Shown: in pieces, positions 1 to 64,000 of the stretch | Numbering within the stretch: position 1 is the stretch's first letter | How the letters are laid out: each line of letters opens with the position of its first letter | Virus record (IMG/VR): IMGVR_UViG_3300012157_000001 | Coordinates: 96,001-160,000 of that record | Source of the DNA: a virus | Lineage: Duplodnaviria; Caudoviricetes | DNA length: 64,000 bases | Strand: one strand, 5' to 3' | Translations under genes and position numbers: made by a program | Notes under the pieces: model-generated | What the model saw: the letters and a program-made list of their open reading frames with translations, nothing else | Databases searched by the model: none | Told to the model about the DNA's origin: nothing

Positions 1-164
1 GAACGAAAGGCGTATGGCGCCAAGGCAGCACTTCGGGCGGCCACGACGGTCGCATTCGCCGCAGCCGTGGAGGAGTGCGAGGCGTACTCGAAGGGCACGA
101 CATCAGTGGAGGCCAAGGCGGTCGCGATGAATCTCGCGGTGCGCATCACACGGAGAGCAAAACA

Positions 165-731
165 ATGAGCGGGCAAATCATCCAGTACCGAGACGACCTT
201 GTCAGGTGTTTCGTGGACACCGAGTTCTATGAAGACGGCAAAACGATCGACCTGATCAGTCTCGGAGCGGTGCGCTCCGACGGCAGGGAGTTCTACGCCG
301 TGAGCTCCGAGGCGAAACTCGACCGTGTGTCGGAGTGGGTCCGGGACAACGTCTTGCCGCACCTGCCTCCCCAGGGCGACCCGGCCTGGCAAACGCGCTC
401 CGAGATCGCTCTCGGATTCTCGGCATTCATGATCGGCCTCGACCGCGAGAAGATCGGCGAAACCTGGGAGCAGGTCGGCGAAGTCTGGGGCTACTACTCC
501 GACTACGACTGGGTCGGCATCTGCCAGCTATACGGCACGATGATGGGGCTGCCGACACACTTCCCGATGTACTGCCTCGACCTGAAGCAGCTCTCGTGGA
601 TGCTCGGTAACCCGAAGCACCCAGAGCAAGAGACGGGCGAGCACCACGCGCTGCATGACGCGCGCTGGAACCGCGACCTGTTCGCGTTTCTACGCACTGT
701 GCCGAGCGGCGTGCGGCGCTACGGCCGATAG
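165..731 (+). CDS. DEDDh 3'-5' exoribonuclease (RNase AS / Rv2179c-like)
   Basis: FVDTEFYEDGKTIDLISLG...REFYAVS and HHALHDARWN motifs; ATG at 165 overlaps the stop of an upstream partial ORF (ATGA). Confidence 0.85.
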   Translation: MSGQIIQYRDDLVRCFVDTEFYEDGKTIDLISLGAVRSDGREFYAVSSEAKLDRVSEWVRDNVLPHLPPQGDPAWQTRSEIALGFSAFMIGLDREKIGETWEQVGEVWGYYSDYDWVGICQLYGTMMGLPTHFPMYCLDLKQLSWMLGNPKHPEQETGEHHALHDARWNRDLFAFLRTVPSGVRRYGR

Positions 732-743
732 GAAAGGACACCG

Positions 744-1670
744 ATGTACGACGCAAGAGTCTTGGCGCATTCCGTGAGCCCCACCGGTTACGAGCTCGTC
801 ACGCTCGCAGCCACGTTCCCTCGAATCATCCTCGCCGAGGCCAACACGCATCGCGTGCTGTCACGGAACAGCGCTTCGTCGCGCGCAATCCCCGTGGAGC
901 GGCGTATCAAGCAGATCCGGTCCTCTTGCTTCATTCCCGAGGCGTTCGGCAAGAACAAGAGCGGCATGCGGGCTGACGAGCCGCTCGGGGAGGACGAGGA
1001 CAGCCTTGCACGGACCATTTGGGCGAAGGCCGCGGAGGACGCCGCCATCCACGCGGATGCGCTTGCGGCGATCGGAGTCCACAAGCAGCACGCGAACCGT
1101 CTCATCGAGACGTTCGCCTGGCACACTATTATCGTCACCGCGACCGAGTGGGCGAACTGGGACGCGCTCCGCGTGAGCAAGAACGCTCAGCCCGAGATGC
1201 ACAAGATCGCCGGCATGATGCGCGAGGTACGGCTCGCCAGCGTTGGGGTGGCTGTAGACTACGACCAGTGGCACCTGCCGCTCGTGCGTGGCACTCCATC
1301 TTTCGGCAGGCCGATACAGGAGATCTTTGCCGAGGAGCACGATCTTCGGACCCGCGGCATCGATCCGGTGAAGGTCTGTGTCGGGCGTTGCGCCGCCGTG
1401 AGCTACGAGCGCCACACCGTAGACAGCACCCCGGAAAAAGACGCCGCGCGCTACGATGGGCTCCGTTCGAATGGGCACATGTCGCCGTTCGAGCACGCCT
1501 GCCGGCCCATGGCTCCTACGGAGCTCGACCTGTTCGCGCAACCTGAGTGCGTCTGGGACGGATCGCGGTTCCTGCGCACCGGTCGGATTCGACACTTCCT
1601 CGGGAACGTCGAAGGGTGGATTCAGCAGAGGAAGATGATCCCTGGAGAGGACGTATACACCGGAGAGTAG
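744..1670 (+). CDS. thyX: flavin-dependent thymidylate synthase (ThyX/Thy1, phage type)
   Basis: FPRIILAEANTHRVLSRNSASSRAIP (RHRxxSxxxxSxR-like), HKQHANRL, AQPE, GHMSPFEH; RBS GGAAAGGA upstream. Confidence 0.88.
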   Translation: MYDARVLAHSVSPTGYELVTLAATFPRIILAEANTHRVLSRNSASSRAIPVERRIKQIRSSCFIPEAFGKNKSGMRADEPLGEDEDSLARTIWAKAAEDAAIHADALAAIGVHKQHANRLIETFAWHTIIVTATEWANWDALRVSKNAQPEMHKIAGMMREVRLASVGVAVDYDQWHLPLVRGTPSFGRPIQEIFAEEHDLRTRGIDPVKVCVGRCAAVSYERHTVDSTPEKDAARYDGLRSNGHMSPFEHACRPMAPTELDLFAQPECVWDGSRFLRTGRIRHFLGNVEGWIQQRKMIPGEDVYTGE

Positions 1671-1679
1671 GAGAATGAC

Positions 1680-1898
1680 ATGAGTGACGTCACTGAAGTC
1701 AGTTGTGCGCTGTTCAACAAACTCACGCAAAAGAAGGTCTGCGACGTGAAGCTCTTCGCTGTTCCTCGGCCGGGCGACCATGTAGTCGCGCGGCGAGCCT
1801 TCCAGGTCGTGGAGGTTTGGCACGTGGCCGGCAAGGGAATCTGCCTGGTCGTCGAAGAGACGACATCTGGCCTCCCCTCCTACATGCGAGCCTCCTGA
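1680..1898 (+). CDS. hypothetical protein
   Basis: RBS AGGAG, operon position. Confidence 0.6.
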   Translation: MSDVTEVSCALFNKLTQKKVCDVKLFAVPRPGDHVVARRAFQVVEVWHVAGKGICLVVEETTSGLPSYMRAS

Positions 1899-1901
1899 CC
1901 G

Positions 1902-2240
1902 ATGGACGGCCACCGAGTTTATGTGCGGCTGCCCATTGGGGCAAAGCTCAGCGCCGAGCAGGGGGTCGGCAGCATCGCGATCGACTGCCCCCCGGAGGGG
2001 CTCGACGAGCTCTGCAAGTGGCTCCGACTGACGGCTGATTCGCTCGACGGAAAGCTCAGCGCATCCGAGCTCGGCTACCTCCAGGAGCTCGTGGAAGAGC
2101 AAGCGGACGCGCGCGGCAAGCTGCGCGCCATCGAAGCCTGTCAGCGTTACGCCCAGGAGCACCCAGCGGACGCTCTGACTGCAACACGGATCGCGGAGAA
2201 CATCGCACGGAATCAAGCGGTGAAGGACAACCCCCGGTGA
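1902..2240 (+). CDS. hypothetical protein
   Basis: tight operon packing; GTGA overlap with next ORF. Confidence 0.6.
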   Translation: MDGHRVYVRLPIGAKLSAEQGVGSIAIDCPPEGLDELCKWLRLTADSLDGKLSASELGYLQELVEEQADARGKLRAIEACQRYAQEHPADALTATRIAENIARNQAVKDNPR

Positions 2241-2455
2241 AGTACCGAGCCTTCTGCATCAATTACGAACCGCCCGGCTTTGCATTGAGCAAGGCGACCA
2301 TCGATTCTCTGATGTCCACGGCGGACGTGTGCGTGTTCGCGCCGAAGGGGATCCCGGTCGGCGTGAGAGTCGACGCCTTCAACGGCAAGCGGCTTCGATG
2401 CGTCGCCCATGAGCACCACGGCAAGATCGTGATCCTGGAGGACGACCCGTCGTGA
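2237..2455 (+). CDS. hypothetical protein
   Basis: GTGA overlaps on both sides. Confidence 0.55.
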   Translation: MKYRAFCINYEPPGFALSKATIDSLMSTADVCVFAPKGIPVGVRVDAFNGKRLRCVAHEHHGKIVILEDDPS

Positions 2456-2718
2456 AGCGTGCTCGCCCTCCGAAGTCGAAGCTGCCGTACCCGTTGGTCG
2501 CCTGCTCGCACCACAACGGCGACCCGCTGCCGGGTTACGTCGTTTGCGTGCATGCCATCGACGAGCCAGAGCTGCCAGTAACGGTCGAGCGTGCGACTGC
2601 TACGAACGCCGGCACCGTGCTCTGCGGCGTGTGCTCCGGAGATCCCGACGTGCCGGTGGAGTTACTGAAGACGACGTGCGCGCACTTCGTGGCCGAGAAG
2701 TTCGGAGTCGATCTTTGA
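2452..2718 (+). CDS. hypothetical Cys/His-rich protein
   Basis: coupled ORF; CxH, CVH, CxxC. Confidence 0.55.
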   Translation: MKRARPPKSKLPYPLVACSHHNGDPLPGYVVCVHAIDEPELPVTVERATATNAGTVLCGVCSGDPDVPVELLKTTCAHFVAEKFGVDL

Positions 2719-3248
2719 CCGCGCCGTTCAGCCTGGCGGCGCCGAAGCAGCCGTTCGCCGTCTTCTCCAAATGCAAGCGCTACCGATACATGCTCGGATG
2801 GCCGGCGAAGGCCGACGGCCGCGGCGTCGCGTTGTTCATTTTAGCCAATCCGTCGACCGCGACAGCTGAGCAGACCGACCCAACTGTCACGCGCTGCATC
2901 GGCTACGCGACGCGCTGGGGCTACGAGTGGTGTCACGTCGTGAACGCCCGCGCATGGCGCGAGACGGATCCCCGGAAGGTACCGACGGACCCGCTCGCGA
3001 TCAGCGAGCCAGGTGAGCCAGCCCTGAACGACGACACGATTCAGCACGAAGCAACGCGAGCCGGCATCGTCATCTGCGGCTGGGGAGCGCTTGGCGGAGA
3101 TCGAGGTCCACAGATTCTCGCCTACCTGCGTGCCGCTGGTGTGCGGTCCTTCGCGCTCGCCCTGAACGACGACGGTACGCCACGCCACCCGCTCGCGCGG
3201 GGCAAGCTCGCCATTCCGAAAGACGTTCGACCCGTACCCATCCCATAG
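2715..3248 (+). CDS. DUF1643 family protein
   Basis: YRYML...LFILANPSTA...DPTVTRCIGYA..WGY...VVN...CGWG...PRHPL; TTG start overlaps previous stop. Confidence 0.85.
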   Translation: MTAPFSLAAPKQPFAVFSKCKRYRYMLGWPAKADGRGVALFILANPSTATAEQTDPTVTRCIGYATRWGYEWCHVVNARAWRETDPRKVPTDPLAISEPGEPALNDDTIQHEATRAGIVICGWGALGGDRGPQILAYLRAAGVRSFALALNDDGTPRHPLARGKLAIPKDVRPVPIP

Positions 3249-3263
3249 CCCTACGGAGAATCT

Positions 3264-3470
3264 ATGCAAGACGCCCACGCAACCGAGTTCAGTCACGAAT
3301 TCAACATCGCCATTACCCTGCGAGAGATGGGCAAAGGCTACGAGTCGGCGGCGTCAGCCCTCGAACGCGGCGAGAAGATCACGGAGGCCACAATCGCCGA
3401 CATCGAGCAGGCGACGACTGAAGTTGTCAGCAACCTACGGGCCCTATTGAAGGCGCCGGTGTCCGGATGA
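3264..3470 (+). CDS. hypothetical protein
   Basis: RBS GGAG, helical acidic sequence. Confidence 0.55.
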   Translation: MQDAHATEFSHEFNIAITLREMGKGYESAASALERGEKITEATIADIEQATTEVVSNLRALLKAPVSG

Positions 3471-3498
3471 GCGCCGACGTGGAACCCGGCAGTTTCGA

Positions 3499-3684
3499 AT
3501 GACCGCAAATAAGCTGACGGCGCGGTGGTTTCTCTACGGAATAAGCATCGCATTTCTGTTCGTCGGAGCGTTCGGCCTCCGCTACACGGCCGACTACCGG
3601 TGGTGCTGGGCATTTGTCGCCAGCATCCTGTGCGGCCTGGGAGTGATCCGGCCAGAGAACGAAGACGACGAAGGGCGCCGATGA
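3499..3684 (+). CDS. small two-TM membrane protein
   Basis: two hydrophobic segments; ATGA coupling to next ORF. Confidence 0.55.
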   Translation: MTANKLTARWFLYGISIAFLFVGAFGLRYTADYRWCWAFVASILCGLGVIRPENEDDEGRR

Positions 3685-3896
3685 AAACTGGATGGGAAAT
3701 CGTCTGCCCGGACGGGAAGGTGCGACACTACCCGTACATCAACTTCGAGGATGCTGAGTTCGACGCCAAGACAGCGGCATCCGGGAAATGCCAGTTCTAC
3801 CCAACGCCCGGTGCGCTGGAGGTACAGCACGGGCCCTGCCCAGGCGGTCCGCACGGGCTTCGGCCTGCTGCGCTTCCGACTGGGGGCGAAGCCTGA
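3681..3896 (+). CDS. hypothetical protein
   Basis: MKTGWEIVCPDG..., coupled on both sides. Confidence 0.55.
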   Translation: MKTGWEIVCPDGKVRHYPYINFEDAEFDAKTAASGKCQFYPTPGALEVQHGPCPGGPHGLRPAALPTGGEA

Positions 3897-4174
3897 TGAA
3901 TCCGCACAATTGGCTCTCCCGCATCTCCGGGCTGCCGCCGTGGCCGCTCCCGGTTCCGCCGGCCGACACGGTGCGCTGGCGCTGCCAGTACTGTGGAATG
4001 GAGGGGACCTGGAAAGAGCTCCACGCCGTCGCCTGCAGCTACGTCTATCCGCCATGCCCGTCTTGCGGGCAGACTCCAGAATGTGCAGCCGACTGCCGCG
4101 GGATCGCGGAGGCGCTAGCCGCCCCCGGTGTGCACATCATCGGGACCTTCGACCCCAACCTACCGAAAGCCTGA
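3896..4174 (+). CDS. small Zn-finger protein
   Basis: CQYC, CPSC, CAADC; TGATG coupling. Confidence 0.55.
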   Translation: MNPHNWLSRISGLPPWPLPVPPADTVRWRCQYCGMEGTWKELHAVACSYVYPPCPSCGQTPECAADCRGIAEALAAPGVHIIGTFDPNLPKA

Positions 4175-4179
4175 CGCCA

Positions 4180-4926
4180 ATGGCAGCGCCCGACCAATTG
4201 TACCTAGAGCAGTGGCCCGAGAGCGCGGACCGCGACGACCGCATCTTCTACGAGCCAACGGGCTACGGGGAGGACGGCAGGGGCAACGCGAGCGCCATCA
4301 CCGTGTACGTGAAGGAGAGCCTCGCGGGTAACCCAACGCCGCATACGGCGCGCGTTGCGTTTAAGAGCTGGTCGCTCGACGTTCAACGCGCATTCCTTGC
4401 GGACCTACACGGGGAACACGCTTACGCAGCAGGCGCGGCTGATGCAGCGTTCCCGATCGAGCTTGTCGGAGGTTCACACGGGCTACGCGCAGAGTGGGCG
4501 CACGGGCGCGCGCACTGTGCCGAGCGGAAGGCGCAGATCGATACTGGTGCGCGCGGAGAGCTTCAGCTGGCCGAAGCCGCCGCAAGGGTCACGTGGGATT
4601 TCGTTGAGGACGACGTGGGCTTCGACGAGGACCAGCTCGCGGCTCGCCGAACGGCCCGTGAGCGCCTCTGCGCCGAACCCGTCGTCGAGATTGCGGCGAT
4701 GGAGGGCGAGTCCAGCGGCAGCGACGGGGAGCCGTACTGGTACGCCATTTTCCTGCGGGACCGAGCCGCCGAGAAGGCGATTGGGCTTTCGGTCGGAACA
4801 ATTCAGTGCGCCTCCGGTCGCCCGACCGAGCAGGCCATCATCGCCGCGCTCACCCGTTGGCGTCCGGGACCGGAATACCGGGTGACAAAACGGGTGTTCA
4901 GCCACGGGGGCTCGATCATTGGCTAG
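4180..4926 (+). CDS. hypothetical protein
   Basis: globular-looking sequence from MAAPDQLY; operon position. Confidence 0.6.
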   Translation: MAAPDQLYLEQWPESADRDDRIFYEPTGYGEDGRGNASAITVYVKESLAGNPTPHTARVAFKSWSLDVQRAFLADLHGEHAYAAGAADAAFPIELVGGSHGLRAEWAHGRAHCAERKAQIDTGARGELQLAEAAARVTWDFVEDDVGFDEDQLAARRTARERLCAEPVVEIAAMEGESSGSDGEPYWYAIFLRDRAAEKAIGLSVGTIQCASGRPTEQAIIAALTRWRPGPEYRVTKRVFSHGGSIIG

Positions 4927-4938
4927 GAGAGCATCGAC

Positions 4939-5454
4939 ATGAGCATGCGCTGCATCTCGTGCGACCAGGAGCAGCGTCCGGCGTCGCCACACACCACTCC
5001 GCTGGATCAGCAGCCGAGCTATGGGTTAGTCCTCTACACGCACGGTAACTACGGATCAGGCCTGTTCGATCCGATGGACGACACGCACCTGGAGCTCTAC
5101 CTTTGCGACGGCTGCGCGGAGAAAAAGGCTGCGTCCGTCTATCACGTGACGCCCGGCGCGCGACGACAAGACAACGTGCACGTTCGTTTCGACGAGTGGC
5201 TCGATGCAAGAACGAAAACGGAGGAAGTCCTGATGGCCAACCCTGAACGTCTCAAGATGGCGCAACGCCTAGTGGAGGCAAAGCACGATGCTGGGGTCCA
5301 CCCGGAGCACGGCGTGGTGATCTACTTCTCAAACAGAATTTGGCGCGTGGCCGGAGGGGATCCGCGCTCGCCCTCACTGATGGGACTCGCCGGTGTACGA
5401 GTCAGCGAGGTGACGTGGCTCAAACCGGGGCACAGACCGGAACCGGTGACGTGA
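4939..5454 (+). CDS. hypothetical protein (CxxC...CxxC)
   Basis: RBS AGGAG; HGNYGSGLFD motif. Confidence 0.6.
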   Translation: MSMRCISCDQEQRPASPHTTPLDQQPSYGLVLYTHGNYGSGLFDPMDDTHLELYLCDGCAEKKAASVYHVTPGARRQDNVHVRFDEWLDARTKTEEVLMANPERLKMAQRLVEAKHDAGVHPEHGVVIYFSNRIWRVAGGDPRSPSLMGLAGVRVSEVTWLKPGHRPEPVT

Positions 5455-5978
5455 CGATCGATCTGGAGCTGACGCTGAACCGATTCGGGTTCGAGCGCGT
5501 CGCATCCAATAAGCTACAACTCGGGCCCGTGCGCCTCTCCTGGTGGCGCGGCACCGGAAAGCACTCAGTCAGCATGGAGGTAAACTGGAAGACAATGAAC
5601 ACACGAGACGAGCGCCAGCGGCGCGTGTACGAGTGGGTGCGAACCACCTTCGGACTCGCCAACCAGGACGCTCACGAACGCGCTCTGCGCTTCTTCGAGG
5701 AAGCCGCGGAGCTCGCCCAGGCCGAGGGCATCCGTGAGGAAGAGCTGCTCCGAATCGTCCAGCACGTCTGCGCAAAGCCAGCTGGCAGGCCCGAGCAGGA
5801 GGCCGGCGGCGCCGGCACGACGCTGCTCGCGTACTGCGCCTCGAAGGGCTTTTCCGCAGACGACGCCGAGCGGCGCGAGTTCGAGCGCGTTCTCACGATC
5901 CCTGCTGCGCACTTTCGGCAGCGCCACCGCGTCAAATCGGATGCCGGCATTGCGCTCCCTTGCTCGGACGACCCATGA
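5451..5978 (+). CDS. MazG-like nucleotide pyrophosphohydrolase fold protein
   Basis: EWVRTTFG...ERALRFFEEAAELAQA...QEAGG pattern (EExxE helix). Confidence 0.55.
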   Translation: MTIDLELTLNRFGFERVASNKLQLGPVRLSWWRGTGKHSVSMEVNWKTMNTRDERQRRVYEWVRTTFGLANQDAHERALRFFEEAAELAQAEGIREEELLRIVQHVCAKPAGRPEQEAGGAGTTLLAYCASKGFSADDAERREFERVLTIPAAHFRQRHRVKSDAGIALPCSDDP

Positions 5979-6355
5979 TCGGCCTCGCGCCACAGCCGTT
6001 TTCTGACCGCGTCGATCGCTGCCCTAGTTGCAAGGTAGGACTGGTGCTTGAGTGCGACTTCGGCTGGTGGTGCTCGCGTCGATACGATCCGGATAACCCC
6101 TGCGGCTGGGAGAAGGGAGATCCCGGCCCGAGTGCAGCACCGGAGACGAAGACGACCCAGCATGACGAGCATCTGCGGAAGTACCGGAAGCGGCGCGCGC
6201 TACGGCACCGCGAGATGTTGAAGCCGCGGCGCTGCGACGCCTGCAAGCAGCCCATCTGCTGCTTTTTCGGCCAACGTTCCGTCGAGGATCTCTTGGCCCC
6301 CGGCGGCGTTTGGATTCTGCACCCCAGCTGCAGCCCTCCGATCGGGCCGGCTTGA
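5975..6355 (+). CDS. hypothetical Zn-ribbon protein
   Basis: CPSC...C...C, CDAC...HPSC; ATGA coupling. Confidence 0.5.
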   Translation: MIGLAPQPFSDRVDRCPSCKVGLVLECDFGWWCSRRYDPDNPCGWEKGDPGPSAAPETKTTQHDEHLRKYRKRRALRHREMLKPRRCDACKQPICCFFGQRSVEDLLAPGGVWILHPSCSPPIGPA

Positions 6356-6389
6356 CCCGGCGCGGCGGCTCTGGCAGCATTGCCGTCAC

Positions 6390-6833
6390 ATGGCTGAGGG
6401 ACACATCGTGTTACTTCCTTGCCCACACTGTGGCTCCACTCGGATAGTGATCGACGCGGACCTTGCAGACTCGGGCGTGCACCAAGCAGTCTGCTCCGAA
6501 TGCTGCGCCATGGGCCCAATCGTCAAAATGGACATGGACGTCATCGAAGGCAAGGAAGAGCAGCAGGCGTTCGACCTGTGGAACATGAGAGTCAAACCGG
6601 AGGACGTCGCCGCAGCCGAACGTCGAGGGCAGGCTGAGGCTCTCCGATGGGTCGCTGCCGAGCTCGAAGCACAGCTGACCGAGGCCCGGGACGACTCGCT
6701 ACGACTCCTCATCTCCGCTGGAGCACGTAGCCACATGAACGCGCTCGACGCAACCGCAACGATGTGTCGAGCGGCCGCGGTGCGCGCGCTGCGTGGTAAG
6801 GCGCTCTCGACGGGAAAGGATCCGTCCGAATGA
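6390..6833 (+). CDS. Lar-family (restriction alleviation-like) Zn-ribbon protein
   Basis: LLPCPHCGS...VCSECCAMGP...AFDLWNMR signature. Confidence 0.7.
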   Translation: MAEGHIVLLPCPHCGSTRIVIDADLADSGVHQAVCSECCAMGPIVKMDMDVIEGKEEQQAFDLWNMRVKPEDVAAAERRGQAEALRWVAAELEAQLTEARDDSLRLLISAGARSHMNALDATATMCRAAAVRALRGKALSTGKDPSE

Positions 6834-7252
6834 AACAAGAACCCACTCAGGCGGCGATTGTCGACCTGATTCAGAACCTGCGCATACTCCGAGGGCTTGC
6901 CACTCCGGGAGAGTGGTACATTTCAGACCTCGACGGCGCCTGGGCTGCCGCGGTCGACGCGCCGCTCATGAAGGCGATCGGTGAAAGCCTTGGCAAGGTC
7001 GGCGGCGGTCCTGAGCAGCCGATCGGTGACTGCGACTTCTCCGGGGCCGACGAAGCATACGCGCTCGGAGCGGTGAATTCGGTTCCGGCGCTGCTCGACG
7101 AGATCGAGCTCCTTCGCGATGCCTGCTCGACGGCTCTGAAATGGGTGGAGAACATGCGCATCGTTGCTGGCGGTGAGCGCGAGCGACTCCGCGACAAGCT
7201 GCGGCATGCGCTCGGACCAAGAGAGGACCGGGCATGCCGCTCGAAGGAGTGA
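6830..7252 (+). CDS. Ead/Ea22-like phage protein
   Basis: LATPGEW...DEAYALGAVNSVPALLDEIELLR. Confidence 0.55.
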   Translation: MKQEPTQAAIVDLIQNLRILRGLATPGEWYISDLDGAWAAAVDAPLMKAIGESLGKVGGGPEQPIGDCDFSGADEAYALGAVNSVPALLDEIELLRDACSTALKWVENMRIVAGGERERLRDKLRHALGPREDRACRSKE

Positions 7253-7836
7253 ACGCCTTTCCGCTTTGCTGGCCTGTGGGCTGGCCGCGGACGATGGACC
7301 GACGGAAATCGCCGTATGAAGTCGTTGACTTCGGCCGGAATCGCGACCTGGTCCTCGGTTCGCTGCTCAAAATGGCGGACCGCCGTGACGTTGTGATCTC
7401 GACCAATGTGCCCCTCCGTGATGACGGTCTGCCGTACGCGGCGCGGCGCAGTCCGCTCGACCCCGGCGTTGCCGTCTACTGGATGCGTGGTGGCAAGCCG
7501 CAGGTCATCGCGTGCGACCGGTGGTATCGCGTCGGGGAGAACGCCCGCGCGATCTGGTACGCCCTGGAGTCGCTGCGGCAGCTCGAACGCTGCGGCGCCT
7601 CCCAGGTCATCGAGCGCGCCTACTCCGGATTCCTTGCGCTGCCGGCGGCCGGCAGAACGAAGTCGTGGCGCGAGGTGCTGGGCTTCGAGGAGGCCAGCGC
7701 AGTGTCGGTTCAGGCGATCGAGGCTCGTTATCGTGAGTTGGCTCACATCCACCACCCGGATCACGGCGGCGGCGATACCGTGCGCATGAGCGAAATCAAT
7801 CGGGCGCGCGATCAGGCGCTCGCCGAACAGAGGTAG
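7234..7836 (+). CDS. phage J-domain (DnaJ-like) protein
   Basis: N-terminal PLCWPVGWPRT...VVISTN...DPGVAVYW...ACDRW; C-terminal WREVLG...YRELAHIHHPDHGG. Confidence 0.85.
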   Translation: MPLEGVNAFPLCWPVGWPRTMDRRKSPYEVVDFGRNRDLVLGSLLKMADRRDVVISTNVPLRDDGLPYAARRSPLDPGVAVYWMRGGKPQVIACDRWYRVGENARAIWYALESLRQLERCGASQVIERAYSGFLALPAAGRTKSWREVLGFEEASAVSVQAIEARYRELAHIHHPDHGGGDTVRMSEINRARDQALAEQR

Positions 7837-7842
7837 CCGACG

Positions 7843-8196
7843 ATGAACGACTGCCCGGTCTGGTATCACGATCCAACTGACGAAACGCGCTACGCAGTGG
7901 CGCACGACAACAAGTGCCCGGCGGACGGCACCACGCTGTATCCCACGGGCGACAGCGCTGTTTGCGTGCGATGCTGCCGAGTGTTCGACAAGGACGACGG
8001 CAGCCGCATCGGGCAATGCTGGTGGAGCGGCTTCCACGATCCCACGCGCTACGAGCTCGGCGCCATGCTCATGCTGCTGCTTCGTTCGGCGAGGCCACAT
8101 CCCGTCGAGAATCCGACGATGTGGCACGCCTGGGGTGAGGTCTGTAAGCACGCTGGACTGAATCCGGACGACTACCGCGTGCCCCGGAGCGAGTAG
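7843..8196 (+). CDS. hypothetical protein
   Basis: RBS GAGG; Cys-rich. Confidence 0.55.
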   Translation: MNDCPVWYHDPTDETRYAVAHDNKCPADGTTLYPTGDSAVCVRCCRVFDKDDGSRIGQCWWSGFHDPTRYELGAMLMLLLRSARPHPVENPTMWHAWGEVCKHAGLNPDDYRVPRSE

Positions 8197-8220
8197 CCCG
8201 ATGGCGAAGAAACTGTTCGC

Positions 8221-8595
8221 GTGGCTCCGTCGCCTATTTTGCGACCACAGTTGGGCCTGGAACCACGGCGGTGGCTGGTCGAAGCGACGCTGCGTACGCT
8301 GCGGGGACGTCGAGTGGTTCGCGTGATGCCGATCACCATCCCCGTGGGCGCGACCTGCACGCATCCGCGCATGCGCTGCCCGAACGGAGAGAGCGGCTGC
8401 GGCAAGGACTGCGGCCACTGGTGGTGCCCTGACTGCGACCTCTCCTGGGATGACGGTTTCGAGGGCAGTGAGCCACTCACCGAGATTTGCTTTCGGTGCG
8501 GCGAGGACGCGCTGATCGAGGTCGGCGCCGGCTACGCCTGCCTCAGCTGCCTGATGGTCGGGCTGTACGAGAGCAATGGGCGATTACGCGCTTAA
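8221..8595 (+). CDS. hypothetical Cys-rich protein (start uncertain)
   Basis: multiple CxxC in C-terminal half. Confidence 0.4.
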   Translation: MAPSPILRPQLGLEPRRWLVEATLRTLRGRRVVRVMPITIPVGATCTHPRMRCPNGESGCGKDCGHWWCPDCDLSWDDGFEGSEPLTEICFRCGEDALIEVGAGYACLSCLMVGLYESNGRLRA

Positions 8596-9022
8596 GCGGG
8601 GCCCCTGGAAGCGCAAGGGCGGCCCGTGTCCAGAGTGCGGCTCGGAGCGGTGTCGCTCCGTGCGGGGCTACGCCTGCTGGGTACGCTCGTTCCGACGTGC
8701 GCTCAAGGACCACAACTACATCCGTTGTGGGGAACAGACGCGCTACCTGCGCGAGGCTGAACTCACGATGATGATGGCGCCTCAGCCATCCGGGAACGAA
8801 GTCTATTACGGCCCAGCGTGGGCGGTCGTGCTCATCACGGCGCTTCGGCATGAGGCAAAGGAAGCTCAGCAACGCCTCACGGTGGTCCACGTGGCTGAAC
8901 TGCTCAGGACAAGTAAGAGCTACGGGCCCGTGCCTCCCGAGCTCATCACCAGGCTCGAAGCTCTTCGAGCGTTCGCGGTACTCCGAGGCTGGCGATACGA
9001 GCACGGAATGTGGTATCGGTAG
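8576..9022 (+). CDS. hypothetical protein
   Basis: CPECG; overlaps neighbours in operon. Confidence 0.5.
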   Translation: MGDYALKRGPWKRKGGPCPECGSERCRSVRGYACWVRSFRRALKDHNYIRCGEQTRYLREAELTMMMAPQPSGNEVYYGPAWAVVLITALRHEAKEAQQRLTVVHVAELLRTSKSYGPVPPELITRLEALRAFAVLRGWRYEHGMWYR

Positions 9023-9474
9023 CGGCAGTGCTCGCAGCCGTCCGCGTCGCGCAGGGGATCTACCAGGGCCCCTGCCCGAAGTCGGCCGAACAGGTACGCC
9101 GCTACGGCTTCCACGTCCTGACTTTCTGCGCGCGCGAGATTCAGCCCGTGATTCACGACCCACAGGGACTTCGCGTGCTCTACGCACCGATGAATGACAG
9201 CCCGACGAATCCGATGACCGAAGAGGAGTGGACGAGCGCTCAGCAAGCGGGCCGCGAGATCGCACGTGTCCATTCGACCGGTGGTCGCGCGCTGACGACC
9301 TGCGCAATGGGCCTGAACCGTTCCGGAATCGTGAATGCGCTCGCGCTGCACTACCGTTTCGGTGTTTCTGGCGCGGAGGCCATCGATCAGATCCGTCGCA
9401 CCAGGGGTCCCATGGCGCTCAGCAATCCGAGCTTTGTCGAGCGGCTTCGACGACTACCCGTGCGCGTCAGTTGA
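9010..9474 (+). CDS. dual-specificity protein phosphatase
   Basis: CX5R P-loop TCAMGLNRSG, PMND acid loop, AIDQIRRTR...NPSF. Confidence 0.85.
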   Translation: MVSVAAVLAAVRVAQGIYQGPCPKSAEQVRRYGFHVLTFCAREIQPVIHDPQGLRVLYAPMNDSPTNPMTEEEWTSAQQAGREIARVHSTGGRALTTCAMGLNRSGIVNALALHYRFGVSGAEAIDQIRRTRGPMALSNPSFVERLRRLPVRVS

Positions 9475-18233: not shown

Positions 18234-18262
18234 ATGGTGCGTCCTTCCGCCGAAGCTGTCAA
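18234..18262 (-). promoter_or_regulatory. sigma70-type promoter
   Basis: TTGACA (18262-18257), 17 nt, CACCAT (18239-18234). Confidence 0.6.
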
Positions 18263-18267
18263 GGCCG

Positions 18268-18834
18268 TCAGGTGAGCCACTGCCAGATCGCGCCGGCCCA
18301 GCCGGCGTACCCGGCGACTGTCGGCTGAAGCCCGTCCGGGCCCCGCGGCAGCGTCAGGGCCGTTGCGGTCGGGAAGTAGCGACGGGAAGGCTTCCCGCGC
18401 GCCCTGGCGCCCGCTGGGGCCGTCGGCGGCCCAAGCCACATGGCCTGGGCTCCCGAGCGCTGGATCGCCACCGCGAGTCCTTTCAGTGCCGCCGCCTGCT
18501 TGGCCTTGCCGATGAGGTCCGGAGCGATGATGTCCAGCGCCACAACGACGACCGTCGGACGAAAAGCCGCGAGCTTGCTGACGAGCTCCGGGCGCGCGGC
18601 CCACTCCTCGGTGCGGGGCGGCCTTGTGCCCTGCGGGGGGAGCGCCACGTCGAAGGCGATTCGTTGGTCGCGCGCGAGCGCACGCAAGGGGGGAGCGAGC
18701 CCATGCGCGAACGCGCCGCCGAGGAGCAGCAAGCGAGTCTTCGCTTCTACCTTTGGACCTGGACGGCCTAGCCGCCGTGCTCGCCCGATGCCGGCGGCAA
18801 CGCCGAGTCCCCCGTAAAGCCAGCGTCGGTCCAT
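18268..18834 (-). CDS. membrane-anchored SGNH/GDSL-fold protein, catalytic motifs degenerate
   Basis: LLLLGGAF (for GDS), RPTVVVVAL, WLGPP, DGLQPT.AGYAGWA (for DGxHP). Confidence 0.6.
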   Translation of the reverse strand: MDRRWLYGGLGVAAGIGRARRLGRPGPKVEAKTRLLLLGGAFAHGLAPPLRALARDQRIAFDVALPPQGTRPPRTEEWAARPELVSKLAAFRPTVVVVALDIIAPDLIGKAKQAAALKGLAVAIQRSGAQAMWLGPPTAPAGARARGKPSRRYFPTATALTLPRGPDGLQPTVAGYAGWAGAIWQWLT

Positions 18835-18862
18835 CGTCGGTTGACGCCGACGCTACCGCACC

Positions 18863-19066
18863 TCAGTCGGCCGCGGCAAATTGAGCGTCACCGGCGCTCT
18901 CGGGAGGTACGCTATCTGCCGGCCCGGCGATGCAGACGCTCAGCGTCGAGCCGCATGCGTGGTTGCGTAGTTCCAAGGTGCCCCCGAGCCCGTTGTCTTG
19001 GTAGCCGACAATCGGCAGGCTTTCCCATGCGACCACCTTCCCGCAGCACGTGCACGTCTTCGTCAT
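18863..19066 (-). CDS. small Zn-ribbon protein
   Basis: CTCCG...LELRNHACGSTL. Confidence 0.55.
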   Translation of the reverse strand: MTKTCTCCGKVVAWESLPIVGYQDNGLGGTLELRNHACGSTLSVCIAGPADSVPPESAGDAQFAAAD

Positions 19067-19458
19067 CGTGAATCTTTCGTTGTAACCGACTCGATTAGGA
19101 CTAGCAAGGCCTCCGCCTGAACCGGCTGATCCTTGATGGCGTCGTGCAGCACCAGGGCCGCGTTTGGCGTCTCGTGCGCGCGCACGCCGCTGCCGAAGCT
19201 GTCGCGCTCGACCACGATCCGCGAGCCATTGTCCGGAGTCAGCTCGAACGTGTGACCACCCGCCGTGAGCAGCTCCACCGGTCTCAGGGCTGCCCGAATG
19301 GAAGACGGGAGTTCGTGGAGCACGTCCTCGTACTCTTCAAGCGCTTCGCGAATCAGCCAGAGCAGCGGCAGCTCACCGAGGGCAGCGCCGGCAATCGCCG
19401 CGAGGGCAGCGCGCCTATCGATCTCCGCTTGCGCTTCAGCAGCAGTCACTTTTCGCAT
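19063..19458 (-). CDS. hypothetical protein
   Basis: coupled ORF from MRKVTAAEAQ. Confidence 0.5.
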   Translation of the reverse strand: MRKVTAAEAQAEIDRRAALAAIAGAALGELPLLWLIREALEEYEDVLHELPSSIRAALRPVELLTAGGHTFELTPDNGSRIVVERDSFGSGVRAHETPNAALVLHDAIKDQPVQAEALLVLIESVTTKDSR

Positions 19459-19757
19459 TCCCGAGCGAGTGCGCCGAGGATGGCGTAAGGATCTGCGCTG
19501 CCTCGCTGCACACGCTCCGTGAGCACACGGACAGCACCTTCGAGACTCAGACCGCCGAGCGGCGTGCCGCGCGCAGCTTCTTTTGGATCGACCCACAAGT
19601 TAAAGTCGATAAGTACGTTCGGGCGCCGTTGCAGTTCCCGCGGCGGCAGACCGCGACAGTGTCGGCAGTACCGTTCAAGCGCCGCCTCGAACGTCTTCTC
19701 CCAACCGCCGAGCGCCCCGAATGCGACCTCGCGTTCGACTTCGTCCGAGGCGCTCAC
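19446..19757 (-). CDS. hypothetical protein
   Basis: GTGA coupling. Confidence 0.5.
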   Translation of the reverse strand: MSASDEVEREVAFGALGGWEKTFEAALERYCRHCRGLPPRELQRRPNVLIDFNLWVDPKEAARGTPLGGLSLEGAVRVLTERVQRGSADPYAILGALARECEK

Positions 19758-20185
19758 CCGCCTTCCTTCCAGGCGCGCACGCACCGCCTAACAGCATCTG
19801 CCACGTCGTCGGGAATGCGGAAGAAACCGAGTGCGCCTTTGCATGGGAGTGGCTCCGGCAGCGCAATGACATCCGCCAACGTCAGAGCGCCAGGGCCAAC
19901 GAAGTAGGGCGAGTCGTGCTCTTCGACAAAACCCGTGATCGTCATCGCGCCGACGATCGCGCCGCGCGGCAGCTCGCCGAGCGGAGGCACCCGCAGGCCA
20001 GCCACCTCCAGAATGAACGCCGCGGCGTCCTGGTACTCCCGCTTGCCGCAGCCGGACGAGGCGTGCAGCAGCACACGTCCCCGGAACAGTCGATTCGGGT
20101 TGTCCGGCTGCCAATCTCTGTTCTCGACGGGCTTGCCGTTCAGAATGGCGAAGGCCCATGGTTGCCGGACCGACAGGCCTCTCAC
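19754..20185 (-). CDS. ASCH domain protein
   Basis: LSVRQPWAFAILNGKPVENRDW...RGRVLLHAS...GAIVG...PLPCKGALGFF. Confidence 0.88.
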   Translation of the reverse strand: MRGLSVRQPWAFAILNGKPVENRDWQPDNPNRLFRGRVLLHASSGCGKREYQDAAAFILEVAGLRVPPLGELPRGAIVGAMTITGFVEEHDSPYFVGPGALTLADVIALPEPLPCKGALGFFRIPDDVADAVRRCVRAWKEGG

Positions 20186-20493
20186 GTCCCGCGCTCCACC
20201 GACCGGCGTCGCAATTTCCGCGCGATACGGATCCCGCGCAGAGCCGCGAGCAGTCGGCGTGCATCATCTCCGCTTTCCACGGCCGTGGACAGGCTGCCGG
20301 CGCGCACTAAGTACGCCACGCGCAGGCAGCCTGTACCCTCGCTCAGCGATTCGCCGGAGAGTGCCGCCATCGCGCGTTGACGATCGATCTCCCGAAACGC
20401 TTCCGGGTGCGCATGGAATGCGAGGTGACCCTCGTCGTCCATCTCGACAACATGCATCTCGTCGCCGCATCGGACGCGGTACCTGCGACTCAC
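20182..20493 (-). CDS. hypothetical protein
   Basis: GTGA coupling both sides. Confidence 0.5.
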   Translation of the reverse strand: MSRRYRVRCGDEMHVVEMDDEGHLAFHAHPEAFREIDRQRAMAALSGESLSEGTGCLRVAYLVRAGSLSTAVESGDDARRLLAALRGIRIARKLRRRSVERGT

Positions 20494-20762
20494 GGCTCCT
20501 CCGAATACCAAGGCTTCGGTCGGGGGGCCCACGCACAGTCGCACCAGAGACGCCGTTTGCACTCGCCCACGTCGTAGTCGCAGATGAGACTGTCTGCCTC
20601 GGCGTTGGGAAGGCAGTAGACGAGCGAGCGACCTAGCACGGGTCGTTCGCACGCCTGCATCGAGTCGTCTTCAACGAAGACGTCCCAGAGCCGCGCGTGG
20701 TGCGTCTCCCAGGCCACGAGCGCCAGGCCGACGGCTGCCGAGATGAACGCGATGCGCCTCAT
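20490..20762 (-). CDS. small secreted Cys-rich protein
   Basis: MRRIAFISAAVGLALVAW signal; ATGA coupling. Confidence 0.5.
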   Translation of the reverse strand: MRRIAFISAAVGLALVAWETHHARLWDVFVEDDSMQACERPVLGRSLVYCLPNAEADSLICDYDVGECKRRLWCDCAWAPRPKPWYSEEP

Positions 20763-22120
20763 GCAGCCTTTTCCTTCGGATCGCGAATCTTGAGCACACG
20801 CTTCGCGTATCGCGGCGGCGGGTAGTGCTCCTCCACACCCGAGTCTGGATTCAAGATTCCGATCACCAGCTGGCAGCCACGCGGCGGATCTGCGGGCCAC
20901 GGCGTGTAGCCATCCGTGAGTACGATGATGACGTTCGCGCGAAGCTTTTGCGCCGCCTCGATGCCGATACCCATATCGGTCCCGCCGCCACCGGCAAGCT
21001 CGACGTCGAACGCATTCGAGACACGCTGAACGCCGCCGTGAACCGCCGCGTCGCAGCAGAGCACCGGCACACGCCGCTGTCCGACCGCACGCAGGATGCC
21101 CTTGATTTCGATCAGTGCCCTGGCGAGCATGAGCTCACCCATCGATCCAGACGTGTCTACGACCACGGCCGCGTCCGGATTCGGCCGAACAAGCGCTGGC
21201 ATGAGCACGCCATGGAAGTTGCCGCGGCGAGCGATCTTCGCATACGAGTAGTCGCACATGCCCCGCGCCATCGTGACGGCGTTCTTCACGAGCGCCGAGA
21301 GCTCACGCTCCCAGGGCACCACCGGCGGTTCGAGCAGCGCCTCGGCCCAGCGCTTCCAGCCGGCGGGCACGTTGCCGCGCGCCGCGGCTGCCTGAATCTC
21401 GCGTGCTACCTGCTGGCGCAGCAGATCGCCCTCGGCTTCGCCAATGCCTGGCTCCTTAGTCGCACCGCCCGGCGCCGGGAGCTCGTACTCGCGCGGCACG
21501 CCGTGCGCACCGCTGCCGCAGTCGCACTTGTCCGGCATCGTGCCGCCGCCGCCTTTGCCGGATTTGCCCTTGCTGCCCAGAGCTCCCTTGCTACCACCGC
21601 CGCCTCCCGACGGCGGCGGCGGGTTCTTCAGGAGCATCTGATAGTACTCCTCCCAGAGCCGCCCCTCAGGATAACCGTACTTGTGCGGCATCGGCGGATC
21701 GCCCGGCAGCGGCATGCCCTCGTTCTTGAGGTCGTCGTTCAGCTCGCAGTCTTCCGCTACGTTGACCAGATGGCGCGTCTGCTCCTGCTGTTCGAGCGGC
21801 GCCGCACACAACACCATGTCGGCGCGTTCATGGTGCTTTCTGAGCCAGTGTCCAATTTCGTGCACGAGCACGCTCGCCGCCTCCTCGACGGACCATTTGT
21901 CCTGCGGCACACCCGTGCCGATGTGGATCCTGTTCGGATCGATGTAAACCCGGCCGTACTTGTCCACGGCCATAGTGAGCGGCATGAGGATGCCGCCGCC
22001 AAGATCGACCATCGTATTGGGGCGCGGCACGAGATGCATCGCGAAGAGCGCCGTCGCGAAGTACGGTCGCTTGTGCGCCGCAAGGAAGCGAACCGTTGCG
22101 ATCTTCGTCTTGTCGTCCAT
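20759..22120 (-). CDS. DUF2201-type metallopeptidase + VWA domain protein
   Basis: TMAVD, VLVHEIGH, N.AEDCELND, VVVDTSGSM, GGGGTDM, VLTDGYTPWP. Confidence 0.88.
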   Translation of the reverse strand: MDDKTKIATVRFLAAHKRPYFATALFAMHLVPRPNTMVDLGGGILMPLTMAVDKYGRVYIDPNRIHIGTGVPQDKWSVEEAASVLVHEIGHWLRKHHERADMVLCAAPLEQQEQTRHLVNVAEDCELNDDLKNEGMPLPGDPPMPHKYGYPEGRLWEEYYQMLLKNPPPPSGGGGGSKGALGSKGKSGKGGGGTMPDKCDCGSGAHGVPREYELPAPGGATKEPGIGEAEGDLLRQQVAREIQAAAARGNVPAGWKRWAEALLEPPVVPWERELSALVKNAVTMARGMCDYSYAKIARRGNFHGVLMPALVRPNPDAAVVVDTSGSMGELMLARALIEIKGILRAVGQRRVPVLCCDAAVHGGVQRVSNAFDVELAGGGGTDMGIGIEAAQKLRANVIIVLTDGYTPWPADPPRGCQLVIGILNPDSGVEEHYPPPRYAKRVLKIRDPKEKAA

Positions 22121-22122
22121 GT

Positions 22123-22335
22123 TCAGTTTAGCCTCTGTTGGGGGTCCGGCTGCACGAGTGCCTTGATGAGCTTCCTTTGTGACTCGATCAGCTGCATGTC
22201 CGCCTCTCGCGCGCGCTTGTAGGTGGCGACACTTCTCCGGTACGACTCTATCGTTTTCCCGTAGCTCCGTCGGACGACAAGGGTGAGGATCAGCGACGCG
22301 ACTGCGACCGCAAGCGTGAATAGATTGAGCAGCAT
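22123..22335 (-). CDS. small membrane protein
   Basis: N-terminal TM plus coiled coil. Confidence 0.5.
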   Translation of the reverse strand: MLLNLFTLAVAVASLILTLVVRRSYGKTIESYRRSVATYKRAREADMQLIESQRKLIKALVQPDPQQRLN

Positions 22336-22353
22336 TAGCCTCTCGTTCTTACG

Positions 22354-22818
22354 TCAGAGCCAGCGGCTCGCTTCCTCGCAGAGCTCGTAGCAGCGCTTCC
22401 TGGCGCGCTCGATCCCGAGCACGATCCGCAGCGCGACATCGACGTCGGTTCCGGCGCGGTGCGCAAGTTCCTTTGCCGCGAGGCCAGCGTCCATGTGGCG
22501 TCGAGAAGCGCCGCGCGCCGGATGAATCGTCACCAGCGGCGTAGGCTTTGTGTCGAAGGTGCCGTCCGGGTACGCGCTCTTCAGCGCCAGATGGATGTGG
22601 ACAGTCGCGCCGCGCCGGAGCGCGACTCGGATGTAGTCGCGCCCGGCCTTGCTCCTGCGGAGATCCCGCACCGCTTCGATGAGCCCACACTTTCCGAGCG
22701 AGAGGCGCACGTCCCGGTAGTTGCCGAGCCCCTTACGGAGGAGGGCCTCCACTGGCTCGCTACCGGTGCCGCCGCTCAGCGCGGCTACCGCAACTTCTCG
22801 TCGTAGATTCGCCTTCAT
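22354..22818 (-). CDS. hypothetical protein
   Basis: ATGA coupling. Confidence 0.5.
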   Translation of the reverse strand: MKANLRREVAVAALSGGTGSEPVEALLRKGLGNYRDVRLSLGKCGLIEAVRDLRRSKAGRDYIRVALRRGATVHIHLALKSAYPDGTFDTKPTPLVTIHPARGASRRHMDAGLAAKELAHRAGTDVDVALRIVLGIERARKRCYELCEEASRWL

Positions 22819-23081
22819 CCTGAGAACTCCTCGTCCGGGCGCACCAGTTCGTTCCGGTCCTGCTCAAACGTCTCTGCCGTTGGGCCGTCGAGCACGATCA
22901 CCAAGGCGTCGCGCCGAGCATGAAAGAGAATGCCCGTAGGACGGCGCACCACGCGGCCCGGAGTCCGAAGGCCGACGCTGTCGATGCTCAGGCCTATCTG
23001 GACTTCCTTCGGTGCGAGTCCACGTGCCTCACAGAACCGAAGGAGGTCCAGCAGCGTCAGCCTTTTGCCGTCCAATCGCAT
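22815..23081 (-). CDS. hypothetical protein
   Basis: MRLDGKRLTLL; TGATG coupling with the AAA gene. Confidence 0.5.
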   Translation of the reverse strand: MRLDGKRLTLLDLLRFCEARGLAPKEVQIGLSIDSVGLRTPGRVVRRPTGILFHARRDALVIVLDGPTAETFEQDRNELVRPDEEFSG

Positions 23082-24253
23082 CAGATGATCCCTGCCGCTT
23101 TCAGAATCGGCACGAACGCCGAGACCTCCTTCGGCAGCTTGGTGTCGCCCGGTCGGTTCTGCGCGAGCAGCCGCGCGCTCGACGCAGCAACGTCCGGACG
23201 CTGCTGCGTCGTTGCCTTCGCGAGCACGGCCCAGCCCGCGTTCCACCGCTTCGGTGTGTTGTTCGCGAGAACGACCGCAACCACGGCCGTGAGCACGGCG
23301 AACGCGCGGTCTCCACGCTCCGGCAGCTTGAGCGACTCCGGGTTCGCCAGCACCACCTCCGGGTCCGGTAGGTCGAGCTCGCTGATGTACTGAACGAACT
23401 CCAAACCAGCTCCGGGGCCTACGCAGCCGCCAACGCACTGCACGAGCACGTCGTGCGGGAGCGCGCCCCTCGTGTCGCCGACGCCGTAGCCGATCGCCTT
23501 GCACGCGGCGATGAGACGCTCCGCCATCGTCCACGACCGAAACGTCGGAAACGGCTTCGACCGCAGCGCGGCTTCGTCGGGCATCTTGACGATCGCATCC
23601 GGCCGAGCGTTTGCGAATGCGGCCACCATGGTCCGCGCCCATGGCAGGTTCTTCTCCCACTCCTTCGGCAGCTCGGCGCCGCAATCCGGATCCGGGAACC
23701 CGGCGATGTGCTGCTGGTTCCAGTACGCGACGGGCATCTCCCATCCGAGCTGGCAGAACCGGTTCGAGAGCGGCGCCGAGAGCTCGTAGCCGCTCTCAGC
23801 GATCTCCGGCGGGTTCATCGCAACGACCGTGGCGAGGTTCTTGATCTCCACCTCTCCCCACACACCGTCGGTCACACCGCGCATCGTTGCCGACCGCGTA
23901 GCCGGCGCGCCGTTCGAGAACTCGTCGAGGAACAGGCCGGGGCGCTTCGCCCTTGCGAGACGTCGGAGCCAGCGGAGCGGCACCATGTCCACGCAGCGGC
24001 CGTCCTCTGACCGGCGCTCGATCACGTGACCGTCCTTCCCCGTCTCCGCAACGGGAACGTCCGGAACGGGAAACCCGCCGTACTCCGTCGGCTCATGCAA
24101 CGCGACGATCGAGAGCGCATGGTCGTCGCACCATCTCTTGAACAGCGTCCGCACGATCGCTGTCTTCGCCTCTCCCACGCCGCCCTCTAAGAGCGCCGGG
24201 ACTTGGGTCTGGATGCAGAGTGACAGCGCCTTGATCTTGGACTCGAAGTTCAT
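23081..24253 (-). CDS. MoxR/AAA_5-type ATPase
   Basis: Walker A-like GGVGEAKT, Walker B LFLDEF, AMNP, LSAPLSNRF, FPTFRSW. Confidence 0.85.
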   Translation of the reverse strand: MNFESKIKALSLCIQTQVPALLEGGVGEAKTAIVRTLFKRWCDDHALSIVALHEPTEYGGFPVPDVPVAETGKDGHVIERRSEDGRCVDMVPLRWLRRLARAKRPGLFLDEFSNGAPATRSATMRGVTDGVWGEVEIKNLATVVAMNPPEIAESGYELSAPLSNRFCQLGWEMPVAYWNQQHIAGFPDPDCGAELPKEWEKNLPWARTMVAAFANARPDAIVKMPDEAALRSKPFPTFRSWTMAERLIAACKAIGYGVGDTRGALPHDVLVQCVGGCVGPGAGLEFVQYISELDLPDPEVVLANPESLKLPERGDRAFAVLTAVVAVVLANNTPKRWNAGWAVLAKATTQQRPDVAASSARLLAQNRPGDTKLPKEVSAFVPILKAAGII

Positions 24254-24275
24254 CGTCGTCGGTTCCCTTTCTTTA

Positions 24276-24566
24276 TCAGACGGCAGCAGTGCTGCCAGAG
24301 TTTTCGCCGCGCAGCAAGCCCATCGCGAGATCCAGCACTTCCGCGCCCGGATCGCCCAGCACCCGCCAGACCACCAGGGCCACCGGGCGGCTCGGCCTCC
24401 GCGACCAGTCCCGGATGTCCGCCGCCGCCTCGGCCAGTTCCTCGGCCGATAGGCCGTGACGCGCCGCGGCCGCTGCGATGCGTTCCGCGTCTACGCTCGG
24501 CCTAGTTTCTAGGTCGCCCTTCCGGAGCGCCCGGTCGATTGCTGCCAGTGCTGCCATGCTAGCCAT
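24276..24566 (-). CDS. hypothetical protein
   Basis: RBS GGAAGGA; operon head. Confidence 0.5.
   Translation of the reverse strand: MASMAALAAIDRALRKGDLETRPSVDAERIAAAAARHGLSAEELAEAAADIRDWSRRPSRPVALVVWRVLGDPGAEVLDLAMGLLRGENSGSTAAV
24539..24557 (-). promoter_or_regulatory. tandem GRCAGCA operator-like motif (copy D)
   Basis: ATGGCAGCACTGGCAGCAA; an inverted pair GGCAGCA-G-TGCTGCC also at 24282-24296. Confidence 0.4.
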
Positions 24567-24707
24567 TCCTTCCTACGCCCGCGCCGTACCGAACCTTCCC
24601 CGGTGGGTAACGCAGGTTAGACGTAGCGACCGGTCCGTTTATTCAGTAGCGCCAGTGGTAGCAGTGCAGCCACTCCCGCATGGGGGCACCGGTCCGCGGT
24701 GATTGGT

Positions 24708-25826
24708 TCACAGGCTCGTCTGACAAGGTCCCGCTGTACCGGCCGTGCCGCCCGCCGTTCCGACCGCGGCGCCGCCAGGCCCTCCCGCGGCGCCGGTGAT
24801 CACGGTGCAGTAATTATTGTTGATGTCCCAGAGCACAATGAGGCCCCCGTCGCCACCGTTTCCCCCGTCGCCACCGTTGAGGGATCCGGTCCCGCCGACA
24901 CCGCCTCTTCCGCCACTTGCATTGATCCAATTCACCCCTGGGGCTGATCCGAGAAGCTCTTCGTACACGATAAGGATGACACCGCCACCGCCACCGCCAC
25001 CCGCGCCGCCGCCACCCTTGGATCCGGCGCTCGCGTTGCCTCCCGCACCGCCTATTTGGCCTCCAGCAAAGATCGTGTCCGCGATAGTCAGAGGGCCTCT
25101 CTTGATCTTCCTCGCGAAGATTGCGATCGTAAATCCAGCGGCGCCCCCCGCTCCCGCTCCGGCGCCGCTTGCACCGTCCCCGCCGCCGCCGCCACCTCCG
25201 GCGCCGCCAGCACCAGGACGGCCGGCGACTGCTCGCACGGCAGTACCGGTAACGTAGTTTCGAAAGAGGTTCGCGACGACGTGATCGAGTCTCGGTCGCG
25301 CGAGGCACACTCCTCCCGCGCGGGCGATGCCTCCGATGCCGGAGCTCCCGTCTCCGCCCTTACCGCTCGCACCTCCGTTTCCCCCTAACCCTGTGTTCTG
25401 GTTTGCCGGAGCCACTGCTTGCACGCCAGCGGCGATGCCGCCGGCACCGCCCGTGCTCCCGCCGCCTCCTCCACCGGCCGTGTTACCGTCTACGTCGGGA
25501 CGGCCCGCTGGGGCTATGCCGCCAGCGCCGCCCGCAGCTCCGGCAGGTGCGGGGGACGCTGCGGGGGTGTTTTGGATGGTGCCAGGTATCACCCCGGCTT
25601 GTGATAGGTCGAGCGTGTCGTTCACGTAGAGGTTGTAGGTGACCATCACGATCTGACTGCCGCCGGGTACCTTCGTGACGTTTCGCCAGAACTCGTCTCC
25701 CCCTAAGTTGTGGTTCGAGCCGGTACTGACGACGAGGTTACCGCTATTGCCGCTCCCGAAGATCATGCTTCGAAAGCAGTTTGGGACCAGGTTCCCTTCG
25801 ATCTGAACGTCGCGGATGATGTTCAT
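24708..25826 (-). CDS. glycine-rich fibre/structural protein (paralog 1)
   Basis: long GxG runs; SMIFGSG..G, IFARKIKR, ILIVYEELLGS shared with the next ORF. Confidence 0.75.
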   Translation of the reverse strand: MNIIRDVQIEGNLVPNCFRSMIFGSGNSGNLVVSTGSNHNLGGDEFWRNVTKVPGGSQIVMVTYNLYVNDTLDLSQAGVIPGTIQNTPAASPAPAGAAGGAGGIAPAGRPDVDGNTAGGGGGGSTGGAGGIAAGVQAVAPANQNTGLGGNGGASGKGGDGSSGIGGIARAGGVCLARPRLDHVVANLFRNYVTGTAVRAVAGRPGAGGAGGGGGGGDGASGAGAGAGGAAGFTIAIFARKIKRGPLTIADTIFAGGQIGGAGGNASAGSKGGGGAGGGGGGGVILIVYEELLGSAPGVNWINASGGRGGVGGTGSLNGGDGGNGGDGGLIVLWDINNNYCTVITGAAGGPGGAAVGTAGGTAGTAGPCQTSL

Positions 25827-26932
25827 AGATTGGACGTCGTGACGGCTCCGAGTCCGCCAGTACCTCCGATGAGCCCAGACGCCGCGCTGCCGCCGCTACC
25901 GTTCACTCCTATGACGATCGTGAACACGCCGGTTTTGATGTTGCAAAGCACGATGACGCCGCCGCCTCCGCCAGCCGCACCGTTGCCGCCGGCATTGGTG
26001 CCGTCACCGCCGTCACCGCCGTTGCCGCCGGAAACATCGAGCCACGCAGAAGGTGGAAGAGAACCGAGAAGCTCTTCATACACGATGTAGATGACGCCTC
26101 CGCCACCGCCGCCGCCTGCTCCGCCTCCACCGCGCGTGCCCGCTGGGGCAGTGCCGCCTTTTCCGCCCTTGAATCCTATTGCTTGGATGCACCCCGCTGG
26201 AGTATCGGCGTCCCGCTTGATTCTGCGCGCGTAGATCCAAATGTCGCCTGCGCCGCCCGCTCCGCCGCCCCCGCCGGCCCCAGCAACGCCACCGCTACCG
26301 CCACCGCCACCGCCGCCGGCACCGCTAGCACCACCGCGTACGGGAATGGCCCGAACCGCTGTCGTGATGGCGTAGACGACGAACGGGGACGTGAGGACGC
26401 GAAAGATTCTCGGTATGCCGGTGATGATGCCGCCGGCTCTCGCGCCTCCGCCTGCACCCGCAGTTCCGGCGCCTCCGGCACCACTGGCTCCGCCACTTCC
26501 ACCGCGGCCTCCGATGAGGTTCGTGACGATGCCCCCTAGGCCCCCGGTCGTTGCGCCGCCGGTGCCGCCGATCGTTCCTGGATTCGTACCACCGAGAGTC
26601 GAGCCGTCCACTTCTGCGAGCGCCGCGCCAGCCGTGCCGGCTGTGGCGGTCGCGCCGCCGGTGCCGCCGGTACCGGCGATGTTATTCGTGTTGATGGCTG
26701 CGATGGGTGCGACAGAGAGGTCGAGCGTGTCTCGGACGTAGATCGTAGAGAGACCAGGTTGAAGAGCGCCGGTCCCCGAGATGGTGAGGTTTTCGGCGTA
26801 CAAGTCCTGCGCAAGCAGAGTCGTGCCGGCGGCGATGGCTTGGTCGCCGTCTAGGCCACTGCCGAAGAGCATCGAGCGCGCAACGTTCGGTACGAACGTC
26901 GGGTCGATCTGTTTTCCTTGAATGAGTGGCAT
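25823..26932 (-). CDS. glycine-rich fibre/structural protein (paralog 2)
   Basis: SMLFGSGLDG, IYARRIKR, IYIVYEELLGS. Confidence 0.75.
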   Translation of the reverse strand: MPLIQGKQIDPTFVPNVARSMLFGSGLDGDQAIAAGTTLLAQDLYAENLTISGTGALQPGLSTIYVRDTLDLSVAPIAAINTNNIAGTGGTGGATATAGTAGAALAEVDGSTLGGTNPGTIGGTGGATTGGLGGIVTNLIGGRGGSGGASGAGGAGTAGAGGGARAGGIITGIPRIFRVLTSPFVVYAITTAVRAIPVRGGASGAGGGGGGGSGGVAGAGGGGGAGGAGDIWIYARRIKRDADTPAGCIQAIGFKGGKGGTAPAGTRGGGGAGGGGGGGVIYIVYEELLGSLPPSAWLDVSGGNGGDGGDGTNAGGNGAAGGGGGVIVLCNIKTGVFTIVIGVNGSGGSAASGLIGGTGGLGAVTTSNL

Positions 26933-26947
26933 CCGGCGCGACCCTAC

Positions 26948-27541
26948 CTATGACGACACGTCGTAAAAGAAGCTGACCTGATCCTTAGTCGCGTCAAGGT
27001 TGAAGCCGGCCACGCTCATGTTCCAATAGAGAAAGTCTCCTGCGACGACGTCCCGAAGCAACCGCGCCGTGACTCCTCCGTCGCCTGAGAAGTAGCAGTC
27101 GACTCCTACTTTCGTGCCATCGCCTACGATGTACGGGAACGCCGGGTTTATGCCCACGCCGATATATCCTCCGTTTGCTGAGGATGAAGCCGGAGTGAGG
27201 GCAACCGGCGTTGGACACGCTAGGTCCCCGTCCACCGTAGTGGTCGCAGCTGTCATGCCCTTATTCGCGGTAGTCGGCGTTGCGTTTACGGTAGGCCCCG
27301 AGGACGACGCAGCGAGCCATCGACCTGGGCCATTCAATGGTGCAAGCACCAGGTTTCCGTCGGGCGCAGCGGTGCTCTGCTTGTCCAGGCGGTAGGCGAG
27401 CTGAGCTTCGATGCAGTAGACGACCGCGCCGTCCGCGAGCGGCGTCGTGTTGAGTCCGACTACGCTCGACCCCGGGTCTCCCGCCTTCGTGAGACGCGGG
27501 CTCAGGATCATCAGCGCTGGCGGAAAGTCCTGGTAGCTCAT
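26948..27541 (-). CDS. putative structural protein
   Basis: beta-rich; DGNLVLAPLNGPGRWL tail-fibre-like motif. Confidence 0.55.
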   Translation of the reverse strand: MSYQDFPPALMILSPRLTKAGDPGSSVVGLNTTPLADGAVVYCIEAQLAYRLDKQSTAAPDGNLVLAPLNGPGRWLAASSSGPTVNATPTTANKGMTAATTTVDGDLACPTPVALTPASSSANGGYIGVGINPAFPYIVGDGTKVGVDCYFSGDGGVTARLLRDVVAGDFLYWNMSVAGFNLDATKDQVSFFYDVSS

Positions 27542-27626
27542 GGTTTCTCTCGTTGTGGAAGCCAGGCCAGCCGCCAAGGGTAGCGCCGCGATGGAGAGCC
27601 GCGCTACTTTTGTGCCCCGGGTTCAC

Positions 27627-28205
27627 ATGGTTGATTCTTCTAGGCGCCAGGGGTCAGGTGACGGCCACATTTTGATTTCCGGCACAGGGCGCGCCGGGAC
27701 CACGCTGCTCGTCAAGTACTTCACTGCGCTCGGCTTCGATACCGGATTCACCAAAGAGCACGCGCAGTCGATCAACACGGGGCTAGAACATGTTTCAGAC
27801 AAGGAGCCGCTGCCCTACGTGATCAAGTCTCCGCACTACGCCGACCTCCTGGGAGTGTGCCTGGAGCAGCGTACCCTCGACATCAAGTGCTGCATCGTTC
27901 CAGTGCGCCGACTTTTCGATGCTGCCGAGAGTCGGCGACAAGCGGGTTTGGTTTGGCTGACCAAGGAGCCGCAACACCAAGAGGGTGTGCTCACATCGCA
28001 GCTCTACAAGTTGATCGAGGCGCTAGTCCGCCACGACGTTCCGACGTACTTCTTGCACTTTCCTACGTTCGCGGCATCGGCGGAACGCCTTTACCTGGGA
28101 CTGAAGCGCGTGCTCGACGAGCACGGAGTATCTCGCGAGGAGTCCGACGCTGCACACCGCGAAGTCGTCGATCTTCAGCTCATCCACCGGTTTTCGAGCG
28201 ACTGA
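27627..28205 (+). CDS. sulfotransferase-like P-loop protein (start uncertain)
   Basis: ILISGTGRAGTTLLV, VIKSP, IVPVR...AAES. Confidence 0.65.
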   Translation: MVDSSRRQGSGDGHILISGTGRAGTTLLVKYFTALGFDTGFTKEHAQSINTGLEHVSDKEPLPYVIKSPHYADLLGVCLEQRTLDIKCCIVPVRRLFDAAESRRQAGLVWLTKEPQHQEGVLTSQLYKLIEALVRHDVPTYFLHFPTFAASAERLYLGLKRVLDEHGVSREESDAAHREVVDLQLIHRFSSD

Positions 28206-28206
28206 C

Positions 28207-28782
28207 TCAAACTCGTTTTAGCACCGTGAGACCGTTGTTGTTGGTGCGTCGCTCAGCGAGCGACCACTCTGGATGCCTACCGAGAAACTCCTCCACGGCG
28301 CCCCAGAGCCCCGGCGCTGCGCCGTCCTCACCCTTGGGGCCGAACGTTTCTGTGTCGTGCATCGCGATGTACCTACGCACATGCTCGCTGTGACGTTCGA
28401 GCTCGACCAGTAGCTGGTGATAGACGTGGTAGGTGTCGATGAAGAGGAGATCGGTCGGTTCGATGGTCAGCGTGAGCGTATCAGCTTGCTCGAACTTAAA
28501 GTTGATCTCCGCCTGCTCCGACAGCCGCTCCTGCAGCTCCAGATCGGTGCCCCGGTAGTTCCGGTTCGCCTGGTCCCTGCTCAGCAGATCGTAGCTCCGC
28601 AGTGTCCGAGGCCGTGCCTGCAGAAAGGCCCAGGTCGAGCGACCGATGCCGAACTCCGTGACGTGCGCGCACTCTTCGGCGAGCTCACACAATCGGCGCA
28701 TGTGCTCGTTGATGTCCGTCTGCATCTCGCAGGACTCCAGGAACGTGCGCTCGATTTCATCTATCGGTGCGATTGCCTCCAT
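28207..28782 (-). CDS. class I SAM methyltransferase (Methyltransf_24-like)
   Basis: DINEHM...VTEFG...STWAFL...TDLLFIDTYH...IAMHDT...NNNGLTVL. Confidence 0.82.
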   Translation of the reverse strand: MEAIAPIDEIERTFLESCEMQTDINEHMRRLCELAEECAHVTEFGIGRSTWAFLQARPRTLRSYDLLSRDQANRNYRGTDLELQERLSEQAEINFKFEQADTLTLTIEPTDLLFIDTYHVYHQLLVELERHSEHVRRYIAMHDTETFGPKGEDGAAPGLWGAVEEFLGRHPEWSLAERRTNNNGLTVLKRV

Positions 28783-28789
28783 GGCGACT

Positions 28790-29419
28790 TCACCGCGAGT
28801 AGACGGCCCAAAAGTTGTCCGGACCGGTCTCCACTCGAACGAAGCCGGCAGCCTCCAGGATACCGAGCGCGCGCCGCATGCTCGGCCAGTTCGTGTCGTC
28901 AGCGATCCAGACCGCTCGCTTGGCCATCTTCGGGAGCCACGTCGTGACATCTCGGCACGACACGAGCTCGGAGTGGTTCGAGTCAAGATGCATCAGATCG
29001 ATCGAACCGTCCTCGTAGTCGCTCAAGGCGTCGGTGGTACGCTTGCGAACGACACTAGCAAAGTCCGCCACATCGAACCGTTTCACTCCGTCGATCGTGT
29101 GGCGTACCAGCGCCTCGTAGTCCGTGTCATGTCCCCAGAGCTTCTTGTCGACGTCTGACTGCTCACCTTCCAAGCAGTCCTCGCTCGACCACGAATCGAT
29201 GCCGTCGATCCTTCCACGACCCGCGAGCTTCAACCCGAGAGCGAGCGCCACAAGGCTCCTACCTCCGTAGACGCCTAGCTCCACCGCTCGTTCGCCCCCA
29301 AGGGCTGCAGCCTCAAGAGCGATGTGCATGATGCGCTTCGCCTTGTACGGGGTGCACCAGCCAGGGAGCGAGGTGATCTGGGCATCGAGCAAAGCTTCGG
29401 CTTCAACAAAACTCTTCAT
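28790..29419 (-). CDS. class I SAM methyltransferase (Methyltransf_24-like)
   Basis: GWCT..KA, VELGVYGGRS, GIDSW, IDLMHLDSNH, IADDT. Confidence 0.85.
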   Translation of the reverse strand: MKSFVEAEALLDAQITSLPGWCTPYKAKRIMHIALEAAALGGERAVELGVYGGRSLVALALGLKLAGRGRIDGIDSWSSEDCLEGEQSDVDKKLWGHDTDYEALVRHTIDGVKRFDVADFASVVRKRTTDALSDYEDGSIDLMHLDSNHSELVSCRDVTTWLPKMAKRAVWIADDTNWPSMRRALGILEAAGFVRVETGPDNFWAVYSR

Positions 29420-29422
29420 GGC

Positions 29423-30058
29423 TTACTCCGGAATGTAGGTGTCGAACTGTTCGAGAATGCGAGGCAGCACCGTGTATACGCGGGACATCCGCGGGAACGA
29501 GTGGAAACCGAGTGAAAGGTCGATCGGCGCGTAGCAGCGCGCCTCGTCTTGGGTCGCGATGAGCGTTTCGAGTGCGGTGCGCCGAACGATGTATCCGTGC
29601 GTACAGGCCGGCCATTTCACCTCGTACACCTCCCCAGAGATGTGCTTTCGATGCCTACCCTGGGTGCAACACGAGCCCACGTACAACACGTCGAAGTGGC
29701 CGGCGTCCTCCACCGCTCGATCTAAGCGCTCTCGCCAATTCTCCGGAAACTTTGCGTCGTCCTCGACGACGAAGAACAGTTGATCCGGCAGGAGCAACAA
29801 TGCCGCCCAGAGAGCTCGGTGCGAGAGCCAACAACCGGTTGGCTTCGGGCCCATGCGAAAGCCGCATCCGGGTCCCCCGTCGACCTCGTAGGGAAGCGTC
29901 GTCTCGACTCCTAGCTTGGGTGCGTTTAGCCCGTAGAAATAGGCTGCGTCTACGCCTCGCTCGGCAAAGTGCTGCCGCGTACGCTCGCCAGTGCGAATTC
30001 CCACGCCCGGCGTCTGTGCCTCGTAGCTACCGAACAACGTCACACAGACGATCTTCAT
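29423..30058 (-). CDS. glycosyltransferase family 25-like
   Basis: GCWLSHRALW, VVEDDA, DVLYVG, CTHGYIV, PID. Confidence 0.82.
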   Translation of the reverse strand: MKIVCVTLFGSYEAQTPGVGIRTGERTRQHFAERGVDAAYFYGLNAPKLGVETTLPYEVDGGPGCGFRMGPKPTGCWLSHRALWAALLLLPDQLFFVVEDDAKFPENWRERLDRAVEDAGHFDVLYVGSCCTQGRHRKHISGEVYEVKWPACTHGYIVRRTALETLIATQDEARCYAPIDLSLGFHSFPRMSRVYTVLPRILEQFDTYIPE

Positions 30059-30756
30059 TTGTTTGCCTCACCGTTGAATGGACGGTCGTACTTCTCCGCC
30101 CCGGGCATGCCGCCCCATTTCGCCACGTACCGATCTCGGTTGGCGACCCAGCGCTCTTGAAACCACGCGCTCTTCTCGCCCGTTGAGCCTTGGTACCCGG
30201 CATGTTCGATGAGCCATCCGTGCGTGATGCCCGAGGCATAGGTTGCGCGTCCGTAAGACGGCCGGCTCACCTCTTTGATGGGCCACTCGTCGATCTGCTC
30301 GCCCGCCAGCCGAAGCCGACGACGATAATCGGTGTCCTCCCAGTACGCGGGGTAGTATTCCTCGTCGAACTCTCCCACGCGCCGCCACACCTCCTCGTCA
30401 AGCCGATACGCCGAGAAGCCCTGCGCAGCCACCACACGGCGCGCCGAATCCATCATCCGGGAGAAGGTATCTCTGGCGACGGCGCAATCGCCGTTCAGGA
30501 TGATGATCGTGCCGACGCCGTCCTCGTCGAACACGGTGCGACAGAGCAGATTCCACGAGCCGGCACAGCCGACGTTGCGGGTTGGTCGCAGAACATCAAA
30601 GCCTGCTACAGCGCCGAGCAGGCTTTCACCATCGTCCACCACCAGCCTTCGGATCGGCGGCAGATCGCTCGCAAGCGCCGACTCGATAGTCTCCCGCCAG
30701 ACCCAGTCGGGCTCGTTGTAGCGAGTAATCCCCAACACGAACGGCGGCCGGCTCAT
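30055..30756 (-). CDS. glycosyltransferase family 2-like
   Basis: VVDDG, NVGCAGSWN, ILNGD, VGEFDEEYYPAYWEDTDY. Confidence 0.82.
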   Translation of the reverse strand: MSRPPFVLGITRYNEPDWVWRETIESALASDLPPIRRLVVDDGESLLGAVAGFDVLRPTRNVGCAGSWNLLCRTVFDEDGVGTIIILNGDCAVARDTFSRMMDSARRVVAAQGFSAYRLDEEVWRRVGEFDEEYYPAYWEDTDYRRRLRLAGEQIDEWPIKEVSRPSYGRATYASGITHGWLIEHAGYQGSTGEKSAWFQERWVANRDRYVAKWGGMPGAEKYDRPFNGEANK

Positions 30757-31367
30757 CGTTTACGGTACACCTTCCAGCCGCCGTGATCTTCGAGCTCGCT
30801 GAAACCGAGAGCTTCGAGCTCTCGTTGAGCTTTCTTGGTGGTCGGCCAGTCCGTGTCATCAAATACCCAAAGGCCGCCGCTGCGCACCTTGGGAGCCCAG
30901 AGCGCGACCTCTTCGCACGACACCTCTTCAGAGTGGTTCGAGTCTTGGTGCAACAGGTCGATAGTTCCGTCTCCGTAGAACCCGACGACGTCCCGTGAGC
31001 TCATTCGAATGAGCCGTGCGTACCAGACCAGGTCTAGTCGGTAGAGCGCCTCTTGGGCGCTTCGCGCGACTACTTCGTAGTCCACCTTCTGACCCCACCA
31101 CTTGTCATTTTCGGGATCATTGGTTCCCTCCAGGGCAGCCCCTGGAGTGAACGGGTCGATGCCGTCAACCCTTCCGAAGTCATTGCGTCCGCACCGCACT
31201 CCTAGCGCAATCGCGACAAGACTTCTGCCGCCGAACACGCCTAGCTCCACGCAGAGATTTTGGTCACGTGCGAGCGCCGACAACCGATAGGCTTTTTCGA
31301 TCGTGCACCATCCAAGCATGCCCGGTAGCTCCCGATCGATAATCGCTTCGACTTCCGACCGGCTCAT
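30753..31367 (-). CDS. class I SAM methyltransferase (paralog of 28790..29419)
   Basis: GWCT.EKA, VELGVFGGRS, GIDPF, IDLLHQDSNH, VFDDT. Confidence 0.85.
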   Translation of the reverse strand: MSRSEVEAIIDRELPGMLGWCTIEKAYRLSALARDQNLCVELGVFGGRSLVAIALGVRCGRNDFGRVDGIDPFTPGAALEGTNDPENDKWWGQKVDYEVVARSAQEALYRLDLVWYARLIRMSSRDVVGFYGDGTIDLLHQDSNHSEEVSCEEVALWAPKVRSGGLWVFDDTDWPTTKKAQRELEALGFSELEDHGGWKVYRKR

Positions 31368-33355
31368 GGAGTGACCCATGTCATGGTGCTGAGCTCTTTC
31401 TTATCGATGCGAGCGAACCACGCTTCACAGTCTTTGATGCCGTAGGTCAGAACAAGATCCGGACCATCCTCCACGAGGCCGGCGCAGAACTCGATGCCGT
31501 AGACCTGGAAGATCCAAGACGGAGACACTGCCGCCACATTGAACTCGGCGTCGAGCTTCACAAATCGATGCAGGTAGATTCTGGTTTCAACCGCCTCGAT
31601 CGTTTCGTGGACCACACACAAGTAGCCGCCCTCGAACGCAATCGCTGCGCCGCCGCGCGCATGGTCGAGAGCGAGCGGACACGCTCTACGCGCGTCCCCA
31701 GGGATCACTACCGTGGGATCAAGCGAATAGATGAACCGGATGTCGCCACCAACGACAACCGGCATCCAGTTCTTTTCATGCGTCTGCCGGCTCTCCTGTA
31801 CGTGAGCGTGGGTGACGTTGCCGTCGCGATCGAGGTCGAGCTTAGCGATCATTCTCCGAGCAGCATCGCGGTCGCACACGGTACAGCTCCCGGCTAGCAT
31901 TGGACCTTCCGGGCCCTTTAGCGATACCAGTCGGATGTCTTCGTATCCGACGATCTTCGAGTCTTGCCGAGGTGACGGATCCAGGTCTCGCATCCGCTTG
32001 GGATCGATCAACTCGCCAGAAGGCCCGAGACGTCCCAGGTAGTTCTCGGTTCGAACGATCCTGTCCGGGTCGTCGATGGAGTATTTCCTGCCGCTCATCG
32101 AATAGTTCACAGCACGCACGACGCACCAGAGCTCGCCATTATGGCGACAAACGCTTGGGTTCATCGGCCGATAGCCGTCGGGCGGCTCGAACTTGATCTT
32201 CGTGCTCTTCGCGCTCGGCAGCAGCTTTCCCAGCGCAAGGGGGCGGAGCATGCCCCGCGCCTCGTCACGACGTATATGCGGCGCTCGCGGCGAGACGCTC
32301 AGCCGATCCAGTTCTTCTTGGCTGCCAACGCCCAGTCGTTCCAGCTTCGCCTGAACAAAGTCACGCTCTGCCTGCGCGCGCTCTTCTCCTTCCGGGAGCG
32401 CATACCTCAAAATGTCGTATGGGAGCTCGTAGAGCGCGGGTAGGTGTTTGAAGTGCTCTCGATCGGCCGCGTGCACCCTACCGCTTCCTTTGAATCGTCC
32501 CCCCGCCTCAGCCAAGCGTGCCCACGCAATCGCCTGGTTCTTTCTACCAAGCTTAAATGCTGCCAGCGCTGCCATCCACGCACACTCGGAGTAGGTAGAA
32601 TCGGCCGCCAGACCGCGCGCCGCGGCGTAGATGGCTCCATCGAACTGCTTCATCAGGTACAGCATCTCCGCATGCTTGTACGCTGCCCACGCTGCCTCGC
32701 CGCCGAACTTGCCCAGGACAACGCAACGGTTGAAGGCATCCGCCGCCCGCTTGGGATCACCAAGTCCCTCGTACGAGGTGCCGAGGTAGTACCACCACCG
32801 CGCAGCGGTAGGCTCTTTCTTCACGTACTCCGAGAGCAATGCGACGTCTTGGATATACTTCCTGGCGTACTGTTCCTTCGATTTTTCGAGCTCCAGGAAC
32901 GATGCTCCCTTTAGGGTCGTCCTGGACCCACAGTGCAGGAACTCATGCGTCGGTCCGGTGAAGCACGCGCCTCGACGGGCGCGAATGATCTTCTCCTTCG
33001 AGTAGAAGCCCGTGAAGCTCTCCATGAGCACCACTTCTTCTTTGATCGCCGCAAGCGAGGATCTCAGATCCCGCTCTCCGAAGCTGAGTCGCTCGTCCGA
33101 GTCGACAATGACAATCCAAGTCGCTCCTAACTCTTCGGCGAAGCGGAAGCCCGCGTTCCTGGCAGTCGAAAAGTCGACCCAGGCGTGCTTGGCCAGGCGC
33201 AGCTTCTCCTTCGCTACCTCTCGCGCCACCGCTTCCGTGCCGTCCTTGATTCCGGTGTCAACGAGAAGCACCCGATCGACGTGATCAACCACGCTTCGAA
33301 TCGCGTCGCCGATCTCTGATTCGCGGCTATCGGTGATGGTGACAGAAACGATCAA
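31364..33355 (-). CDS. GT2 glycosyltransferase + TPR + five-bladed propeller (GH130/GH43-like) fusion
   Basis: LVDTG..DGT, WVDFSTARN, VDSDE, GPTHE; TPR RWWYYLGTSY; MNPSV, GYEDIRL, EKNWMP, RGG, IEFCAGL. Confidence 0.8.
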   Translation of the reverse strand: MIVSVTITDSRESEIGDAIRSVVDHVDRVLLVDTGIKDGTEAVAREVAKEKLRLAKHAWVDFSTARNAGFRFAEELGATWIVIVDSDERLSFGERDLRSSLAAIKEEVVLMESFTGFYSKEKIIRARRGACFTGPTHEFLHCGSRTTLKGASFLELEKSKEQYARKYIQDVALLSEYVKKEPTAARWWYYLGTSYEGLGDPKRAADAFNRCVVLGKFGGEAAWAAYKHAEMLYLMKQFDGAIYAAARGLAADSTYSECAWMAALAAFKLGRKNQAIAWARLAEAGGRFKGSGRVHAADREHFKHLPALYELPYDILRYALPEGEERAQAERDFVQAKLERLGVGSQEELDRLSVSPRAPHIRRDEARGMLRPLALGKLLPSAKSTKIKFEPPDGYRPMNPSVCRHNGELWCVVRAVNYSMSGRKYSIDDPDRIVRTENYLGRLGPSGELIDPKRMRDLDPSPRQDSKIVGYEDIRLVSLKGPEGPMLAGSCTVCDRDAARRMIAKLDLDRDGNVTHAHVQESRQTHEKNWMPVVVGGDIRFIYSLDPTVVIPGDARRACPLALDHARGGAAIAFEGGYLCVVHETIEAVETRIYLHRFVKLDAEFNVAAVSPSWIFQVYGIEFCAGLVEDGPDLVLTYGIKDCEAWFARIDKKELSTMTWVTP

Positions 33356-33453
33356 GAGCTCTCGTGGACTCTATATCGTTTTGTGCCTAAAACGCATCCA
33401 TCTTTTTGCTCGGAGGCGCCAATGCAGCCAATTCAGCCACAAAGACGCACTGC

Positions 33454-34224
33454 TCATTGTGGGATCGGCGAGAGCGACAGCGAGTGAATCGAAAGATCTT
33501 GGTTCCCGTCGAACTTGGATCCCAATGGACGGAGCGTGTCGCCGTTGTTCAATGTGACCCGTCGCTGAGAAGTGATCGAGATGCCGCCGCCGCTAACCAG
33601 GTCAGCGTAACCTGCGCCCGCTGCCGATGCGGCAGCCGAGAACATCGCTGCGCCGGTGAGATCGCCGTTGAGCGCAATCGCGACGCCGCACGTGCCGCTC
33701 AGGCCGTCGGTGCCCTCGAAGCTACAAGAGAGCGCGACCAGAAAACTGCGCCCGCTCACGCCGTTGTAGGTGAGCACGGAAGACGCGGCAGTCAGTGTGA
33801 AATCCGACGTGCCGTCATACGAAAAATCGGATCCAACCACCTCGCGCCATATCGCCGAGTTGCCATTGGTGTCAAAGGTGTTGGTGAAGTCGTCGGTGAC
33901 TTGAGACGTGCCGCCGGTGAACGAGGGCCCCGTCGGTCCGCCGGGCCCCGTCGGTCCGCCGGGTCCGGTCGGTCCGCCGGGTCCGGTCGGTCCGCCGGGT
34001 CCGGTCGGTCCGCCGGGTCCGGTCGGTCCGCCGGGTCCGGTCGGTCCATCAGCGCCGGCTGGTCCGCCAGGGCCCGTTGGTCCGGCCGGCCCCGTCGCCC
34101 CGCCGCCACCATCGGAGGGCCCGGTCGGTCCGGGAGGGCCGGGCGGTCCCGAGGGCCCCGTTACTCCCGGCTCGCGCGGGTCGAGTATCGGGGTGCCTAC
34201 GTGGTCCTTCGGTAGCTGCGACAC
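33454..34224 (-). CDS. collagen-like protein with C-terminal beta-sandwich (BclA-like architecture)
   Basis: (GPTGPG)n triplets followed by a beta-rich domain. Confidence 0.8.
33926..34047 (-). repeat. 18-bp coding tandem repeat (GPTGPG)
   Basis: ggtcggtccgccgggtcc units. Confidence 0.9.
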
Positions 34225-34301
34225 GTGCTGGCAACGGTACCGGAGGCCTCCCCTGAGGCGCCATTTTTGTGTCCCAGAAAAGCTCCTGGTACGGTTTGTC
34301 C

Positions 34302-34826
34302 ATGCGCTACGTGCCGCCGCCTCCGCCGCGCAGAGCGCGCGCCGAAACGTCCGAGCAGCTTCGCCGTCTCGTTGAGACCGAAGAGGCGCGCCATCGCGCA
34401 GAAGATCGGCCCTTTGATCCCGAAGCGCCTCGCGAGCATTACGCGGGCGCGCATCATTTTTCCGTCAACGCGCGAGCCCAAGCTGCCGTCGACTCCCATG
34501 CTGCGACCGAGCTCGTACTCTTCATCGAGAACACCGCCGACCTCTCGCCCGACGGTCCCCAAGGACAGGGTCATAGTGTGCTCCTGAATGCGCTTCGCAA
34601 GTGGCGTAAGGGTACGTACGAGCCGGCCCTCGCCATCCGTTTGTTTGAGTACCTCACCGAGTCCGGCGCAAAGCGCTACGCGCGCGAGTTCGACCATCCG
34701 TCACGTTGGAGCGAGATCTTCAATCCGGCGACCCGGCGCGAGGCCGCGCGGCAACTGGAAGAGGGCTTCCGTAACTCAGCCGAACGAGGCGAGTACAACG
34801 ACGTCGATTCACGTATCCGCCGCTGA
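34302..34826 (+). CDS. phage protein (ELxLFIEN...RK..KG.Y...GAK.Y..EF module)
   Basis: globular, phage-like helical domain. Confidence 0.6.
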
Positions 34827-34851
34827 TCGCTAGCCGTCGGTGCCGAGGTTC

Positions 34852-35520
34852 CTACGCTCTGAGCTTCATATTTCGCATCCAGCCGAGCGTGAAGTTCCCA
34901 TCGGATGTGTGCCGTCTCGGATGATGATGGTGCCCTAGCAGCGACGGCGAGAACTGATGCTCAACAAGCGACGGCACGTGTACGCAAATACGCCTGCCCA
35001 TTGTCCTGATTGCATGCGAGACGGCGATGTCGGTGTGCGGCAGCGTCCCTCCCAGCGCGTCCCGCCACGAGTATACGTGCCGCAGAAGCTCTGGGAGGTC
35101 GTCGCGACGGAATAGAAGCCCTACGCTGCAGTGTAACGACGGACGACGAAGCCAGCGGCCGCGTCCATCGTGGCGCCGTCCGTAGATGTAGTCGATGATG
35201 CTGAACGCCGCCCCGCCGGGGTTGATGAGCCATCCAACGCCAAACCGTGGATCCGCCACATCCGTCCACGTCGTCACGTTTTCTACAATGTGCCGGTTGA
35301 CGAGCGCATCGTCCTCTAGGAACAGCACCAACCGCGTCGTCGCCGTCCGCGCACGCTCCATGACCGCTCGATAGTGAGCGAGCACAGTCACCCCTGCAGG
35401 ATGTTCGTGCCACTCGTAGTTCGTTCCGATGTCGCTCGCCTCGATCGATGCTCGGCAACGGTCGCTCACGGCACCGCGTCGGGGCGCAGCCATCACCAGC
35501 ACAGTTACGTCGTCGGCCAT
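34852..35520 (-). CDS. glycosyltransferase-like protein
   Basis: VTVLVMA, LFLEDDA, PSLVEH...SLLGH. Confidence 0.65.
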   Translation of the reverse strand: MADDVTVLVMAAPRRGAVSDRCRASIEASDIGTNYEWHEHPAGVTVLAHYRAVMERARTATTRLVLFLEDDALVNRHIVENVTTWTDVADPRFGVGWLINPGGAAFSIIDYIYGRRHDGRGRWLRRPSLHCSVGLLFRRDDLPELLRHVYSWRDALGGTLPHTDIAVSHAIRTMGRRICVHVPSLVEHQFSPSLLGHHHHPRRHTSDGNFTLGWMRNMKLRA

Positions 35521-35526
35521 ATGTGG

Positions 35527-35817
35527 CTACCTGGTTCGACGTACAAGCCACCGACCGATGTACACTCCGGCCACCGTGGCGATCACATCGGCAGCGTGGT
35601 TCGCTAGCGAGCTCGCCGGCACGACTCGGTCGAAGGCAGCGCGCCGTGCGCCGTTCTTCGCTGCGAGCCACGCAAACTCGACACCTAACGAGGCCAGCAC
35701 CGCGGACGTCAGACCGATTCCAAGCAGACCAGATACGACGCCGATGCTGCCGTGCACAGCGGTGTCCCGGTCGATTACCGCGACGTGCTGCTCGGCTGCA
35801 TTGCTGGCTACCAGCAT
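35527..35817 (-). CDS. small membrane protein
   Basis: hydrophobic helices; basic C-terminus. Confidence 0.5.
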   Translation of the reverse strand: MLVASNAAEQHVAVIDRDTAVHGSIGVVSGLLGIGLTSAVLASLGVEFAWLAAKNGARRAAFDRVVPASSLANHAADVIATVAGVYIGRWLVRRTR

Positions 35818-35827
35818 CGTCCGACCG

Positions 35828-36892
35828 TCACAGAAGGCGCTCTCCGGTTCGAGCTTCGTAGCGCCGGACGAGTCGGAAGCTCGCCGACTCGGGGTCGAAA
35901 CCGAGCGAGACAGCTCTATCGTGCGCGCCTTCCGTTGCTCCGATGCGAGCGAACGTCTTGGCGCTCTCCAGGGTTTCGTACGGACCCCATGGGCCTTCAG
36001 CGAGTGGTTCGTTCGAGCCACTCGCGAGCGCCCATACGTAGTAGCCGGAGGCGTTCGGCCGCTGCGACGGCGGTTCCCTTCCGAACATCTGCCTCCACAG
36101 CTCGGCCTGGCTCCGCTGCGCGCCCCCGGGCCGCGCAATATGGCTGCCGGACCGTATCCGGTTCCCAATCTCTTCGGCGAGAGCAGGATCGACCGGACGC
36201 ACCAGATCCCGCAGCGACGCGAGGCTCATCGAGCGCGTACCGCTCTCGCTCCATCCGAGCGCCTCCGCGATCCTGCGGTGCAGGCTATCGTTCGCCGCTT
36301 GACCAAGCGGACCCGTGCGGGCTTCGTAGTCCGCCCATGCGGCGCGGGACGCCTCCTGCCGAGCCCGCCACTCTTCGAGCCCTTGGGCCTCTGCCGCCTG
36401 GTAGGCGCGCGCGTAGACTTCACGCCAGGTGAGATCCTCGTTCGGCGTCAGCGTGACAGCTATCCCTAGGTGGGCCAGGTCACGCGGCTCAGCGTACCCT
36501 TCCAGCGAATCGCCGCGCTTCCAGTCCGCTGGCACGTGCGCCTGCATCGTGTGCACGCCGATCGTCGCGTCCGGCCGTTCCAACAGGATCGTCCGAACCG
36601 CGTCTCGCGCAGGCTCGCGCCGCGTGAACAACTCGCTCAAGTACTTCCCCGTGCGCGTGTCCGCGACGACGAAGCCCAGATTCACGAGCTTGCTGCGCAC
36701 ATTAGGATTCATGCGGCTTCCTCCCGATGCTCCACGTGGAGCAGTGCTTTCAGCGACTACGCGAATGTCGGCGGGGAACCCATCGTGTTCTACCAGCGAC
36801 CGGCGCACCTCGTCCGCGCTCATGTCGGAATCGAAAAACACTCGATTCACCACGCGCCCGCGCTGCACCACATCCCAGCCTTTTTGGCTCAT
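35828..36892 (-). CDS. modular phage protein (about five small domains)
   Basis: VFFDSDMSADEVRRSLVEHDG; IAEALGWS; EGPWGPY..LESAKTFARIGA; ATGA coupling with the endolysin gene. Confidence 0.65.
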   Translation of the reverse strand: MSQKGWDVVQRGRVVNRVFFDSDMSADEVRRSLVEHDGFPADIRVVAESTAPRGASGGSRMNPNVRSKLVNLGFVVADTRTGKYLSELFTRREPARDAVRTILLERPDATIGVHTMQAHVPADWKRGDSLEGYAEPRDLAHLGIAVTLTPNEDLTWREVYARAYQAAEAQGLEEWRARQEASRAAWADYEARTGPLGQAANDSLHRRIAEALGWSESGTRSMSLASLRDLVRPVDPALAEEIGNRIRSGSHIARPGGAQRSQAELWRQMFGREPPSQRPNASGYYVWALASGSNEPLAEGPWGPYETLESAKTFARIGATEGAHDRAVSLGFDPESASFRLVRRYEARTGERLL

Positions 36893-37722
36893 GCAGCCAT
36901 CTCCTGTTCCGTCCACTCCAGCACGAGTCCAATTGGGTAGCTTGGTCCGCAGTCGTAGTGGCGACTGCCTTTTCCAGGATAAGCATGAGTCACGTCGATG
37001 TGCTCGCAAATGCCGCGCGCGCCGGCAACGATCTCATCTGGGTTGAGCCACACGAGCGGCACCGAGTACTGCCTGCACTTCGCCGCGACGAGCTTCGCCA
37101 CGAGTCGCAGCATCCGTTGACCGTAGGGGTCGAGCCACTCCTCGCGAGTTTGCTTCGCGTACCCGGCCTGCTCGATGCCGAGGGAGCGCCCATTCACGCC
37201 CGGAGCATGGAAGGCGATATCCTTGTCCTTGACGTACTGCTGGATCGAATCGTCATCGACGCCGTAGTGGCACGAGGCCGGCTTCGGCATTCCCAGTCTA
37301 AACGCATGACCGAGCGCTTCGGCGCTTGAGTGAAACTCCCCGATTTCGGCGGAGTGGAGCACGATGATGTCGATCGCCGTTCGGTTGCCCCAGCCGTAGT
37401 CACGAGCCTGGACAAACGTGATCGGTGGCAGAGCACCGTCGGGCGCCACTGGGCCTGGAGTTGCGAAGAGCGTTGGATCGACGAGCGCCCGAGTCGCTGC
37501 GTCCACCACGCCAGTGACTGGAAGCCCGCGACGCACCTGGTATGCCTTCGTTGCCGCTTCAGTGCGTGGGCCGAACTGTCCGTCGGCTGCAAGCGGCCAG
37601 CGCCAGGCCCACCCGGCGGGCGGCGACTCGCGCCGAAGGACGGACTGCCACGCGACCACATCGTGGCCAGACACGCCGAGCTTGAGCTCGCGCCACTCCG
37701 ACGGGGACGGCTTCAGCAGCAT
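36889..37722 (-). CDS. endolysin: peptidoglycan-binding domain + N-acetylmuramoyl-L-alanine amidase (Amidase_2)
   Basis: G.DV..WQ..L...ADGQFGP.TEAA.KAYQ..RGL..TG.VD; IVLHS, SCHY.VD, AFHA, N..SLGIE, H.D, H.DCG. Confidence 0.9.
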   Translation of the reverse strand: MLLKPSPSEWRELKLGVSGHDVVAWQSVLRRESPPAGWAWRWPLAADGQFGPRTEAATKAYQVRRGLPVTGVVDAATRALVDPTLFATPGPVAPDGALPPITFVQARDYGWGNRTAIDIIVLHSAEIGEFHSSAEALGHAFRLGMPKPASCHYGVDDDSIQQYVKDKDIAFHAPGVNGRSLGIEQAGYAKQTREEWLDPYGQRMLRLVAKLVAAKCRQYSVPLVWLNPDEIVAGARGICEHIDVTHAYPGKGSRHYDCGPSYPIGLVLEWTEQEMAA

Positions 37723-37814
37723 TAGCGCTTAAGAAAAGCCTACGGCCTAGGCAGAACAGGCCGCAACTTTTCAGCTCTTCCGCGTCCGCAGAAAGACGCC
37801 GGGCCCCGCTGTTT

Positions 37815-38225
37815 TTACGTCGTCAGCCTGAACAAGGCGACAGCCATGTACGTCGGGCCGTCGCCGGCACCGGCGACGACCGTCTTGTGAACTACGCTCG
37901 GCGCCACACCGATCTCCGCCGCGAGCCGCTGCTTGACGTAAAAGAGTGCCTCGGCCGGGCTTCCTGCAACGGCCGCCACCGCCTGTAGGCTGGCGAGCGG
38001 TGCATTCGGTGTGTCCACCGACGTGCCGGTGACGAACCAGCCCTGCCACAGCAGCCCACTGCCGGCGCCGGCAATCTTGAAGTCGGCCATCCGTACTTCC
38101 CCTGCGGCAACGGCGGCTGCGATCTCGTTCGTGAGGCGGCTGACCATTTCATCGGCATCGCCAGCCTCGACGGCCCTGATGTTGAAAACAGGAGCCGGGG
38201 CGAAGGGAGCATTAAAGAGTGCCAT
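37815..38225 (-). CDS. paralog A of a three-gene tandem family
   Basis: FN.RAV.AGDA.EM.SRL.NE...AGAGSG..W...AVAG.P.EA.F...VAGA.DG..YMAVA. Confidence 0.75.
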   Translation of the reverse strand: MALFNAPFAPAPVFNIRAVEAGDADEMVSRLTNEIAAAVAAGEVRMADFKIAGAGSGLLWQGWFVTGTSVDTPNAPLASLQAVAAVAGSPAEALFYVKQRLAAEIGVAPSVVHKTVVAGAGDGPTYMAVALFRLTT

Positions 38226-38255
38226 TTCTGGGTTCCTACGCTTTCTGTACGCTGA

Positions 38256-38687
38256 TCAGCCGGGAGGTGGTTCTTCCGCTGCCGTGACGCCGAACATGGC
38301 GACGGCCATGTACGTCGGGCCATCTCCAGCTCCGGCGACCTCGACCTTGAAGACGGTGGAAGCAGTCGCGCCAATAGCAGCCGCCAGGCGTTGCTTCAGA
38401 TAGAACAGCGCCTCGTCGGGATTTCCGGCGACTGCTGCCACGAAGCGCGGAAAGTTCACGGCAAAGTCTGCTTCGAGCGGCGAACCGTCTCCCGTGACGA
38501 ACCACGCCTCCCACTCGGGTCCACTGCCCGCGCCCGCCAGCATGAAGTCGACGATTGCCTCTTCGCCGGCTGCGACTGCCGCGGCGACTTCATTCGTCAG
38601 CCGCGAGACCATTTCATCGGCGTCGCCAGCTTTGACAGCGCGCACGTTGAAGGCGCCCGGACCAAATTCCATTTCAATGAGAGCCAT
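38256..38687 (-). CDS. paralog B of a three-gene tandem family
   Basis: same motif set; RBS GGAAGGA. Confidence 0.75.
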   Translation of the reverse strand: MALIEMEFGPGAFNVRAVKAGDADEMVSRLTNEVAAAVAAGEEAIVDFMLAGAGSGPEWEAWFVTGDGSPLEADFAVNFPRFVAAVAGNPDEALFYLKQRLAAAIGATASTVFKVEVAGAGDGPTYMAVAMFGVTAAEEPPPG

Positions 38688-38729
38688 TTGCTTTCCTTCC
38701 TGCGATGGGGCCGGTGTGCCCGCTTCTCA

Positions 38730-39143
38730 CTATCCCTCTTCGGCGAGGTACACCGCTACGGCCATGTAGCTCCGGCCATCGGCCGCTCCGGCGACGACCA
38801 CCTTGAAAATGTTCTGCGGCGTGATCGGCGCCTCGTTCAGACGCTTCAGCAACAAGAACACCGCTTCGGTCGGGTTTCCCGCCACTGCCGCGGCAAAAAA
38901 GAGTTCCTGCAGCTCGATCGATACCGGCTCTGCTGCGGTGCTACCGGTGACCATCCATGACTGCCACTTGGGGCCGCTGCCGGCGCCGGCAATCTGAAAG
39001 TCTTCCAGCTGATCATCGCCGGCCGCAATCGCTGCAGCCGCTTCATTCGCCAGCCGACTCTCCATTTCGGCGGCATCGCCGGCCTCCACGGCTCGGAGAT
39101 TGAACGCTGGTGGAGCTCCGTACGACATACTGATGAGTGCCAT
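38730..39143 (-). CDS. paralog C of a three-gene tandem family
   Basis: same motif set; RBS AAGGAG. Confidence 0.75.
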   Translation of the reverse strand: MALISMSYGAPPAFNLRAVEAGDAAEMESRLANEAAAAIAAGDDQLEDFQIAGAGSGPKWQSWMVTGSTAAEPVSIELQELFFAAAVAGNPTEAVFLLLKRLNEAPITPQNIFKVVVAGAADGRSYMAVAVYLAEEG

Positions 39144-39153
39144 GTGTTCTCCT

Positions 39154-39738
39154 TCAAGCGACCTGCACGCTAACGGGCAGCAGAGAAAATCCGGACGGCT
39201 CCGGTAGGCGCAGTCCGCAGCGTGCGACGTCCTGCGGGACAGCAAGCTTTCTGCCTCCGGCGCACCACGCGGCGCTCGGAGAGAGCTCGGTCGCTGCGCG
39301 TAGTCCGCGCAGCGCGAGCCATGACGACGGATCGATTGGGGTCAACTTCAGCGAACCGTCGGCTAGGCGCGTGAGCTGCGCGACAGAAAGGTCGATGCTC
39401 ACGGCTTGTCCAAGCACCTTGCCCGCGGACACACGCTGCCCAGGCGTCAGGCCGGCCGTTGGAATCATGACGCCCGCGTAGGCGACGATCACTGGTTCGA
39501 CATTGCTCGTGATCTCGACGCGGCTCTCCGTCATTCGCGTCACGACGCCGCTCACGACTGAGTACACTGGCGACGGCGCGCCCGTCGCGCTCCTGATTCG
39601 TAGCGCCGGGGCACAGCTAGGTCCGCCCGCGCAGCTCGACACTTCGCCCATGTCGAACACGGCGCGCACCGGGCGCACCAGTGCTCGGTAGGCCGCGAGA
39701 GCGGCAACGCTGGTCCAGACGATTGCCCCGAGGGACAT
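39154..39738 (-). CDS. membrane-anchored M23/LytM-like fold, metal ligands absent
   Basis: PVYSVVSGVV, GQRVSAGKVLG, PIDPSSWL; no HxxxD or HxH. Confidence 0.5.
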   Translation of the reverse strand: MSLGAIVWTSVAALAAYRALVRPVRAVFDMGEVSSCAGGPSCAPALRIRSATGAPSPVYSVVSGVVTRMTESRVEITSNVEPVIVAYAGVMIPTAGLTPGQRVSAGKVLGQAVSIDLSVAQLTRLADGSLKLTPIDPSSWLALRGLRAATELSPSAAWCAGGRKLAVPQDVARCGLRLPEPSGFSLLPVSVQVA

Positions 39739-39789
39739 GCTTCCGAGGAGGCTAGCCGGCCTTCCCCGCGGCGCGCAAAAAGTTGGTAT

Positions 39790-40164
39790 TCAGTCGAGCC
39801 CGAGCCGGCGAAACAGCCGAATCACGCCCGGGTGTAGCGGCGCAGGAAGCCTTTGCACGGCAAACCAGCCCGCCGCCGTGTGCTCCGGATTCAGGCGCAC
39901 CCGAAATTCGGTCGGTACGTGGCCACCGAAGGTCCAGTAGACGAGCCCGGTCGGGTTTCGGGTGACGTCAATCGACGCTCGTTCGAGATTCACGTGGCCG
40001 CGATATCCCGTCTCCTCGGCGAGCTCCCGCAGTGCCGCGTACGGCGGTCCAGCATCGGTGTGTTCGACATGACCTCCTGGCAGCGCCCATGTGCCGTCGT
40101 CCGAACGCCGGAGCAGCAGAACGCGACCGGTTGGCGCGACGAGTAGAATGCCAGCGGCGTTCAC
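39790..40164 (-). CDS. NUDIX hydrolase
   Basis: WALPGGHVE......AALRELAEETG; LN.EH....WF....LP.PLHP. Confidence 0.88.
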   Translation of the reverse strand: MNAAGILLVAPTGRVLLLRRSDDGTWALPGGHVEHTDAGPPYAALRELAEETGYRGHVNLERASIDVTRNPTGLVYWTFGGHVPTEFRVRLNPEHTAAGWFAVQRLPAPLHPGVIRLFRRLGLD

Positions 40165-40186
40165 TCGCTCAGGTTATCACGGACCG

Positions 40187-40501
40187 TCAGTCTTCGTCTT
40201 CTCCGCTCGACTCGTCTTCGGCCTCGGACTCACCGTCACCGTCGCTTGGCGACGTCTCACCCATCAGCCGATCGAGCTCGGCGAGCTCCGCTGCGGTAGG
40301 CGTGCGCGACGTGACGATGTACGTGTCCGCCCCTTGAAACTCTCGCACGCAAATTCGGTATTCGGTATCGGGTTCGAGCGACTCCAACGCTTCCGTGATG
40401 TCTCCGGGCGGCTCATCGCAGCCGATGAGCAATGGGGCTCCGTCCGGTCCACCCAGTGAGCGTTCGAGCTCCTTCAGCCTTTTCATCGCGTCGTCGGACA
40501 T
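40187..40501 (-). CDS. acidic hypothetical protein
   Basis: ORF in the - strand run. Confidence 0.5.
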   Translation of the reverse strand: MSDDAMKRLKELERSLGGPDGAPLLIGCDEPPGDITEALESLEPDTEYRICVREFQGADTYIVTSRTPTAAELAELDRLMGETSPSDGDGESEAEDESSGEDED

Positions 40502-40543
40502 GGTTGCGGATGCTACCGCTGCTGTCGTGCCAGGAGCAAGACT

Positions 40544-40741
40544 TCACTCCACGCAGGCAAATACGCCGTCGAACGTGAACTTGTCCGCGGCGCACTTTGG
40601 ACATTCGCCCTGATGGGGCCAGGCCCAGTGTCGGCACGCCTTGCGTCCGGCTAGTGCATCGACCGCTGCCTCTCCGTCGCTGTAAGGCTTCAGGTCATCA
40701 GGCCTCTTCAGCGCTTCGCGCGCGTCACGCGGCAGCCCCAT
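40544..40741 (-). CDS. small Zn-finger protein (paralog of next)
   Basis: KPYSDGEAAVDALAGRKACRHWAWPHQGECPKCA. Confidence 0.6.
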   Translation of the reverse strand: MGLPRDAREALKRPDDLKPYSDGEAAVDALAGRKACRHWAWPHQGECPKCAADKFTFDGVFACVE

Positions 40742-41061
40742 CAGGGCTCCGAGCCAAAGATCTGCTTACATACCTTCACGGCGGCTTCACCGGCGCAAAG
40801 CGGGCAGATACCACCCTCGTGGGGCCACCGCCCGTGTCGGCACGGCTCCTTACCCGAGAGGGCGTCCACCGCCGCCTCCTGCTCGTCGTATGGTTTCTCG
40901 GGAGTGAAGGCTCGAACGATGGCATCGAGCACCGAACGCCTTGCCGGGGTTTTGCGTATGATGCGTCGTTGCCGCGGGCGCGACCGCCGCTTCGACGAAG
41001 CACTGTGCTTGACCTGACGCTTCCGGCGCTTCTTTGATGGCGAGACCGTCGCTCTCATCAT
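40741..41061 (-). CDS. basic Zn-finger protein
   Basis: KPYDEQEAAVDALSGKEPCRHGRWPHEGGICPLCA; Arg/Lys-rich N-terminus. Confidence 0.6.
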   Translation of the reverse strand: MMRATVSPSKKRRKRQVKHSASSKRRSRPRQRRIIRKTPARRSVLDAIVRAFTPEKPYDEQEAAVDALSGKEPCRHGRWPHEGGICPLCAGEAAVKVCKQIFGSEP

Positions 41062-41588
41062 CGGAGCCCCTGCGGCCTAGCCTTGCCGCGGTCGAACGTC
41101 TGGAGCTTGCACGGCCCACCGTACCCGATGCGCCGACCCGTGACACGCTCTGCGATGGCGTCCGCCATGTACTCGATGACGTCGTCGTCGCGCTTCTCCC
41201 AGTCCTTGAGCCACGTGATCCAGCGGTCGTCGTTTTCGAGCCCGTTGCGCTGGCGCCGCACTGCCGACCGGTTTTCCCCGAGCACGAATTCCCCCGGGTA
41301 CAGGAAGTCCGTCGCGTGCCCGAACTCGTGCGCGATGATCGCGGCCGTCGTCGGCTCCGGTAGCTCGACCATCTCGGGCGCCAGCATGATGACGGTGCCG
41401 TCTTCCCGTGCACCCGCGAAGTGCCGCGGGGAATCGTGCATCGCGGGCGCGACGTACAGCCGGACACGCTTTGTCTCCGCGAGGCCCGCTTCCACGAATC
41501 GCTCTTGCATCGCGATGAAGTACGGCTCCAGGATGGCGAACGCCTCGTCGAGCGTCACCGTCGTGGTCGTGTCGGCGCACGTGCTCAT
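41058..41588 (-). CDS. zincin-like metalloprotease
   Basis: AIIAHEFGH...E.MAD.IA. Confidence 0.65.
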   Translation of the reverse strand: MSTCADTTTTVTLDEAFAILEPYFIAMQERFVEAGLAETKRVRLYVAPAMHDSPRHFAGAREDGTVIMLAPEMVELPEPTTAAIIAHEFGHATDFLYPGEFVLGENRSAVRRQRNGLENDDRWITWLKDWEKRDDDVIEYMADAIAERVTGRRIGYGGPCKLQTFDRGKARPQGLR

Positions 41589-41606
41589 GCGCTCGATGCC
41601 TGGCGG

Positions 41607-42047
41607 CTACCTCGCGTACTGTCCGGCTCGCTGACGGAGCTGGGTGATCGCGTTCTGGACGTACGCCGCTGGCACGTGCCCAGCTTGCTGTCCGGCACGC
41701 AGATGACGGGACGCTTCGTCCGGCGTGAGCATGATGAGCGTATCGCGACGGCCGCACTGACAGCACCCGACGTTCGGGTGAAGCGCGCCGTGACGTGCAG
41801 AGTATGCCCACGGCCCACTGCCGGTCTGCGCATTGCCCGGCGGCGGCTGACCCTGCGACACGAAGATGAGCTCGTCCCAGGAGACTTCGATGTACTGGCG
41901 CTGACCGCACGTGTCGCAGCAAATCTCGAAGCGCGTGCAGTGCGGCTGGTAGCTCGATCGCGTGGCGTAGTGATCGTCCGCGCCGGCTCCGCCGAGTGCA
42001 CCGGTTCCAAACTGGGACAGGTCGATGTCGCTGAAGTCGTCAGCCAT
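41607..42047 (-). CDS. Zn-ribbon hypothetical protein
   Basis: CDTCG...CCQCG; RBS AAGGA. Confidence 0.6.
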   Translation of the reverse strand: MADDFSDIDLSQFGTGALGGAGADDHYATRSSYQPHCTRFEICCDTCGQRQYIEVSWDELIFVSQGQPPPGNAQTGSGPWAYSARHGALHPNVGCCQCGRRDTLIMLTPDEASRHLRAGQQAGHVPAAYVQNAITQLRQRAGQYAR

Positions 42048-42108
42048 GGTCCTGGGTATTCCTTTCGTCGCTCGGTCCCGGAGGATAGCCCAGGAGCACC
42101 CTGTTCGC

Positions 42109-42357
42109 CTACTTTTCGAGAACCAGGCTGCCAGAGCCGCCACCGGCAGCGGGGGGAGCGGACAGTTTCGTGGCCTTCCGTAGCGCCCGGATCATCTTAT
42201 CAAGCGCGCCGTTGGCCTCCTGCTCGACCTCGACCTGCGACTGCATTGCCCGGATGACCTTTGCCTTGATCGGCGCTCCTGAGGCCGAGCGCGTTGGCGT
42301 CGAGGCCGGCGGTGTCGACAGCGAAAACGTCACCTGCTTCCTTGGCCTCGGTACCAT
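42109..42357 (-). CDS. hypothetical protein
   Basis: overlaps the preceding membrane/coiled-coil gene. Confidence 0.45.
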   Translation of the reverse strand: MVPRPRKQVTFSLSTPPASTPTRSASGAPIKAKVIRAMQSQVEVEQEANGALDKMIRALRKATKLSAPPAAGGGSGSLVLEK

Positions 42358-42671
42358 GCTTCAATTGCTCCGGTTGCGTGGCCGACTTTCTCCGTGAGCG
42401 CCGTGACTGCGGCGCTCGTGTGAGAAGTATAGGTCGAGAATTCTTCGTCGGATACCGAGCGCGCGACCCGCTCTTCGAGGCGCTTTTGCGTGTCCTTGAT
42501 CTCCGCGACATCCTTCTGGATGTCGTCGAGCCGCTGTCGCAGGAGCGCGAGGCTCTCGTCCTCGGCGATGCCCTTTTTGATCTTCCCTGGCACCTTCGCG
42601 TAGCCCGCAAACCCGGCGACCGCTCCGGCTGCCGCGGCGCCGAGCAGCTTTGCAATTTCTTCGATCGCCAT
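42330..42671 (-). CDS. N-terminal TM + coiled-coil protein
   Basis: LLGAAAAGAVAGFAG then heptad repeats. Confidence 0.6.
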   Translation of the reverse strand: MAIEEIAKLLGAAAAGAVAGFAGYAKVPGKIKKGIAEDESLALLRQRLDDIQKDVAEIKDTQKRLEERVARSVSDEEFSTYTSHTSAAVTALTEKVGHATGAIEAWYRGQGSR

Positions 42672-42687
42672 AGTTTCGGAGCATCAC

Positions 42688-43635
42688 TCAGCTTGGGTTC
42701 GATCCAGCAAACACATAGATCCCCAAGTCGGGGAACGGCTTGTGGCTCGACCCCTCGGAGCCCGGGAATGCGGCAGTGCCATACAGGTTCGAGAATTCAA
42801 AATCGTCCGTGCTGAAGTCCCACAGCAGATGCCCATCGAGAACGTTATTCCGGAAGGCTAGAATGATCAGCTCGTCGCCCTTTGCTACCGTGAAGTATGG
42901 CCTGAACAGGGCCGTCGGCGCTGAGTTCGAGATCCTCGGATCAATGATGCCCTGCTGGAGGAAGCCGAGCGGCGTTACGCTCGTGCCTGGCGGCGTAGGA
43001 AATCCAGGAAACCCACCATTGAAATTGGGCGCGGCATTGGGCGGCAGCAGCGGCAGCCCTGATGTCGGAGGGAGCACCTCCAACAGATCACTCGGAACCG
43101 CGACTAGCTCCGTTCGCAGGTTGCCTCTGCCTGGTCCGGGCGTCGTATCGGCCGGCGGCGTTCCTGGGGTCGGCTCCGGCTGTTGATAAAGAACGGTTTC
43201 CGTAGCCGCCGGCAGCACGAACTGGTTCTCTGGATCTGTAGAAGTGCCAGCAAGGAACGAGTCCGGCGCGCCGAACGATTCTTTGGACAGGTGGTACGGC
43301 TTCTGTCGCCTTTGAAAGTCTCCGACGTTCCGGAGGCGCCAGACGAGCTCGTACTTGTAGTCGAGTATCGGCGGAGACCCCTCCTGGCTGGTGTCGCGAC
43401 CAACCACCGCTGGAAACCAAAGCTGCATCTTTGCTCCCATCGGCACCTGTAGGCCCTTCAGCAGGTACGGAGAGAAGCCCGGCTTGCCGGCATCCTCGTC
43501 GAGCACTCCAGGAAAAGCGATCGGGGTGAATATCGTTTGGCCCTGATAAACGAATTCGAACCCATCGAAGGGTCGCAGCACCGCAGCAAGGGTGAACTGC
43601 GCATCGGCAAGTACGTTCATGCTGGTCACTGTCAC
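42688..43635 (-). CDS. putative virion structural protein (Pro-rich, beta-rich)
   Basis: 315 aa, GTGA coupling; no family recognised. Confidence 0.6.
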   Translation of the reverse strand: MTVTSMNVLADAQFTLAAVLRPFDGFEFVYQGQTIFTPIAFPGVLDEDAGKPGFSPYLLKGLQVPMGAKMQLWFPAVVGRDTSQEGSPPILDYKYELVWRLRNVGDFQRRQKPYHLSKESFGAPDSFLAGTSTDPENQFVLPAATETVLYQQPEPTPGTPPADTTPGPGRGNLRTELVAVPSDLLEVLPPTSGLPLLPPNAAPNFNGGFPGFPTPPGTSVTPLGFLQQGIIDPRISNSAPTALFRPYFTVAKGDELIILAFRNNVLDGHLLWDFSTDDFEFSNLYGTAAFPGSEGSSHKPFPDLGIYVFAGSNPS

Positions 43636-44084
43636 TCTCCCGTTCGTTTTTCGTAAACGCGGTAACCGAGGTAGCCGCCGAGCAGTGCACCGAAAAGCGC
43701 GAGCGCTGCACTTGTGCCGGCCTCCTGCCGCACGACCGCGTCAGGATTGCGCCAATCCCTCGTCGCCCGCAACGTGTTTCGGGCGGCTCCGACGAGCAGC
43801 AGACCGGAGCCTGCGCCGATCGGTCCGCCGATCCAGAATCCGACGCCCGTACCCGTCACCGCGAGCAGCAGGCCTATCCCCGCGCCGCGGCGCGCGGCTT
43901 GATACTGCTGCTCCGGCGGTACGACCCCTCCGTGCTCGGTCAGTCCCGGAAGCGGCGGCGTCACCGGCAGCATCGTCGGCGCATTCATCATCGCCGACGG
44001 CGCGTGTGACCCTGAATCGGCGTCGGTGCCGTAGGCCGTCAGCGGGGAAGGCGCGGGTGCGTCCATGCCGTGCCCGGTCAGCAT
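43632..44084 (-). CDS. Gly-rich membrane protein
   Basis: GIGLLLAVTGTGVGFWIGGPIGAGSGLLLVG; ALALFGALLGGYLGY. Confidence 0.6.
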   Translation of the reverse strand: MLTGHGMDAPAPSPLTAYGTDADSGSHAPSAMMNAPTMLPVTPPLPGLTEHGGVVPPEQQYQAARRGAGIGLLLAVTGTGVGFWIGGPIGAGSGLLLVGAARNTLRATRDWRNPDAVVRQEAGTSAALALFGALLGGYLGYRVYEKRTGE

Positions 44085-44120
44085 ACCGAACCGGTCCGAC
44101 TTCGGAAAGTTTCGTGCCTG

Positions 44121-44516
44121 TTAGGCACGCGGAACCGACGGATCAACGGGCGTCGGTGGTTCCGGTTTTGGTCCCCGATCCGGCGTTGGGGGTACTTTCA
44201 TGAGCCCGGGAAGGGCCACATCTTTGCCGTCACGTATGGCCCCCACGATCGTTTCATGGCCTGCGATAGCGACGAAGCCGGACACGACGCCGCCGAGGAT
44301 CGCATCACGCCAAGGCGTGCCCGTCGAGGCCGCCTGCAGAACACCGCTCGCGATACCGAGCCCAATTGCGAGCAGTGGACGCCAGCGAGCTGGGACTGCG
44401 AACGGAGGAAACCGCGAGTCGGCCTTCATGAGCCGTACGAGCAGCCCAATAATCAGCGCGGCGAGTCCTACCCACTCATGCTTCGCGATCAAGTCGAGGA
44501 ACGGTTTCGGATCCAT
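44121..44516 (-). CDS. holin-like multi-TM protein
   Basis: three TM segments; near cell-wall enzymes. Confidence 0.55.
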   Translation of the reverse strand: MDPKPFLDLIAKHEWVGLAALIIGLLVRLMKADSRFPPFAVPARWRPLLAIGLGIASGVLQAASTGTPWRDAILGGVVSGFVAIAGHETIVGAIRDGKDVALPGLMKVPPTPDRGPKPEPPTPVDPSVPRA

Positions 44517-44605
44517 CCCCCCAACGTACCGAAAGTGCTAGCCGGTCAGCAACTTTTCGGTCTCGTACCGCACGTGCTTCCGGATCACCGCGACGATGCG
44601 TTGCA

Positions 44606-44791
44606 TCATGGATCGTTCTTGCTCGGCCGCTCCGGCCGCATCGCACAGAACGCGCACGCCGGATCGTCGCAGTCCGACTCCAGCCATCGGTCGCAGTCGA
44701 TGCAGGCGTAGGCGTCGTAGCGCTCGATCAAGAGCCCCGGGCCGTGCTCTGGACAGCTCGGATGACGCTTCGGGTGAGTCGACTTCTGCAA
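44606..44791 (-). CDS. small Cys-rich protein
   Basis: YDAYACIDCDRWLE..C.DP.C.FC..RP.RP. Confidence 0.55.
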   Translation of the reverse strand: MQKSTHPKRHPSCPEHGPGLLIERYDAYACIDCDRWLESDCDDPACAFCAMRPERPSKNDP

Positions 44792-44797
44792 CGGGGC

Positions 44798-45694
44798 TTA
44801 CTCGCGCACTAGCACGGACACTCCGACCTTGCCCTCCGCGTGGCGCTCGACGACGAGCGCGAACAGACGCCCGTCGACCGACTCTCGGCGCTCGTAGCCC
44901 GGAACGACGTCGGGCCGCCTGCCGATCTCGGCGACGATGCCGTCGGCTGCCGTCTTGATCGGATGTGGCACTTCATTGGGTGCCGCTCGCCGGAAGCCAG
45001 GGTGCTCTTTCTTCTCGTGATCGGGCCGCGAGGCCATCATGCGGACCCACCGATCCGCGCGCTCCCAGGAACGCTCTGCCGGCGTACACTTGCCGCCGCT
45101 ACCGTAGCTCGCGAGCATCCAAGCAACACGCCGACGGTCCGCACGCTGTCCAAAGTACACGCCGCACTGCTTCGCCTGAGCGACGACGACGCGCAGTCCG
45201 TATTGCGCGCAGAGGTGGACCGCGTCCTTGCCCTCCCCGACAAGCTTCTCCCAGACTTCCGGCGGTACGATACCAGAGGCATGCAGCTGCATGCCACACC
45301 GCGCGAGGCCGTGGTCCTGATTCCAGATCGGGTGCTCTTCGCCCGCCTGAATGCGACGATCGAATAACGTCTCGCCCTGCCAAATCACTCCGCCCGCGGC
45401 GGCGAGCTCGGTCAGCGACCAGCCCTTACCGTCGGCGAACTGTCGAGCTTCATGCACCAGCGCGACCGAGATCTCTTGTACCCTAGCCTCGAATTCTTCC
45501 CGTGTTTCGCCCGGCGCTCGGGACTTCGGCAGCTTGAGCAGCTCAGTCGTGAGCCACTCGGACACGACGCGATCGGAAATCGCGTGGGCGTCCCCCGGAC
45601 TCAAGACGGCGACAAGCAGAACTGCGGCGACTGCCGCGACCCTCGTGTTCAAGCGAGCGCCCCCATACGCTCGCACCCAGTGTGCGATGAACAT
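44798..45694 (-). CDS. secreted lytic-transglycosylase (SLT)-like protein
   Basis: signal ending AHA; WQGETLF...DHGLARCGMQLH; LASYGSG resembling SLT motifs I-III. Confidence 0.55.
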   Translation of the reverse strand: MFIAHWVRAYGGARLNTRVAAVAAVLLVAVLSPGDAHAISDRVVSEWLTTELLKLPKSRAPGETREEFEARVQEISVALVHEARQFADGKGWSLTELAAAGGVIWQGETLFDRRIQAGEEHPIWNQDHGLARCGMQLHASGIVPPEVWEKLVGEGKDAVHLCAQYGLRVVVAQAKQCGVYFGQRADRRRVAWMLASYGSGGKCTPAERSWERADRWVRMMASRPDHEKKEHPGFRRAAPNEVPHPIKTAADGIVAEIGRRPDVVPGYERRESVDGRLFALVVERHAEGKVGVSVLVRE

Positions 45695-45704
45695 GTGGCG
45701 GACC

Positions 45705-46001
45705 CTACCGAGGGGCCGCCGGTCCGTCAACTTCTCCGACGTACTCGAACCGTTGCGCGTACTTCGGTTCGAACGGCAGGTTTCGGGAATCGAGCATGCC
45801 ACGATTCAGATTCACTTCGTCGAGCCATCCGTCCGGATCGCCTGGCGTTCCTCGCATGGGTCGTACCGTGACGCCGCCCTGTTCGTGGCACACGTACACG
45901 ACCTGTTTCGCGCGTGTCTCGTGGTGCTCCGCAACGAACAGCACGGTGTACAAACCGCCCTTGTAGTGACGATACTGTCCTGGCCTTACTTCTTCCTTCA
46001 C
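45705..46001 (-). CDS. DUF1653 family protein
   Basis: GQYRHYKGGLYTV..VA.H.ET....VVY.......VRP...RF. Confidence 0.85.
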   Translation of the reverse strand: MKEEVRPGQYRHYKGGLYTVLFVAEHHETRAKQVVYVCHEQGGVTVRPMRGTPGDPDGWLDEVNLNRGMLDSRNLPFEPKYAQRFEYVGEVDGPAAPR

Positions 46002-46009
46002 TTGCGCTC

Positions 46010-48667
46010 CTAACCGACGTCCGGAGTTGCCCAGTCGAACAGCGCCGGATCCAACTCAACCTCCGGGTTCGCCTGCATGCTCTCCGTCAGCTGTGCGAAC
46101 ATGTCACGCACCACGACATCCTGCGCCTCGTCCTCGTCCAGATCGGTACCGTCGATGACCTCCGCAGCAGTTGCAGTTTTTTCAGCTAGCAACGCGGCGA
46201 GCTTGTCATCGATCGTGTTCGCGCCGTCGTAGTACGTGATCACGCATTGGTTCTTCTGGCCGTAGCGGTGAATCCGGTCCTCGGCTTGCACCAGATCGAA
46301 TGGGCGCCACACGCGCTCGAAGATGAACATGTCCTGCGCTCGCGTCAGCGTCAGCCCGACCCCTGCTGCTGTGATCGAGCACACGAGCGCGTCGAGATAC
46401 TTCCGCTTCTCCGGCGGTCGGTTGAGGGGCAATCCGCTCTGGAATTCATCGATCGCTTTTTCGCGCGCGCGGCCCGTCACCTTGCCGGTGATCATGCCGA
46501 TGCGGAAACCGAGGTGCTCTAGCCCGGCTTCGATTGCGCTCAGCGCTTCGTCGTGATGCCCCATGATGATCAGCGGCCTGCCAGTGTCACGCAGGAACGC
46601 CGCCGACTCCGCGAGCACCGTATCGACCTTGCCGATTCCGGTGATCCGCCGCAGCGCCGTCAGCCGCGCAATGACCTCGGCTCTTGCGGCACGCATTGCT
46701 GCCGCTGGTCCGCCACGCCGACGTACCCATGCCAAAAACTCTGCCGCTGCTTGCCGATATTCGGTGGCGGCTTCCTCGGAGAGACCAATGGATCGGTACT
46801 CGCGAACCTTCTCGGGCAGGTTCAGAACTTCCTTGGTCCGTCGGAAGAGGTAATGCCCGCTCGTGCGCTCGCGAAGCTCACCGAGGTTCGCGTGGCCATG
46901 CACGTTCAACATTGTTTTGCCGCCGGGGATGTGCACCTCCTGCGGATCGCAGTAGCGCCACCAGTACTCTTCCTGATTTGCCCAATCCTTCGGGGCCACC
47001 ATGTTGAGAAGCGGGAATAGCTCGTACGGGCGCCCGTTGATCATCGGCGTGCCGGTCAAAAAGAACCGCCGCGGGATGATTTGCGAGAGCCGGTAGAGCG
47101 CCGCTGCTCGCTTCGGATCTTTCCCGGGATAGTGGCCGCCTTTTTCGTTCTCATAGACGCGGAGCTCCTTCACTGCCTGCGCCTCGTCCACGATGAGCGT
47201 GGCAAACCGACGGCGCTTCAGCTTGTCGAGCACCTCCGCATCCGACGCGGCCTCGTATCCGATGATGACACAGCTCGCCTTCAGCGCCTCGTCGGTTAGC
47301 TCGGCCGCCTTTTCTATTTTCGCGACGACCAGGTCGGGGCGCCACTTCATCGCTTCGCGCCGCCAGTTCTCACGGAGAGACGCGGGCACGACCACCAGCA
47401 CGGGCGCATCCATCGCCGCGAGCGCGGTCGGCGTCTTGCCGGTGCCCTGCTCCATGGCGAGGACGCCGCTGCCCTTGTCGTTGAGCCAGAGGACTCCTTC
47501 TCGCTGCCACGGCTGCAGACCCTCTGGAATGTCGCGTTTCGCCGCGGCCGGCGCCACACGCTCGCCTGTCGCCTCCTCGATTGCCTCTTTCTCCGCCTCG
47601 GTCGGTAGCTTCAGCTTCACCTCTTTGAGGCCGCAGAACCCGGCGTTGTACTTCTTGAAGAAGAGATAACCGAAACGCTCCATGCTGAGCTCGGCATCTT
47701 GGAGCGTCATCAAGCCGATCCACTGGCCCTTTGCGTTCGTTCCCGTGCGCGCGACGACCATGCGGCGACCGTCGTGGAGCTCAATCCGGTCACCTTCCTT
47801 GACCTGAATGGCCGCCGCGGGCGCTGGTTCGTCCACGGTGGTGGGCGCGCCCGCCGCCTGTCCCTCTGGCGCGGGGACGGGGAGCGCCGTGTGCGGCACC
47901 ATGAACGTCTCGCCGCTCGGCATAACGCCCAGGGTGCCGGCCAGCGTGTCCACGAGCGAATTCAAGACGAGCAGCCACTGCCGCTCCGTCGCTGGGAATA
48001 CGTCGTGCCACTTGCCGCGCCCGTCCTTGTACGTGATCACGCCCGCGGCCTTCATCGCGTTCTTCGTCTGCCGCCACGTGTCGCCCTGAATGAACGGCAG
48101 CATGACCTCCCAACCCGCCTGACCCGTGCGCGACGGCTCGCCCTCCCGCACGACGATGCCCTTGGGCTTCCCGTGCTCGATCGCGTTGCCCTCTTCGTCG
48201 TACTTCCACCCCTCGATGAACACGCGCTGCAGCGCATGCGCAGTACCGGCATAGCCGAGCGCGGTCGCGAGCTCCATCGCGCTGCCGATGTAGTGGCTAG
48301 CGTCGGACTGCTGGCGCTCCCAGGCGCTGCCGGCGGCATGTATCGCTGCGCTCACCGCAGCGCGCGAATCCATCATACCGCCCTTCGCCTCAATCGATTC
48401 GCGCATCGGCTGCGGCGCCGTCTCGATTGCGGCCTCGTACGCCGCCCGATCGGGACTCGCCGTCTCCGCAAACATCTTGTGCTTCTCGGCGCAGTACGGG
48501 CCGACGCCTCGCTCGATGCTCGCCGGGTCGCGAAGCGGGCGGCCGCAGATGAGGCACGACTTCGCGAGCATGAGCGTGCCTGCTTCGTGCTCGTAACCGT
48601 TCCATGCGTAGTGAGTCGGCCCTTCGTCCTCGGGCTCGTAGTCGTACGGCTGCATGACCTGGGCCAT
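46010..48667 (-). CDS. SNF2-family (SMARCAL1/HARP-like) helicase with N-terminal DUF6011-like Zn finger
   Basis: CLICGRPLRDPASIERGVGPYC; LQPWQREGV, AMEQGTGKT, VVVPASL..NW..E, IVDEAQ, LTGTP, GVGLTLT, QAEDRIHRYGQ. Confidence 0.9.
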   Translation of the reverse strand: MAQVMQPYDYEPEDEGPTHYAWNGYEHEAGTLMLAKSCLICGRPLRDPASIERGVGPYCAEKHKMFAETASPDRAAYEAAIETAPQPMRESIEAKGGMMDSRAAVSAAIHAAGSAWERQQSDASHYIGSAMELATALGYAGTAHALQRVFIEGWKYDEEGNAIEHGKPKGIVVREGEPSRTGQAGWEVMLPFIQGDTWRQTKNAMKAAGVITYKDGRGKWHDVFPATERQWLLVLNSLVDTLAGTLGVMPSGETFMVPHTALPVPAPEGQAAGAPTTVDEPAPAAAIQVKEGDRIELHDGRRMVVARTGTNAKGQWIGLMTLQDAELSMERFGYLFFKKYNAGFCGLKEVKLKLPTEAEKEAIEEATGERVAPAAAKRDIPEGLQPWQREGVLWLNDKGSGVLAMEQGTGKTPTALAAMDAPVLVVVPASLRENWRREAMKWRPDLVVAKIEKAAELTDEALKASCVIIGYEAASDAEVLDKLKRRRFATLIVDEAQAVKELRVYENEKGGHYPGKDPKRAAALYRLSQIIPRRFFLTGTPMINGRPYELFPLLNMVAPKDWANQEEYWWRYCDPQEVHIPGGKTMLNVHGHANLGELRERTSGHYLFRRTKEVLNLPEKVREYRSIGLSEEAATEYRQAAAEFLAWVRRRGGPAAAMRAARAEVIARLTALRRITGIGKVDTVLAESAAFLRDTGRPLIIMGHHDEALSAIEAGLEHLGFRIGMITGKVTGRAREKAIDEFQSGLPLNRPPEKRKYLDALVCSITAAGVGLTLTRAQDMFIFERVWRPFDLVQAEDRIHRYGQKNQCVITYYDGANTIDDKLAALLAEKTATAAEVIDGTDLDEDEAQDVVVRDMFAQLTESMQANPEVELDPALFDWATPDVG

Positions 48668-48678
48668 CCCTCCCGGAT

Positions 48679-48861
48679 CTATCCGGTGCTGTCAGTGCTG
48701 TCAAGACGGGCGCGCTGCCGCAGGCACCAGCGGGCGAGCTCGACGTTGTGGAACTCGACCGCCTCGTGTTGCATTCGGATGAGCTCCCGCAGGTATTCAC
48801 GCCGAAAAACCGGGTCGGTCAGTTGTTCTTCGACCCATGGTTCGCGGCGAGTGGTGGACAC
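48679..48861 (-). CDS. small hypothetical protein downstream of the array
   Basis: EQLTDPVFRREY resembles N-termini of HigA-like proteins; weak. Confidence 0.35.
   Translation of the reverse strand: MSTTRREPWVEEQLTDPVFRREYLRELIRMQHEAVEFHNVELARWCLRQRARLDSTDSTG
48686..48704 (-). promoter_or_regulatory. -35 box with tandem GACAGCAC operator-like motif upstream of the helicase (copy A)
   Basis: TTGACAGCACTGACAGCAC, followed by GATAGAT and RBS GGGAGG. Confidence 0.55.
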
Positions 48862-48936
48862 AACACGCCGAGCGTACAGTGCGGCTGGACGCGCGCGCCA
48901 GTTTTACGTGCCGCGCGCGCATTCGATGCACATATC

Positions 48937-50352
48937 GTCGGATATTGTTTGCCTCTCCGTGGGCGCTTCTCAAGGGGGATCCTCGGAGGCATACGGGCCC
49001 CTCCGCGGGCGCTTTTGACAGCAGTGAAGTCGCCGGGCTCAAAAGGGAGAGGCCCGCCGGAGACACGACGCCTCTCCGTGGGCACTGAGCTCCCTCATCT
49101 TTCTCGGAGCAACGATGCCACTCCGCGGGCGCTCGGGGGCAATTTGTCCATGGTCGGAGTCACAACGCCACTCCGCGGGCACCGAAGGAAACAGAGCGGC
49201 CCGGAGGTACGACGCCTCTCCGTGGGCTTCCGCTGGCCAGTCGGGTGTCGTCGGAGGCACTACGCCGCTCCGCGGGCGCTGATGACGAAGCACTACATCA
49301 CCTCGGAGAGACCTCGCCGCTCCGCCGGCTCTGATCGCGCCCCCATCGGGGAACGTCGCAATGTGGCGCATATGCCCGGAGACACGACGCCTCTCCGCGG
49401 GCGCTGATGGCCCCCAACCGGAGATCCTGAATGAACCCCGCCAACGCCTCGGAGACACGACGCCTCTCCGCGGGCGCTGACGGCTTTCCGAAGACAGGCG
49501 GCTCGTGCGCATGTTGCGGCCCGGAGACACAACGCCCCTCCGCGGGCTCTGACGGGAGCATCCTGCTGGTGAGCGGCGCGCCATCGGGGTGCTCTCGGAG
49601 ACACGACGCCCCTCCGCGGGCTCTGCTGGATCGAATGCGGCGTCTGATGGAGCTCGCATCCTCGTCTCGGAGAGAACGACGCCCCTCCGCGGGCTCTGAC
49701 GGACGTAGTACGGCACGCCGTACACGCTGCTGGAGAAGCCTCGGAGACACGACGCCCCTCCGCGGGCGCTGATGGTCGTTGCGGCGCCGTAGGCCATTGT
49801 GAAGAGCTGGTCTCGGAGACACGACGCCCCTCCGCGGGCTCTGGCGGTCACGAACACGGAACGCTCCTCGACCTCGACGACTCGGAGAAACCACGCCGCT
49901 CCGCCGGCTCTGATCGCCGGGCACGCGCAGAGCGATGTACTCGATTGCCTGGACCTCGGAGAAACCACGCCGCTCCGCCGGCTCTGATCGTTGCTTCCGC
50001 CGTGGCTTTCGACACTTGGGTCGGCTCGGAGACACGACGCCCCTCCGCGGGCGCTGATGGATGCACCGCCGGAAGTTGGATGCGCGGTCACCCTTTGCTC
50101 GGAGACACGACGCCCCTCCGCGGGCTCTGATTGGGCGTAGATCGAGTTCGCCAAGCCCATCAGGGTGACGTCGGAGACACGACGCCCCTCCGCGGGCTCT
50201 GATTGGCGGTCAATGCCGAAGACGGTTCGGTCTGGGCGTGGGTCGGAGACACGACGCCCCTCCGCGGGCTCTGATTGGGAGCTCATCCAATTGTCGACAC
50301 GACCGTCAGGACCGGGTCGGAGACACGACGCCCCTCCGCGGGCTCTGATTGG
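48937..50352 (-). CRISPR. CRISPR array, 22 repeats (36-37 nt). Leader-proximal consensus CCAATCAGAGCCCGCGGAGGGGCGTCGTGTCTCCGAC. 14 spacers of 33-38 nt, then a degenerate tail with mostly 9-16 nt spacers
   Basis: repeat starts (+ coordinates) 50316, 50242, 50170, 50098, 50025, 49955, 49881, 49812, 49740, 49666, 49594, 49520, 49448, 49375, 49302, 49250, 49200, 49153, 49103, 49056, 48982, 48937; CGGAG/CTCCG stem; the identical copies are nearest the cas gene. Confidence 0.95.
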
Positions 50353-50423
50353 GGGCGCCGTAGCGACCCCTTTCGATTCGGGTGCTTGCATTGCATTTTG
50401 CGAGCGGTCCCATGGGCCGCTAC

Positions 50424-52433
50424 TTACTCCGCGGCTGAGACCGTTGGGCCTTCGTCCGTGTTCGCGTTCGTTTCGACGTCGTTTGCGGCATCGCGAGCGG
50501 CTGCCGCCTTTTTCGCGGCACCGGACTGGTCGCGCTCTTTGTAGCGGTCCGGACCGAACGCTGCCTTCAGCGCTGCCTTGAGCTCATGCACGCAGGCGAG
50601 CTGCCGATTGTGTCGTGCCGCCTGGTGGAGCTCGTTCGGCTTGTCCTCGGCCTTGTCCCGAAGCGCGATCTGATCGAGGTCTACCGCGCCGCTCACCTCG
50701 CAGATCTCGAACTGCGTACAAAGCTTCGCCGCGGTCACTCGATAGAAGTCGCGGCGGCGCCCCATTGCGTGGTTGCGCGCACCCGCTGCCATCGCTTCGA
50801 GGTGCTCGTCTTTCCGGCGCCACATCGCGAGCCAGAAGGTGAAAATCGTGTCCGGCGTGGTGAGCCCAAGGATCGCGGCGTACTTGCCGATGTCCGGCTC
50901 GAAGAGATCTTCGTGCGCCGCACGTCGCAGGTCGCGCCAGCGCTTCCACATGGCGTACTCCTCTTCACGCTTGTCGAGTACTTCGAGCATCACAGCCGAG
51001 ACGCGCTTGAGCTTCCAGTGCGCGCGCCACTGCGACAGACCGTGCGCCGCCTCGAACACGCGAGTCGGCTGCGACGCGATCCGCTTGGCGACCTCGGCAC
51101 GCGCGCTGTCGAAGAGGGTGTCGGCGACGCTGCGGAGCCTCTCCGCGAACCGCAGCGATTCGACTACTCCCGCCCGGCGGCCACGCTCGTGCGCGCCGCC
51201 AGGAAGCCGGAGCGGCTCGCCGTTGACGTGCGCGACGATCAGCGTCTTGTTCTCGTTGTCCTGCGTCCAGCAGAGGCGCACGTTCACCGTTCCCGTTCCG
51301 GGCGCGCGCTGAATGAGCGGCTCCGTCGGATCGAGGGTGAACTGCAAGCTGTACTCCCAGCGACCCGGCGACTCCTCGCTCGGAACGAGGTACGCCCACC
51401 GCACCTTGGTATCCGGCGGGATCGGCCGGTGGAGCACGACGTCCATGGTCACCCACCAGTTGCCAGCGGGGCCGTCGTACTTCGGCCGGTAGTAGTCCGG
51501 TGCCGCCGCCAATGCCTCGCGCGTCTCGGCGCGCACGCGCATGTGCACGGTCGCGCGCTGCTTGACGCGGCCGCCGTTCGCGCCGCCTTGGTTGCGCACG
51601 TCCGTGATCCGGAGCTCGTTGTTCTTGCCGGCGAGCAGATCGCCCCACGTGGCGTCGTTGATCTCCCAGCCGATCCGGCGGAGCCGCCTGCGGCTATACG
51701 TCGGTCGCCGCTTCGGACGACGGGGCTCGCCGTCGGGCCGCGGCTTCGGGCGCTTGCATGCCGCCGGCAGGTCTACACGCTGAATTGAGTGGTACGTGCC
51801 AACGGAGAGCAGCCTTGCCTCTTTGATCCAACCACGCAGCGCATCGGCTTGCGTCTCCAGCTGCGCGAGCCGACGCCACGCCTCAGGCCATTGCGCCTCT
51901 GCGAGCATTTCGTCACGCGCCTGAATGTCCGACCGCCGCTTTGCGTGGCGGTCTCCATCATTCGAGCCCCACGCCGAGCGGAGTCGCGCCGACCGCGCCG
52001 TGAACTCTTGCTGCGCCGGCTCCACGACCGCGGCGAACTGGCCACGCATCGGCTTCGCTAGCTCCGCGGCCGCTTTGCGCCAGGCCTTCAGCTCCGTGAT
52101 CAGGTCGACCTCGTCCGATACGTCCACGGCTTTCTTCACCGGCTTCACCGGCCGTCCTGTCGCCGCCGTCGCCTTGCGTCGCTTCTCGCGGATGCCTCCG
52201 CGCTTGCCGCCCTTGCCCGCGTGCTCGCCGATCCACTCGTCGAGCTGCTGGTACGCTTCGTCGATCTCGCCGAGCCCCGGCACGGTCTCCGACCGGATCG
52301 CGGCGAACTGTGAGCGGCGCCACCGCTCGATGGTCACGAGCGACTGATAGTACTGCGCTGCCGCGCGCATCTCCGCAAGCGCGAGCGACTCACCGGTCAG
52401 GAACTTTCGAACACCGAACTTGGCAACGAGCAT
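50424..52433 (-). CDS. cas12m: Cas12m-like (type V-M / V-U1, TnpB-derived) effector, predicted nuclease-dead and lacking the C-terminal Zn finger/RuvC-III
   Basis: 669 aa from ATG 52433 (RBS AAGGAG). Motifs match my recollection of Cas12m: YYQSLVTIER, WVTMDVVLHRPIP..TKVRWAYL, GTVNVRLCW (RuvC-I position), QWRA, W...D.HL.....GAR..A.GRRRDFYR..AAKL, R..A...EL...L. Lies 71 nt from the array. Confidence 0.8.
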   Translation of the reverse strand: MLVAKFGVRKFLTGESLALAEMRAAAQYYQSLVTIERWRRSQFAAIRSETVPGLGEIDEAYQQLDEWIGEHAGKGGKRGGIREKRRKATAATGRPVKPVKKAVDVSDEVDLITELKAWRKAAAELAKPMRGQFAAVVEPAQQEFTARSARLRSAWGSNDGDRHAKRRSDIQARDEMLAEAQWPEAWRRLAQLETQADALRGWIKEARLLSVGTYHSIQRVDLPAACKRPKPRPDGEPRRPKRRPTYSRRRLRRIGWEINDATWGDLLAGKNNELRITDVRNQGGANGGRVKQRATVHMRVRAETREALAAAPDYYRPKYDGPAGNWWVTMDVVLHRPIPPDTKVRWAYLVPSEESPGRWEYSLQFTLDPTEPLIQRAPGTGTVNVRLCWTQDNENKTLIVAHVNGEPLRLPGGAHERGRRAGVVESLRFAERLRSVADTLFDSARAEVAKRIASQPTRVFEAAHGLSQWRAHWKLKRVSAVMLEVLDKREEEYAMWKRWRDLRRAAHEDLFEPDIGKYAAILGLTTPDTIFTFWLAMWRRKDEHLEAMAAGARNHAMGRRRDFYRVTAAKLCTQFEICEVSGAVDLDQIALRDKAEDKPNELHQAARHNRQLACVHELKAALKAAFGPDRYKERDQSGAAKKAAAARDAANDVETNANTDEGPTVSAAE

Positions 52434-52505
52434 GGGACTGGTCTCCTTTGTCTTTGGTTCAAGCAGTCGAGGCGAGCGCTTCGCCCCGCGCTGCCATTGA
52501 CCCAC

Positions 52506-52524
52506 GTGCTGCCAGTGCTGTCAA
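52506..52524 (-). promoter_or_regulatory. -35 box with tandem operator-like motif upstream of the cas12m-like gene (copy B)
   Basis: TTGACAGCACTGGCAGCAC, 18/19 identical to copy A; GTCAAT 17 nt after TTGACA. Confidence 0.55.
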
Positions 52525-52727
52525 GCCGAAGACTCTGGACTCTCGATCTGCGAGGAAAAGCCAGCAAGAAACAGTACCACGCGCTCCCGCTCCGCCTCCG
52601 CTCGCGAAGGCACCCAGTACCGCACAAGTCGCGCGCGGGCCGGCAGCCACGGTCTGCCCACCGCCTTGCGCAAGCGCTCCAGCTCGTCGTCGCTTTCGAC
52701 GCGCACCACGATGTACAAGAAGCTCAC
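52521..52727 (-). CDS. hypothetical protein
   Basis: GTGA coupling (VSFLYIVVRVESDDELERL). Confidence 0.45.
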   Translation of the reverse strand: MSFLYIVVRVESDDELERLRKAVGRPWLPARARLVRYWVPSRAEAERERVVLFLAGFSSQIESPESSA

Positions 52728-53035
52728 GGGAGGATCCGTATCGGATGCCGCAGCACGGCCAGCGCCCGGCTCTCGTCCGGCGTTGCTGTACAGGCTGAGC
52801 AGAGCCAAAAGCACATCGGCGCTCTCGCGTCGTCCTGTAGCAGCTCGCATTTTAGCACCACCCAGCCAGCCGGCATGCCGTCGAGCAGCCGGACCGGGGC
52901 GCTCGTTTTGCCAAAACTCACCTGCCGCGCCGCTTGACATGCAGCGCACCGGTACACGTATCGCAGCTCGTGCCCGGCTATGTACTCGCCGCGCCGGCCT
53001 CTTGCGGTCACGCGCGCGTTACTGAGCTTCGCCAT
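52724..53035 (-). CDS. Zn-ribbon protein
   Basis: YRCAAC...MPAGW...LCSAC. Confidence 0.5.
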   Translation of the reverse strand: MAKLSNARVTARGRRGEYIAGHELRYVYRCAACQAARQVSFGKTSAPVRLLDGMPAGWVVLKCELLQDDARAPMCFWLCSACTATPDESRALAVLRHPIRILP

Positions 53036-53363
53036 GCGCCTTCCCGCGGCGCTTCTTCCCGGTGCCAAGTGCCTCCTCGATCAGAAGCTTGCATCGCTGG
53101 CACGCCGCGATCACTGTGGCGTCCTTCAGCGTGACTGCCTTGAGCTCGATGATGACCGGCTTGTCCACCGCGTAGTGCTCCGGGTATTCGAGCGCGATCG
53201 TGTCCGACGCAGCGAGCTGCCAGAAGCTCGGGTAGTCGATCTTCCGCACGATCGTGCACGCATGCGGCGCCCGGCACCGCCGCGGCGCCACGTCGGCAGT
53301 CCACCCGTGCGTGTGGCCACACTGCCCCGTGCACTGACACATACCGCCCGAACCTTGCCCCAT
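53019..53363 (-). CDS. Cys-rich protein (HNH-like remnant possible)
   Basis: CQCTGQCGH.H...RC...AACQRC. Confidence 0.5.
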   Translation of the reverse strand: MGQGSGGMCQCTGQCGHTHGWTADVAPRRCRAPHACTIVRKIDYPSFWQLAASDTIALEYPEHYAVDKPVIIELKAVTLKDATVIAACQRCKLLIEEALGTGKKRRGKAHGEAQ

Positions 53364-53599
53364 CAGTGCAGCCTTTGCGGTTCCTGCTCCGACTCACGCG
53401 GATCCGACAAGATGATCCCTCGCTGGCGGGCGGCCACTATCAACAACTGAATGCTCGCCTCCTGCGAGCCGATGATCTGCACGGCGCGAGCGAGCTTTCG
53501 CCGACCCGCGCGCCGCGAGAGGTACAGGTACACCGCTACGCCGAAGAACAGCGTGCCGTCGATCCGATGCCAGACTTCGAGCGCGCCCGTCCAGCTCAT
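53363..53599 (-). CDS. small membrane protein
   Basis: TM plus basic segment; coupled. Confidence 0.5.
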   Translation of the reverse strand: MSWTGALEVWHRIDGTLFFGVAVYLYLSRRAGRRKLARAVQIIGSQEASIQLLIVAARQRGIILSDPRESEQEPQRLH

Positions 53600-54435
53600 A
53601 CGCCGTCGAGCCCCAGCGCTCTCCGGAGCGCGTCCAGCTTTTCGTTCGCCCGACTCGCATCACACGTGCACTCGTTCGAGTCCCCCGAGTGGGCCTTCCG
53701 GCACCACCGATAGTGCGCCACACTCACGTCGCGCAGAGCCTCAGCCGCACGCGCGATAGCGAGCAGCGTCGGCGCCGCGTTACGAAGGCGCCAGTACAAT
53801 GCCTGCTCCGCGTGCGAGACGAACGCAGCGATCGGTGTGCCGCCGGGAACCGGTTGGCCCTTCGGCTGCACCGGCCACACGATTTCCTGGTCCGAGATGC
53901 CCGTGTAGTCCGCCCAGCCCGCGGGCCATCCGTGGCCGGCGAGCTGCTCAACTTCGAGTGGACCGGCGAGTTCTAGGTCACGCGCCAAGCCGGCGACGTC
54001 GAGCGACGCCTGCAGGCCCGGCCACAGTGGACCCATGGGCAGCGCGTCCGTGTTCGGCCCCGCCGGAACGTGAAACGCTTCCATCCCTGACGTCGACGGC
54101 GCCGGTTCAGTCGGGGCATTCGGCACCCCCTCGAAGGTCGAGGGTGCGGCAAGGCCCGCCATGAGCTCCGGTGGCATGGACTCCAACAGGATCCGTCCCT
54201 GTGCCATTTCTAGGGACGTCAGCGACTCGACCAGTGCAGCCACCCGGCCAGCCAGCGCCGCGGCCGGCGCAGGCAACGCTTTACGAATCGCGGTGGCGGC
54301 GCGTACCACCTGGTCCTGTGCCGTCGCGAGCTTTTCATACATCGTCGCGCGCGACTCCGCGCGCTCCAGCCGCTCGCGCAGCTCCGCCTCGTACGGCGTG
54401 CGCGGCGGCACCTCATCGCGACTGACCAGCGTCAC
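53596..54435 (-). CDS. hypothetical protein
   Basis: GTGA/ATGA coupling; RLRNAAPTLLA motif. Confidence 0.55.
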   Translation of the reverse strand: MTLVSRDEVPPRTPYEAELRERLERAESRATMYEKLATAQDQVVRAATAIRKALPAPAAALAGRVAALVESLTSLEMAQGRILLESMPPELMAGLAAPSTFEGVPNAPTEPAPSTSGMEAFHVPAGPNTDALPMGPLWPGLQASLDVAGLARDLELAGPLEVEQLAGHGWPAGWADYTGISDQEIVWPVQPKGQPVPGGTPIAAFVSHAEQALYWRLRNAAPTLLAIARAAEALRDVSVAHYRWCRKAHSGDSNECTCDASRANEKLDALRRALGLDGV

Positions 54436-54674
54436 GGCTCGTCCTTCGGGTCCGGCAGCCCCAGGCGAGCGCATCCGGAATGACCTGTGCGCCCGAACGT
54501 CAGCGTCAGCGTCACGTCGGTCGGGTCGTAACCAGGGAGGTTCGAGAGCTCCGTCAGCTGAGCCGTCAGCGCCATCAGCGCGGCCAGCTCGGTATGCGTA
54601 AGCTGCTCCGGTGGAGTCCCGAGCAGCAGCACGTACTTCGCTTTCGGATTTCCCAGCACCAGTTTCGGGTCCAT
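54432..54674 (-). CDS. hypothetical protein
   Basis: coupled ORF. Confidence 0.5.
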   Translation of the reverse strand: MDPKLVLGNPKAKYVLLLGTPPEQLTHTELAALMALTAQLTELSNLPGYDPTDVTLTLTFGRTGHSGCARLGLPDPKDEP

Positions 54675-54875
54675 TCAGGTCTCTCTTTTGGGTCCTGGAG
54701 GATTCTCGCACGTGCACGGGTCGCACTCCGGGCATGCGTCCACGCCGTGCTCGCAGACGACAGGGATCGCGCACTCCCTCGCTACGCGAAAGCGGCAGTA
54801 GCGCGCGTGGTTCCAATACAGCGACCGCAGATGTCGCGGGTCGCCGGAGTCGAGCGACTGCCGCGCCTGGCTCAC
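54675..54875 (-). CDS. small Cys-rich protein
   Basis: CEHG.DACPECDPCTC; GTGA coupling. Confidence 0.5.
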   Translation of the reverse strand: MSQARQSLDSGDPRHLRSLYWNHARYCRFRVARECAIPVVCEHGVDACPECDPCTCENPPGPKRET

Positions 54876-55273
54876 TGCTTCACCTGGACGTCGAAGGCCG
54901 CGAGCAACTTCTCCCGAATGTTCCGGCACTCGGCAGAACGCGACTTCCAGCTCTCAGCGAGTCCGGCCGCAAAAGCCGGACCTTCCAGCATCTGCGCATG
55001 CGCAGCGTTGCCGCGCGCAGCGTTGTCGCACTCGTTCACGATCGTCATCACCCGCGCGAAGACGGCTATCGCGCTATCTCCGACGACCAGCTTGGTCATT
55101 GTGCCCGGCCGGTGGCGCACCGCCCGGACGCGATCGAGGTGGACGTCTAGGAACATCGCGCCCGGCGCCGTGCATGGCTTGTCCGTACCTGCGTTGCATG
55201 TCGGGCATACGACCTGAAGAGCCAACACGCGCGTGCCCTGGACGGTCGCCAGCGCTGCTTCCGGTTCAATCAT
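54872..55273 (-). CDS. Zn-finger protein
   Basis: VVCPTCNAG...PC........H.DR. Confidence 0.55.
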   Translation of the reverse strand: MIEPEAALATVQGTRVLALQVVCPTCNAGTDKPCTAPGAMFLDVHLDRVRAVRHRPGTMTKLVVGDSAIAVFARVMTIVNECDNAARGNAAHAQMLEGPAFAAGLAESWKSRSAECRNIREKLLAAFDVQVKQ

Positions 55274-55734
55274 CGTTGAGTCTTACCCTGTCCCGCGCAC
55301 GCCTCGCACGTCGAGCGCTGTTTGCCCTTCAGCGTGACCTTGCCCGCGCCGAAACACACTCTGCAGTCGTTCGCGTCGAGCGACAAGATCTCGCACCGCG
55401 GCGTGACGGTCTCCGCATGCACCAGAGTCCCAGACGCTGCGTTCTGCTCGAACAGGGCCAGGGCCTGCGCGGTCCCGGCGGTGTGCACCACCAGCTGCTC
55501 ACACGGTCCCGACTCGGCCTCGCGAAACCACTGGAACACGTACGTCCGCGAATGTCGGACCGGCTCGTCCGGCGCGCCACCGAGCAGCGGCTGCAGGGGC
55601 AGCTTCCCCGCGAGCAGCCCATCTCCTTCCACGTCGTCCGCCATCGCCAGCTGCTGGCGGTAGTGATCCTTCGTGGCCGGGTCGGCGATGGCGTCGATCA
55701 GCTCTTCTAACCGTCTTCGTTCTGTGGGCGTCAT
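55270..55734 (-). CDS. hypothetical protein with DnaJ-type CxxCxGxG repeats
   Basis: CRVCFGAG...CEACAGQG. Confidence 0.55.
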   Translation of the reverse strand: MTPTERRRLEELIDAIADPATKDHYRQQLAMADDVEGDGLLAGKLPLQPLLGGAPDEPVRHSRTYVFQWFREAESGPCEQLVVHTAGTAQALALFEQNAASGTLVHAETVTPRCEILSLDANDCRVCFGAGKVTLKGKQRSTCEACAGQGKTQR

Positions 55735-55737
55735 GGA

Positions 55738-55965
55738 TCAGTCCGGCACCTTCCGGCGATGCACGATCTGCCACTGCTCCATCGCGTCCGCGATGCGCCG
55801 TGCCTCGTCGCACTTTGCGATCGGCGCGCCCTCGCACTGGGCGCGGTATGCCCATTCGCGCACGAGCTCGGGACCGAGCATGTCCTGTGCTCGCAGGACA
55901 AAGACGGGCTCGTCCTCTCCCGCCTTCTCCAATGACGTGACGCCTTCCTTTTTTGTTGACGACAT
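55738..55965 (-). CDS. conserved small phage protein (DEPxFVLRAQD family)
   Basis: DEPVFVLRAQD.L.P..VR.WA...K..EA..IA..M..W...K.PD. Confidence 0.7.
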   Translation of the reverse strand: MSSTKKEGVTSLEKAGEDEPVFVLRAQDMLGPELVREWAYRAQCEGAPIAKCDEARRIADAMEQWQIVHRRKVPD

Positions 55966-55976
55966 TCTTGGTGCCC

Positions 55977-56327
55977 TTACCTTTCTTCAATCGTTTCCTT
56001 CAGTACGTCTGCCAGCTCCGCTACGAGCGTGGCGAGCGCTTCGATGTCGGAGCCGTCGCGCTCGTCGTTGGCTCGGCCACCAATCCGATGGGCCTCGCGC
56101 ACGATGCGTTTCAAGGCGCTCCGCGGCGGCTCGGGGTCGCGAGAGTCCGGTTGCCGCTCGGCCTCCGGCACGTCCGCTGTCGAACCAAAAACTGCGGCGC
56201 GAATAACCGCCGACCGATCCGCCTGTGCGAGCGCCGCTCGGCGATCAATCTCCGCTCTCTCCGCGTCGCTCAGTAGAAACTGAAAGCGGTTGCGGCGCAC
56301 AGTTATGCGACCGGAGTTTTTATTCAT
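55977..56327 (-). CDS. ribbon-helix-helix (MobC/CopG-like) DNA-binding protein
   Basis: FQFLLSDAERAEIDRRA......RSAVIRAA. Confidence 0.6.
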   Translation of the reverse strand: MNKNSGRITVRRNRFQFLLSDAERAEIDRRAALAQADRSAVIRAAVFGSTADVPEAERQPDSRDPEPPRSALKRIVREAHRIGGRANDERDGSDIEALATLVAELADVLKETIEER

Positions 56328-56612
56328 GGCAACCTGACCTCCGGCGGTGGCGGCCAGACCTTCACGCCGCGACGATACTCTCCACCGCACCGCCAACAAT
56401 ATTGCACTCTACCTCGTTCGGTAGTGATCGTGTGGAACGTGGCTCGAATACGGTTGGCGGCGCAATGCGGACAGGAATCGTTCTTCATGGCTTCACCGGC
56501 GACGCGCTTCCACCAGAGTTCAGGCGCCCATGCTCCTCAGCCTCGCGAATGCGCTCGGCCGTCAGTCGCACGAGCCTGGTGCCTTCATCGCGACCGGTGT
56601 CGAGCCACAGAT

Positions 56613-57011
56613 TCATCGCCGGCTCCTCCGTTCCTCGTCCAGAATGTCCCGTGCGCCCCGCATGACACGATCAAGCGTCCAGTGGTCGTCGTTGACCTCG
56701 CGCAAGATGTCCGCCACGCGCTGCGCGCAGGCCGGAACCACCGCGGTGGCCTCAATGTGCTGCCGGAGCTCCTGCAGCGCCTCCAGACGCGAGTGGCCGA
56801 AGCCGGTTTCGTTGTCGACCTCTACGCGCCAGTCCATGCGACGCGCACTCGGACGCCCGCGACTCTCGCACCATGAAAAGGTTATCGAGACCGAGCGCGA
56901 GAATGCGGCGCCGTATCTCTCGCGAAGAACGCCCAGCGCCTCGATCAGCAGGTCGTCTACTTCGCCAGGGCCCATTCCGCTGACGACCGCCGCCGCAAGC
57001 TCGTCGCTCAT
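56613..57011 (-). CDS. hypothetical protein
   Basis: ATGA coupling. Confidence 0.5.
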   Translation of the reverse strand: MSDELAAAVVSGMGPGEVDDLLIEALGVLRERYGAAFSRSVSITFSWCESRGRPSARRMDWRVEVDNETGFGHSRLEALQELRQHIEATAVVPACAQRVADILREVNDDHWTLDRVMRGARDILDEERRSRR

Positions 57012-57479
57012 CGCTTCGCTCCCCGCGTGCGGAGCTCAACCTGGTCGCGCTCGGCCGGGTCCATGGCCGCCCACGCCTCGCGGATCCGCGTCCAGAGTTC
57101 CTCTGGAACGTCTCTCGCATCGTTTACCAGGCGCGTGACCTCACCGAAACACGTGAGGTACTCCTGTACGAGCGGACTATCGGGCGCCGGAACGCTCACC
57201 GGTGACGTTTCCCATCCGGAAGCCAGGGCTTGTCCGCCGCGAGTCGCTCCAGCTCGGCCCGAAGCGCCTTGCTGATCCGGGGCCCACTGAACATCTTGCC
57301 GCTCTCCGTTCGAAAGATGACGCGAGCGATCCGGAGCTTCTTCGGACCCCGACCTCGGCGACCGACGACGAGCTCCATCACGCTCGATTCGATGGCCATG
57401 TCGAGCGCGATGGCCCGCCACTCTGTCCGAGTCCGGTTCGACGCCATGCTGTCACCGCTACCACCGCTGTCAGAGGCGG

Positions 57480-57779
57480 TCAACCAGGGCCACGACCCTT
57501 GAGCGCCTGTGCAGCCAATTCGCGCACTAACTCCGGGTTTTCTCGGGCAACGACCCACAGGCGCTCCAGCTCGGTCACTCGATTCACGAGCTCGACCAGG
57601 ACCCGCTGAGCCGACTCCACCCTGTCCATTTCCTCCACGAGCTTCCCGCGGATTTCGGTGAACTTCTCATCGGTGACCTCGGCGTCGCCCTCCTGCCTCT
57701 TTTCGAGACGCCCGAGCCGCGCGTCGATACGCGCCTCCACATCCGCCAGGTCGCCGAGCGAAGCGGGGTATTCGCTCAC
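57480..57779 (-). CDS. coiled-coil hypothetical protein
   Basis: heptad pattern; GTGA coupling. Confidence 0.5.
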   Translation of the reverse strand: MSEYPASLGDLADVEARIDARLGRLEKRQEGDAEVTDEKFTEIRGKLVEEMDRVESAQRVLVELVNRVTELERLWVVARENPELVRELAAQALKGRGPG

Positions 57780-58285
57780 GGGTTGAACCTCGCAATCGGG
57801 GGCCAGCTCGAAGTCTGCAGGGCCGTCTGGGCGCTCAGAACGGATTGCGTTGCGCGGCGGCGCTCTTCGGGCCTACCGCTTAGAGCCGCCAAGGCGATCT
57901 CCCGCTCCAGCTCGTCCTTCGGCCCCCGCAGCAGCCGAGCGACTCGCTTGTCGTCGAGACCGCCTTCGAACAGAGCGCGCATCGAAGCGACCGGCTCCGG
58001 CGCGGCATACCATCGGCGCTTGTCGAGCTTCTTGTTCTTCCAGTCCTTGCCGCGTTGGTCGCGGATGACTGTAACCGCCATGCCGGCTTTACTCAGAACG
58101 TTCGCCTCTCGCCACCAGACTTCCACGAGGCCGAGTCGCTCGATGAGCGCAACGCGCGCCGCGTTCGAGCACGCCGCGCTGCCGGCGTGTCGGCTCATGT
58201 CCTTCACCTGTTTGCCGCACGCGGGACACGTCGGACGCGCCGATGTCGGGTTCGTCAGCTGAAGCGGCGGCGGCCTCTGCTTCAT
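57776..58285 (-). CDS. hypothetical protein with C2HC finger
   Basis: CPACGK....MSRH....AC. Confidence 0.5.
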   Translation of the reverse strand: MKQRPPPLQLTNPTSARPTCPACGKQVKDMSRHAGSAACSNAARVALIERLGLVEVWWREANVLSKAGMAVTVIRDQRGKDWKNKKLDKRRWYAAPEPVASMRALFEGGLDDKRVARLLRGPKDELEREIALAALSGRPEERRRATQSVLSAQTALQTSSWPPIARFNP

Positions 58286-58479
58286 AGGGTCGCTTCCGCG
58301 AGTCGGAACCGAAACTCGCCTGGCCACTCCTCGACGCCGCGCGACGTCCATTTCCTGAACCGCGCTTCGGCGGCGGTTCGCTCCGCGGCCCCGTCGAGCA
58401 CCCATTCCCCCGATCCGTCTGTCAGCGCGCAGATCACGAGCCACCGGTGCCCAGCTGGATGGCGGAGCTCAAGCGACAC
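58282..58479 (-). CDS. hypothetical protein
   Basis: coupled ORF. Confidence 0.45.
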   Translation of the reverse strand: MSLELRHPAGHRWLVICALTDGSGEWVLDGAAERTAAEARFRKWTSRGVEEWPGEFRFRLAEATL

Positions 58480-58483
58480 TCCC

Positions 58484-58768
58484 TCAGCGCCCCGTGAGCA
58501 CCCATATCAGCGCGCACGCGAGCAAGATCACGGCGAATCCCAGGATCCTCACCGTCAGCCGCATCCGCACCATGTCGGCGTCCGCGGCCTCCAGGCTTTC
58601 AATTAGAGGTTCCTCTCGCAGATCCTGCTCAATCGGATCGGTGCCATAGCTACCGAGACCCGCTTCCCGCGCAATCTCCTGTGCGTCTTCGCCCCAGGTT
58701 GGCGCCTCGCCTTCTGGCGGCGCGCCCGCAGCGGGCGGCGCGAAGTACGGTTTGTCTCGGTCGGTCAT
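58484..58768 (-). CDS. C-terminal TM protein
   Basis: TM at the C-terminus; TTGACA-N18-CAGCAT directly upstream (58805-58776). Confidence 0.5.
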   Translation of the reverse strand: MTDRDKPYFAPPAAGAPPEGEAPTWGEDAQEIAREAGLGSYGTDPIEQDLREEPLIESLEAADADMVRMRLTVRILGFAVILLACALIWVLTGR

Positions 58769-59015
58769 GACGCCAATGCTGCCACCCGTGGGTGCTACTT
58801 GTCAAAGACGATTGCGCCATCGCGCAGAACCGGGCGGCTCTCGGCCCACCAGGCCCGTTTGCACGTTTGGCACTCGCATTCGCAGATCATCGGCAGCGGG
58901 CCCGATCGTCCGGGGGACCCGGTGCACGCCTCGTGCGATTCTCGAACTACGACCGGGCAATCCATGTGCTCCGCGCGCCCCGGCGCAAGCGGTCCCCACG
59001 CGGCGCACACCTGGC

Positions 59016-59390
59016 TCATGGCCCGTGCCCGTCGTCGTACTCGTGGTCGTCGTACGCGCGGTCGATGTCCGCGGTTCCGAGCGCCGCGCGTACCTTCGGC
59101 TTCTCGCGACGCACTGAAAGCCACACGGCTTCGCCCTTTTTTACGTGTACGAGCGCGTCGCGGCCGACGAGCGTCGCGAGCGGCACCTCGAACTCTCGGC
59201 CGTCCACCTCATCGGCGAGCACGAGCGTCTGATCGAGAAGCATAACCTCGGAGACGCGGCAGCGGAGCCCCATGACCTCATGCATCACGGGCGGCGGCCG
59301 GCGCCGACGCCGCTTCGTTTTTGCGCGGCCCTTCCGCGCGCGGCGCTTCGGGCGTCCGGTTCCGATGCCCTGGTAGGTGCCTTTGCTCAT
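59016..59390 (-). CDS. basic hypothetical protein
   Basis: ATGA coupling. Confidence 0.5.
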   Translation of the reverse strand: MSKGTYQGIGTGRPKRRARKGRAKTKRRRRRPPPVMHEVMGLRCRVSEVMLLDQTLVLADEVDGREFEVPLATLVGRDALVHVKKGEAVWLSVRREKPKVRAALGTADIDRAYDDHEYDDGHGP

Positions 59391-59878
59391 GCCGGGGGCA
59401 GTGTAGCAGTGGCCTCGCCGTCGACGTAGCCCTTGATCTGTTCGTAGCAGCCACCGCACAACATCTCGTGGCGCTCGCTCTGCTGCACGTAGCGCTCCCA
59501 CTCCTCGTCCGTCACGCGAAACATCTCCGGCCACAGCTCGCCGCAGCGCCGGCAGATGTTCGGGTAGAGAATGAACGGCGTGCGGCCCTTCCCGGCCTCG
59601 ATCCGTCGCCACTCGGCTAGTTGGTGGGCCGGCAGACCGTACTCGTAGACCCGCAGCGGCAGACCGGCAGACGCAGCGCGCTCTTCCTTGGTCATCGCGG
59701 CGAAGTTCTCTGGGAAGTGGTCGCGCCGGTAGCCCGGATAGAACTGTTGGAGCTCGCAGCCGCACGTGATCCGCTGGTGGCCGCAGAACGCGCAGCGCTC
59801 CATGTCGCAGCCGTCCGCGTGGATCTGCCCCTCTTTGACCCCGCAGTCGCCGCAGGTCGCTCGCTCTGAAAGGGGCAT
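59387..59878 (-). CDS. multi-Zn-finger phage protein
   Basis: CGDCG...G..H..GCD.ERC..CG.Q...C.C; CRRCG...LC..CY. Confidence 0.65.
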   Translation of the reverse strand: MPLSERATCGDCGVKEGQIHADGCDMERCAFCGHQRITCGCELQQFYPGYRRDHFPENFAAMTKEERAASAGLPLRVYEYGLPAHQLAEWRRIEAGKGRTPFILYPNICRRCGELWPEMFRVTDEEWERYVQQSERHEMLCGGCYEQIKGYVDGEATATLPPA

Positions 59879-59978
59879 GCTTCGGAAGCTATCAGCGCTG
59901 CCACCGGCGTCAAGCTCGTGACATTTCCTGTCACTCGTGCGCTTGCAGGCCGCGGCGCAAAGGCGCATATCGTTCTGC

Positions 59979-60941
59979 ATGGCGAGTGCAGCCTATGAAG
60001 TCGTTGTCTCCACGGACGCAGGCCGTCCGGCGTGGCTCAAGGCCCGCGCCGAGCTCGTTACCGCATCCGACGTGCCGGTGATTCTCGGTATCGTGCCGGG
60101 CAAGCCGGCGCTCTGGTACGAGAAGGTCGGTCTCCTCGAACACCACGACGACCCCGAGGACGAAGTGCCGATGATGGGCCACTACCTCGAAGCTGTGAAC
60201 GCCGAGGTGCTCTACCGCGGCAAGACGGGCCGCAAAGTTCGACGCTGCCAGAAGCTCCTTCGCAGCAAGCGGTATCCGTGGCTCGGCGCGACGCTCGACT
60301 ACTGGACGTGGCTGCCCGGCGAGTCGAGGCCGGGGCCGCTGGAGCTCAAGGTCACAGGCAACAAGGACAACTGGCCCGACGACGCGCCACCCGCGAGCAA
60401 GTTCCAGGCGCAGCTCCAAACGCAGATGCTGGTCGCCGGCAGCAGCTGGGGCTCGCTCTCGGCGATCATTGGGAGCCCGTACATTCACCACCGGTGGGTC
60501 GACTTCGAGCGCGACGACGCGCTCTGTGATCACATCCTCGCGGAGACCCAAGCGTTCGCGGAGTCCGTGCGCGCGGGCGTGAATCCGCCTGTGGACGGTG
60601 ACGAGAGCACGAGCGACGCCCTGCGCCACCTAGTCGTCGATGTGCTCGCCGGAACGACCACCGTGTTGCCGCCTGACGCGCTCGACTGGGACCAGGAGCT
60701 CCAGGCGGCGCGCGAGGCGATCCGGACGTGGGAGCACCGCAAGCGCTTCTACGAGAACCTGCTCATGACGGCGATCGGCGATCATGAGGTCGGTGAACTC
60801 CCCTACGGCGTAGGTCGCTACACGTTCAGGCGGCAGACGCGCGCCGCGCACACCGTCTCCGGATCGACATTCCGCCGCCTTCAGCGCGTCGCACGCAAGC
60901 GCCGCCGCGGCGTCATACCGGTGATCACGGCGGCCGCGTGA
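59979..60941 (+). CDS. YqaJ/lambda-exonuclease-like viral recombinase exonuclease
   Basis: WLKAR....TASD...ILG, GH.LE, WLGATLD, LELK, QLQ.QM.V. Confidence 0.9.
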   Translation: MASAAYEVVVSTDAGRPAWLKARAELVTASDVPVILGIVPGKPALWYEKVGLLEHHDDPEDEVPMMGHYLEAVNAEVLYRGKTGRKVRRCQKLLRSKRYPWLGATLDYWTWLPGESRPGPLELKVTGNKDNWPDDAPPASKFQAQLQTQMLVAGSSWGSLSAIIGSPYIHHRWVDFERDDALCDHILAETQAFAESVRAGVNPPVDGDESTSDALRHLVVDVLAGTTTVLPPDALDWDQELQAAREAIRTWEHRKRFYENLLMTAIGDHEVGELPYGVGRYTFRRQTRAAHTVSGSTFRRLQRVARKRRRGVIPVITAAA

Positions 60942-60975
60942 CACACCTTTTCGCCAACCGAAACGGAGATACCCC

Positions 60976-62208
60976 ATGACCCAGACGCAGACGACACCCG
61001 CCACCGCCCCGAAGGGCCTCACCACCCAACGCTCGAATGCACCGCGCGATCCGAACTCCGAATTTCGAGACGTGCTCCTGAAGCTCCGGCCGCAGCTCAC
61101 CGCCGCCCTGCCGAAGCACCTCGATCCAGATCGCCTGCTCCGGATCGTGCTCACGACGGTTCGGAAGACTCCCGCGCTGCTCACCTGTTCGCGTGAAAGC
61201 GTGCTCGCCGCGATCATGCAAGCCGCGCAGCTCGGGCTCGAACCGGATGGAAACCTAGGCCTCGCGTACCTCTTGCCCTACGGCAACCAGTGCCAGCTGA
61301 TCGTCGGCTGGAAGGGCCTCATTGAGCTCGCCCGGCGCTCCGGGCTCGTTACCAACATCACCGCTCACTGCGTGCACTACGGCGATTTCTTCGAGTACGA
61401 GCTCGGGCTCGACCCGAAGCTGCGGCATATCCCGGCCGACGTGCTCGAAATGCCGCAGTACACGCGCGAACGCACGATCGCCGAAGATATGCGGCGTGAA
61501 CAGGTCGTCGGCGCGCTTGCAGGCAATCGCAAGAGCGATCTCGTTGCCGCGTACGCCGTGGTCACTATGAAAGACGGCAGCCGGAACTTCCGTGTCGTGA
61601 CGCGCAAGCTCGTCGAGAAGGTTCGAGCGAAGAGCGCGTCGCGCAACAGCCAGGCGTCCCCATGGAACGAGTGGGAAGAGCAGATGTGGGAGAAGACGGC
61701 CGTGAAGCAGGTGCTCCGCTTCGTGCCGCTCTCGCCGGAGGACAAGACGATCATCGATCACGCCGATGTCGGCCGTGTGCTCGGCAACATCGGTGACGTG
61801 CGCACGCTGAAGGCGCTCGAAGAGGAGCCGCTGCCGCCCGAGGCTATGACCGACCCAGAGGCGCCCGAGCCCGCGCCCGCTGCCGCGGCGACGGCACCCG
61901 ACCCGGCGGCATCCGCGCCCGCTGCCGCGGCGCCCGCGCAAACCGAGACCAAGAAAACCGGACGCCGCAAGGGCGCCCAGGCGCAGGCCCAGCCGATCAC
62001 GAAGCCGCCCGAGGACGCGATCTCGGGCGCGCCGGCACCAGCCCCAGCCGCGGCGGCGCCCGCCCAGCCCGTGCCGCCCCCTCCAGGACCGCCACCACCC
62101 GCCGGCTCAGAAGTCGATGGTCCGCAGCAGGGGCTCTTCGGCGACGGCGGAACCGAGGATCCAGGGCCAGGACCCGAAGAAGCTGACGTCACGGCGGCAC
62201 CGCGCTGA
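60976..62208 (+). CDS. recT: RecT single-strand annealing recombinase with Pro/Ala-rich tail
   Basis: ALPKHL..DR..RI.....RK.P.L..C...S.......AAQLGLEP...LG.AYL.PY...CQL..G.KG.I.LARRSG; PW....E.M..KT. Confidence 0.92.
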   Translation: MTQTQTTPATAPKGLTTQRSNAPRDPNSEFRDVLLKLRPQLTAALPKHLDPDRLLRIVLTTVRKTPALLTCSRESVLAAIMQAAQLGLEPDGNLGLAYLLPYGNQCQLIVGWKGLIELARRSGLVTNITAHCVHYGDFFEYELGLDPKLRHIPADVLEMPQYTRERTIAEDMRREQVVGALAGNRKSDLVAAYAVVTMKDGSRNFRVVTRKLVEKVRAKSASRNSQASPWNEWEEQMWEKTAVKQVLRFVPLSPEDKTIIDHADVGRVLGNIGDVRTLKALEEEPLPPEAMTDPEAPEPAPAAAATAPDPAASAPAAAAPAQTETKKTGRRKGAQAQAQPITKPPEDAISGAPAPAPAAAAPAQPVPPPPGPPPPAGSEVDGPQQGLFGDGGTEDPGPGPEEADVTAAPR

Positions 62209-62481
62209 GATTTCTAGGGCGGCGCTAACGCGCTCGCGTTCATACGAGCAGCTTTCATGCTGCTTTCGAAGCACGCGCAGATCGCAACCAGAATCGCGGT
62301 GCGTCGTGCGAGTTTTTTCTTCGCATCGCTGTAGCGTGTTCTCTTCCCTTGGCACGTCGCGATCTTGCGCGCCGCCGCTCGTGCTCCGCGCGAACCTGAA
62401 CGGATCTTTCGTCGTTGACTGGTCTATCCCGGCTCTAGTAGCGATATATCCCCGGTTCCACCGACCACAGGGAGAGCTCTC

Positions 62482-62670
62482 GTGCCTACGCCGACGAAAA
62501 AGAAGCGCCCACGACAACAGTACCACTTGCTCGTCGCGCTCGATGACGACGACCGACGCGCCCTCGAAGACGCAGCGCAGATCGAAAAGTTGAACAAGGC
62601 GGACAGCGTCCGTCGTGCCATCCGCGCATACCACCGCAAACTCAGGTCTCAAATCGCCGCTGCCGGCTGA
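62482..62670 (+). CDS. CopG/RHH-like DNA-binding protein
   Basis: LLVALDDDDRRALE..A......KAD.VRRAIR; RBS AGGGAG. Confidence 0.65.
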   Translation: MPTPTKKKRPRQQYHLLVALDDDDRRALEDAAQIEKLNKADSVRRAIRAYHRKLRSQIAAAG

Positions 62671-62705
62671 GCGTCACGAAAGCGTCGTGATGCAAGGTAC
62701 AGCTA

Positions 62706-62733
62706 TTGCTGTCGGTGCTGTCATCGCTACCAT
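62706..62733 (+). promoter_or_regulatory. putative promoter overlapping tandem operator-like motif (copy C) upstream of the initiator gene
   Basis: TTGCTGTCGGTGCTGTCAT then TACCAT. Confidence 0.45.
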
Positions 62734-62754
62734 GCGGCAGTTGGAGTCTACCTA

Positions 62755-63738
62755 ATGGCTTGGCTTGCTGATCCGCGCAAGTGGGCCGACGACTGGTGGG
62801 CTGGCCTCTCGTTGGGTGCTCGGTGGATTTGGGAGGCATGCCTCACTGGTCCGTATCGGACGGTAGTGCCGGGGCTCTGTAAGGGTGTGAACCTGTACAC
62901 GCTCCACAGCCACGTCGTACGCCGGATCCGCCGACCTGAACGGCGTTTTTCCTTTGATGAGTTCGCTACGGATCTAACGGAGGTACTGGAGCCAGACACG
63001 AACGGAAAAATTCACCTGTACCTAGACGCCAACACCGAGGTTGCTCGAATCCCGATGGCGCCCGCGTACAACCACGCTGCTAACCCAAGCGTACTCGCAT
63101 CGTGGTACCGCCACTGGCGCGACGTCCCGGACTGCGAGCTAAAATTCGAGCACATCGCCAGCCTTCGACTCGGCGTGAACTTCTCTCTCGTAGATAAACA
63201 CGGTCGCCACTCCATGGTCGAAAAGTGGGACGCGACATTCGGCCAACCTGAACGCGCCTACCTCGACGGAAAGCGCCAGCTCAAAACCTACGCTGATCTT
63301 CAGGAACGCCGTGTACCCACCCAAGAAACCCTGCCATATCCCGCTGGTGTTCTGGGCGCCCAACCCGGACACCGTGCCGGACACCGTGCCGGACACCGTG
63401 TCCCTCTCTCAGAGAACAAGGATTTGGATCGGGATCGGGATCTGGATCTGGATCAGACGGTGTCCAACACCGTGCCGGACACCGTGCCGGCACTGGTTGC
63501 CCAACCCCCACGACCAATTGAATCTTCTCGGAAGAAGAGCGAGCTTAAAGCCAATTCCAATGGAGGTGTACACGATGAAACAGGTCGCCCAGGGCTTGGA
63601 CCACACGGCACTGCGAACGGGGAGGGAAGCCGAGCGGCAGTCGCTCAGGGCGGCGGCGGCGGCGGCGGGCGGTCCATCAGCCCTGTTCCGGGACCGTTAT
63701 CCGTGCCTCGGCGCCCTTTGCCCCGCGGATTGGAGTGA
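62755..63738 (+). CDS. putative phage replication initiator
   Basis: DPRKWADDWWAGLS..AR N-terminus typical of phage replisome organisers; internal iterons and (DxDx)n linker; upstream of a DnaC-like gene. Confidence 0.6.
   Translation: MAWLADPRKWADDWWAGLSLGARWIWEACLTGPYRTVVPGLCKGVNLYTLHSHVVRRIRRPERRFSFDEFATDLTEVLEPDTNGKIHLYLDANTEVARIPMAPAYNHAANPSVLASWYRHWRDVPDCELKFEHIASLRLGVNFSLVDKHGRHSMVEKWDATFGQPERAYLDGKRQLKTYADLQERRVPTQETLPYPAGVLGAQPGHRAGHRAGHRVPLSENKDLDRDRDLDLDQTVSNTVPDTVPALVAQPPRPIESSRKKSELKANSNGGVHDETGRPGLGPHGTANGEGSRAAVAQGGGGGGGRSISPVPGPLSVPRRPLPRGLE
63365..63493. repeat. iteron cluster (putative origin): CCGGACACCGTG x3, a GATC-rich hexamer run, one inverted and two further direct copies
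   Basis: copies at 63365, 63377, 63389, 63464 (variant), 63475; inverted ACGGTGTCC at 63457. Confidence 0.7.

Positions 63739-64000: not shown

Follow-up and report, generated by a model that had tools for sequence, protein, structure and literature searches.

A complete virus, probably of myxobacteria (Polyangiales), carries an adaptation-free system derived from type V-M, and the reading favored here, on balance, is multiplexed CRISPR interference without cutting, run from an array with two jobs. The array has two parts, variable long spacers and a conserved tail of mini-guides. To our knowledge, almost nothing has been established about what Cas12m systems target in nature. The system described here provides conserved guides together with candidates for a host target and a PAM, and a possible counter-measure; these would make viral CRISPR interference against host genes testable.

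Viral record and locus layout

The window (the whole stretch of DNA that was analyzed, 64,000 nt) comprises bases 96001-160000 of a 179,401-bp IMG/VR virus record. Terminal repeats and a CheckV completeness of 100% identify the record as a complete virus and not ordinary chromosome; its ends lie inside a low-complexity repeat. Features of the locus are listed in Table 1.

Table 1. Coordinates of features at the effector locus, numbered by window position.
Feature	Position	Strand	Remark
SNF2-family helicase	46010..48667	-	PF00176
Tail of compact units, guides A16-A22	48937..49285	-	stems retained; drift in loops and at 5' ends
Mini-guide A15	49286..49301	-	14-nt core 49301-49288 kept in five viruses
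Variable part of array A	49302..50351	-	15 repeats, 14 spacers of 33-38 nt
First 14 nt of spacer 14	49361..49374	-	identical in L182, rest of spacer differs
Leader, 72 nt	50352..50423	-	short motif common to relatives
Effector gene, 669 aa	50424..52433	-	
Gly582 at RuvC-II catalytic Glu position	50688..50690	-	
Arg386 at RuvC-I catalytic Asp position	51276..51278	-	alignment to PDB 23vw
-35-like hexamer upstream of effector	52519..52524	-	putative promoter element

The effector gene, recognized in the initial annotation, is a minus-strand ORF (52433..50424) with an ATG start and is present in one copy in the genome by tblastn. The -35-like hexamer upstream is followed by a short repeated motif that recurs at several further viral gene starts. 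The gap from the stop codon to the first repeat, given earlier as 71 nt, was measured as 72 nt. The SNF2 helicase reported beside the locus was recovered by its PF00176 match (E 1e-18) downstream of the array; it is the constant downstream neighbor in close relatives and, by neighborhood, at most a possible component of the system. Cas1, on which the adaptation-module feature of type V-M was judged, was absent from the entire 179,401-bp record, which extends the 64-kb scope of the original observation. A further array (array B, genome 31241-32739), built from repeats of this family, is an orphan with no adjacent cas gene. Array B and the shrinking units described below did not figure in the initial annotation.

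Among the large proteins scanned, no PHROG or Pfam match to terminase, portal or HK97 capsid was found, and no protein of the virus matched the PF03237 terminase. A capsid candidate (single-sequence fold of poor confidence, pLDDT 29) was a member of virus-only Atlas clusters and led to four related IMG/VR viruses at 80-93% identity. All four carry arrays and a Cas12m of the zinc-finger, acidic-triad type; therefore the virus family repeatedly carries Cas12m. One relative, G003, has several arrays in which short units are frequent. The truncated effector type was also found in a terminase-bearing phage (G005). The viral DnaB had four GTDB relatives, all Polyangiaceae or Myxococcales and one of them in the candidate host genus; with DnaB as proxy only, the host is probably a member of the Polyangiales.

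A reduced Cas12m-like effector

The protein had been called Cas12m-like from its sequence, and comparison with Cas12m and TnpB structures had been proposed as a check; that comparison was run and upheld the assignment. Sequence matches in the PDB were Cas12m (E 3.8e-8), while Pfam and NCBIfam held no family for the effector. An AlphaFold model was built with 25 homologues in the alignment (pLDDT 77). The top four Foldseek matches of the model were all Cas12m (E 1.5e-15 to 2.5e-10; next match 9e-4). Alignment to GoCas12m by VIA-align gave Z 16.3 (rmsd 5.1, 502 aligned), against Z 11.5 for TnpB. The model comprises a WED domain, a REC domain with a coiled-coil insertion, a RuvC fold (approximately residues 382-634) and a disordered tail.

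An arginine (Arg386) occupies the RuvC-I position, in the column that holds the Asp of the Cas12m of the related virus G001, and this position varies freely among close homologues. No acid is present at RuvC-II, where Gly582 stands, and RuvC-III is absent; the structural alignment stops at residue 567 of the 604 of GoCas12m, before D590 of RuvC-III. The zinc finger (TNB domain) is also absent: the C-terminal 170 aa contain no CxxC pair, and the structural alignment stops ahead of this domain too. The effector is more reduced than any characterized Cas12m found: it is Cas12m-like, yet it lacks two structural features of membership, the RuvC triad and the zinc finger.

Relatives of the effector (174 proteins) were placed in a FastTree phylogeny with a midpoint root and no named reference Cas12m. 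The effector fell in a clade of 61 proteins (support 0.998), 58 of which lack both the zinc finger and RuvC-III; across the tree, proteins that keep the zinc finger are mostly DED, NED or NDD. The clade retains many invariant residues, and the effector is therefore not a pseudogene. A motif scan of 185,579 GTDB genomes returned none of the effector motifs; the clade was found in virus-like contigs.

The earlier proposal of a protein that binds DNA without cutting it stands for its catalytic part, and the effector is very probably a non-cutting RNA-guided binder. By analogy with its homologues, it would process pre-crRNA, bind DNA and silence transcription. In Cas12m2 the RuvC pocket aids DNA binding (PMC10442227), so that loss of RuvC residues could weaken silencing here, a point that counts against this reading.

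Array architecture and guide conservation

Array A was found as first described, with 22 repeats (36-37 nt, 50351 to 48937) co-oriented with the effector gene. A probable 23rd repeat has collapsed near 49040 and is intact in the related virus L177. The reported CGGAG/CTCCG stem of 5 bp is kept in 21 of the 22 repeats. The reported GAC or GAG ends hold for most repeats; three end in GGG and one in GGC. The repeats have the layout known from Cas12m (PMC10442227): the stem ends 2 nt ahead of the spacer and is joined by a pseudoknot of 3-4 bp, the fourth pair of which co-varies between C-G and G-C within arrays.

After the 14 long spacers, nominal spacers shrink to 9-16 nt. Gaps were measured from the end of one repeat to the next pseudoknot strand. 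All short gaps of arrays A and B (11/11) were 17-24 nt, and long units were 39-47 nt. In the repeats that follow short guides, the 5' stem strand was kept in 11/11 and 4.9 of 5 pairs were kept, while loop identity fell to 0.55 and identity of the 5' 8 nt to 0.43. In Cas12m2 the heteroduplex spans 17 bp, and the repeat is disordered over its first 7 nt (PMC10442227); a compact unit would therefore correspond to roughly one mature crRNA with dispensable parts removed. The guide length of a compact unit, 17-24 nt, is about one Cas12m R-loop. We consider it likely that the mini-guides are functional.

Tails were compared with those of four relatives in which they were readable (L020, L176, L177 and L182). 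No full long spacer was common to this virus and these four. The first 14-16 nt of A15 were kept in 4/4 relatives and the first 12-16 nt of A19 and A20 in three; for A22, 8-9 nt were kept in three relatives, and for A18, 18 nt in one. Guide starts were identical while the helicases of the same relatives were 69-96% identical. Tail units were gained and lost as modules, and guides with identical 5' ends had divergent 3' ends, even in one long spacer. The same modular tail was seen in contigs from other studies. From these alignments, the PAM-proximal part of the guides thus appears to be under selection. Against this reading, common ancestry would also be expected to leave related viruses with old trailer units in common.

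Candidate targets and alternative explanations

A search of the spacers for targets and a PAM, as proposed at the outset, left the long spacers unmatched and yielded one host-gene candidate, for mini-guide A15. No long-spacer protospacer was found in the virus's own genome, related viruses, phage and plasmid collections, IMG/VR or Polyangiales genomes. Spacers and guides gave no match above chance to the own genome, to the relatives G001, G003 and G004, or to the phage and plasmid collections, and no TTN-flanked self-match exceeded 11 nt. In IMG/VR, nothing matched A15, A19 or the A6 and B5 peptides, and A20 had one match, in an unrelated contig. BLAST of the arrays against 401 Polyangiales genomes gave chance-level spacer matches in a weak test that scored only 2 candidates in each genome. 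With a host codon model (82% for true sense in calibration), 20/24 long spacers of arrays A and B read as coding strand, and under the viral codon model 16/24; this modeled excess hints at strand-biased acquisition or retention. Cas1 was present in 2/7 candidate-genus genomes, and no spacer-bearing array of this repeat family was found in the 401 Polyangiales genomes. Two further ideas were dropped. ATG or CAT occurred in 11/16 mini-guides (shuffle p 0.003), as if start codons were targeted; long spacers also contained them in 12/24, and no matching gene start was found. That all mini-guides are antisense to coding DNA was unsupported by the codon model.

For A15, the 401 Polyangiales genomes were searched, including 7 of the candidate genus. 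Exact matches to the 14-nt core were found in 14/401 genomes, with TTN upstream in 11 of the 14. In 8 of the 14 the match fell within a single-domain response-regulator gene, each time at the same position and with the guide antisense to the mRNA. In the candidate genus, 5/7 genomes carry the site behind TTC in one orthologous receiver-domain gene; a TTN-flanked site occurs in only ~3% of the order's genomes. The conserved length of A15 ends where the host codon position turns variable. A fifth-order Markov model predicts ~0.001 TTN-plus-14-mer sites per 8 Mb, a figure that underestimates coding motifs. The motif at this site recurs very widely in receiver domains and uses preferred codons, and the next codon, for Lys/Asn, itself gives rise to the TTN, so that codon context confounds the PAM reading. 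Matches to the core with TTN also occur in acyl-CoA dehydrogenase and pilin-like genes, which are unrelated. At ≤1 mismatch, A15 matches were not above a reversed control, which is invalid for this guide because the core is a near mirror repeat and its reverse finds the same sites.

For guides A14, A16, A18, A19, A20, B9, B10 and B18, the genome searches turned up no TTN-flanked target in orthologous genes, and host silencing is therefore a lead and not a result. TTN-plus-seed matches of A16 and B10 (11 nt, non-orthologous) were rejected as chance. Whether A15 silences the host response regulator is close to evenly balanced on these matches, with doubt slightly ahead. This one candidate target suggests TTN as the PAM of the effector.

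A spacer-less cassette of the same repeat family was found in G283, a metagenome-assembled genome of the candidate host genus and the only one of the 401 genomes with these repeats. Four tandem repeats lie between promoter-like sequence and a terminator-like hairpin, and occur twice, in a 1.84-kb duplicated cassette on contigs of 115 kb and 400 kb that carry cellular and IS-like genes. A search of G283 for a Cas12m of this type found none. Because G283 lies in that genus and the TTN-flanked A15 site is so rare in the order, the repeat family is tied to the genus with the A15 target. The cassette, known from this one genome, is a possible decoy against the viral effector.

In the mechanism proposed, the effector would process or load the array transcript to give crRNAs, as expected of a Cas12m, bind the pseudoknotted crRNAs and clamp TTN-flanked dsDNA uncut; once bound, it would block transcription or replication. 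Leader-proximal long spacers would be recent, with fast turnover, and probably directed against rival viruses or mobile DNA, as in G001. Distal compact units would be minimal working crRNAs (a scaffold of ~29 nt plus 17-24 nt), maintained through selection that acts on the first 8-18 nt of each, as fixed guides to stable targets, most likely host genes.

All guides might instead serve competition between viruses or elements (superinfection exclusion by silencing), an account that we consider unlikely but worth weighing. The mini-guides would then hit conserved sites of an unsequenced rival or satellite virus, and the response-regulator match would be chance. Such competition is consistent with the silencing of plasmids and phages by Cas12m (PMC11013384), with spacer 5 of G001, which matches a gene in the family's conserved virion-gene block over 34/34 positions, with the quick turnover of long spacers and with the lack of a host match for most guides. 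It is opposed by the searches above of viral, phage and plasmid sequence and of IMG/VR, and by the long-term identity of guide starts, which is more easily reconciled with stable targets than with viral targets that evolve fast. Trailer-end decay, in which the tail would be made up of old inherited spacers that deletions have shortened, and function would be left to the long spacers alone, is improbable. Trailer repeats are usually degenerate, one repeat here has collapsed, and array B and the arrays of G003 and G004 also mix spacer lengths; decay is, however, at odds with gap lengths that cluster at 17-24 nt and are never <17, with pairing positions kept while loops drift, and with the contrast between guide 5' and 3' ends.

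It is very improbable that the effector has RNA or the genes of the virus itself as its main target, or that some tail units are structural elements (terminator or promoter). The unit after A20 does carry a viral promoter-type motif and no conserved guide, and A20 and A22 could pair, by sequence, with the preceding repeat; the lack of longer TTN-flanked self-matches and of dispersed repeats at gene junctions in this viral genome argues against these roles.

Within the two-job reading, a wider picture is tentative and held with more doubt than confidence: a possibly tailless family of myxobacterial viruses would have recruited a truncated Cas12m for the multiplexed repression of host genes, with conserved guides of 14-17 nt, one against a single-domain response regulator, and would be answered by host-side spacer-less repeat decoys, a cell-to-virus RNA anti-CRISPR.

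Comparison with known systems

The system resembles type V-M in its REC-insertion fold, effector size, 36-nt repeat with stem and pseudoknot, absence of adaptation genes and non-canonical RuvC. Published structures are those of MmCas12m/Cas12m2 (PDB 8HHL; PMC10442227) and GoCas12m (PDB 8PM4; PMC11013384), the latter of which blocks transcription both at promoters and within coding regions (PMC11013384). A catalytic triad is present in each of the four published Cas12m clades (PMC10442227). Known clades have a three-residue RuvC site (HEK/HQK, HDD, DED, NED, DND) and a zinc finger, whereas the effector here has neither, and the conserved mini-guide tail also differs from known Cas12m.

Phage-borne Cas12m is already known from a preprint of September 2026, with the catalytic triad intact: MvCas12m of myxophage MV-1, a tailed HK97-type phage, has 610 aa, an intact D-E-D and eight spacers for which no targets were found (bioRxiv 10.64898/2026.09.14.751636). 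Both are virus-encoded Cas12m systems with an array, no cas1/2/4 (Cas1 searched here) and an assigned Polyangiales host. The virus described here differs from MV-1 in having no PF03237 terminase match, two arrays, a truncated effector and mini-guides. In literature of incomplete coverage, no paper was found that describes a clade without the zinc finger, a tail of conserved mini-guides, a host target or repeat decoys of cellular origin. A naturally dead Cas12m without zinc finger and RuvC-III, together with self-contained tandem guide units of ~50 nt, could be a compact basis for repressing several genes at once or for base editing.

CreR/crlRNA and TldR systems use single guides or standalone repeats, whereas many fixed short guides stand here in tandem behind a variable viral CRISPR array. 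The likeness to CreR/crlRNA mini-arrays (10.1101/2023.03.03.530964) and to TldR nuclease-dead TnpB regulators (PMC10705468) is RNA-guided repression by short complementarity. TnpB/TldR proteins have a single omegaRNA, ~400 aa and no CRISPR array, in contrast to the 669 aa and arrays found here. Racr RNA anti-CRISPRs are virus-encoded and act against host CRISPR (PMC10651486). The G283 cassette is like them, by sequence match only, in consisting of spacer-less repeat mimics; it differs in lying in bacterial contigs, in four tandem copies, and in mimicking a viral repeat, so that the direction would be reversed.

Effector relatives and their arrays

The relative P0005 (L024), 62% identical to the Cas12m-like effector, is accompanied by a clearly different repeat sequence, in which the layout of stem and pseudoknot is unchanged. 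Beside a 92%-identical relative (L010:8008-8253), compact units, which carry short guides, begin directly after the effector gene, and two of the repeats show a compensatory stem change. In one close relative, the adjacent SNF2 helicase contains an intein that includes a LAGLIDADG domain (L176:685-4617).

Cas12m of the related viruses G001-G004 (L064, L065, L066, L067) was found with zinc finger and acidic triad present, and is accompanied by long arrays. At least three array regions, rich in short units, occur in G003, whose repeat is distinct and of hairpin type. Spacer 5 of G001 matches a gene of that virus's own virion block (34/34; L073:14153-14186) without a flanking TTN, the suggested PAM.

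In array B, long spacers come first and compact units after; the array is broken by a 216-nt insert and adjoined by endolysin-like genes. An open frame of 450 codons spanning most of array A, the effector-side array (window 49039-50391, minus strand), is probably a by-product of GC-rich repeats.

Gene starts and virus type

Many viral gene starts carry a -35 hexamer followed by repeats of a single 7-nt motif, which suggests a virus-specific regulator; the motif is also contained in the array tail.

Repeat and promoter-type motif features
Feature	Location	Strand	Remarks
Array B	G000 genome 31241-32739 (L027)	+	20 repeats, same family as array A; orphan
-35 hexamer + 7-nt motif repeats	window 52524, 48704, 58805	-	
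-35 hexamer + 7-nt motif repeats	window 49015	+	
-35 hexamer + 7-nt motif repeats	G000 genome 44986, 65290, 93442, 94502		
Viral-repeat copies	G283:C9:84145-84267 (L115 / L135)		four in tandem, spacer-less; Polyangiales genome
Viral-repeat copies	G283:C5:8572-8694 (L136)		four in tandem, spacer-less; Polyangiales genome

Co-oriented genes for membrane and beta-rich proteins form a block at G000 genome 200-31100 (L026, L027), within which no terminase or HK97 capsid was found; G000 is probably a tailless virus of an undescribed family. ARAGORN reported a tRNA-Ile whose anticodon, AAT, is unusual (window 18058-18134, minus strand).

Matches in bacterial genomes

The A15 core, the conserved 14-nt start of mini-guide A15, also lies behind TTC in a pilin-like gene of the bacterial genome G357 (L258; G357:C53:32119); silencing of a receptor would be an alternative target for A15. 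The repeat copies in G283 sit within a 1.84-kb cassette, itself duplicated, and from its sequence this four-copy cassette is a candidate cell-side RNA decoy.

What the first reader, a model, noticed from the sequence alone, without database searches (positions are those of the whole stretch)
48937..49301. Distal array tail of structure-conserving degenerate repeats with 9-16 nt mini-spacers
Seen: after 14 normal spacers, the gaps between repeats become 16, 14, 11, 14, 11, 37 and about 9 nt. In these seven repeats the loop and outer end diverge, while the CGGAG...CTCCG stem (CGGAT in the last copy) and the following (C/T)GGGC persist. Simple decay would not be expected to shorten nearly every spacer to a similar length while sparing the stem. 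Inference: these are streamlined guides (about 50-nt units, with the guide running into the eroded 5' end of the next repeat) fixed for a regulatory role, analogous to scaRNA/CreA-type partial-match repression.
Basis: partly seen in the sequence, partly recalled or inferred. Interest (0 to 1): 0.8.

Follow-up and report, generated by a model that had tools for sequence, protein, structure and literature searches.

The report
Conserved trimmed guides of phage Cas12m
A large phage, probably of predatory myxobacteria, carries a non-cutting CRISPR protein whose oldest guides have been trimmed to the exact length such proteins use and kept almost unchanged in related phages, so they look like a fixed gene-silencing programme, although what they silence is not yet shown.

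Summary
The minus-strand, 22-repeat array lies behind a nuclease-dead, C-terminally truncated Cas12m-like gene in a complete 179-kb phage, with a likely Polyangiaceae host.

The tail is not decay:
- Pseudoknot pairing bases change at 1 of 112 positions; unpaired bases change at 51 of 105.
- All 24 short gaps found in this protein family are 17 nt or longer, the Cas12m heteroduplex length.
- A relative with 93% identical Cas12m shares five tail guides at 82 of 85 bases, against 67% at neutral sites; its proximal spacers differ entirely.
- A second relative shares part of the tail. A second array in this genome and a 52%-identical homolog have their own short units.

These are full-length guides, so the scaRNA/CreA partial-match analogy is unnecessary. 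The 37-nt gap is a 17-nt guide plus a relic unit.

Targets are unresolved. None lies in the phage itself. Guide A matches a Polyangiaceae response-regulator gene 16/16 with a TTN flank, but controls show such hits arise by chance. Four other guides found no PAM-flanked target.

Phage Cas12m is already published; I found no report of a conserved trimmed tail. On other DNA, the scan noted phage Cas12m loci and selection limited to the first ~17 spacer bases (unchecked), but not this tail.

The parts
50424..52433 (-). cas12m-like gene, 669 aa. RuvC-I Asp replaced by Arg, no RuvC-II acid at the expected place, no zinc finger or RuvC-III.
   Evidence: PADLOC Cas12u1 E=2e-28; PDB Cas12m 23vw E=2e-8; Foldseek top four hits all Cas12m, best 8hhl E=4e-13; 0/27 family members have a C-terminal CxxC pair
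52505..52524 (-). Promoter/operator-like motif upstream of cas12m (TTGACA overlapping a GRCAGCA direct repeat)
   Evidence: Conserved in L002, L008, L012 and L019; function inferred
50352..50423 (-). Leader between the cas12m stop codon and the first repeat
   Evidence: 74-84% identical to relatives
49338..50351 (-). Proximal array: repeats 1-14 with 33-38-nt spacers, none shared with relatives
49285..49337 (-). Repeat 15 plus guide A (17 nt, 49285-49301), identical in three phages. Candidate host match: Polyangiaceae single-domain response regulator, 16/16 with TTG/TTC flank.
   Evidence: specificity limited
49233..49285 (-). Repeat 16 plus guide B; not seen in relatives
49183..49235 (-). Repeat 17 plus guide C; not seen in relatives
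49136..49188 (-). Repeat 18 plus guide D, 16/17 identical in L019
49086..49138 (-). Repeat 19 plus guide E, 17/17 identical in L019
49039..49091 (-). Repeat 20 plus guide F, 17/17 identical in L019 and diverged after 7 nt in L012
49011..49038 (-). Relic unit G: GCCC remnant plus the 3' part of a unit that is complete in L012; keeps a palindromic operator-like motif also found at phage promoters
48965..49018 (-). Repeat 21 plus guide H; first 13 nt identical in L019 and first 9 nt in L012
48937..48972 (-). Terminal repeat 22; the following 17 nt are homologous in both relatives

Best explanation
The tail is a block of old but working crRNA units for the phage's own nuclease-dead Cas12m-like protein. 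Shown: deletions and substitutions removed only what Cas12m does not use (spacer bases beyond about 17, the 5' 8 nt of the repeat, the 7-nt loop) and spared the pseudoknot and a 17-nt guide; the guides are under purifying selection across related phages. Inferred from characterised Cas12m: the array is transcribed from the leader and cut into crRNAs of about 45-53 nt, and the complex binds 17-bp targets next to a T-rich PAM and blocks transcription without cutting. Inferred, weakest step: guides kept this long need targets that do not escape, most likely genes of the Polyangiaceae host. The array would then have a variable proximal part against competing elements and a fixed distal part that works as a multiplexed repressor of host genes. 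My odds: about 0.85 that the units are selected functional guides, about 0.55 given that for mainly host chromosomal targets.
For: Core versus unpaired change 1/112 versus 51/105. 24 distinct short gaps across two arrays of this genome and four relatives range 17-34 nt, none below 17 (p about 1e-7 under a uniform 0-34 null). Cas12m2 forms a 17-bp heteroduplex with a disordered 5' 7 nt (PMC10442227); PmCas12m, the closest solved relative by sequence, trims guides at position 17-18 and works best at 17 nt (10.64898/2026.03.26.714355). Window versus L019: 82/85 guide bases identical against 67% at fourfold-degenerate sites (binomial p 3e-11) and 20/35 in the loops of the same units (Fisher p 3e-7), which argues against recent cassette transfer. 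Short units recur in a second array of this genome and upstream of a 52%-identical homolog. Host inferred from DnaB, all four hits Polyangiaceae/Myxococcales. Guide A has 8 perfect 16-nt hits in 301 Polyangiaceae genomes, all with a TTG or TTC flank: 7 in a receiver-domain gene and 1 (17/17) in a gene whose motif looks like an acyl-CoA dehydrogenase.
Against: No target is proven and the PAM of this protein is unknown. Guides D, E, F and B gave no perfect PAM-flanked hit in the same 301 genomes. Guide A reads as a common, codon-optimal protein motif: across GTDB only 8 of 49 TTN-flanked hits are Polyangiaceae/Myxococcales and most others are in the acyl-CoA dehydrogenase-like motif of other phyla. 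Two guides from the second array gave 7 unrelated perfect hits, 1 with TTN, so such hits do occur by chance. Conservation against the more distant L012 is strong only for guide A (38/51 overall, p 0.06). The complete arrays of 40-46%-identical homologs L016, L017 and L023 have no tail. No expression data could be obtained.
Confidence: 0.47

Rival explanations
1. Same working, trimmed guides, but aimed at conserved sites in competing phages, prophages or plasmids of the same host (superinfection exclusion or inter-element competition), as is usual for type V-M.
For: V-M systems are enriched on mobile elements and block plasmid transcription (PMC11656645). Most tail guides found no host hit. The host's other mobile elements are poorly sampled: only two relatives of the effector were found in IMG/VR.
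Against: Mobile-element targets usually escape, whereas these guides stayed unchanged while about a third of neutral sites changed. No hit in IMG/VR, INPHARED, PLSDB or the related phage loci beyond chance level.
Confidence: 0.3
2. The conserved sequences work in cis or as decoys rather than as DNA guides: for example a terminator-like hairpin and U-run at unit F, a repressor operator in relic G, or scaffolds that titrate Cas12m.
For: Relic G lost its scaffold in two phages yet keeps the palindromic operator-like motif. Guide F can pair with its own repeat and ends in a T-run; several chance database hits to F are terminator arms.
Against: This does not explain the 17-nt floor in 24 units or the base-for-base conservation of A, D and E. 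The alternative hairpin at F is the predicted minimum-energy fold in only one of three phages. No terminator was called on the minus strand of the tail.
Confidence: 0.1
3. Autoregulation: partial-match guides repress the phage's own cas12m or other phage promoters, as CreR, scaRNA or tracr-L do.
For: Relic G resembles the motif at the cas12m and helicase promoters (pair I3).
Against: The longest TTN-flanked seed match of any tail guide in the complete genome is 8 nt, the same as for proximal spacers, and no tail guide has a site within 2 mismatches in 17 nt. The promoter-like part of G lies mostly outside the 17-nt window in L012, where the scaffold is intact.
Confidence: 0.07
4. Neutral trailer-end decay with ancestral spacers simply inherited.
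For: Trailer ends of CRISPR arrays are commonly shared and degenerate (own knowledge). Units are gained or lost inside the tail among the three phages.
Against: Guides are far more conserved than neutral sites and than loops of the same units; pairing bases are spared; no gap falls below 17 nt.
Confidence: 0.06

Closest known systems
Type V-M CRISPR-Cas12m (MmCas12m/Cas12m2 PDB 8HHL, GoCas12m 8PM4, PmCas12m 23VW; PMC10442227, PMC11013384, 10.64898/2026.03.26.714355)
   Same: Effector sequence and fold, 36-nt pseudoknotted repeat, non-canonical RuvC, 17-nt working guide length
   Different: The whole 27-member family lacks the zinc finger and RuvC-III. The array has two tiers, with a conserved tail already cut to mature-crRNA size; I found no such tail described in the papers read.
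MvCas12m of myxophage MV-1 (10.64898/2026.09.14.751636)
   Same: Phage-borne Cas12m without cas1/cas2, Polyangiales host, no targets identified
   Different: MvCas12m keeps D-E-D and has eight spacers with one consensus repeat; no trimmed conserved tail reported
Cracr arrays, CreR/CreA, scaRNA (10.1101/2024.10.29.618823; 10.1101/2023.03.03.530964; 10.1101/2023.03.10.532045)
   Same: Degenerate repeats that keep the structure, short guides, multiplexing on phages, proposed silencing
   Different: Those are stand-alone mini-elements that redirect a host, cleavage-competent effector by partial matching to cas or toxin promoters. Here the units are inside an array beside the phage's own dead effector and are full length for it.
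TldR, phage-encoded nuclease-dead TnpB repressors (10.1101/2023.11.30.569447; PMC13418256)
   Same: Phage RNA-guided, nuclease-dead TnpB-lineage protein with a fixed guide that silences a host gene; best functional analogy if host targets hold
   Different: TldR has one omega-type RNA guide; this system has a CRISPR array with many fixed guides plus an acquiring end

Membership tests
Type V-M (Cas12m) | Single effector homologous to Cas12m/V-U1 | tested here: met
Type V-M (Cas12m) | Adjacent array with about 36-nt two-stem pseudoknot repeats | tested here: met
Type V-M (Cas12m) | Non-canonical RuvC triad | tested here: met
   RuvC-I Arg (His, Asp, Glu and others in relatives), no RuvC-II acid at the expected place
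Type V-M (Cas12m) | TNB zinc finger and RuvC-III as in solved Cas12m structures | tested here: not met
   0/27 have a C-terminal CxxC pair; the protein ends in a low-confidence tail. Filed as a truncated Cas12m-like variant, not a canonical member.
Type V-M (Cas12m) | T-rich PAM | tested here: inconclusive
   Only guide A's candidate hits show TTN; no long spacer found its protospacer; reading-frame test not significant
Type V-M (Cas12m) | Self-processing of pre-crRNA and DNA binding without cleavage | not testable with these tools
   Needs biochemistry; no read data
scaRNA / CreA / CreR / Cracr regulatory RNAs | Stand-alone element with one or a few repeat-like units outside the main array | tested here: not met
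   The tail is continuous with the 22-repeat array
scaRNA / CreA / CreR / Cracr regulatory RNAs | Partial PAM-flanked match to a cas or toxin promoter | tested here: inconclusive
   None in the phage genome; host cas promoters could not be checked because the host strain is unknown
scaRNA / CreA / CreR / Cracr regulatory RNAs | Guide shorter than the effector needs for cleavage | tested here: not met
   All gaps are at least 17 nt, the full Cas12m length, and the effector lacks its catalytic residues
TldR | TnpB-sized dead nuclease with a single omega-type RNA | tested here: not met
   669-aa Cas12m-like fold with a CRISPR array
TldR | Fixed guide that silences a host gene | tested here: inconclusive
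   Fixed guides shown; host target only suggested for guide A

The most novel reading that the evidence does not exclude
A phage CRISPR system domesticated into a multiplexed, hard-wired transcription factor. A truncated dead Cas12m uses about a dozen conserved, pre-trimmed guides from two arrays to silence host signalling and other genes (for example a conserved single-domain response regulator) in predatory myxobacteria, while the leader end still acquires spacers.
Probability: 0.4. Interest if true: 0.85.

Novelty: new variant of a known kind. Interest (0 to 1): 0.64.

Why it matters
It shows a CRISPR array passing from memory to a fixed programme: selection cuts old units down to the exact RNA the effector uses and then freezes their sequence. 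If the targets are host genes, this extends the TldR idea from one guide to a multiplexed CRISPR repressor and gives a direct list of host functions that a myxobacterial phage needs to switch off. The natural units of 45-53 nt with diversified scaffolds, and an effector without zinc finger and RuvC-III, are also a ready design for compact, low-repetition CRISPRi arrays.

Tried and rejected
- Self-targets in the complete phage genome: none beyond chance.
- Array against INPHARED and PLSDB: only chance pieces, nothing for the second array.
- Exact scans of IMG/VR for guides A, D, E, F and spacer 1: matches end at or within two bases of the pattern end and are mostly in unrelated or low-GC contigs.
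- The 20-nt version of guide A in GTDB: one chance hit.
- Guides D, E, F and B in 301 Polyangiaceae genomes: no perfect PAM-flanked hit. One 15/17 TTT-flanked hit for F lies on a ribosome-binding site in a single genome, at control level.
- The idea that short guides are enriched for gene starts: ATG/CAT in the first 20 nt in 13/23 short versus 24/49 long units, no enrichment; a reading-frame test for a TTN PAM was not significant.
- Similarity of guide A to cas12m's own DVVLHR coding sequence: the DNA does not match.
- L001 repeat hit: a chance match inside a coding gene.
- Several close relatives (L002-L011, L013, L015, L237) end within the first repeats, so their tails could not be read.

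Full report
Setting. The window is bases 96001-160000 of a 179,401-nt virus record with direct terminal repeats, rated complete, with no cas1. It carries 32 tRNA genes and a tmRNA. Its DnaB retrieves only Polyangiaceae/Myxococcales genomes, best Minicystis rosea at 49%, so the host is probably a Polyangiaceae myxobacterium. This is an inference, not a spacer-based link.

The observation. On the minus strand there are 22 repeats from 50351 to 48937, 72 nt downstream of a 669-aa gene. Spacers 1-14 are 33-38 nt; the rest are 16, 14, 11, 14, 11, 37 and 9 nt. The repeat is a two-helix pseudoknot: GCCC pairs with the loop GGGC and CGGAG pairs with CTCCG. Across 23 repeats from this and related loci 92.6% of cells pair and five pairs show two-sided changes; no shuffle reached this (related sequences can inflate this test). 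In the seven tail repeats the pairing core has changed at 1 of 112 positions and the unpaired 5' end and loop at 51 of 105.

The effector. The gene at 50424-52433 matches PADLOC Cas12u1 and solved Cas12m sequences, and its model's four best structural hits are Cas12m. RuvC-I carries Arg instead of Asp, the RuvC-II acid is missing, and the zinc finger and RuvC-III are absent in all 27 aligned family members, so the truncation is a family trait. It is the only copy in the genome.

What the short length means. Cas12m2 forms a 17-bp heteroduplex and the first 7 nt of its repeat are disordered (PMC10442227). PmCas12m cuts its pre-crRNA near the repeat start and at guide position 17-18, and works best with 17 nt (10.64898/2026.03.26.714355). 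Measured from repeat end to the next GCCC, the window's gaps are 24, 22, 19, 22, 19, 17 (plus relic) and 17 nt. Pooling 24 distinct short units from this genome and four relatives gives 17-34 nt and none shorter (p about 1e-7 for a uniform 0-34 null; the null is crude). The units are therefore pre-trimmed, full-length guides and not partial-match guides.

Conservation. Two relatives have complete arrays between cas12m and the same SNF2 helicase. L019 (93% identical Cas12m) has one ordinary spacer and then about twelve short units; L012 (87%) has five ordinary spacers and a five-unit tail. No proximal spacer is shared. Guides A, D, E, F and H of the window match L019 at 82 of 85 bases, against 67% at fourfold-degenerate sites of cas12m (p 3e-11) and 20 of 35 in the loops of the same units (p 3e-7). 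Guide A is identical in all three phages; F and H keep only their first 7 and 9 nt in L012, and overall guide identity to L012 is not significant (38/51). Units are also gained or lost inside the tail: B and C are window-only, and others are L019- or L012-only. The 37-nt gap is guide F plus a GCCC remnant and the 3' part of a unit that is intact in L012; the relic keeps a palindromic motif also found at phage promoters.

Recurrence. The same genome has a second, cas-less array at 31,249-32,740 with the same scaffold, long proximal units and seven short units of 20-23 nt. A 52%-identical homolog has three degenerate repeats 50 and 53 nt apart directly upstream of its gene, and L002 begins its array with a 25-nt unit. 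Complete arrays of more distant homologs (L016, L017, L023) have no tail.

Targets. None in the phage itself or in related phage loci. Guide A has eight perfect 16-nt hits in 301 Polyangiaceae genomes, all flanked by TTG or TTC. Seven lie antisense to a single-domain response-regulator gene and one (17/17) in a gene whose motif looks like an acyl-CoA dehydrogenase, a reading from my own knowledge that I did not confirm by profile search. TT precedes 3.6% of positions and 6% of codons begin with AA in these genomes, so two independent TTN-flanked families are notable. But the guide spells a common codon-optimal motif: across GTDB 8 of 49 TTN-flanked hits are Polyangiaceae/Myxococcales and most others fall in the dehydrogenase-like motif of other phyla. 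Two guides of the second array gave seven unrelated perfect hits, one with TTN, and spacer 1 gave three unrelated 18-nt hits in IMG/VR. Guides D, E, F and B gave no perfect PAM-flanked hit, which is expected if their targets are strain-specific or non-coding and the true host is not in the sample, but equally if they aim at mobile elements. The response-regulator match is a lead, not a result.

Mechanism and verdict. Shown: structure-preserving trimming to a 17-nt floor and purifying selection on guide sequence. Inferred from characterised Cas12m: processing, loading and PAM-dependent DNA binding that blocks transcription. Open: the targets; I give 0.47 to a mainly host-directed fixed programme, 0.30 to conserved sites on competing elements, and the rest to cis or decoy roles, autoregulation or decay. 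Phage-borne Cas12m has been reported (10.64898/2026.09.14.751636; PMC11656645), as have phage arrays of degenerate regulatory guides that use host effectors (10.1101/2024.10.29.618823) and single-guide phage repressors (TldR). In five literature searches I found no description of a conserved, pre-trimmed tail on a phage's own dead Cas12m. It is a new variant of a known kind.

Noticed in passing
G000 31249-32740 (L035:12249-13740, + strand, outside the window): Second, cas-less array with the same pseudoknot scaffold, long proximal units, a 220-nt insert and seven short units of 20-23 nt; probably served in trans by the same Cas12m.
   Followed up: partly
L015:9835-9965: Three degenerate repeats 50 and 53 nt apart directly upstream of a 52%-identical cas12m homolog, separate from its downstream array.
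   Followed up: partly
window 52505-52524, 48687-48704, 49011-49034, 24282-24296, 6373-6387; G000 65292 and 31124: A phage-wide GRCAGCA motif occurs as direct repeats over -35 boxes (cas12m, helicase) and as palindromes, including inside the array relic and in the leader of the second array; likely a phage regulator site.
   Followed up: partly
window 49955-49990, 49881-49916, 49302-49337: A second repeat allele with a compensatory swap (GCCG with CGGC) is interleaved with the main allele and is the dominant type in the second array, suggesting exchange between the two arrays.
   Followed up: partly
window 49039-49091: Guide F can pair with its own repeat and ends in a T-run, so unit 20 may also act as an attenuator; predicted as the best fold only in L019.
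   Followed up: partly
L002:8007-8253: In a 92%-identical relative the usual leader is missing and the array starts about 30 nt after the stop codon with a short unit; one repeat has a compensatory change in the main stem.
   Followed up: no
L236:3700-3760: A 45%-identical homolog is followed by a single repeat and one guide only.
   Followed up: no
window about 48680-48870 (- strand): A small ORF of about 60 codons, conserved with third-position changes in both relatives, lies between the array and the helicase promoter.
   Followed up: no
G000 172704-178357 and 165355-165693: Cluster of 31 tRNA genes and a phage tmRNA.
   Followed up: no
L021:6001-7545: A more distant phage Cas12m-like protein (about 514 aa, 28% identical in the aligned part) with a regular five-repeat array of a different repeat type.
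   Followed up: no

Follow-up and report, generated by a model that had tools for sequence, protein, structure and literature searches.

The effector gene described here encodes a distant but clear relative of type V-M Cas12m that has lost its TNB zinc finger and RuvC-III helix through an internal deletion, and whose RuvC-I and RuvC-II positions no longer hold catalytic acids. The module is missing from a large clade of uncultured relatives, and the loss is not private to one genome. The protein probably serves as effector in a type V-M-like CRISPR system carried by a virus and acts as an RNA-guided roadblock without cutting. Its carrier is the complete genome of a 179-kb bacterial virus, from which the window, a stretch of 64,000 nucleotides, was taken. 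Residue numbers for the effector refer to a 693-aa frame that opens with GTG, and the features of the gene are as follows.

50424..52433, minus strand: effector gene, a TNB-less Cas12m-like protein of 669 aa plus stop (open reading frame, Cas12u1 profile, Cas12m folds)
50424..52505, minus strand: longer frame of the effector ORF from the in-frame GTG upstream at 52505, 693 aa
51426..51431, minus strand: WED His-Arg pair H359-R360 of VLHRPIP, aligned to H269-R270 of MmCas12m2
51267..51293, minus strand: RuvC-I strand GTVNVRLCW, residues 405-413 (alignments)
51276..51278, minus strand: codon of Arg410, at the position of the catalytic RuvC-I Asp
50676..50711, minus strand: RuvC-II strand FEICEVSGAVDL, residues 599-610, with the acid position at S605/G606 (alignments)
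50604..50666, minus strand: strongly conserved segment ALRDKAEDKPNELHQAARHNR after strand beta4, the lid region by position (invariant columns)
50538..50555, minus strand: deletion junction, where the end of helix alpha2 (AFG) is followed by a 3-residue beta5 remnant (RYK) (C-terminal alignment of TNB-less with full-length proteins)
50427..50537, minus strand: conserved disordered tail with a degenerate ER-SG ... AAR motif, an acidic stretch and a terminal AAE (alignments; pLDDT < 50)

The start MLVAKFGV is agreed by the homologues and by the gene-caller product P0176. Membership of the Cas12m family, as the first-pass annotation had proposed, is borne out by the Cas12u1 profile, by profiles of Cas12m proteins in the PDB and by the fold, and the best matches in sequence, profile and fold all fall among type V-M (formerly V-U1) proteins (MmCas12m2 8HHL/8HIO, GoCas12m 8PM4, PmCas12m, 23vw and 23vu). 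The PADLOC Cas12u1 profile matches the effector with an E-value of 6.4e-28, MmCas12m2 with 5e-8, and 23vw with 2e-8 as a single sequence and 1.3e-28 with profile A2; Pfam and NCBIfam searches gave nothing meaningful and PHROGs gave no match. Foldseek places 8hhl and 8pm4 on top (E 4e-13) for the AF2 full model (pLDDT 76.6), residues 1-636 of which superpose on GoCas12m 4-553 and MmCas12m2 4-541 with Z 16-17, compared with Z 11 for Cas12f/TnpB in the structural alignment of the whole model. The modelled fold is bilobed, with a WED domain, a coiled-coil REC1/REC2 and an RNase H-like RuvC core carrying a helical insertion, which is the arrangement of Cas12m. A separate model of the RuvC domain (pLDDT 86.7) fits MmCas12m2 305-544 with an rmsd of 2.9 Å and Z 12.9, and its Z-scores against Cas12m structures range from 12.9 to 14.2.

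The WED His-Arg pair is also shared with Cas12m. The motif VLHRPIP (residues 357-363) is kept, as had been noted earlier, though it lies just upstream of the range then given (50424-51320), and R360 shows no variation among 25-27 homologues. The first-pass annotation linked the pair to pre-crRNA processing, a role that has been superseded: the pair, first proposed to act in crRNA maturation, recognises the 3′ end of the crRNA through C(-1) and the G(-23):A(-2) pair (Omura et al., PMC10442227), and an Ala mutant of the Cas12m pair still processes pre-crRNA (PMC10442227).

Several results agree that the zinc finger and RuvC-III are absent, as the earlier reading held. The Cas12u1 profile matches the effector only over positions 190-475 of 533, whereas full-length relatives reach 530-531, and the structural alignment stops at MmCas12m2 541-544, short of the zinc ligands H549-C572 and of D579. 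PF07282 (TNB) finds matches in full-length relatives and none in TNB-less ones, and a six-frame search with it over the whole 179-kb virus genome found none; tblastn and HMM searches of the same genome with the C-terminal modules (zinc finger/RuvC-III) of 14 full-length relatives returned chance-level matches only. A split gene with its TNB module elsewhere in the virus was rejected, as none of these searches gave a signal for it. Neither a CxxC nor a D-x-D/N(-A) motif occurs in the 42 residues after G651, the last residue of ELKAALKAAFG. The whole nuclease C-terminus, however, has not been shed, as had been claimed; about 48-57 residues (the zinc finger and the RuvC-III helix) are excised internally, and the short beta5 remnant, at which the RuvC-domain model has a strand (262-264), and the conserved C-terminal tail are kept. 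The description of the end as some 40 low-complexity residues holds for the lack of the two motifs, but not for the residues themselves, which form a conserved motif block ending in AAE.

Of the remaining catalytic positions, R410 aligns at residue level to the RuvC-I Asp of PDB 23vw and 23vu and to His317 of MmCas12m2, and S605 aligns to the RuvC-II acid of full-length relatives, with G606 opposite Asp485 of MmCas12m2, so that the replacement of the RuvC-I Asp by Arg and the loss of the RuvC-II acid were both correctly read at the outset. E603, two residues upstream of the RuvC-II acid position, varies (E/V/I/A/S in alignment A1). In TNB-less proteins neither catalytic column is tightly kept, while full-length ones hold D/N and E: the RuvC-I column contains R 25, D 14, S 11, E 10 and others in the 93 TNB-less representatives, and N 41 and D 31 in full-length representatives; the RuvC-II column contains E 46 and D 13 in full-length relatives and is variable in TNB-less ones. 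Even two proteins at 94% identity differ at RuvC-I (R versus H). Cas12m triads of the types HDD, NDD, HQK and NED occur (PMC10442227, bioRxiv 2026.03.26.714355), and Altae-Tran et al. described "gradual inactivation" of the V-M catalytic sites (PMC10691335). The claim that the protein is more reduced than described Cas12m thus stands for the module and for the RuvC-II loss, but not for the RuvC-I substitution, since non-canonical RuvC residues are ordinary in Cas12m. The segment after beta4 has invariant columns at L615, R616, D617, K618, E620, E625, A629, R631, N633 and R634, and this lid-position segment is modelled with low confidence (pLDDT < 50 in the AF2 full model).

The same TNB-less architecture is found in 27 homologues at 41-94% identity, which answers the question, raised at the outset, whether close homologues share the loss. 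In the set examined (176 sequences, consisting of 175 database homologues and the window protein), 93 cluster representatives are TNB-less, and the clade of the window protein (support 97) comprises 64 representatives, all of them TNB-less. On the unrooted FastTree tree the state of the module changes 4-7 times. No relative was found when 185,579 species genomes were scanned with two peptide patterns only, and our literature search found no description of a CRISPR-linked Cas12m without TNB and RuvC-III.

The effector gene is followed directly, on the same strand, by a CRISPR array, and the virus genome as a whole contains one effector gene and two arrays. The array features are as follows.

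50352..50423, minus strand: 72-nt leader, from the stop codon to the first repeat
49302..50351, minus strand: CRISPR array of 15 repeats of 36 nt and 14 spacers of 33-38 nt
49056..49301, minus strand: distal block, in which 11-16-nt spacers separate five degenerate repeats

The second array is located at 31.2-32.7 kb of the genome, and its repeats belong to the family of the first. Related-locus retrieval yielded 13 loci, and a same-strand array stands directly downstream in six of the six TNB-less loci with downstream sequence (the window, L002, L004, L005, L006 and L008), the last five having leaders of ~70-110 nt; the repeats in arrays of TNB-less loci are 36 nt long. Among the full-length sisters, the protein of the L003 type has 514 aa. 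All 14 full-length spacers of the window are unique, and each related locus has other spacers. The repeats form a Cas12m-type pseudoknot, both helices of which covary across 11 repeat types: pairing holds in 98.9% of cells, compared with 38-48% in slid controls, 26 cells are double changes, and none of 500 shuffles reached the observed value. As in Cas12m, the 36-nt pseudoknot repeat ends in GAC, which is the 3′ end of the first three repeats in the window, the later ones ending in GAG. A fourth base pair of stem 1, which looked compensatory when GCCC/GGGC and GCCG/CGGC were compared within the window, was rejected because it does not hold in further repeats of the two arrays, and the stem is counted as 3 bp. 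The stand-alone effector with an array also resembles Cas12m in that no cas1 or cas2 was found by profile in the complete genome, where positive controls were detected. The effector is unlike Cas12m in being encoded by a large virus with two arrays; that a virus carries the system had escaped the first-pass annotation.

The function is most likely that of an RNA-guided DNA roadblock, as judged from family, fold and repeat structure. A protein of the Cas12m lineage would have had its TNB zinc finger and RuvC-III helix excised, after which the other two catalytic positions would have drifted. The effector gene and the downstream array would be transcribed from one strand; each 36-nt repeat would fold as a Cas12m-type pseudoknot with a terminal GAC; and this scaffold would be held by the WED domain, through the His-Arg pair, and by the remaining RuvC core. 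The guide-target duplex may then be clamped by the long coiled-coil REC lobe and the helical RuvC insertion, and a stable R-loop on PAM-flanked DNA could block transcription or replication of the target, for which competing viruses, mobile elements and host genes are candidates. Cutting would not be expected, because the catalytic triad and the strand-loading domain are absent. All tested Cas12m proteins bind DNA without cleaving it, whatever the triad (PMC11013384, PMC10442227), and TldRs, which derive from TnpB and lack the ZnF/RuvC C-terminus, retain RNA-guided DNA binding (bioRxiv 10.1101/2023.11.30.569447). A binding-only mode, as the first-pass annotation supposed, can reasonably be inferred. 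Engineered PmCas12m lost most or all of its activity when the TNB (residues 551-578) was deleted (bioRxiv 10.64898/2026.03.26.714355), which means that a natural TNB-less protein needs compensation.

The resemblance to TldRs (Wiegand et al., bioRxiv 10.1101/2023.11.30.569447), which have undergone stepwise RuvC decay, are often phage-borne and act as repressors, extends to the loss of both the RuvC residues and the C-terminal ZnF/RuvC segment. A rather unlikely alternative is that the effector is a hard-wired transcription regulator, TldR-like in use, which relies on conserved guides to repress fixed host or viral genes and for which variable spacers are secondary. The spacers of the distal block come close in length to TldR guides, which are 9-16 nt (bioRxiv 10.1101/2023.11.30.569447), and this block and the second array would suit such a regulator. 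However, the 14 unique long spacers, replaced by different ones in each related locus, look like immune memory that is turning over, and targets were found for no guide: no protospacer occurs in the virus itself, the array matches none of 50,697 phage records, and spacers 1 and 2 have no exact 22-nt match in IMG/VR. Furthermore, TldRs descend directly from TnpB, use one omega-RNA-like guide and are linked to fliC or oppF, whereas the present protein has the scaffold of a Cas12m, REC2 coiled coil included, and is accompanied by multi-spacer arrays.

The C-terminal tail bears on two further readings. Among the relatives it takes the form ER-SGGD-PGGAR ... AAE-COOH, is present in full-length proteins too, and is found with the terminal AAE in 57 of the 93 TNB-less and 30 of the 83 full-length representatives; its conservation suggests a partner that could add an activity. 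It is unlikely, though conceivable, that these proteins form a distinct, mostly virus-borne type V branch in which the module was excised at least twice independently and the C-terminal docking tail preserved, and which serves as an RNA-guided address label delivering a partner activity, or as a hard-wired host-takeover programme, and not as a simple roadblock. The proposal of an RNA-guided recruiter, in which the effector addresses the target and the disordered tail docks a viral or host partner (a nuclease, helicase, protease or polymerase factor), is less probable still. Retention of the tail motif and AAE across the internal deletion, the predicted disorder, which is usual for docking peptides, and an SNF2-type helicase gene just past the window array all fit it, but no neighbour gene is common to the window and L002-L005, and among the ORFs of 60 residues or more in the virus genome the effector is alone in ending in AAE, so that the idea of a virus-wide tag was dropped as well. 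Moreover, the tail is not a replacement for the nuclease, because it also occurs in full-length relatives whose N/D-E-D sites are apparently intact.

That the gene is a decaying relic, an inactivated cas12m without function on its way to being lost, is very improbable. All three catalytic elements are gone and RuvC-I tolerates the R/H exchange between near-identical proteins, but dozens of residues are invariant across the 27 homologues, down to 41% identity; the clade of 64 representatives has one architecture and the array is kept at each examined locus; and the pseudoknot shows compensatory changes beside an intact ORF in a complete genome. An assembly or frameshift artefact concealing a normal C-terminus can practically be dismissed, since nothing was found in its favour, the protein ends alike in independent contigs from many samples, only the 72 nt of the leader separate the stop codon from the first repeat, and TNB signal is absent in every frame of the genome.

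To our knowledge, all characterised Cas12m keep the zinc-finger TNB and three RuvC segments, and none cuts DNA. The present effector departs from all of them in having neither the TNB zinc finger nor the RuvC-III helix, and RuvC-II is gone too. The existence of a large natural radiation without the module indicates that TNB/RuvC-III is dispensable in the right context, and the TNB-less proteins are natural templates for finding what compensates for it. They would extend the path in which the nuclease decays and guide binding stays from TldRs to CRISPR effectors with multi-spacer arrays, and they make such putative binders common cargo of large uncultured viruses. The value as a compact CRISPRi scaffold that had been foreseen is not borne out: the effector is longer than solved Cas12m (669 versus 577-614 aa), and the promise of a smaller scaffold is weak because TNB-less relatives (median 646 aa) are not shorter than known Cas12m.

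Cas12k (type V-K) and Cas12c are natural type V effectors that also target DNA without cutting it, but in neither is any part of the RuvC/TNB fold missing. The partners of Cas12k are Tn7-like transposition proteins, whereas no transposition genes were seen among the scanned neighbours of the effector gene; a TniQ profile had no match in the genome, though it was silent in every control genome too. The phage setting itself has a parallel in MvCas12m of myxophage MV-1 (bioRxiv 10.64898/2026.09.14.751636), which is likewise of Cas12m type and array-adjacent in a phage genome without adaptation genes. MvCas12m, of 610 aa, reportedly has its D-E-D triad intact, in contrast to the present effector, which is without RuvC-III and the zinc finger.

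The virus-borne effector is closest to type V-M Cas12m (V-U1 is the old name for V-M). Although Pfam, NCBIfam and PHROGs gave no match, the PADLOC Cas12u1 (V-U1) model matches the effector at an E-value of 6.4e-28, the PDB Cas12m entries are found with the single sequence at 2e-8, and a profile of 27 homologues finds 23vw (1.3e-28), 23vu (4.9e-13) and MmCas12m2 (5e-8). Cas12m structures rank first against the AlphaFold2 model of the effector (pLDDT 76.6; Foldseek E 4e-13), and VIA gives model residues 1-636 Z-scores of 16-17 versus Cas12m and about 11 versus Cas12f and TnpB. The model of the RuvC part (pLDDT 86.7, pTM 0.79) superposes on MmCas12m2 residues 305-544 at 2.9 Å; the lid and tail are the uncertain parts of the structure models. 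Because the effector agrees with type V-M Cas12m in sequence, fold, array, RNA and the absence of adaptation genes, and departs from it in the TNB zinc finger and the third RuvC motif, it is treated here as a derivative without TNB that nests within a set of Cas12m-like proteins, rather than as an ordinary Cas12m member. The elements of the locus are as follows, with residue numbering throughout taken from the 693-aa frame.

Features of the effector locus (window positions unless stated)
50424..52505, minus strand: effector ORF, longest frame, 693 aa (ORF call)
50424-52433, minus strand: effector gene (P0176 in the public gene call), 669 aa, ATG start at 52433 (MLVAKFGV)
50427-50552, minus strand: conserved C-terminal block, also in proteins P0061, P0097, P0128 and P0143 and at related locus L003:6531-6542
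49302-50351, minus strand: CRISPR array, 15 repeats of 36 nt and 14 spacers of 33-38 nt
49056-49301, minus strand: distal block of five degenerate repeats, 47-52 nt spacing, spacers of 11-16 nt
46010-48667, minus strand: SNF2-type helicase, 885 aa, with a long N-terminal extension
G000:C1:31249-32738 (virus genome, outside the window), plus strand: second array of the same repeat family, at least 14 repeat copies

The shorter gene is preferred because the homologues and the public gene call begin at the ATG at 52433. The region of nuclease loss is the 3′ third of the ORF, where the 42 residues past G651 contain neither a CxxC nor a D-x-D/N motif. Of the 533 positions of the Cas12u1 profile, the match extends to position 475 in the window protein; it ends at 472-476 in two further TNB-less proteins and at 530-531 in full-length relatives, which keep the zinc finger and RuvC-III helix. 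Pfam PF07282 (Cas12f1-like TNB) matches four full-length relatives, two of them over the curated cut-off, none of four TNB-less proteins, and nothing in six frames of the whole virus genome, in which tblastn and HMM searches with the zinc-finger/RuvC-III segment of 14 relatives likewise found no such segment. Structural alignments end at MmCas12m2 residues 541-544, ahead of its zinc ligands (H549, C552, C569, C572) and RuvC-III Asp579 (PMC10442227). Profile coverage, PF07282, the six-frame search and structural alignment thus agree with the first-pass annotation that zinc finger and RuvC-III are missing. A frameshift cannot conceal the module, because the array starts, on the same strand, 72 nt after the stop.

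The same annotation had taken the nuclease C-terminus to be shed whole. When ten TNB-less and ten full-length relatives are aligned at their C-termini, the loss is seen instead to be an internal excision. Both groups share a helix ending in AFG, a short following strand, and a final block, ER-(S)GGD-xx-PG(G/T)(A/S)R, leading through an acidic disordered stretch to a terminal AAE; TNB-less proteins lack only the segment of about 48-57 residues between strand and final block, which would carry two CxxC pairs and a D-x-D-x-N-A-A helix. Since the final block is retained past the deletion, the module was lost by internal deletion, not by truncation of the end. The AAE terminus occurs in 57 of 93 TNB-less and 30 of 83 full-length representatives and in no other ORF of at least 60 residues in the 179-kb genome; the window protein has a degenerate version of the block (ERDQSG ... 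AAAAR) but keeps AAE. Conservation of this tail may point to a partner protein; among the neighborhoods compared (window, L002-L005), no conserved neighbor gene was found as such a partner. In the domain model, RuvC runs from beta1-beta3 through a helical insertion, beta4, a lid-like segment, helix alpha2 and a three-residue beta5 into disorder; because beta1-beta5 are kept, the RNase H sheet is probably complete, with the last helix and the zinc finger gone.

The remaining catalytic positions are also altered, as had been read from the sequence. At RuvC-I, the position of the 23vw and 23vu Asp and of MmCas12m2 His317 is occupied by R410 (GTVNVRLCW), and the RuvC-II acid is replaced, S605 aligning with the RuvC-II Glu of full-length relatives and the invariant G606 with Asp485 of MmCas12m2; E603, which precedes S605 by two positions on that strand, shows free variation in close homologues. 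The RuvC-I residue is N or D in 72 of 83 full-length proteins, and the RuvC-II residue is E or D in 59 of 83; among TNB-less proteins RuvC-I carries R, D, S, E, A, H, K or Q, and RuvC-II carries D, G or S, plus many others. The VLHRPIP pair H359-R360 is indeed equivalent to H269-R270 of MmCas12m2, but the role in pre-crRNA processing linked to it was an earlier proposal that was later weakened: the pair reads crRNA C(-1) and the G(-23):A(-2) pair, and its alanine mutant retains processing (Omura et al., PMC10442227).

The loss is shared by close homologues: all 27 found by word-indexed search (41-94% identity, 441-700 aa) lack the module. Against 1.84 billion cluster representatives, a profile search produced 2,633 hits at E <= 0.001, of which 291 reached <= 1e-30. 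The 176 sequences examined (175 database homologues and the window protein) divide into 93 TNB-less and 83 full-length ones. In a FastTree built on the shared region, the window protein falls in a clade of 64 representatives, all TNB-less (support 97), and a second TNB-less group lies elsewhere; the label requires at least seven changes, four forced by well-supported branches. The module is thus likely to have been lost more than once, the count being uncertain because the tree is unrooted, quick and drawn from hits biased toward the query type. The suggested compact scaffold does not hold, since the window protein (669 aa) and its TNB-less relatives (median 646 aa) exceed solved Cas12m (577-614 aa).

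IMG/VR viral contigs or metagenomes supplied all thirteen related loci that were retrieved. Each of the five TNB-less loci whose sequence continues past the gene (L002, L004, L005, L006, L008) has a same-strand array that begins about 70-110 nt past the stop, as in the window, and so do four full-length loci (L003, L007, L009, L011). Eleven repeat types share an H-type pseudoknot in which a 3-bp stem 1 is interleaved with a 5-bp stem 2, followed by (G)AC. Pairing holds in 98.9% of cells, versus 38-48% with partners slid; both-sided changes occur in six of eight pairs, and none of 500 shuffles reached the observed score. The same topology is found in MmCas12m2 and PmCas12m crRNAs (PMC10442227; bioRxiv 10.64898/2026.03.26.714355), which argues that TNB-less proteins would still use the family guide scaffold.

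All tested Cas12m proteins, with triads DED, HDD or NDD, bind PAM-flanked dsDNA and silence it without cutting, and pre-crRNA processing is independent of the RuvC site (PMC11013384, PMC10442227). TnpB-derived TldRs without the ZnF/RuvC C-terminus keep RNA-guided DNA binding (bioRxiv 10.1101/2023.11.30.569447). By analogy, the effector most likely acts purely by RNA-guided DNA binding and would obstruct transcription or replication; it would resemble TldRs in mode of action and is not one of them, because it has true multi-spacer arrays. Searches of the virus's own genome and of a phage collection, and of IMG/VR with two of the spacers, found no protospacer; the targets could be rival viruses, mobile elements of other kinds or genes of the host. 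Gradual inactivation of V-M catalytic sites has been noted by Altae-Tran et al. (PMC10691335); no description of loss of the whole TNB/RuvC-III module in a CRISPR-linked Cas12m was found in the literature searched. A different, DED-bearing myxophage protein was reported as the first phage Cas12m (2026 preprint, bioRxiv 10.64898/2026.09.14.751636); the loci found here show virus-borne Cas12m relatives to be common in metagenomes.

The IMG/VR genome (179,401 bp, direct terminal repeats, rated complete; window, bases 96001-160000) carries a single copy of the effector gene, with phage-like genes nearby (SNF2 helicase, RecT, HNH endonuclease), and gave no profile match to Cas1 or Cas2 in searches whose positive controls did match. 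The second array lies about 113 kb from this sole effector gene; its repeat variant, GCCGGCGGAGCGGCG...TTTCTCCGA, occurs three times within the window array (49882-49990, 49303-49337). L003:3969-4961, directly upstream of the full-length L003 effector, is 48% identical to virus gene G000:C1:35367-36281, which lies about 2.6 kb from the second array and away from the effector, which may be a trace of an ancestral locus that was rearranged.

Several minor features were also seen. The three effector-proximal repeats (50316, 50242, 50170) end in C (GAC, the ending seen in Cas12m crRNAs), and most older ones end in G. Further repeat-like remnants may lie at 48928-49013, and the SNF2-type helicase is the first large same-strand gene downstream of the array. 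An invariant loop rich in prolines, KRPxPRPDGEPRxPxxRP (51702-51755, minus strand), separates the REC lobe from WED; it is predicted to be disordered and is near-clade-specific, more distant TNB-less relatives having other sequences there. The array of full-length locus L011 (L011:4964-5182) consists of three identical 73-nt repeat-plus-spacer units and grew by tandem duplication rather than spacer acquisition. At the end of a related 89-kb contig, L005:1-285 holds about 18 tandem copies of a 15-nt unit.
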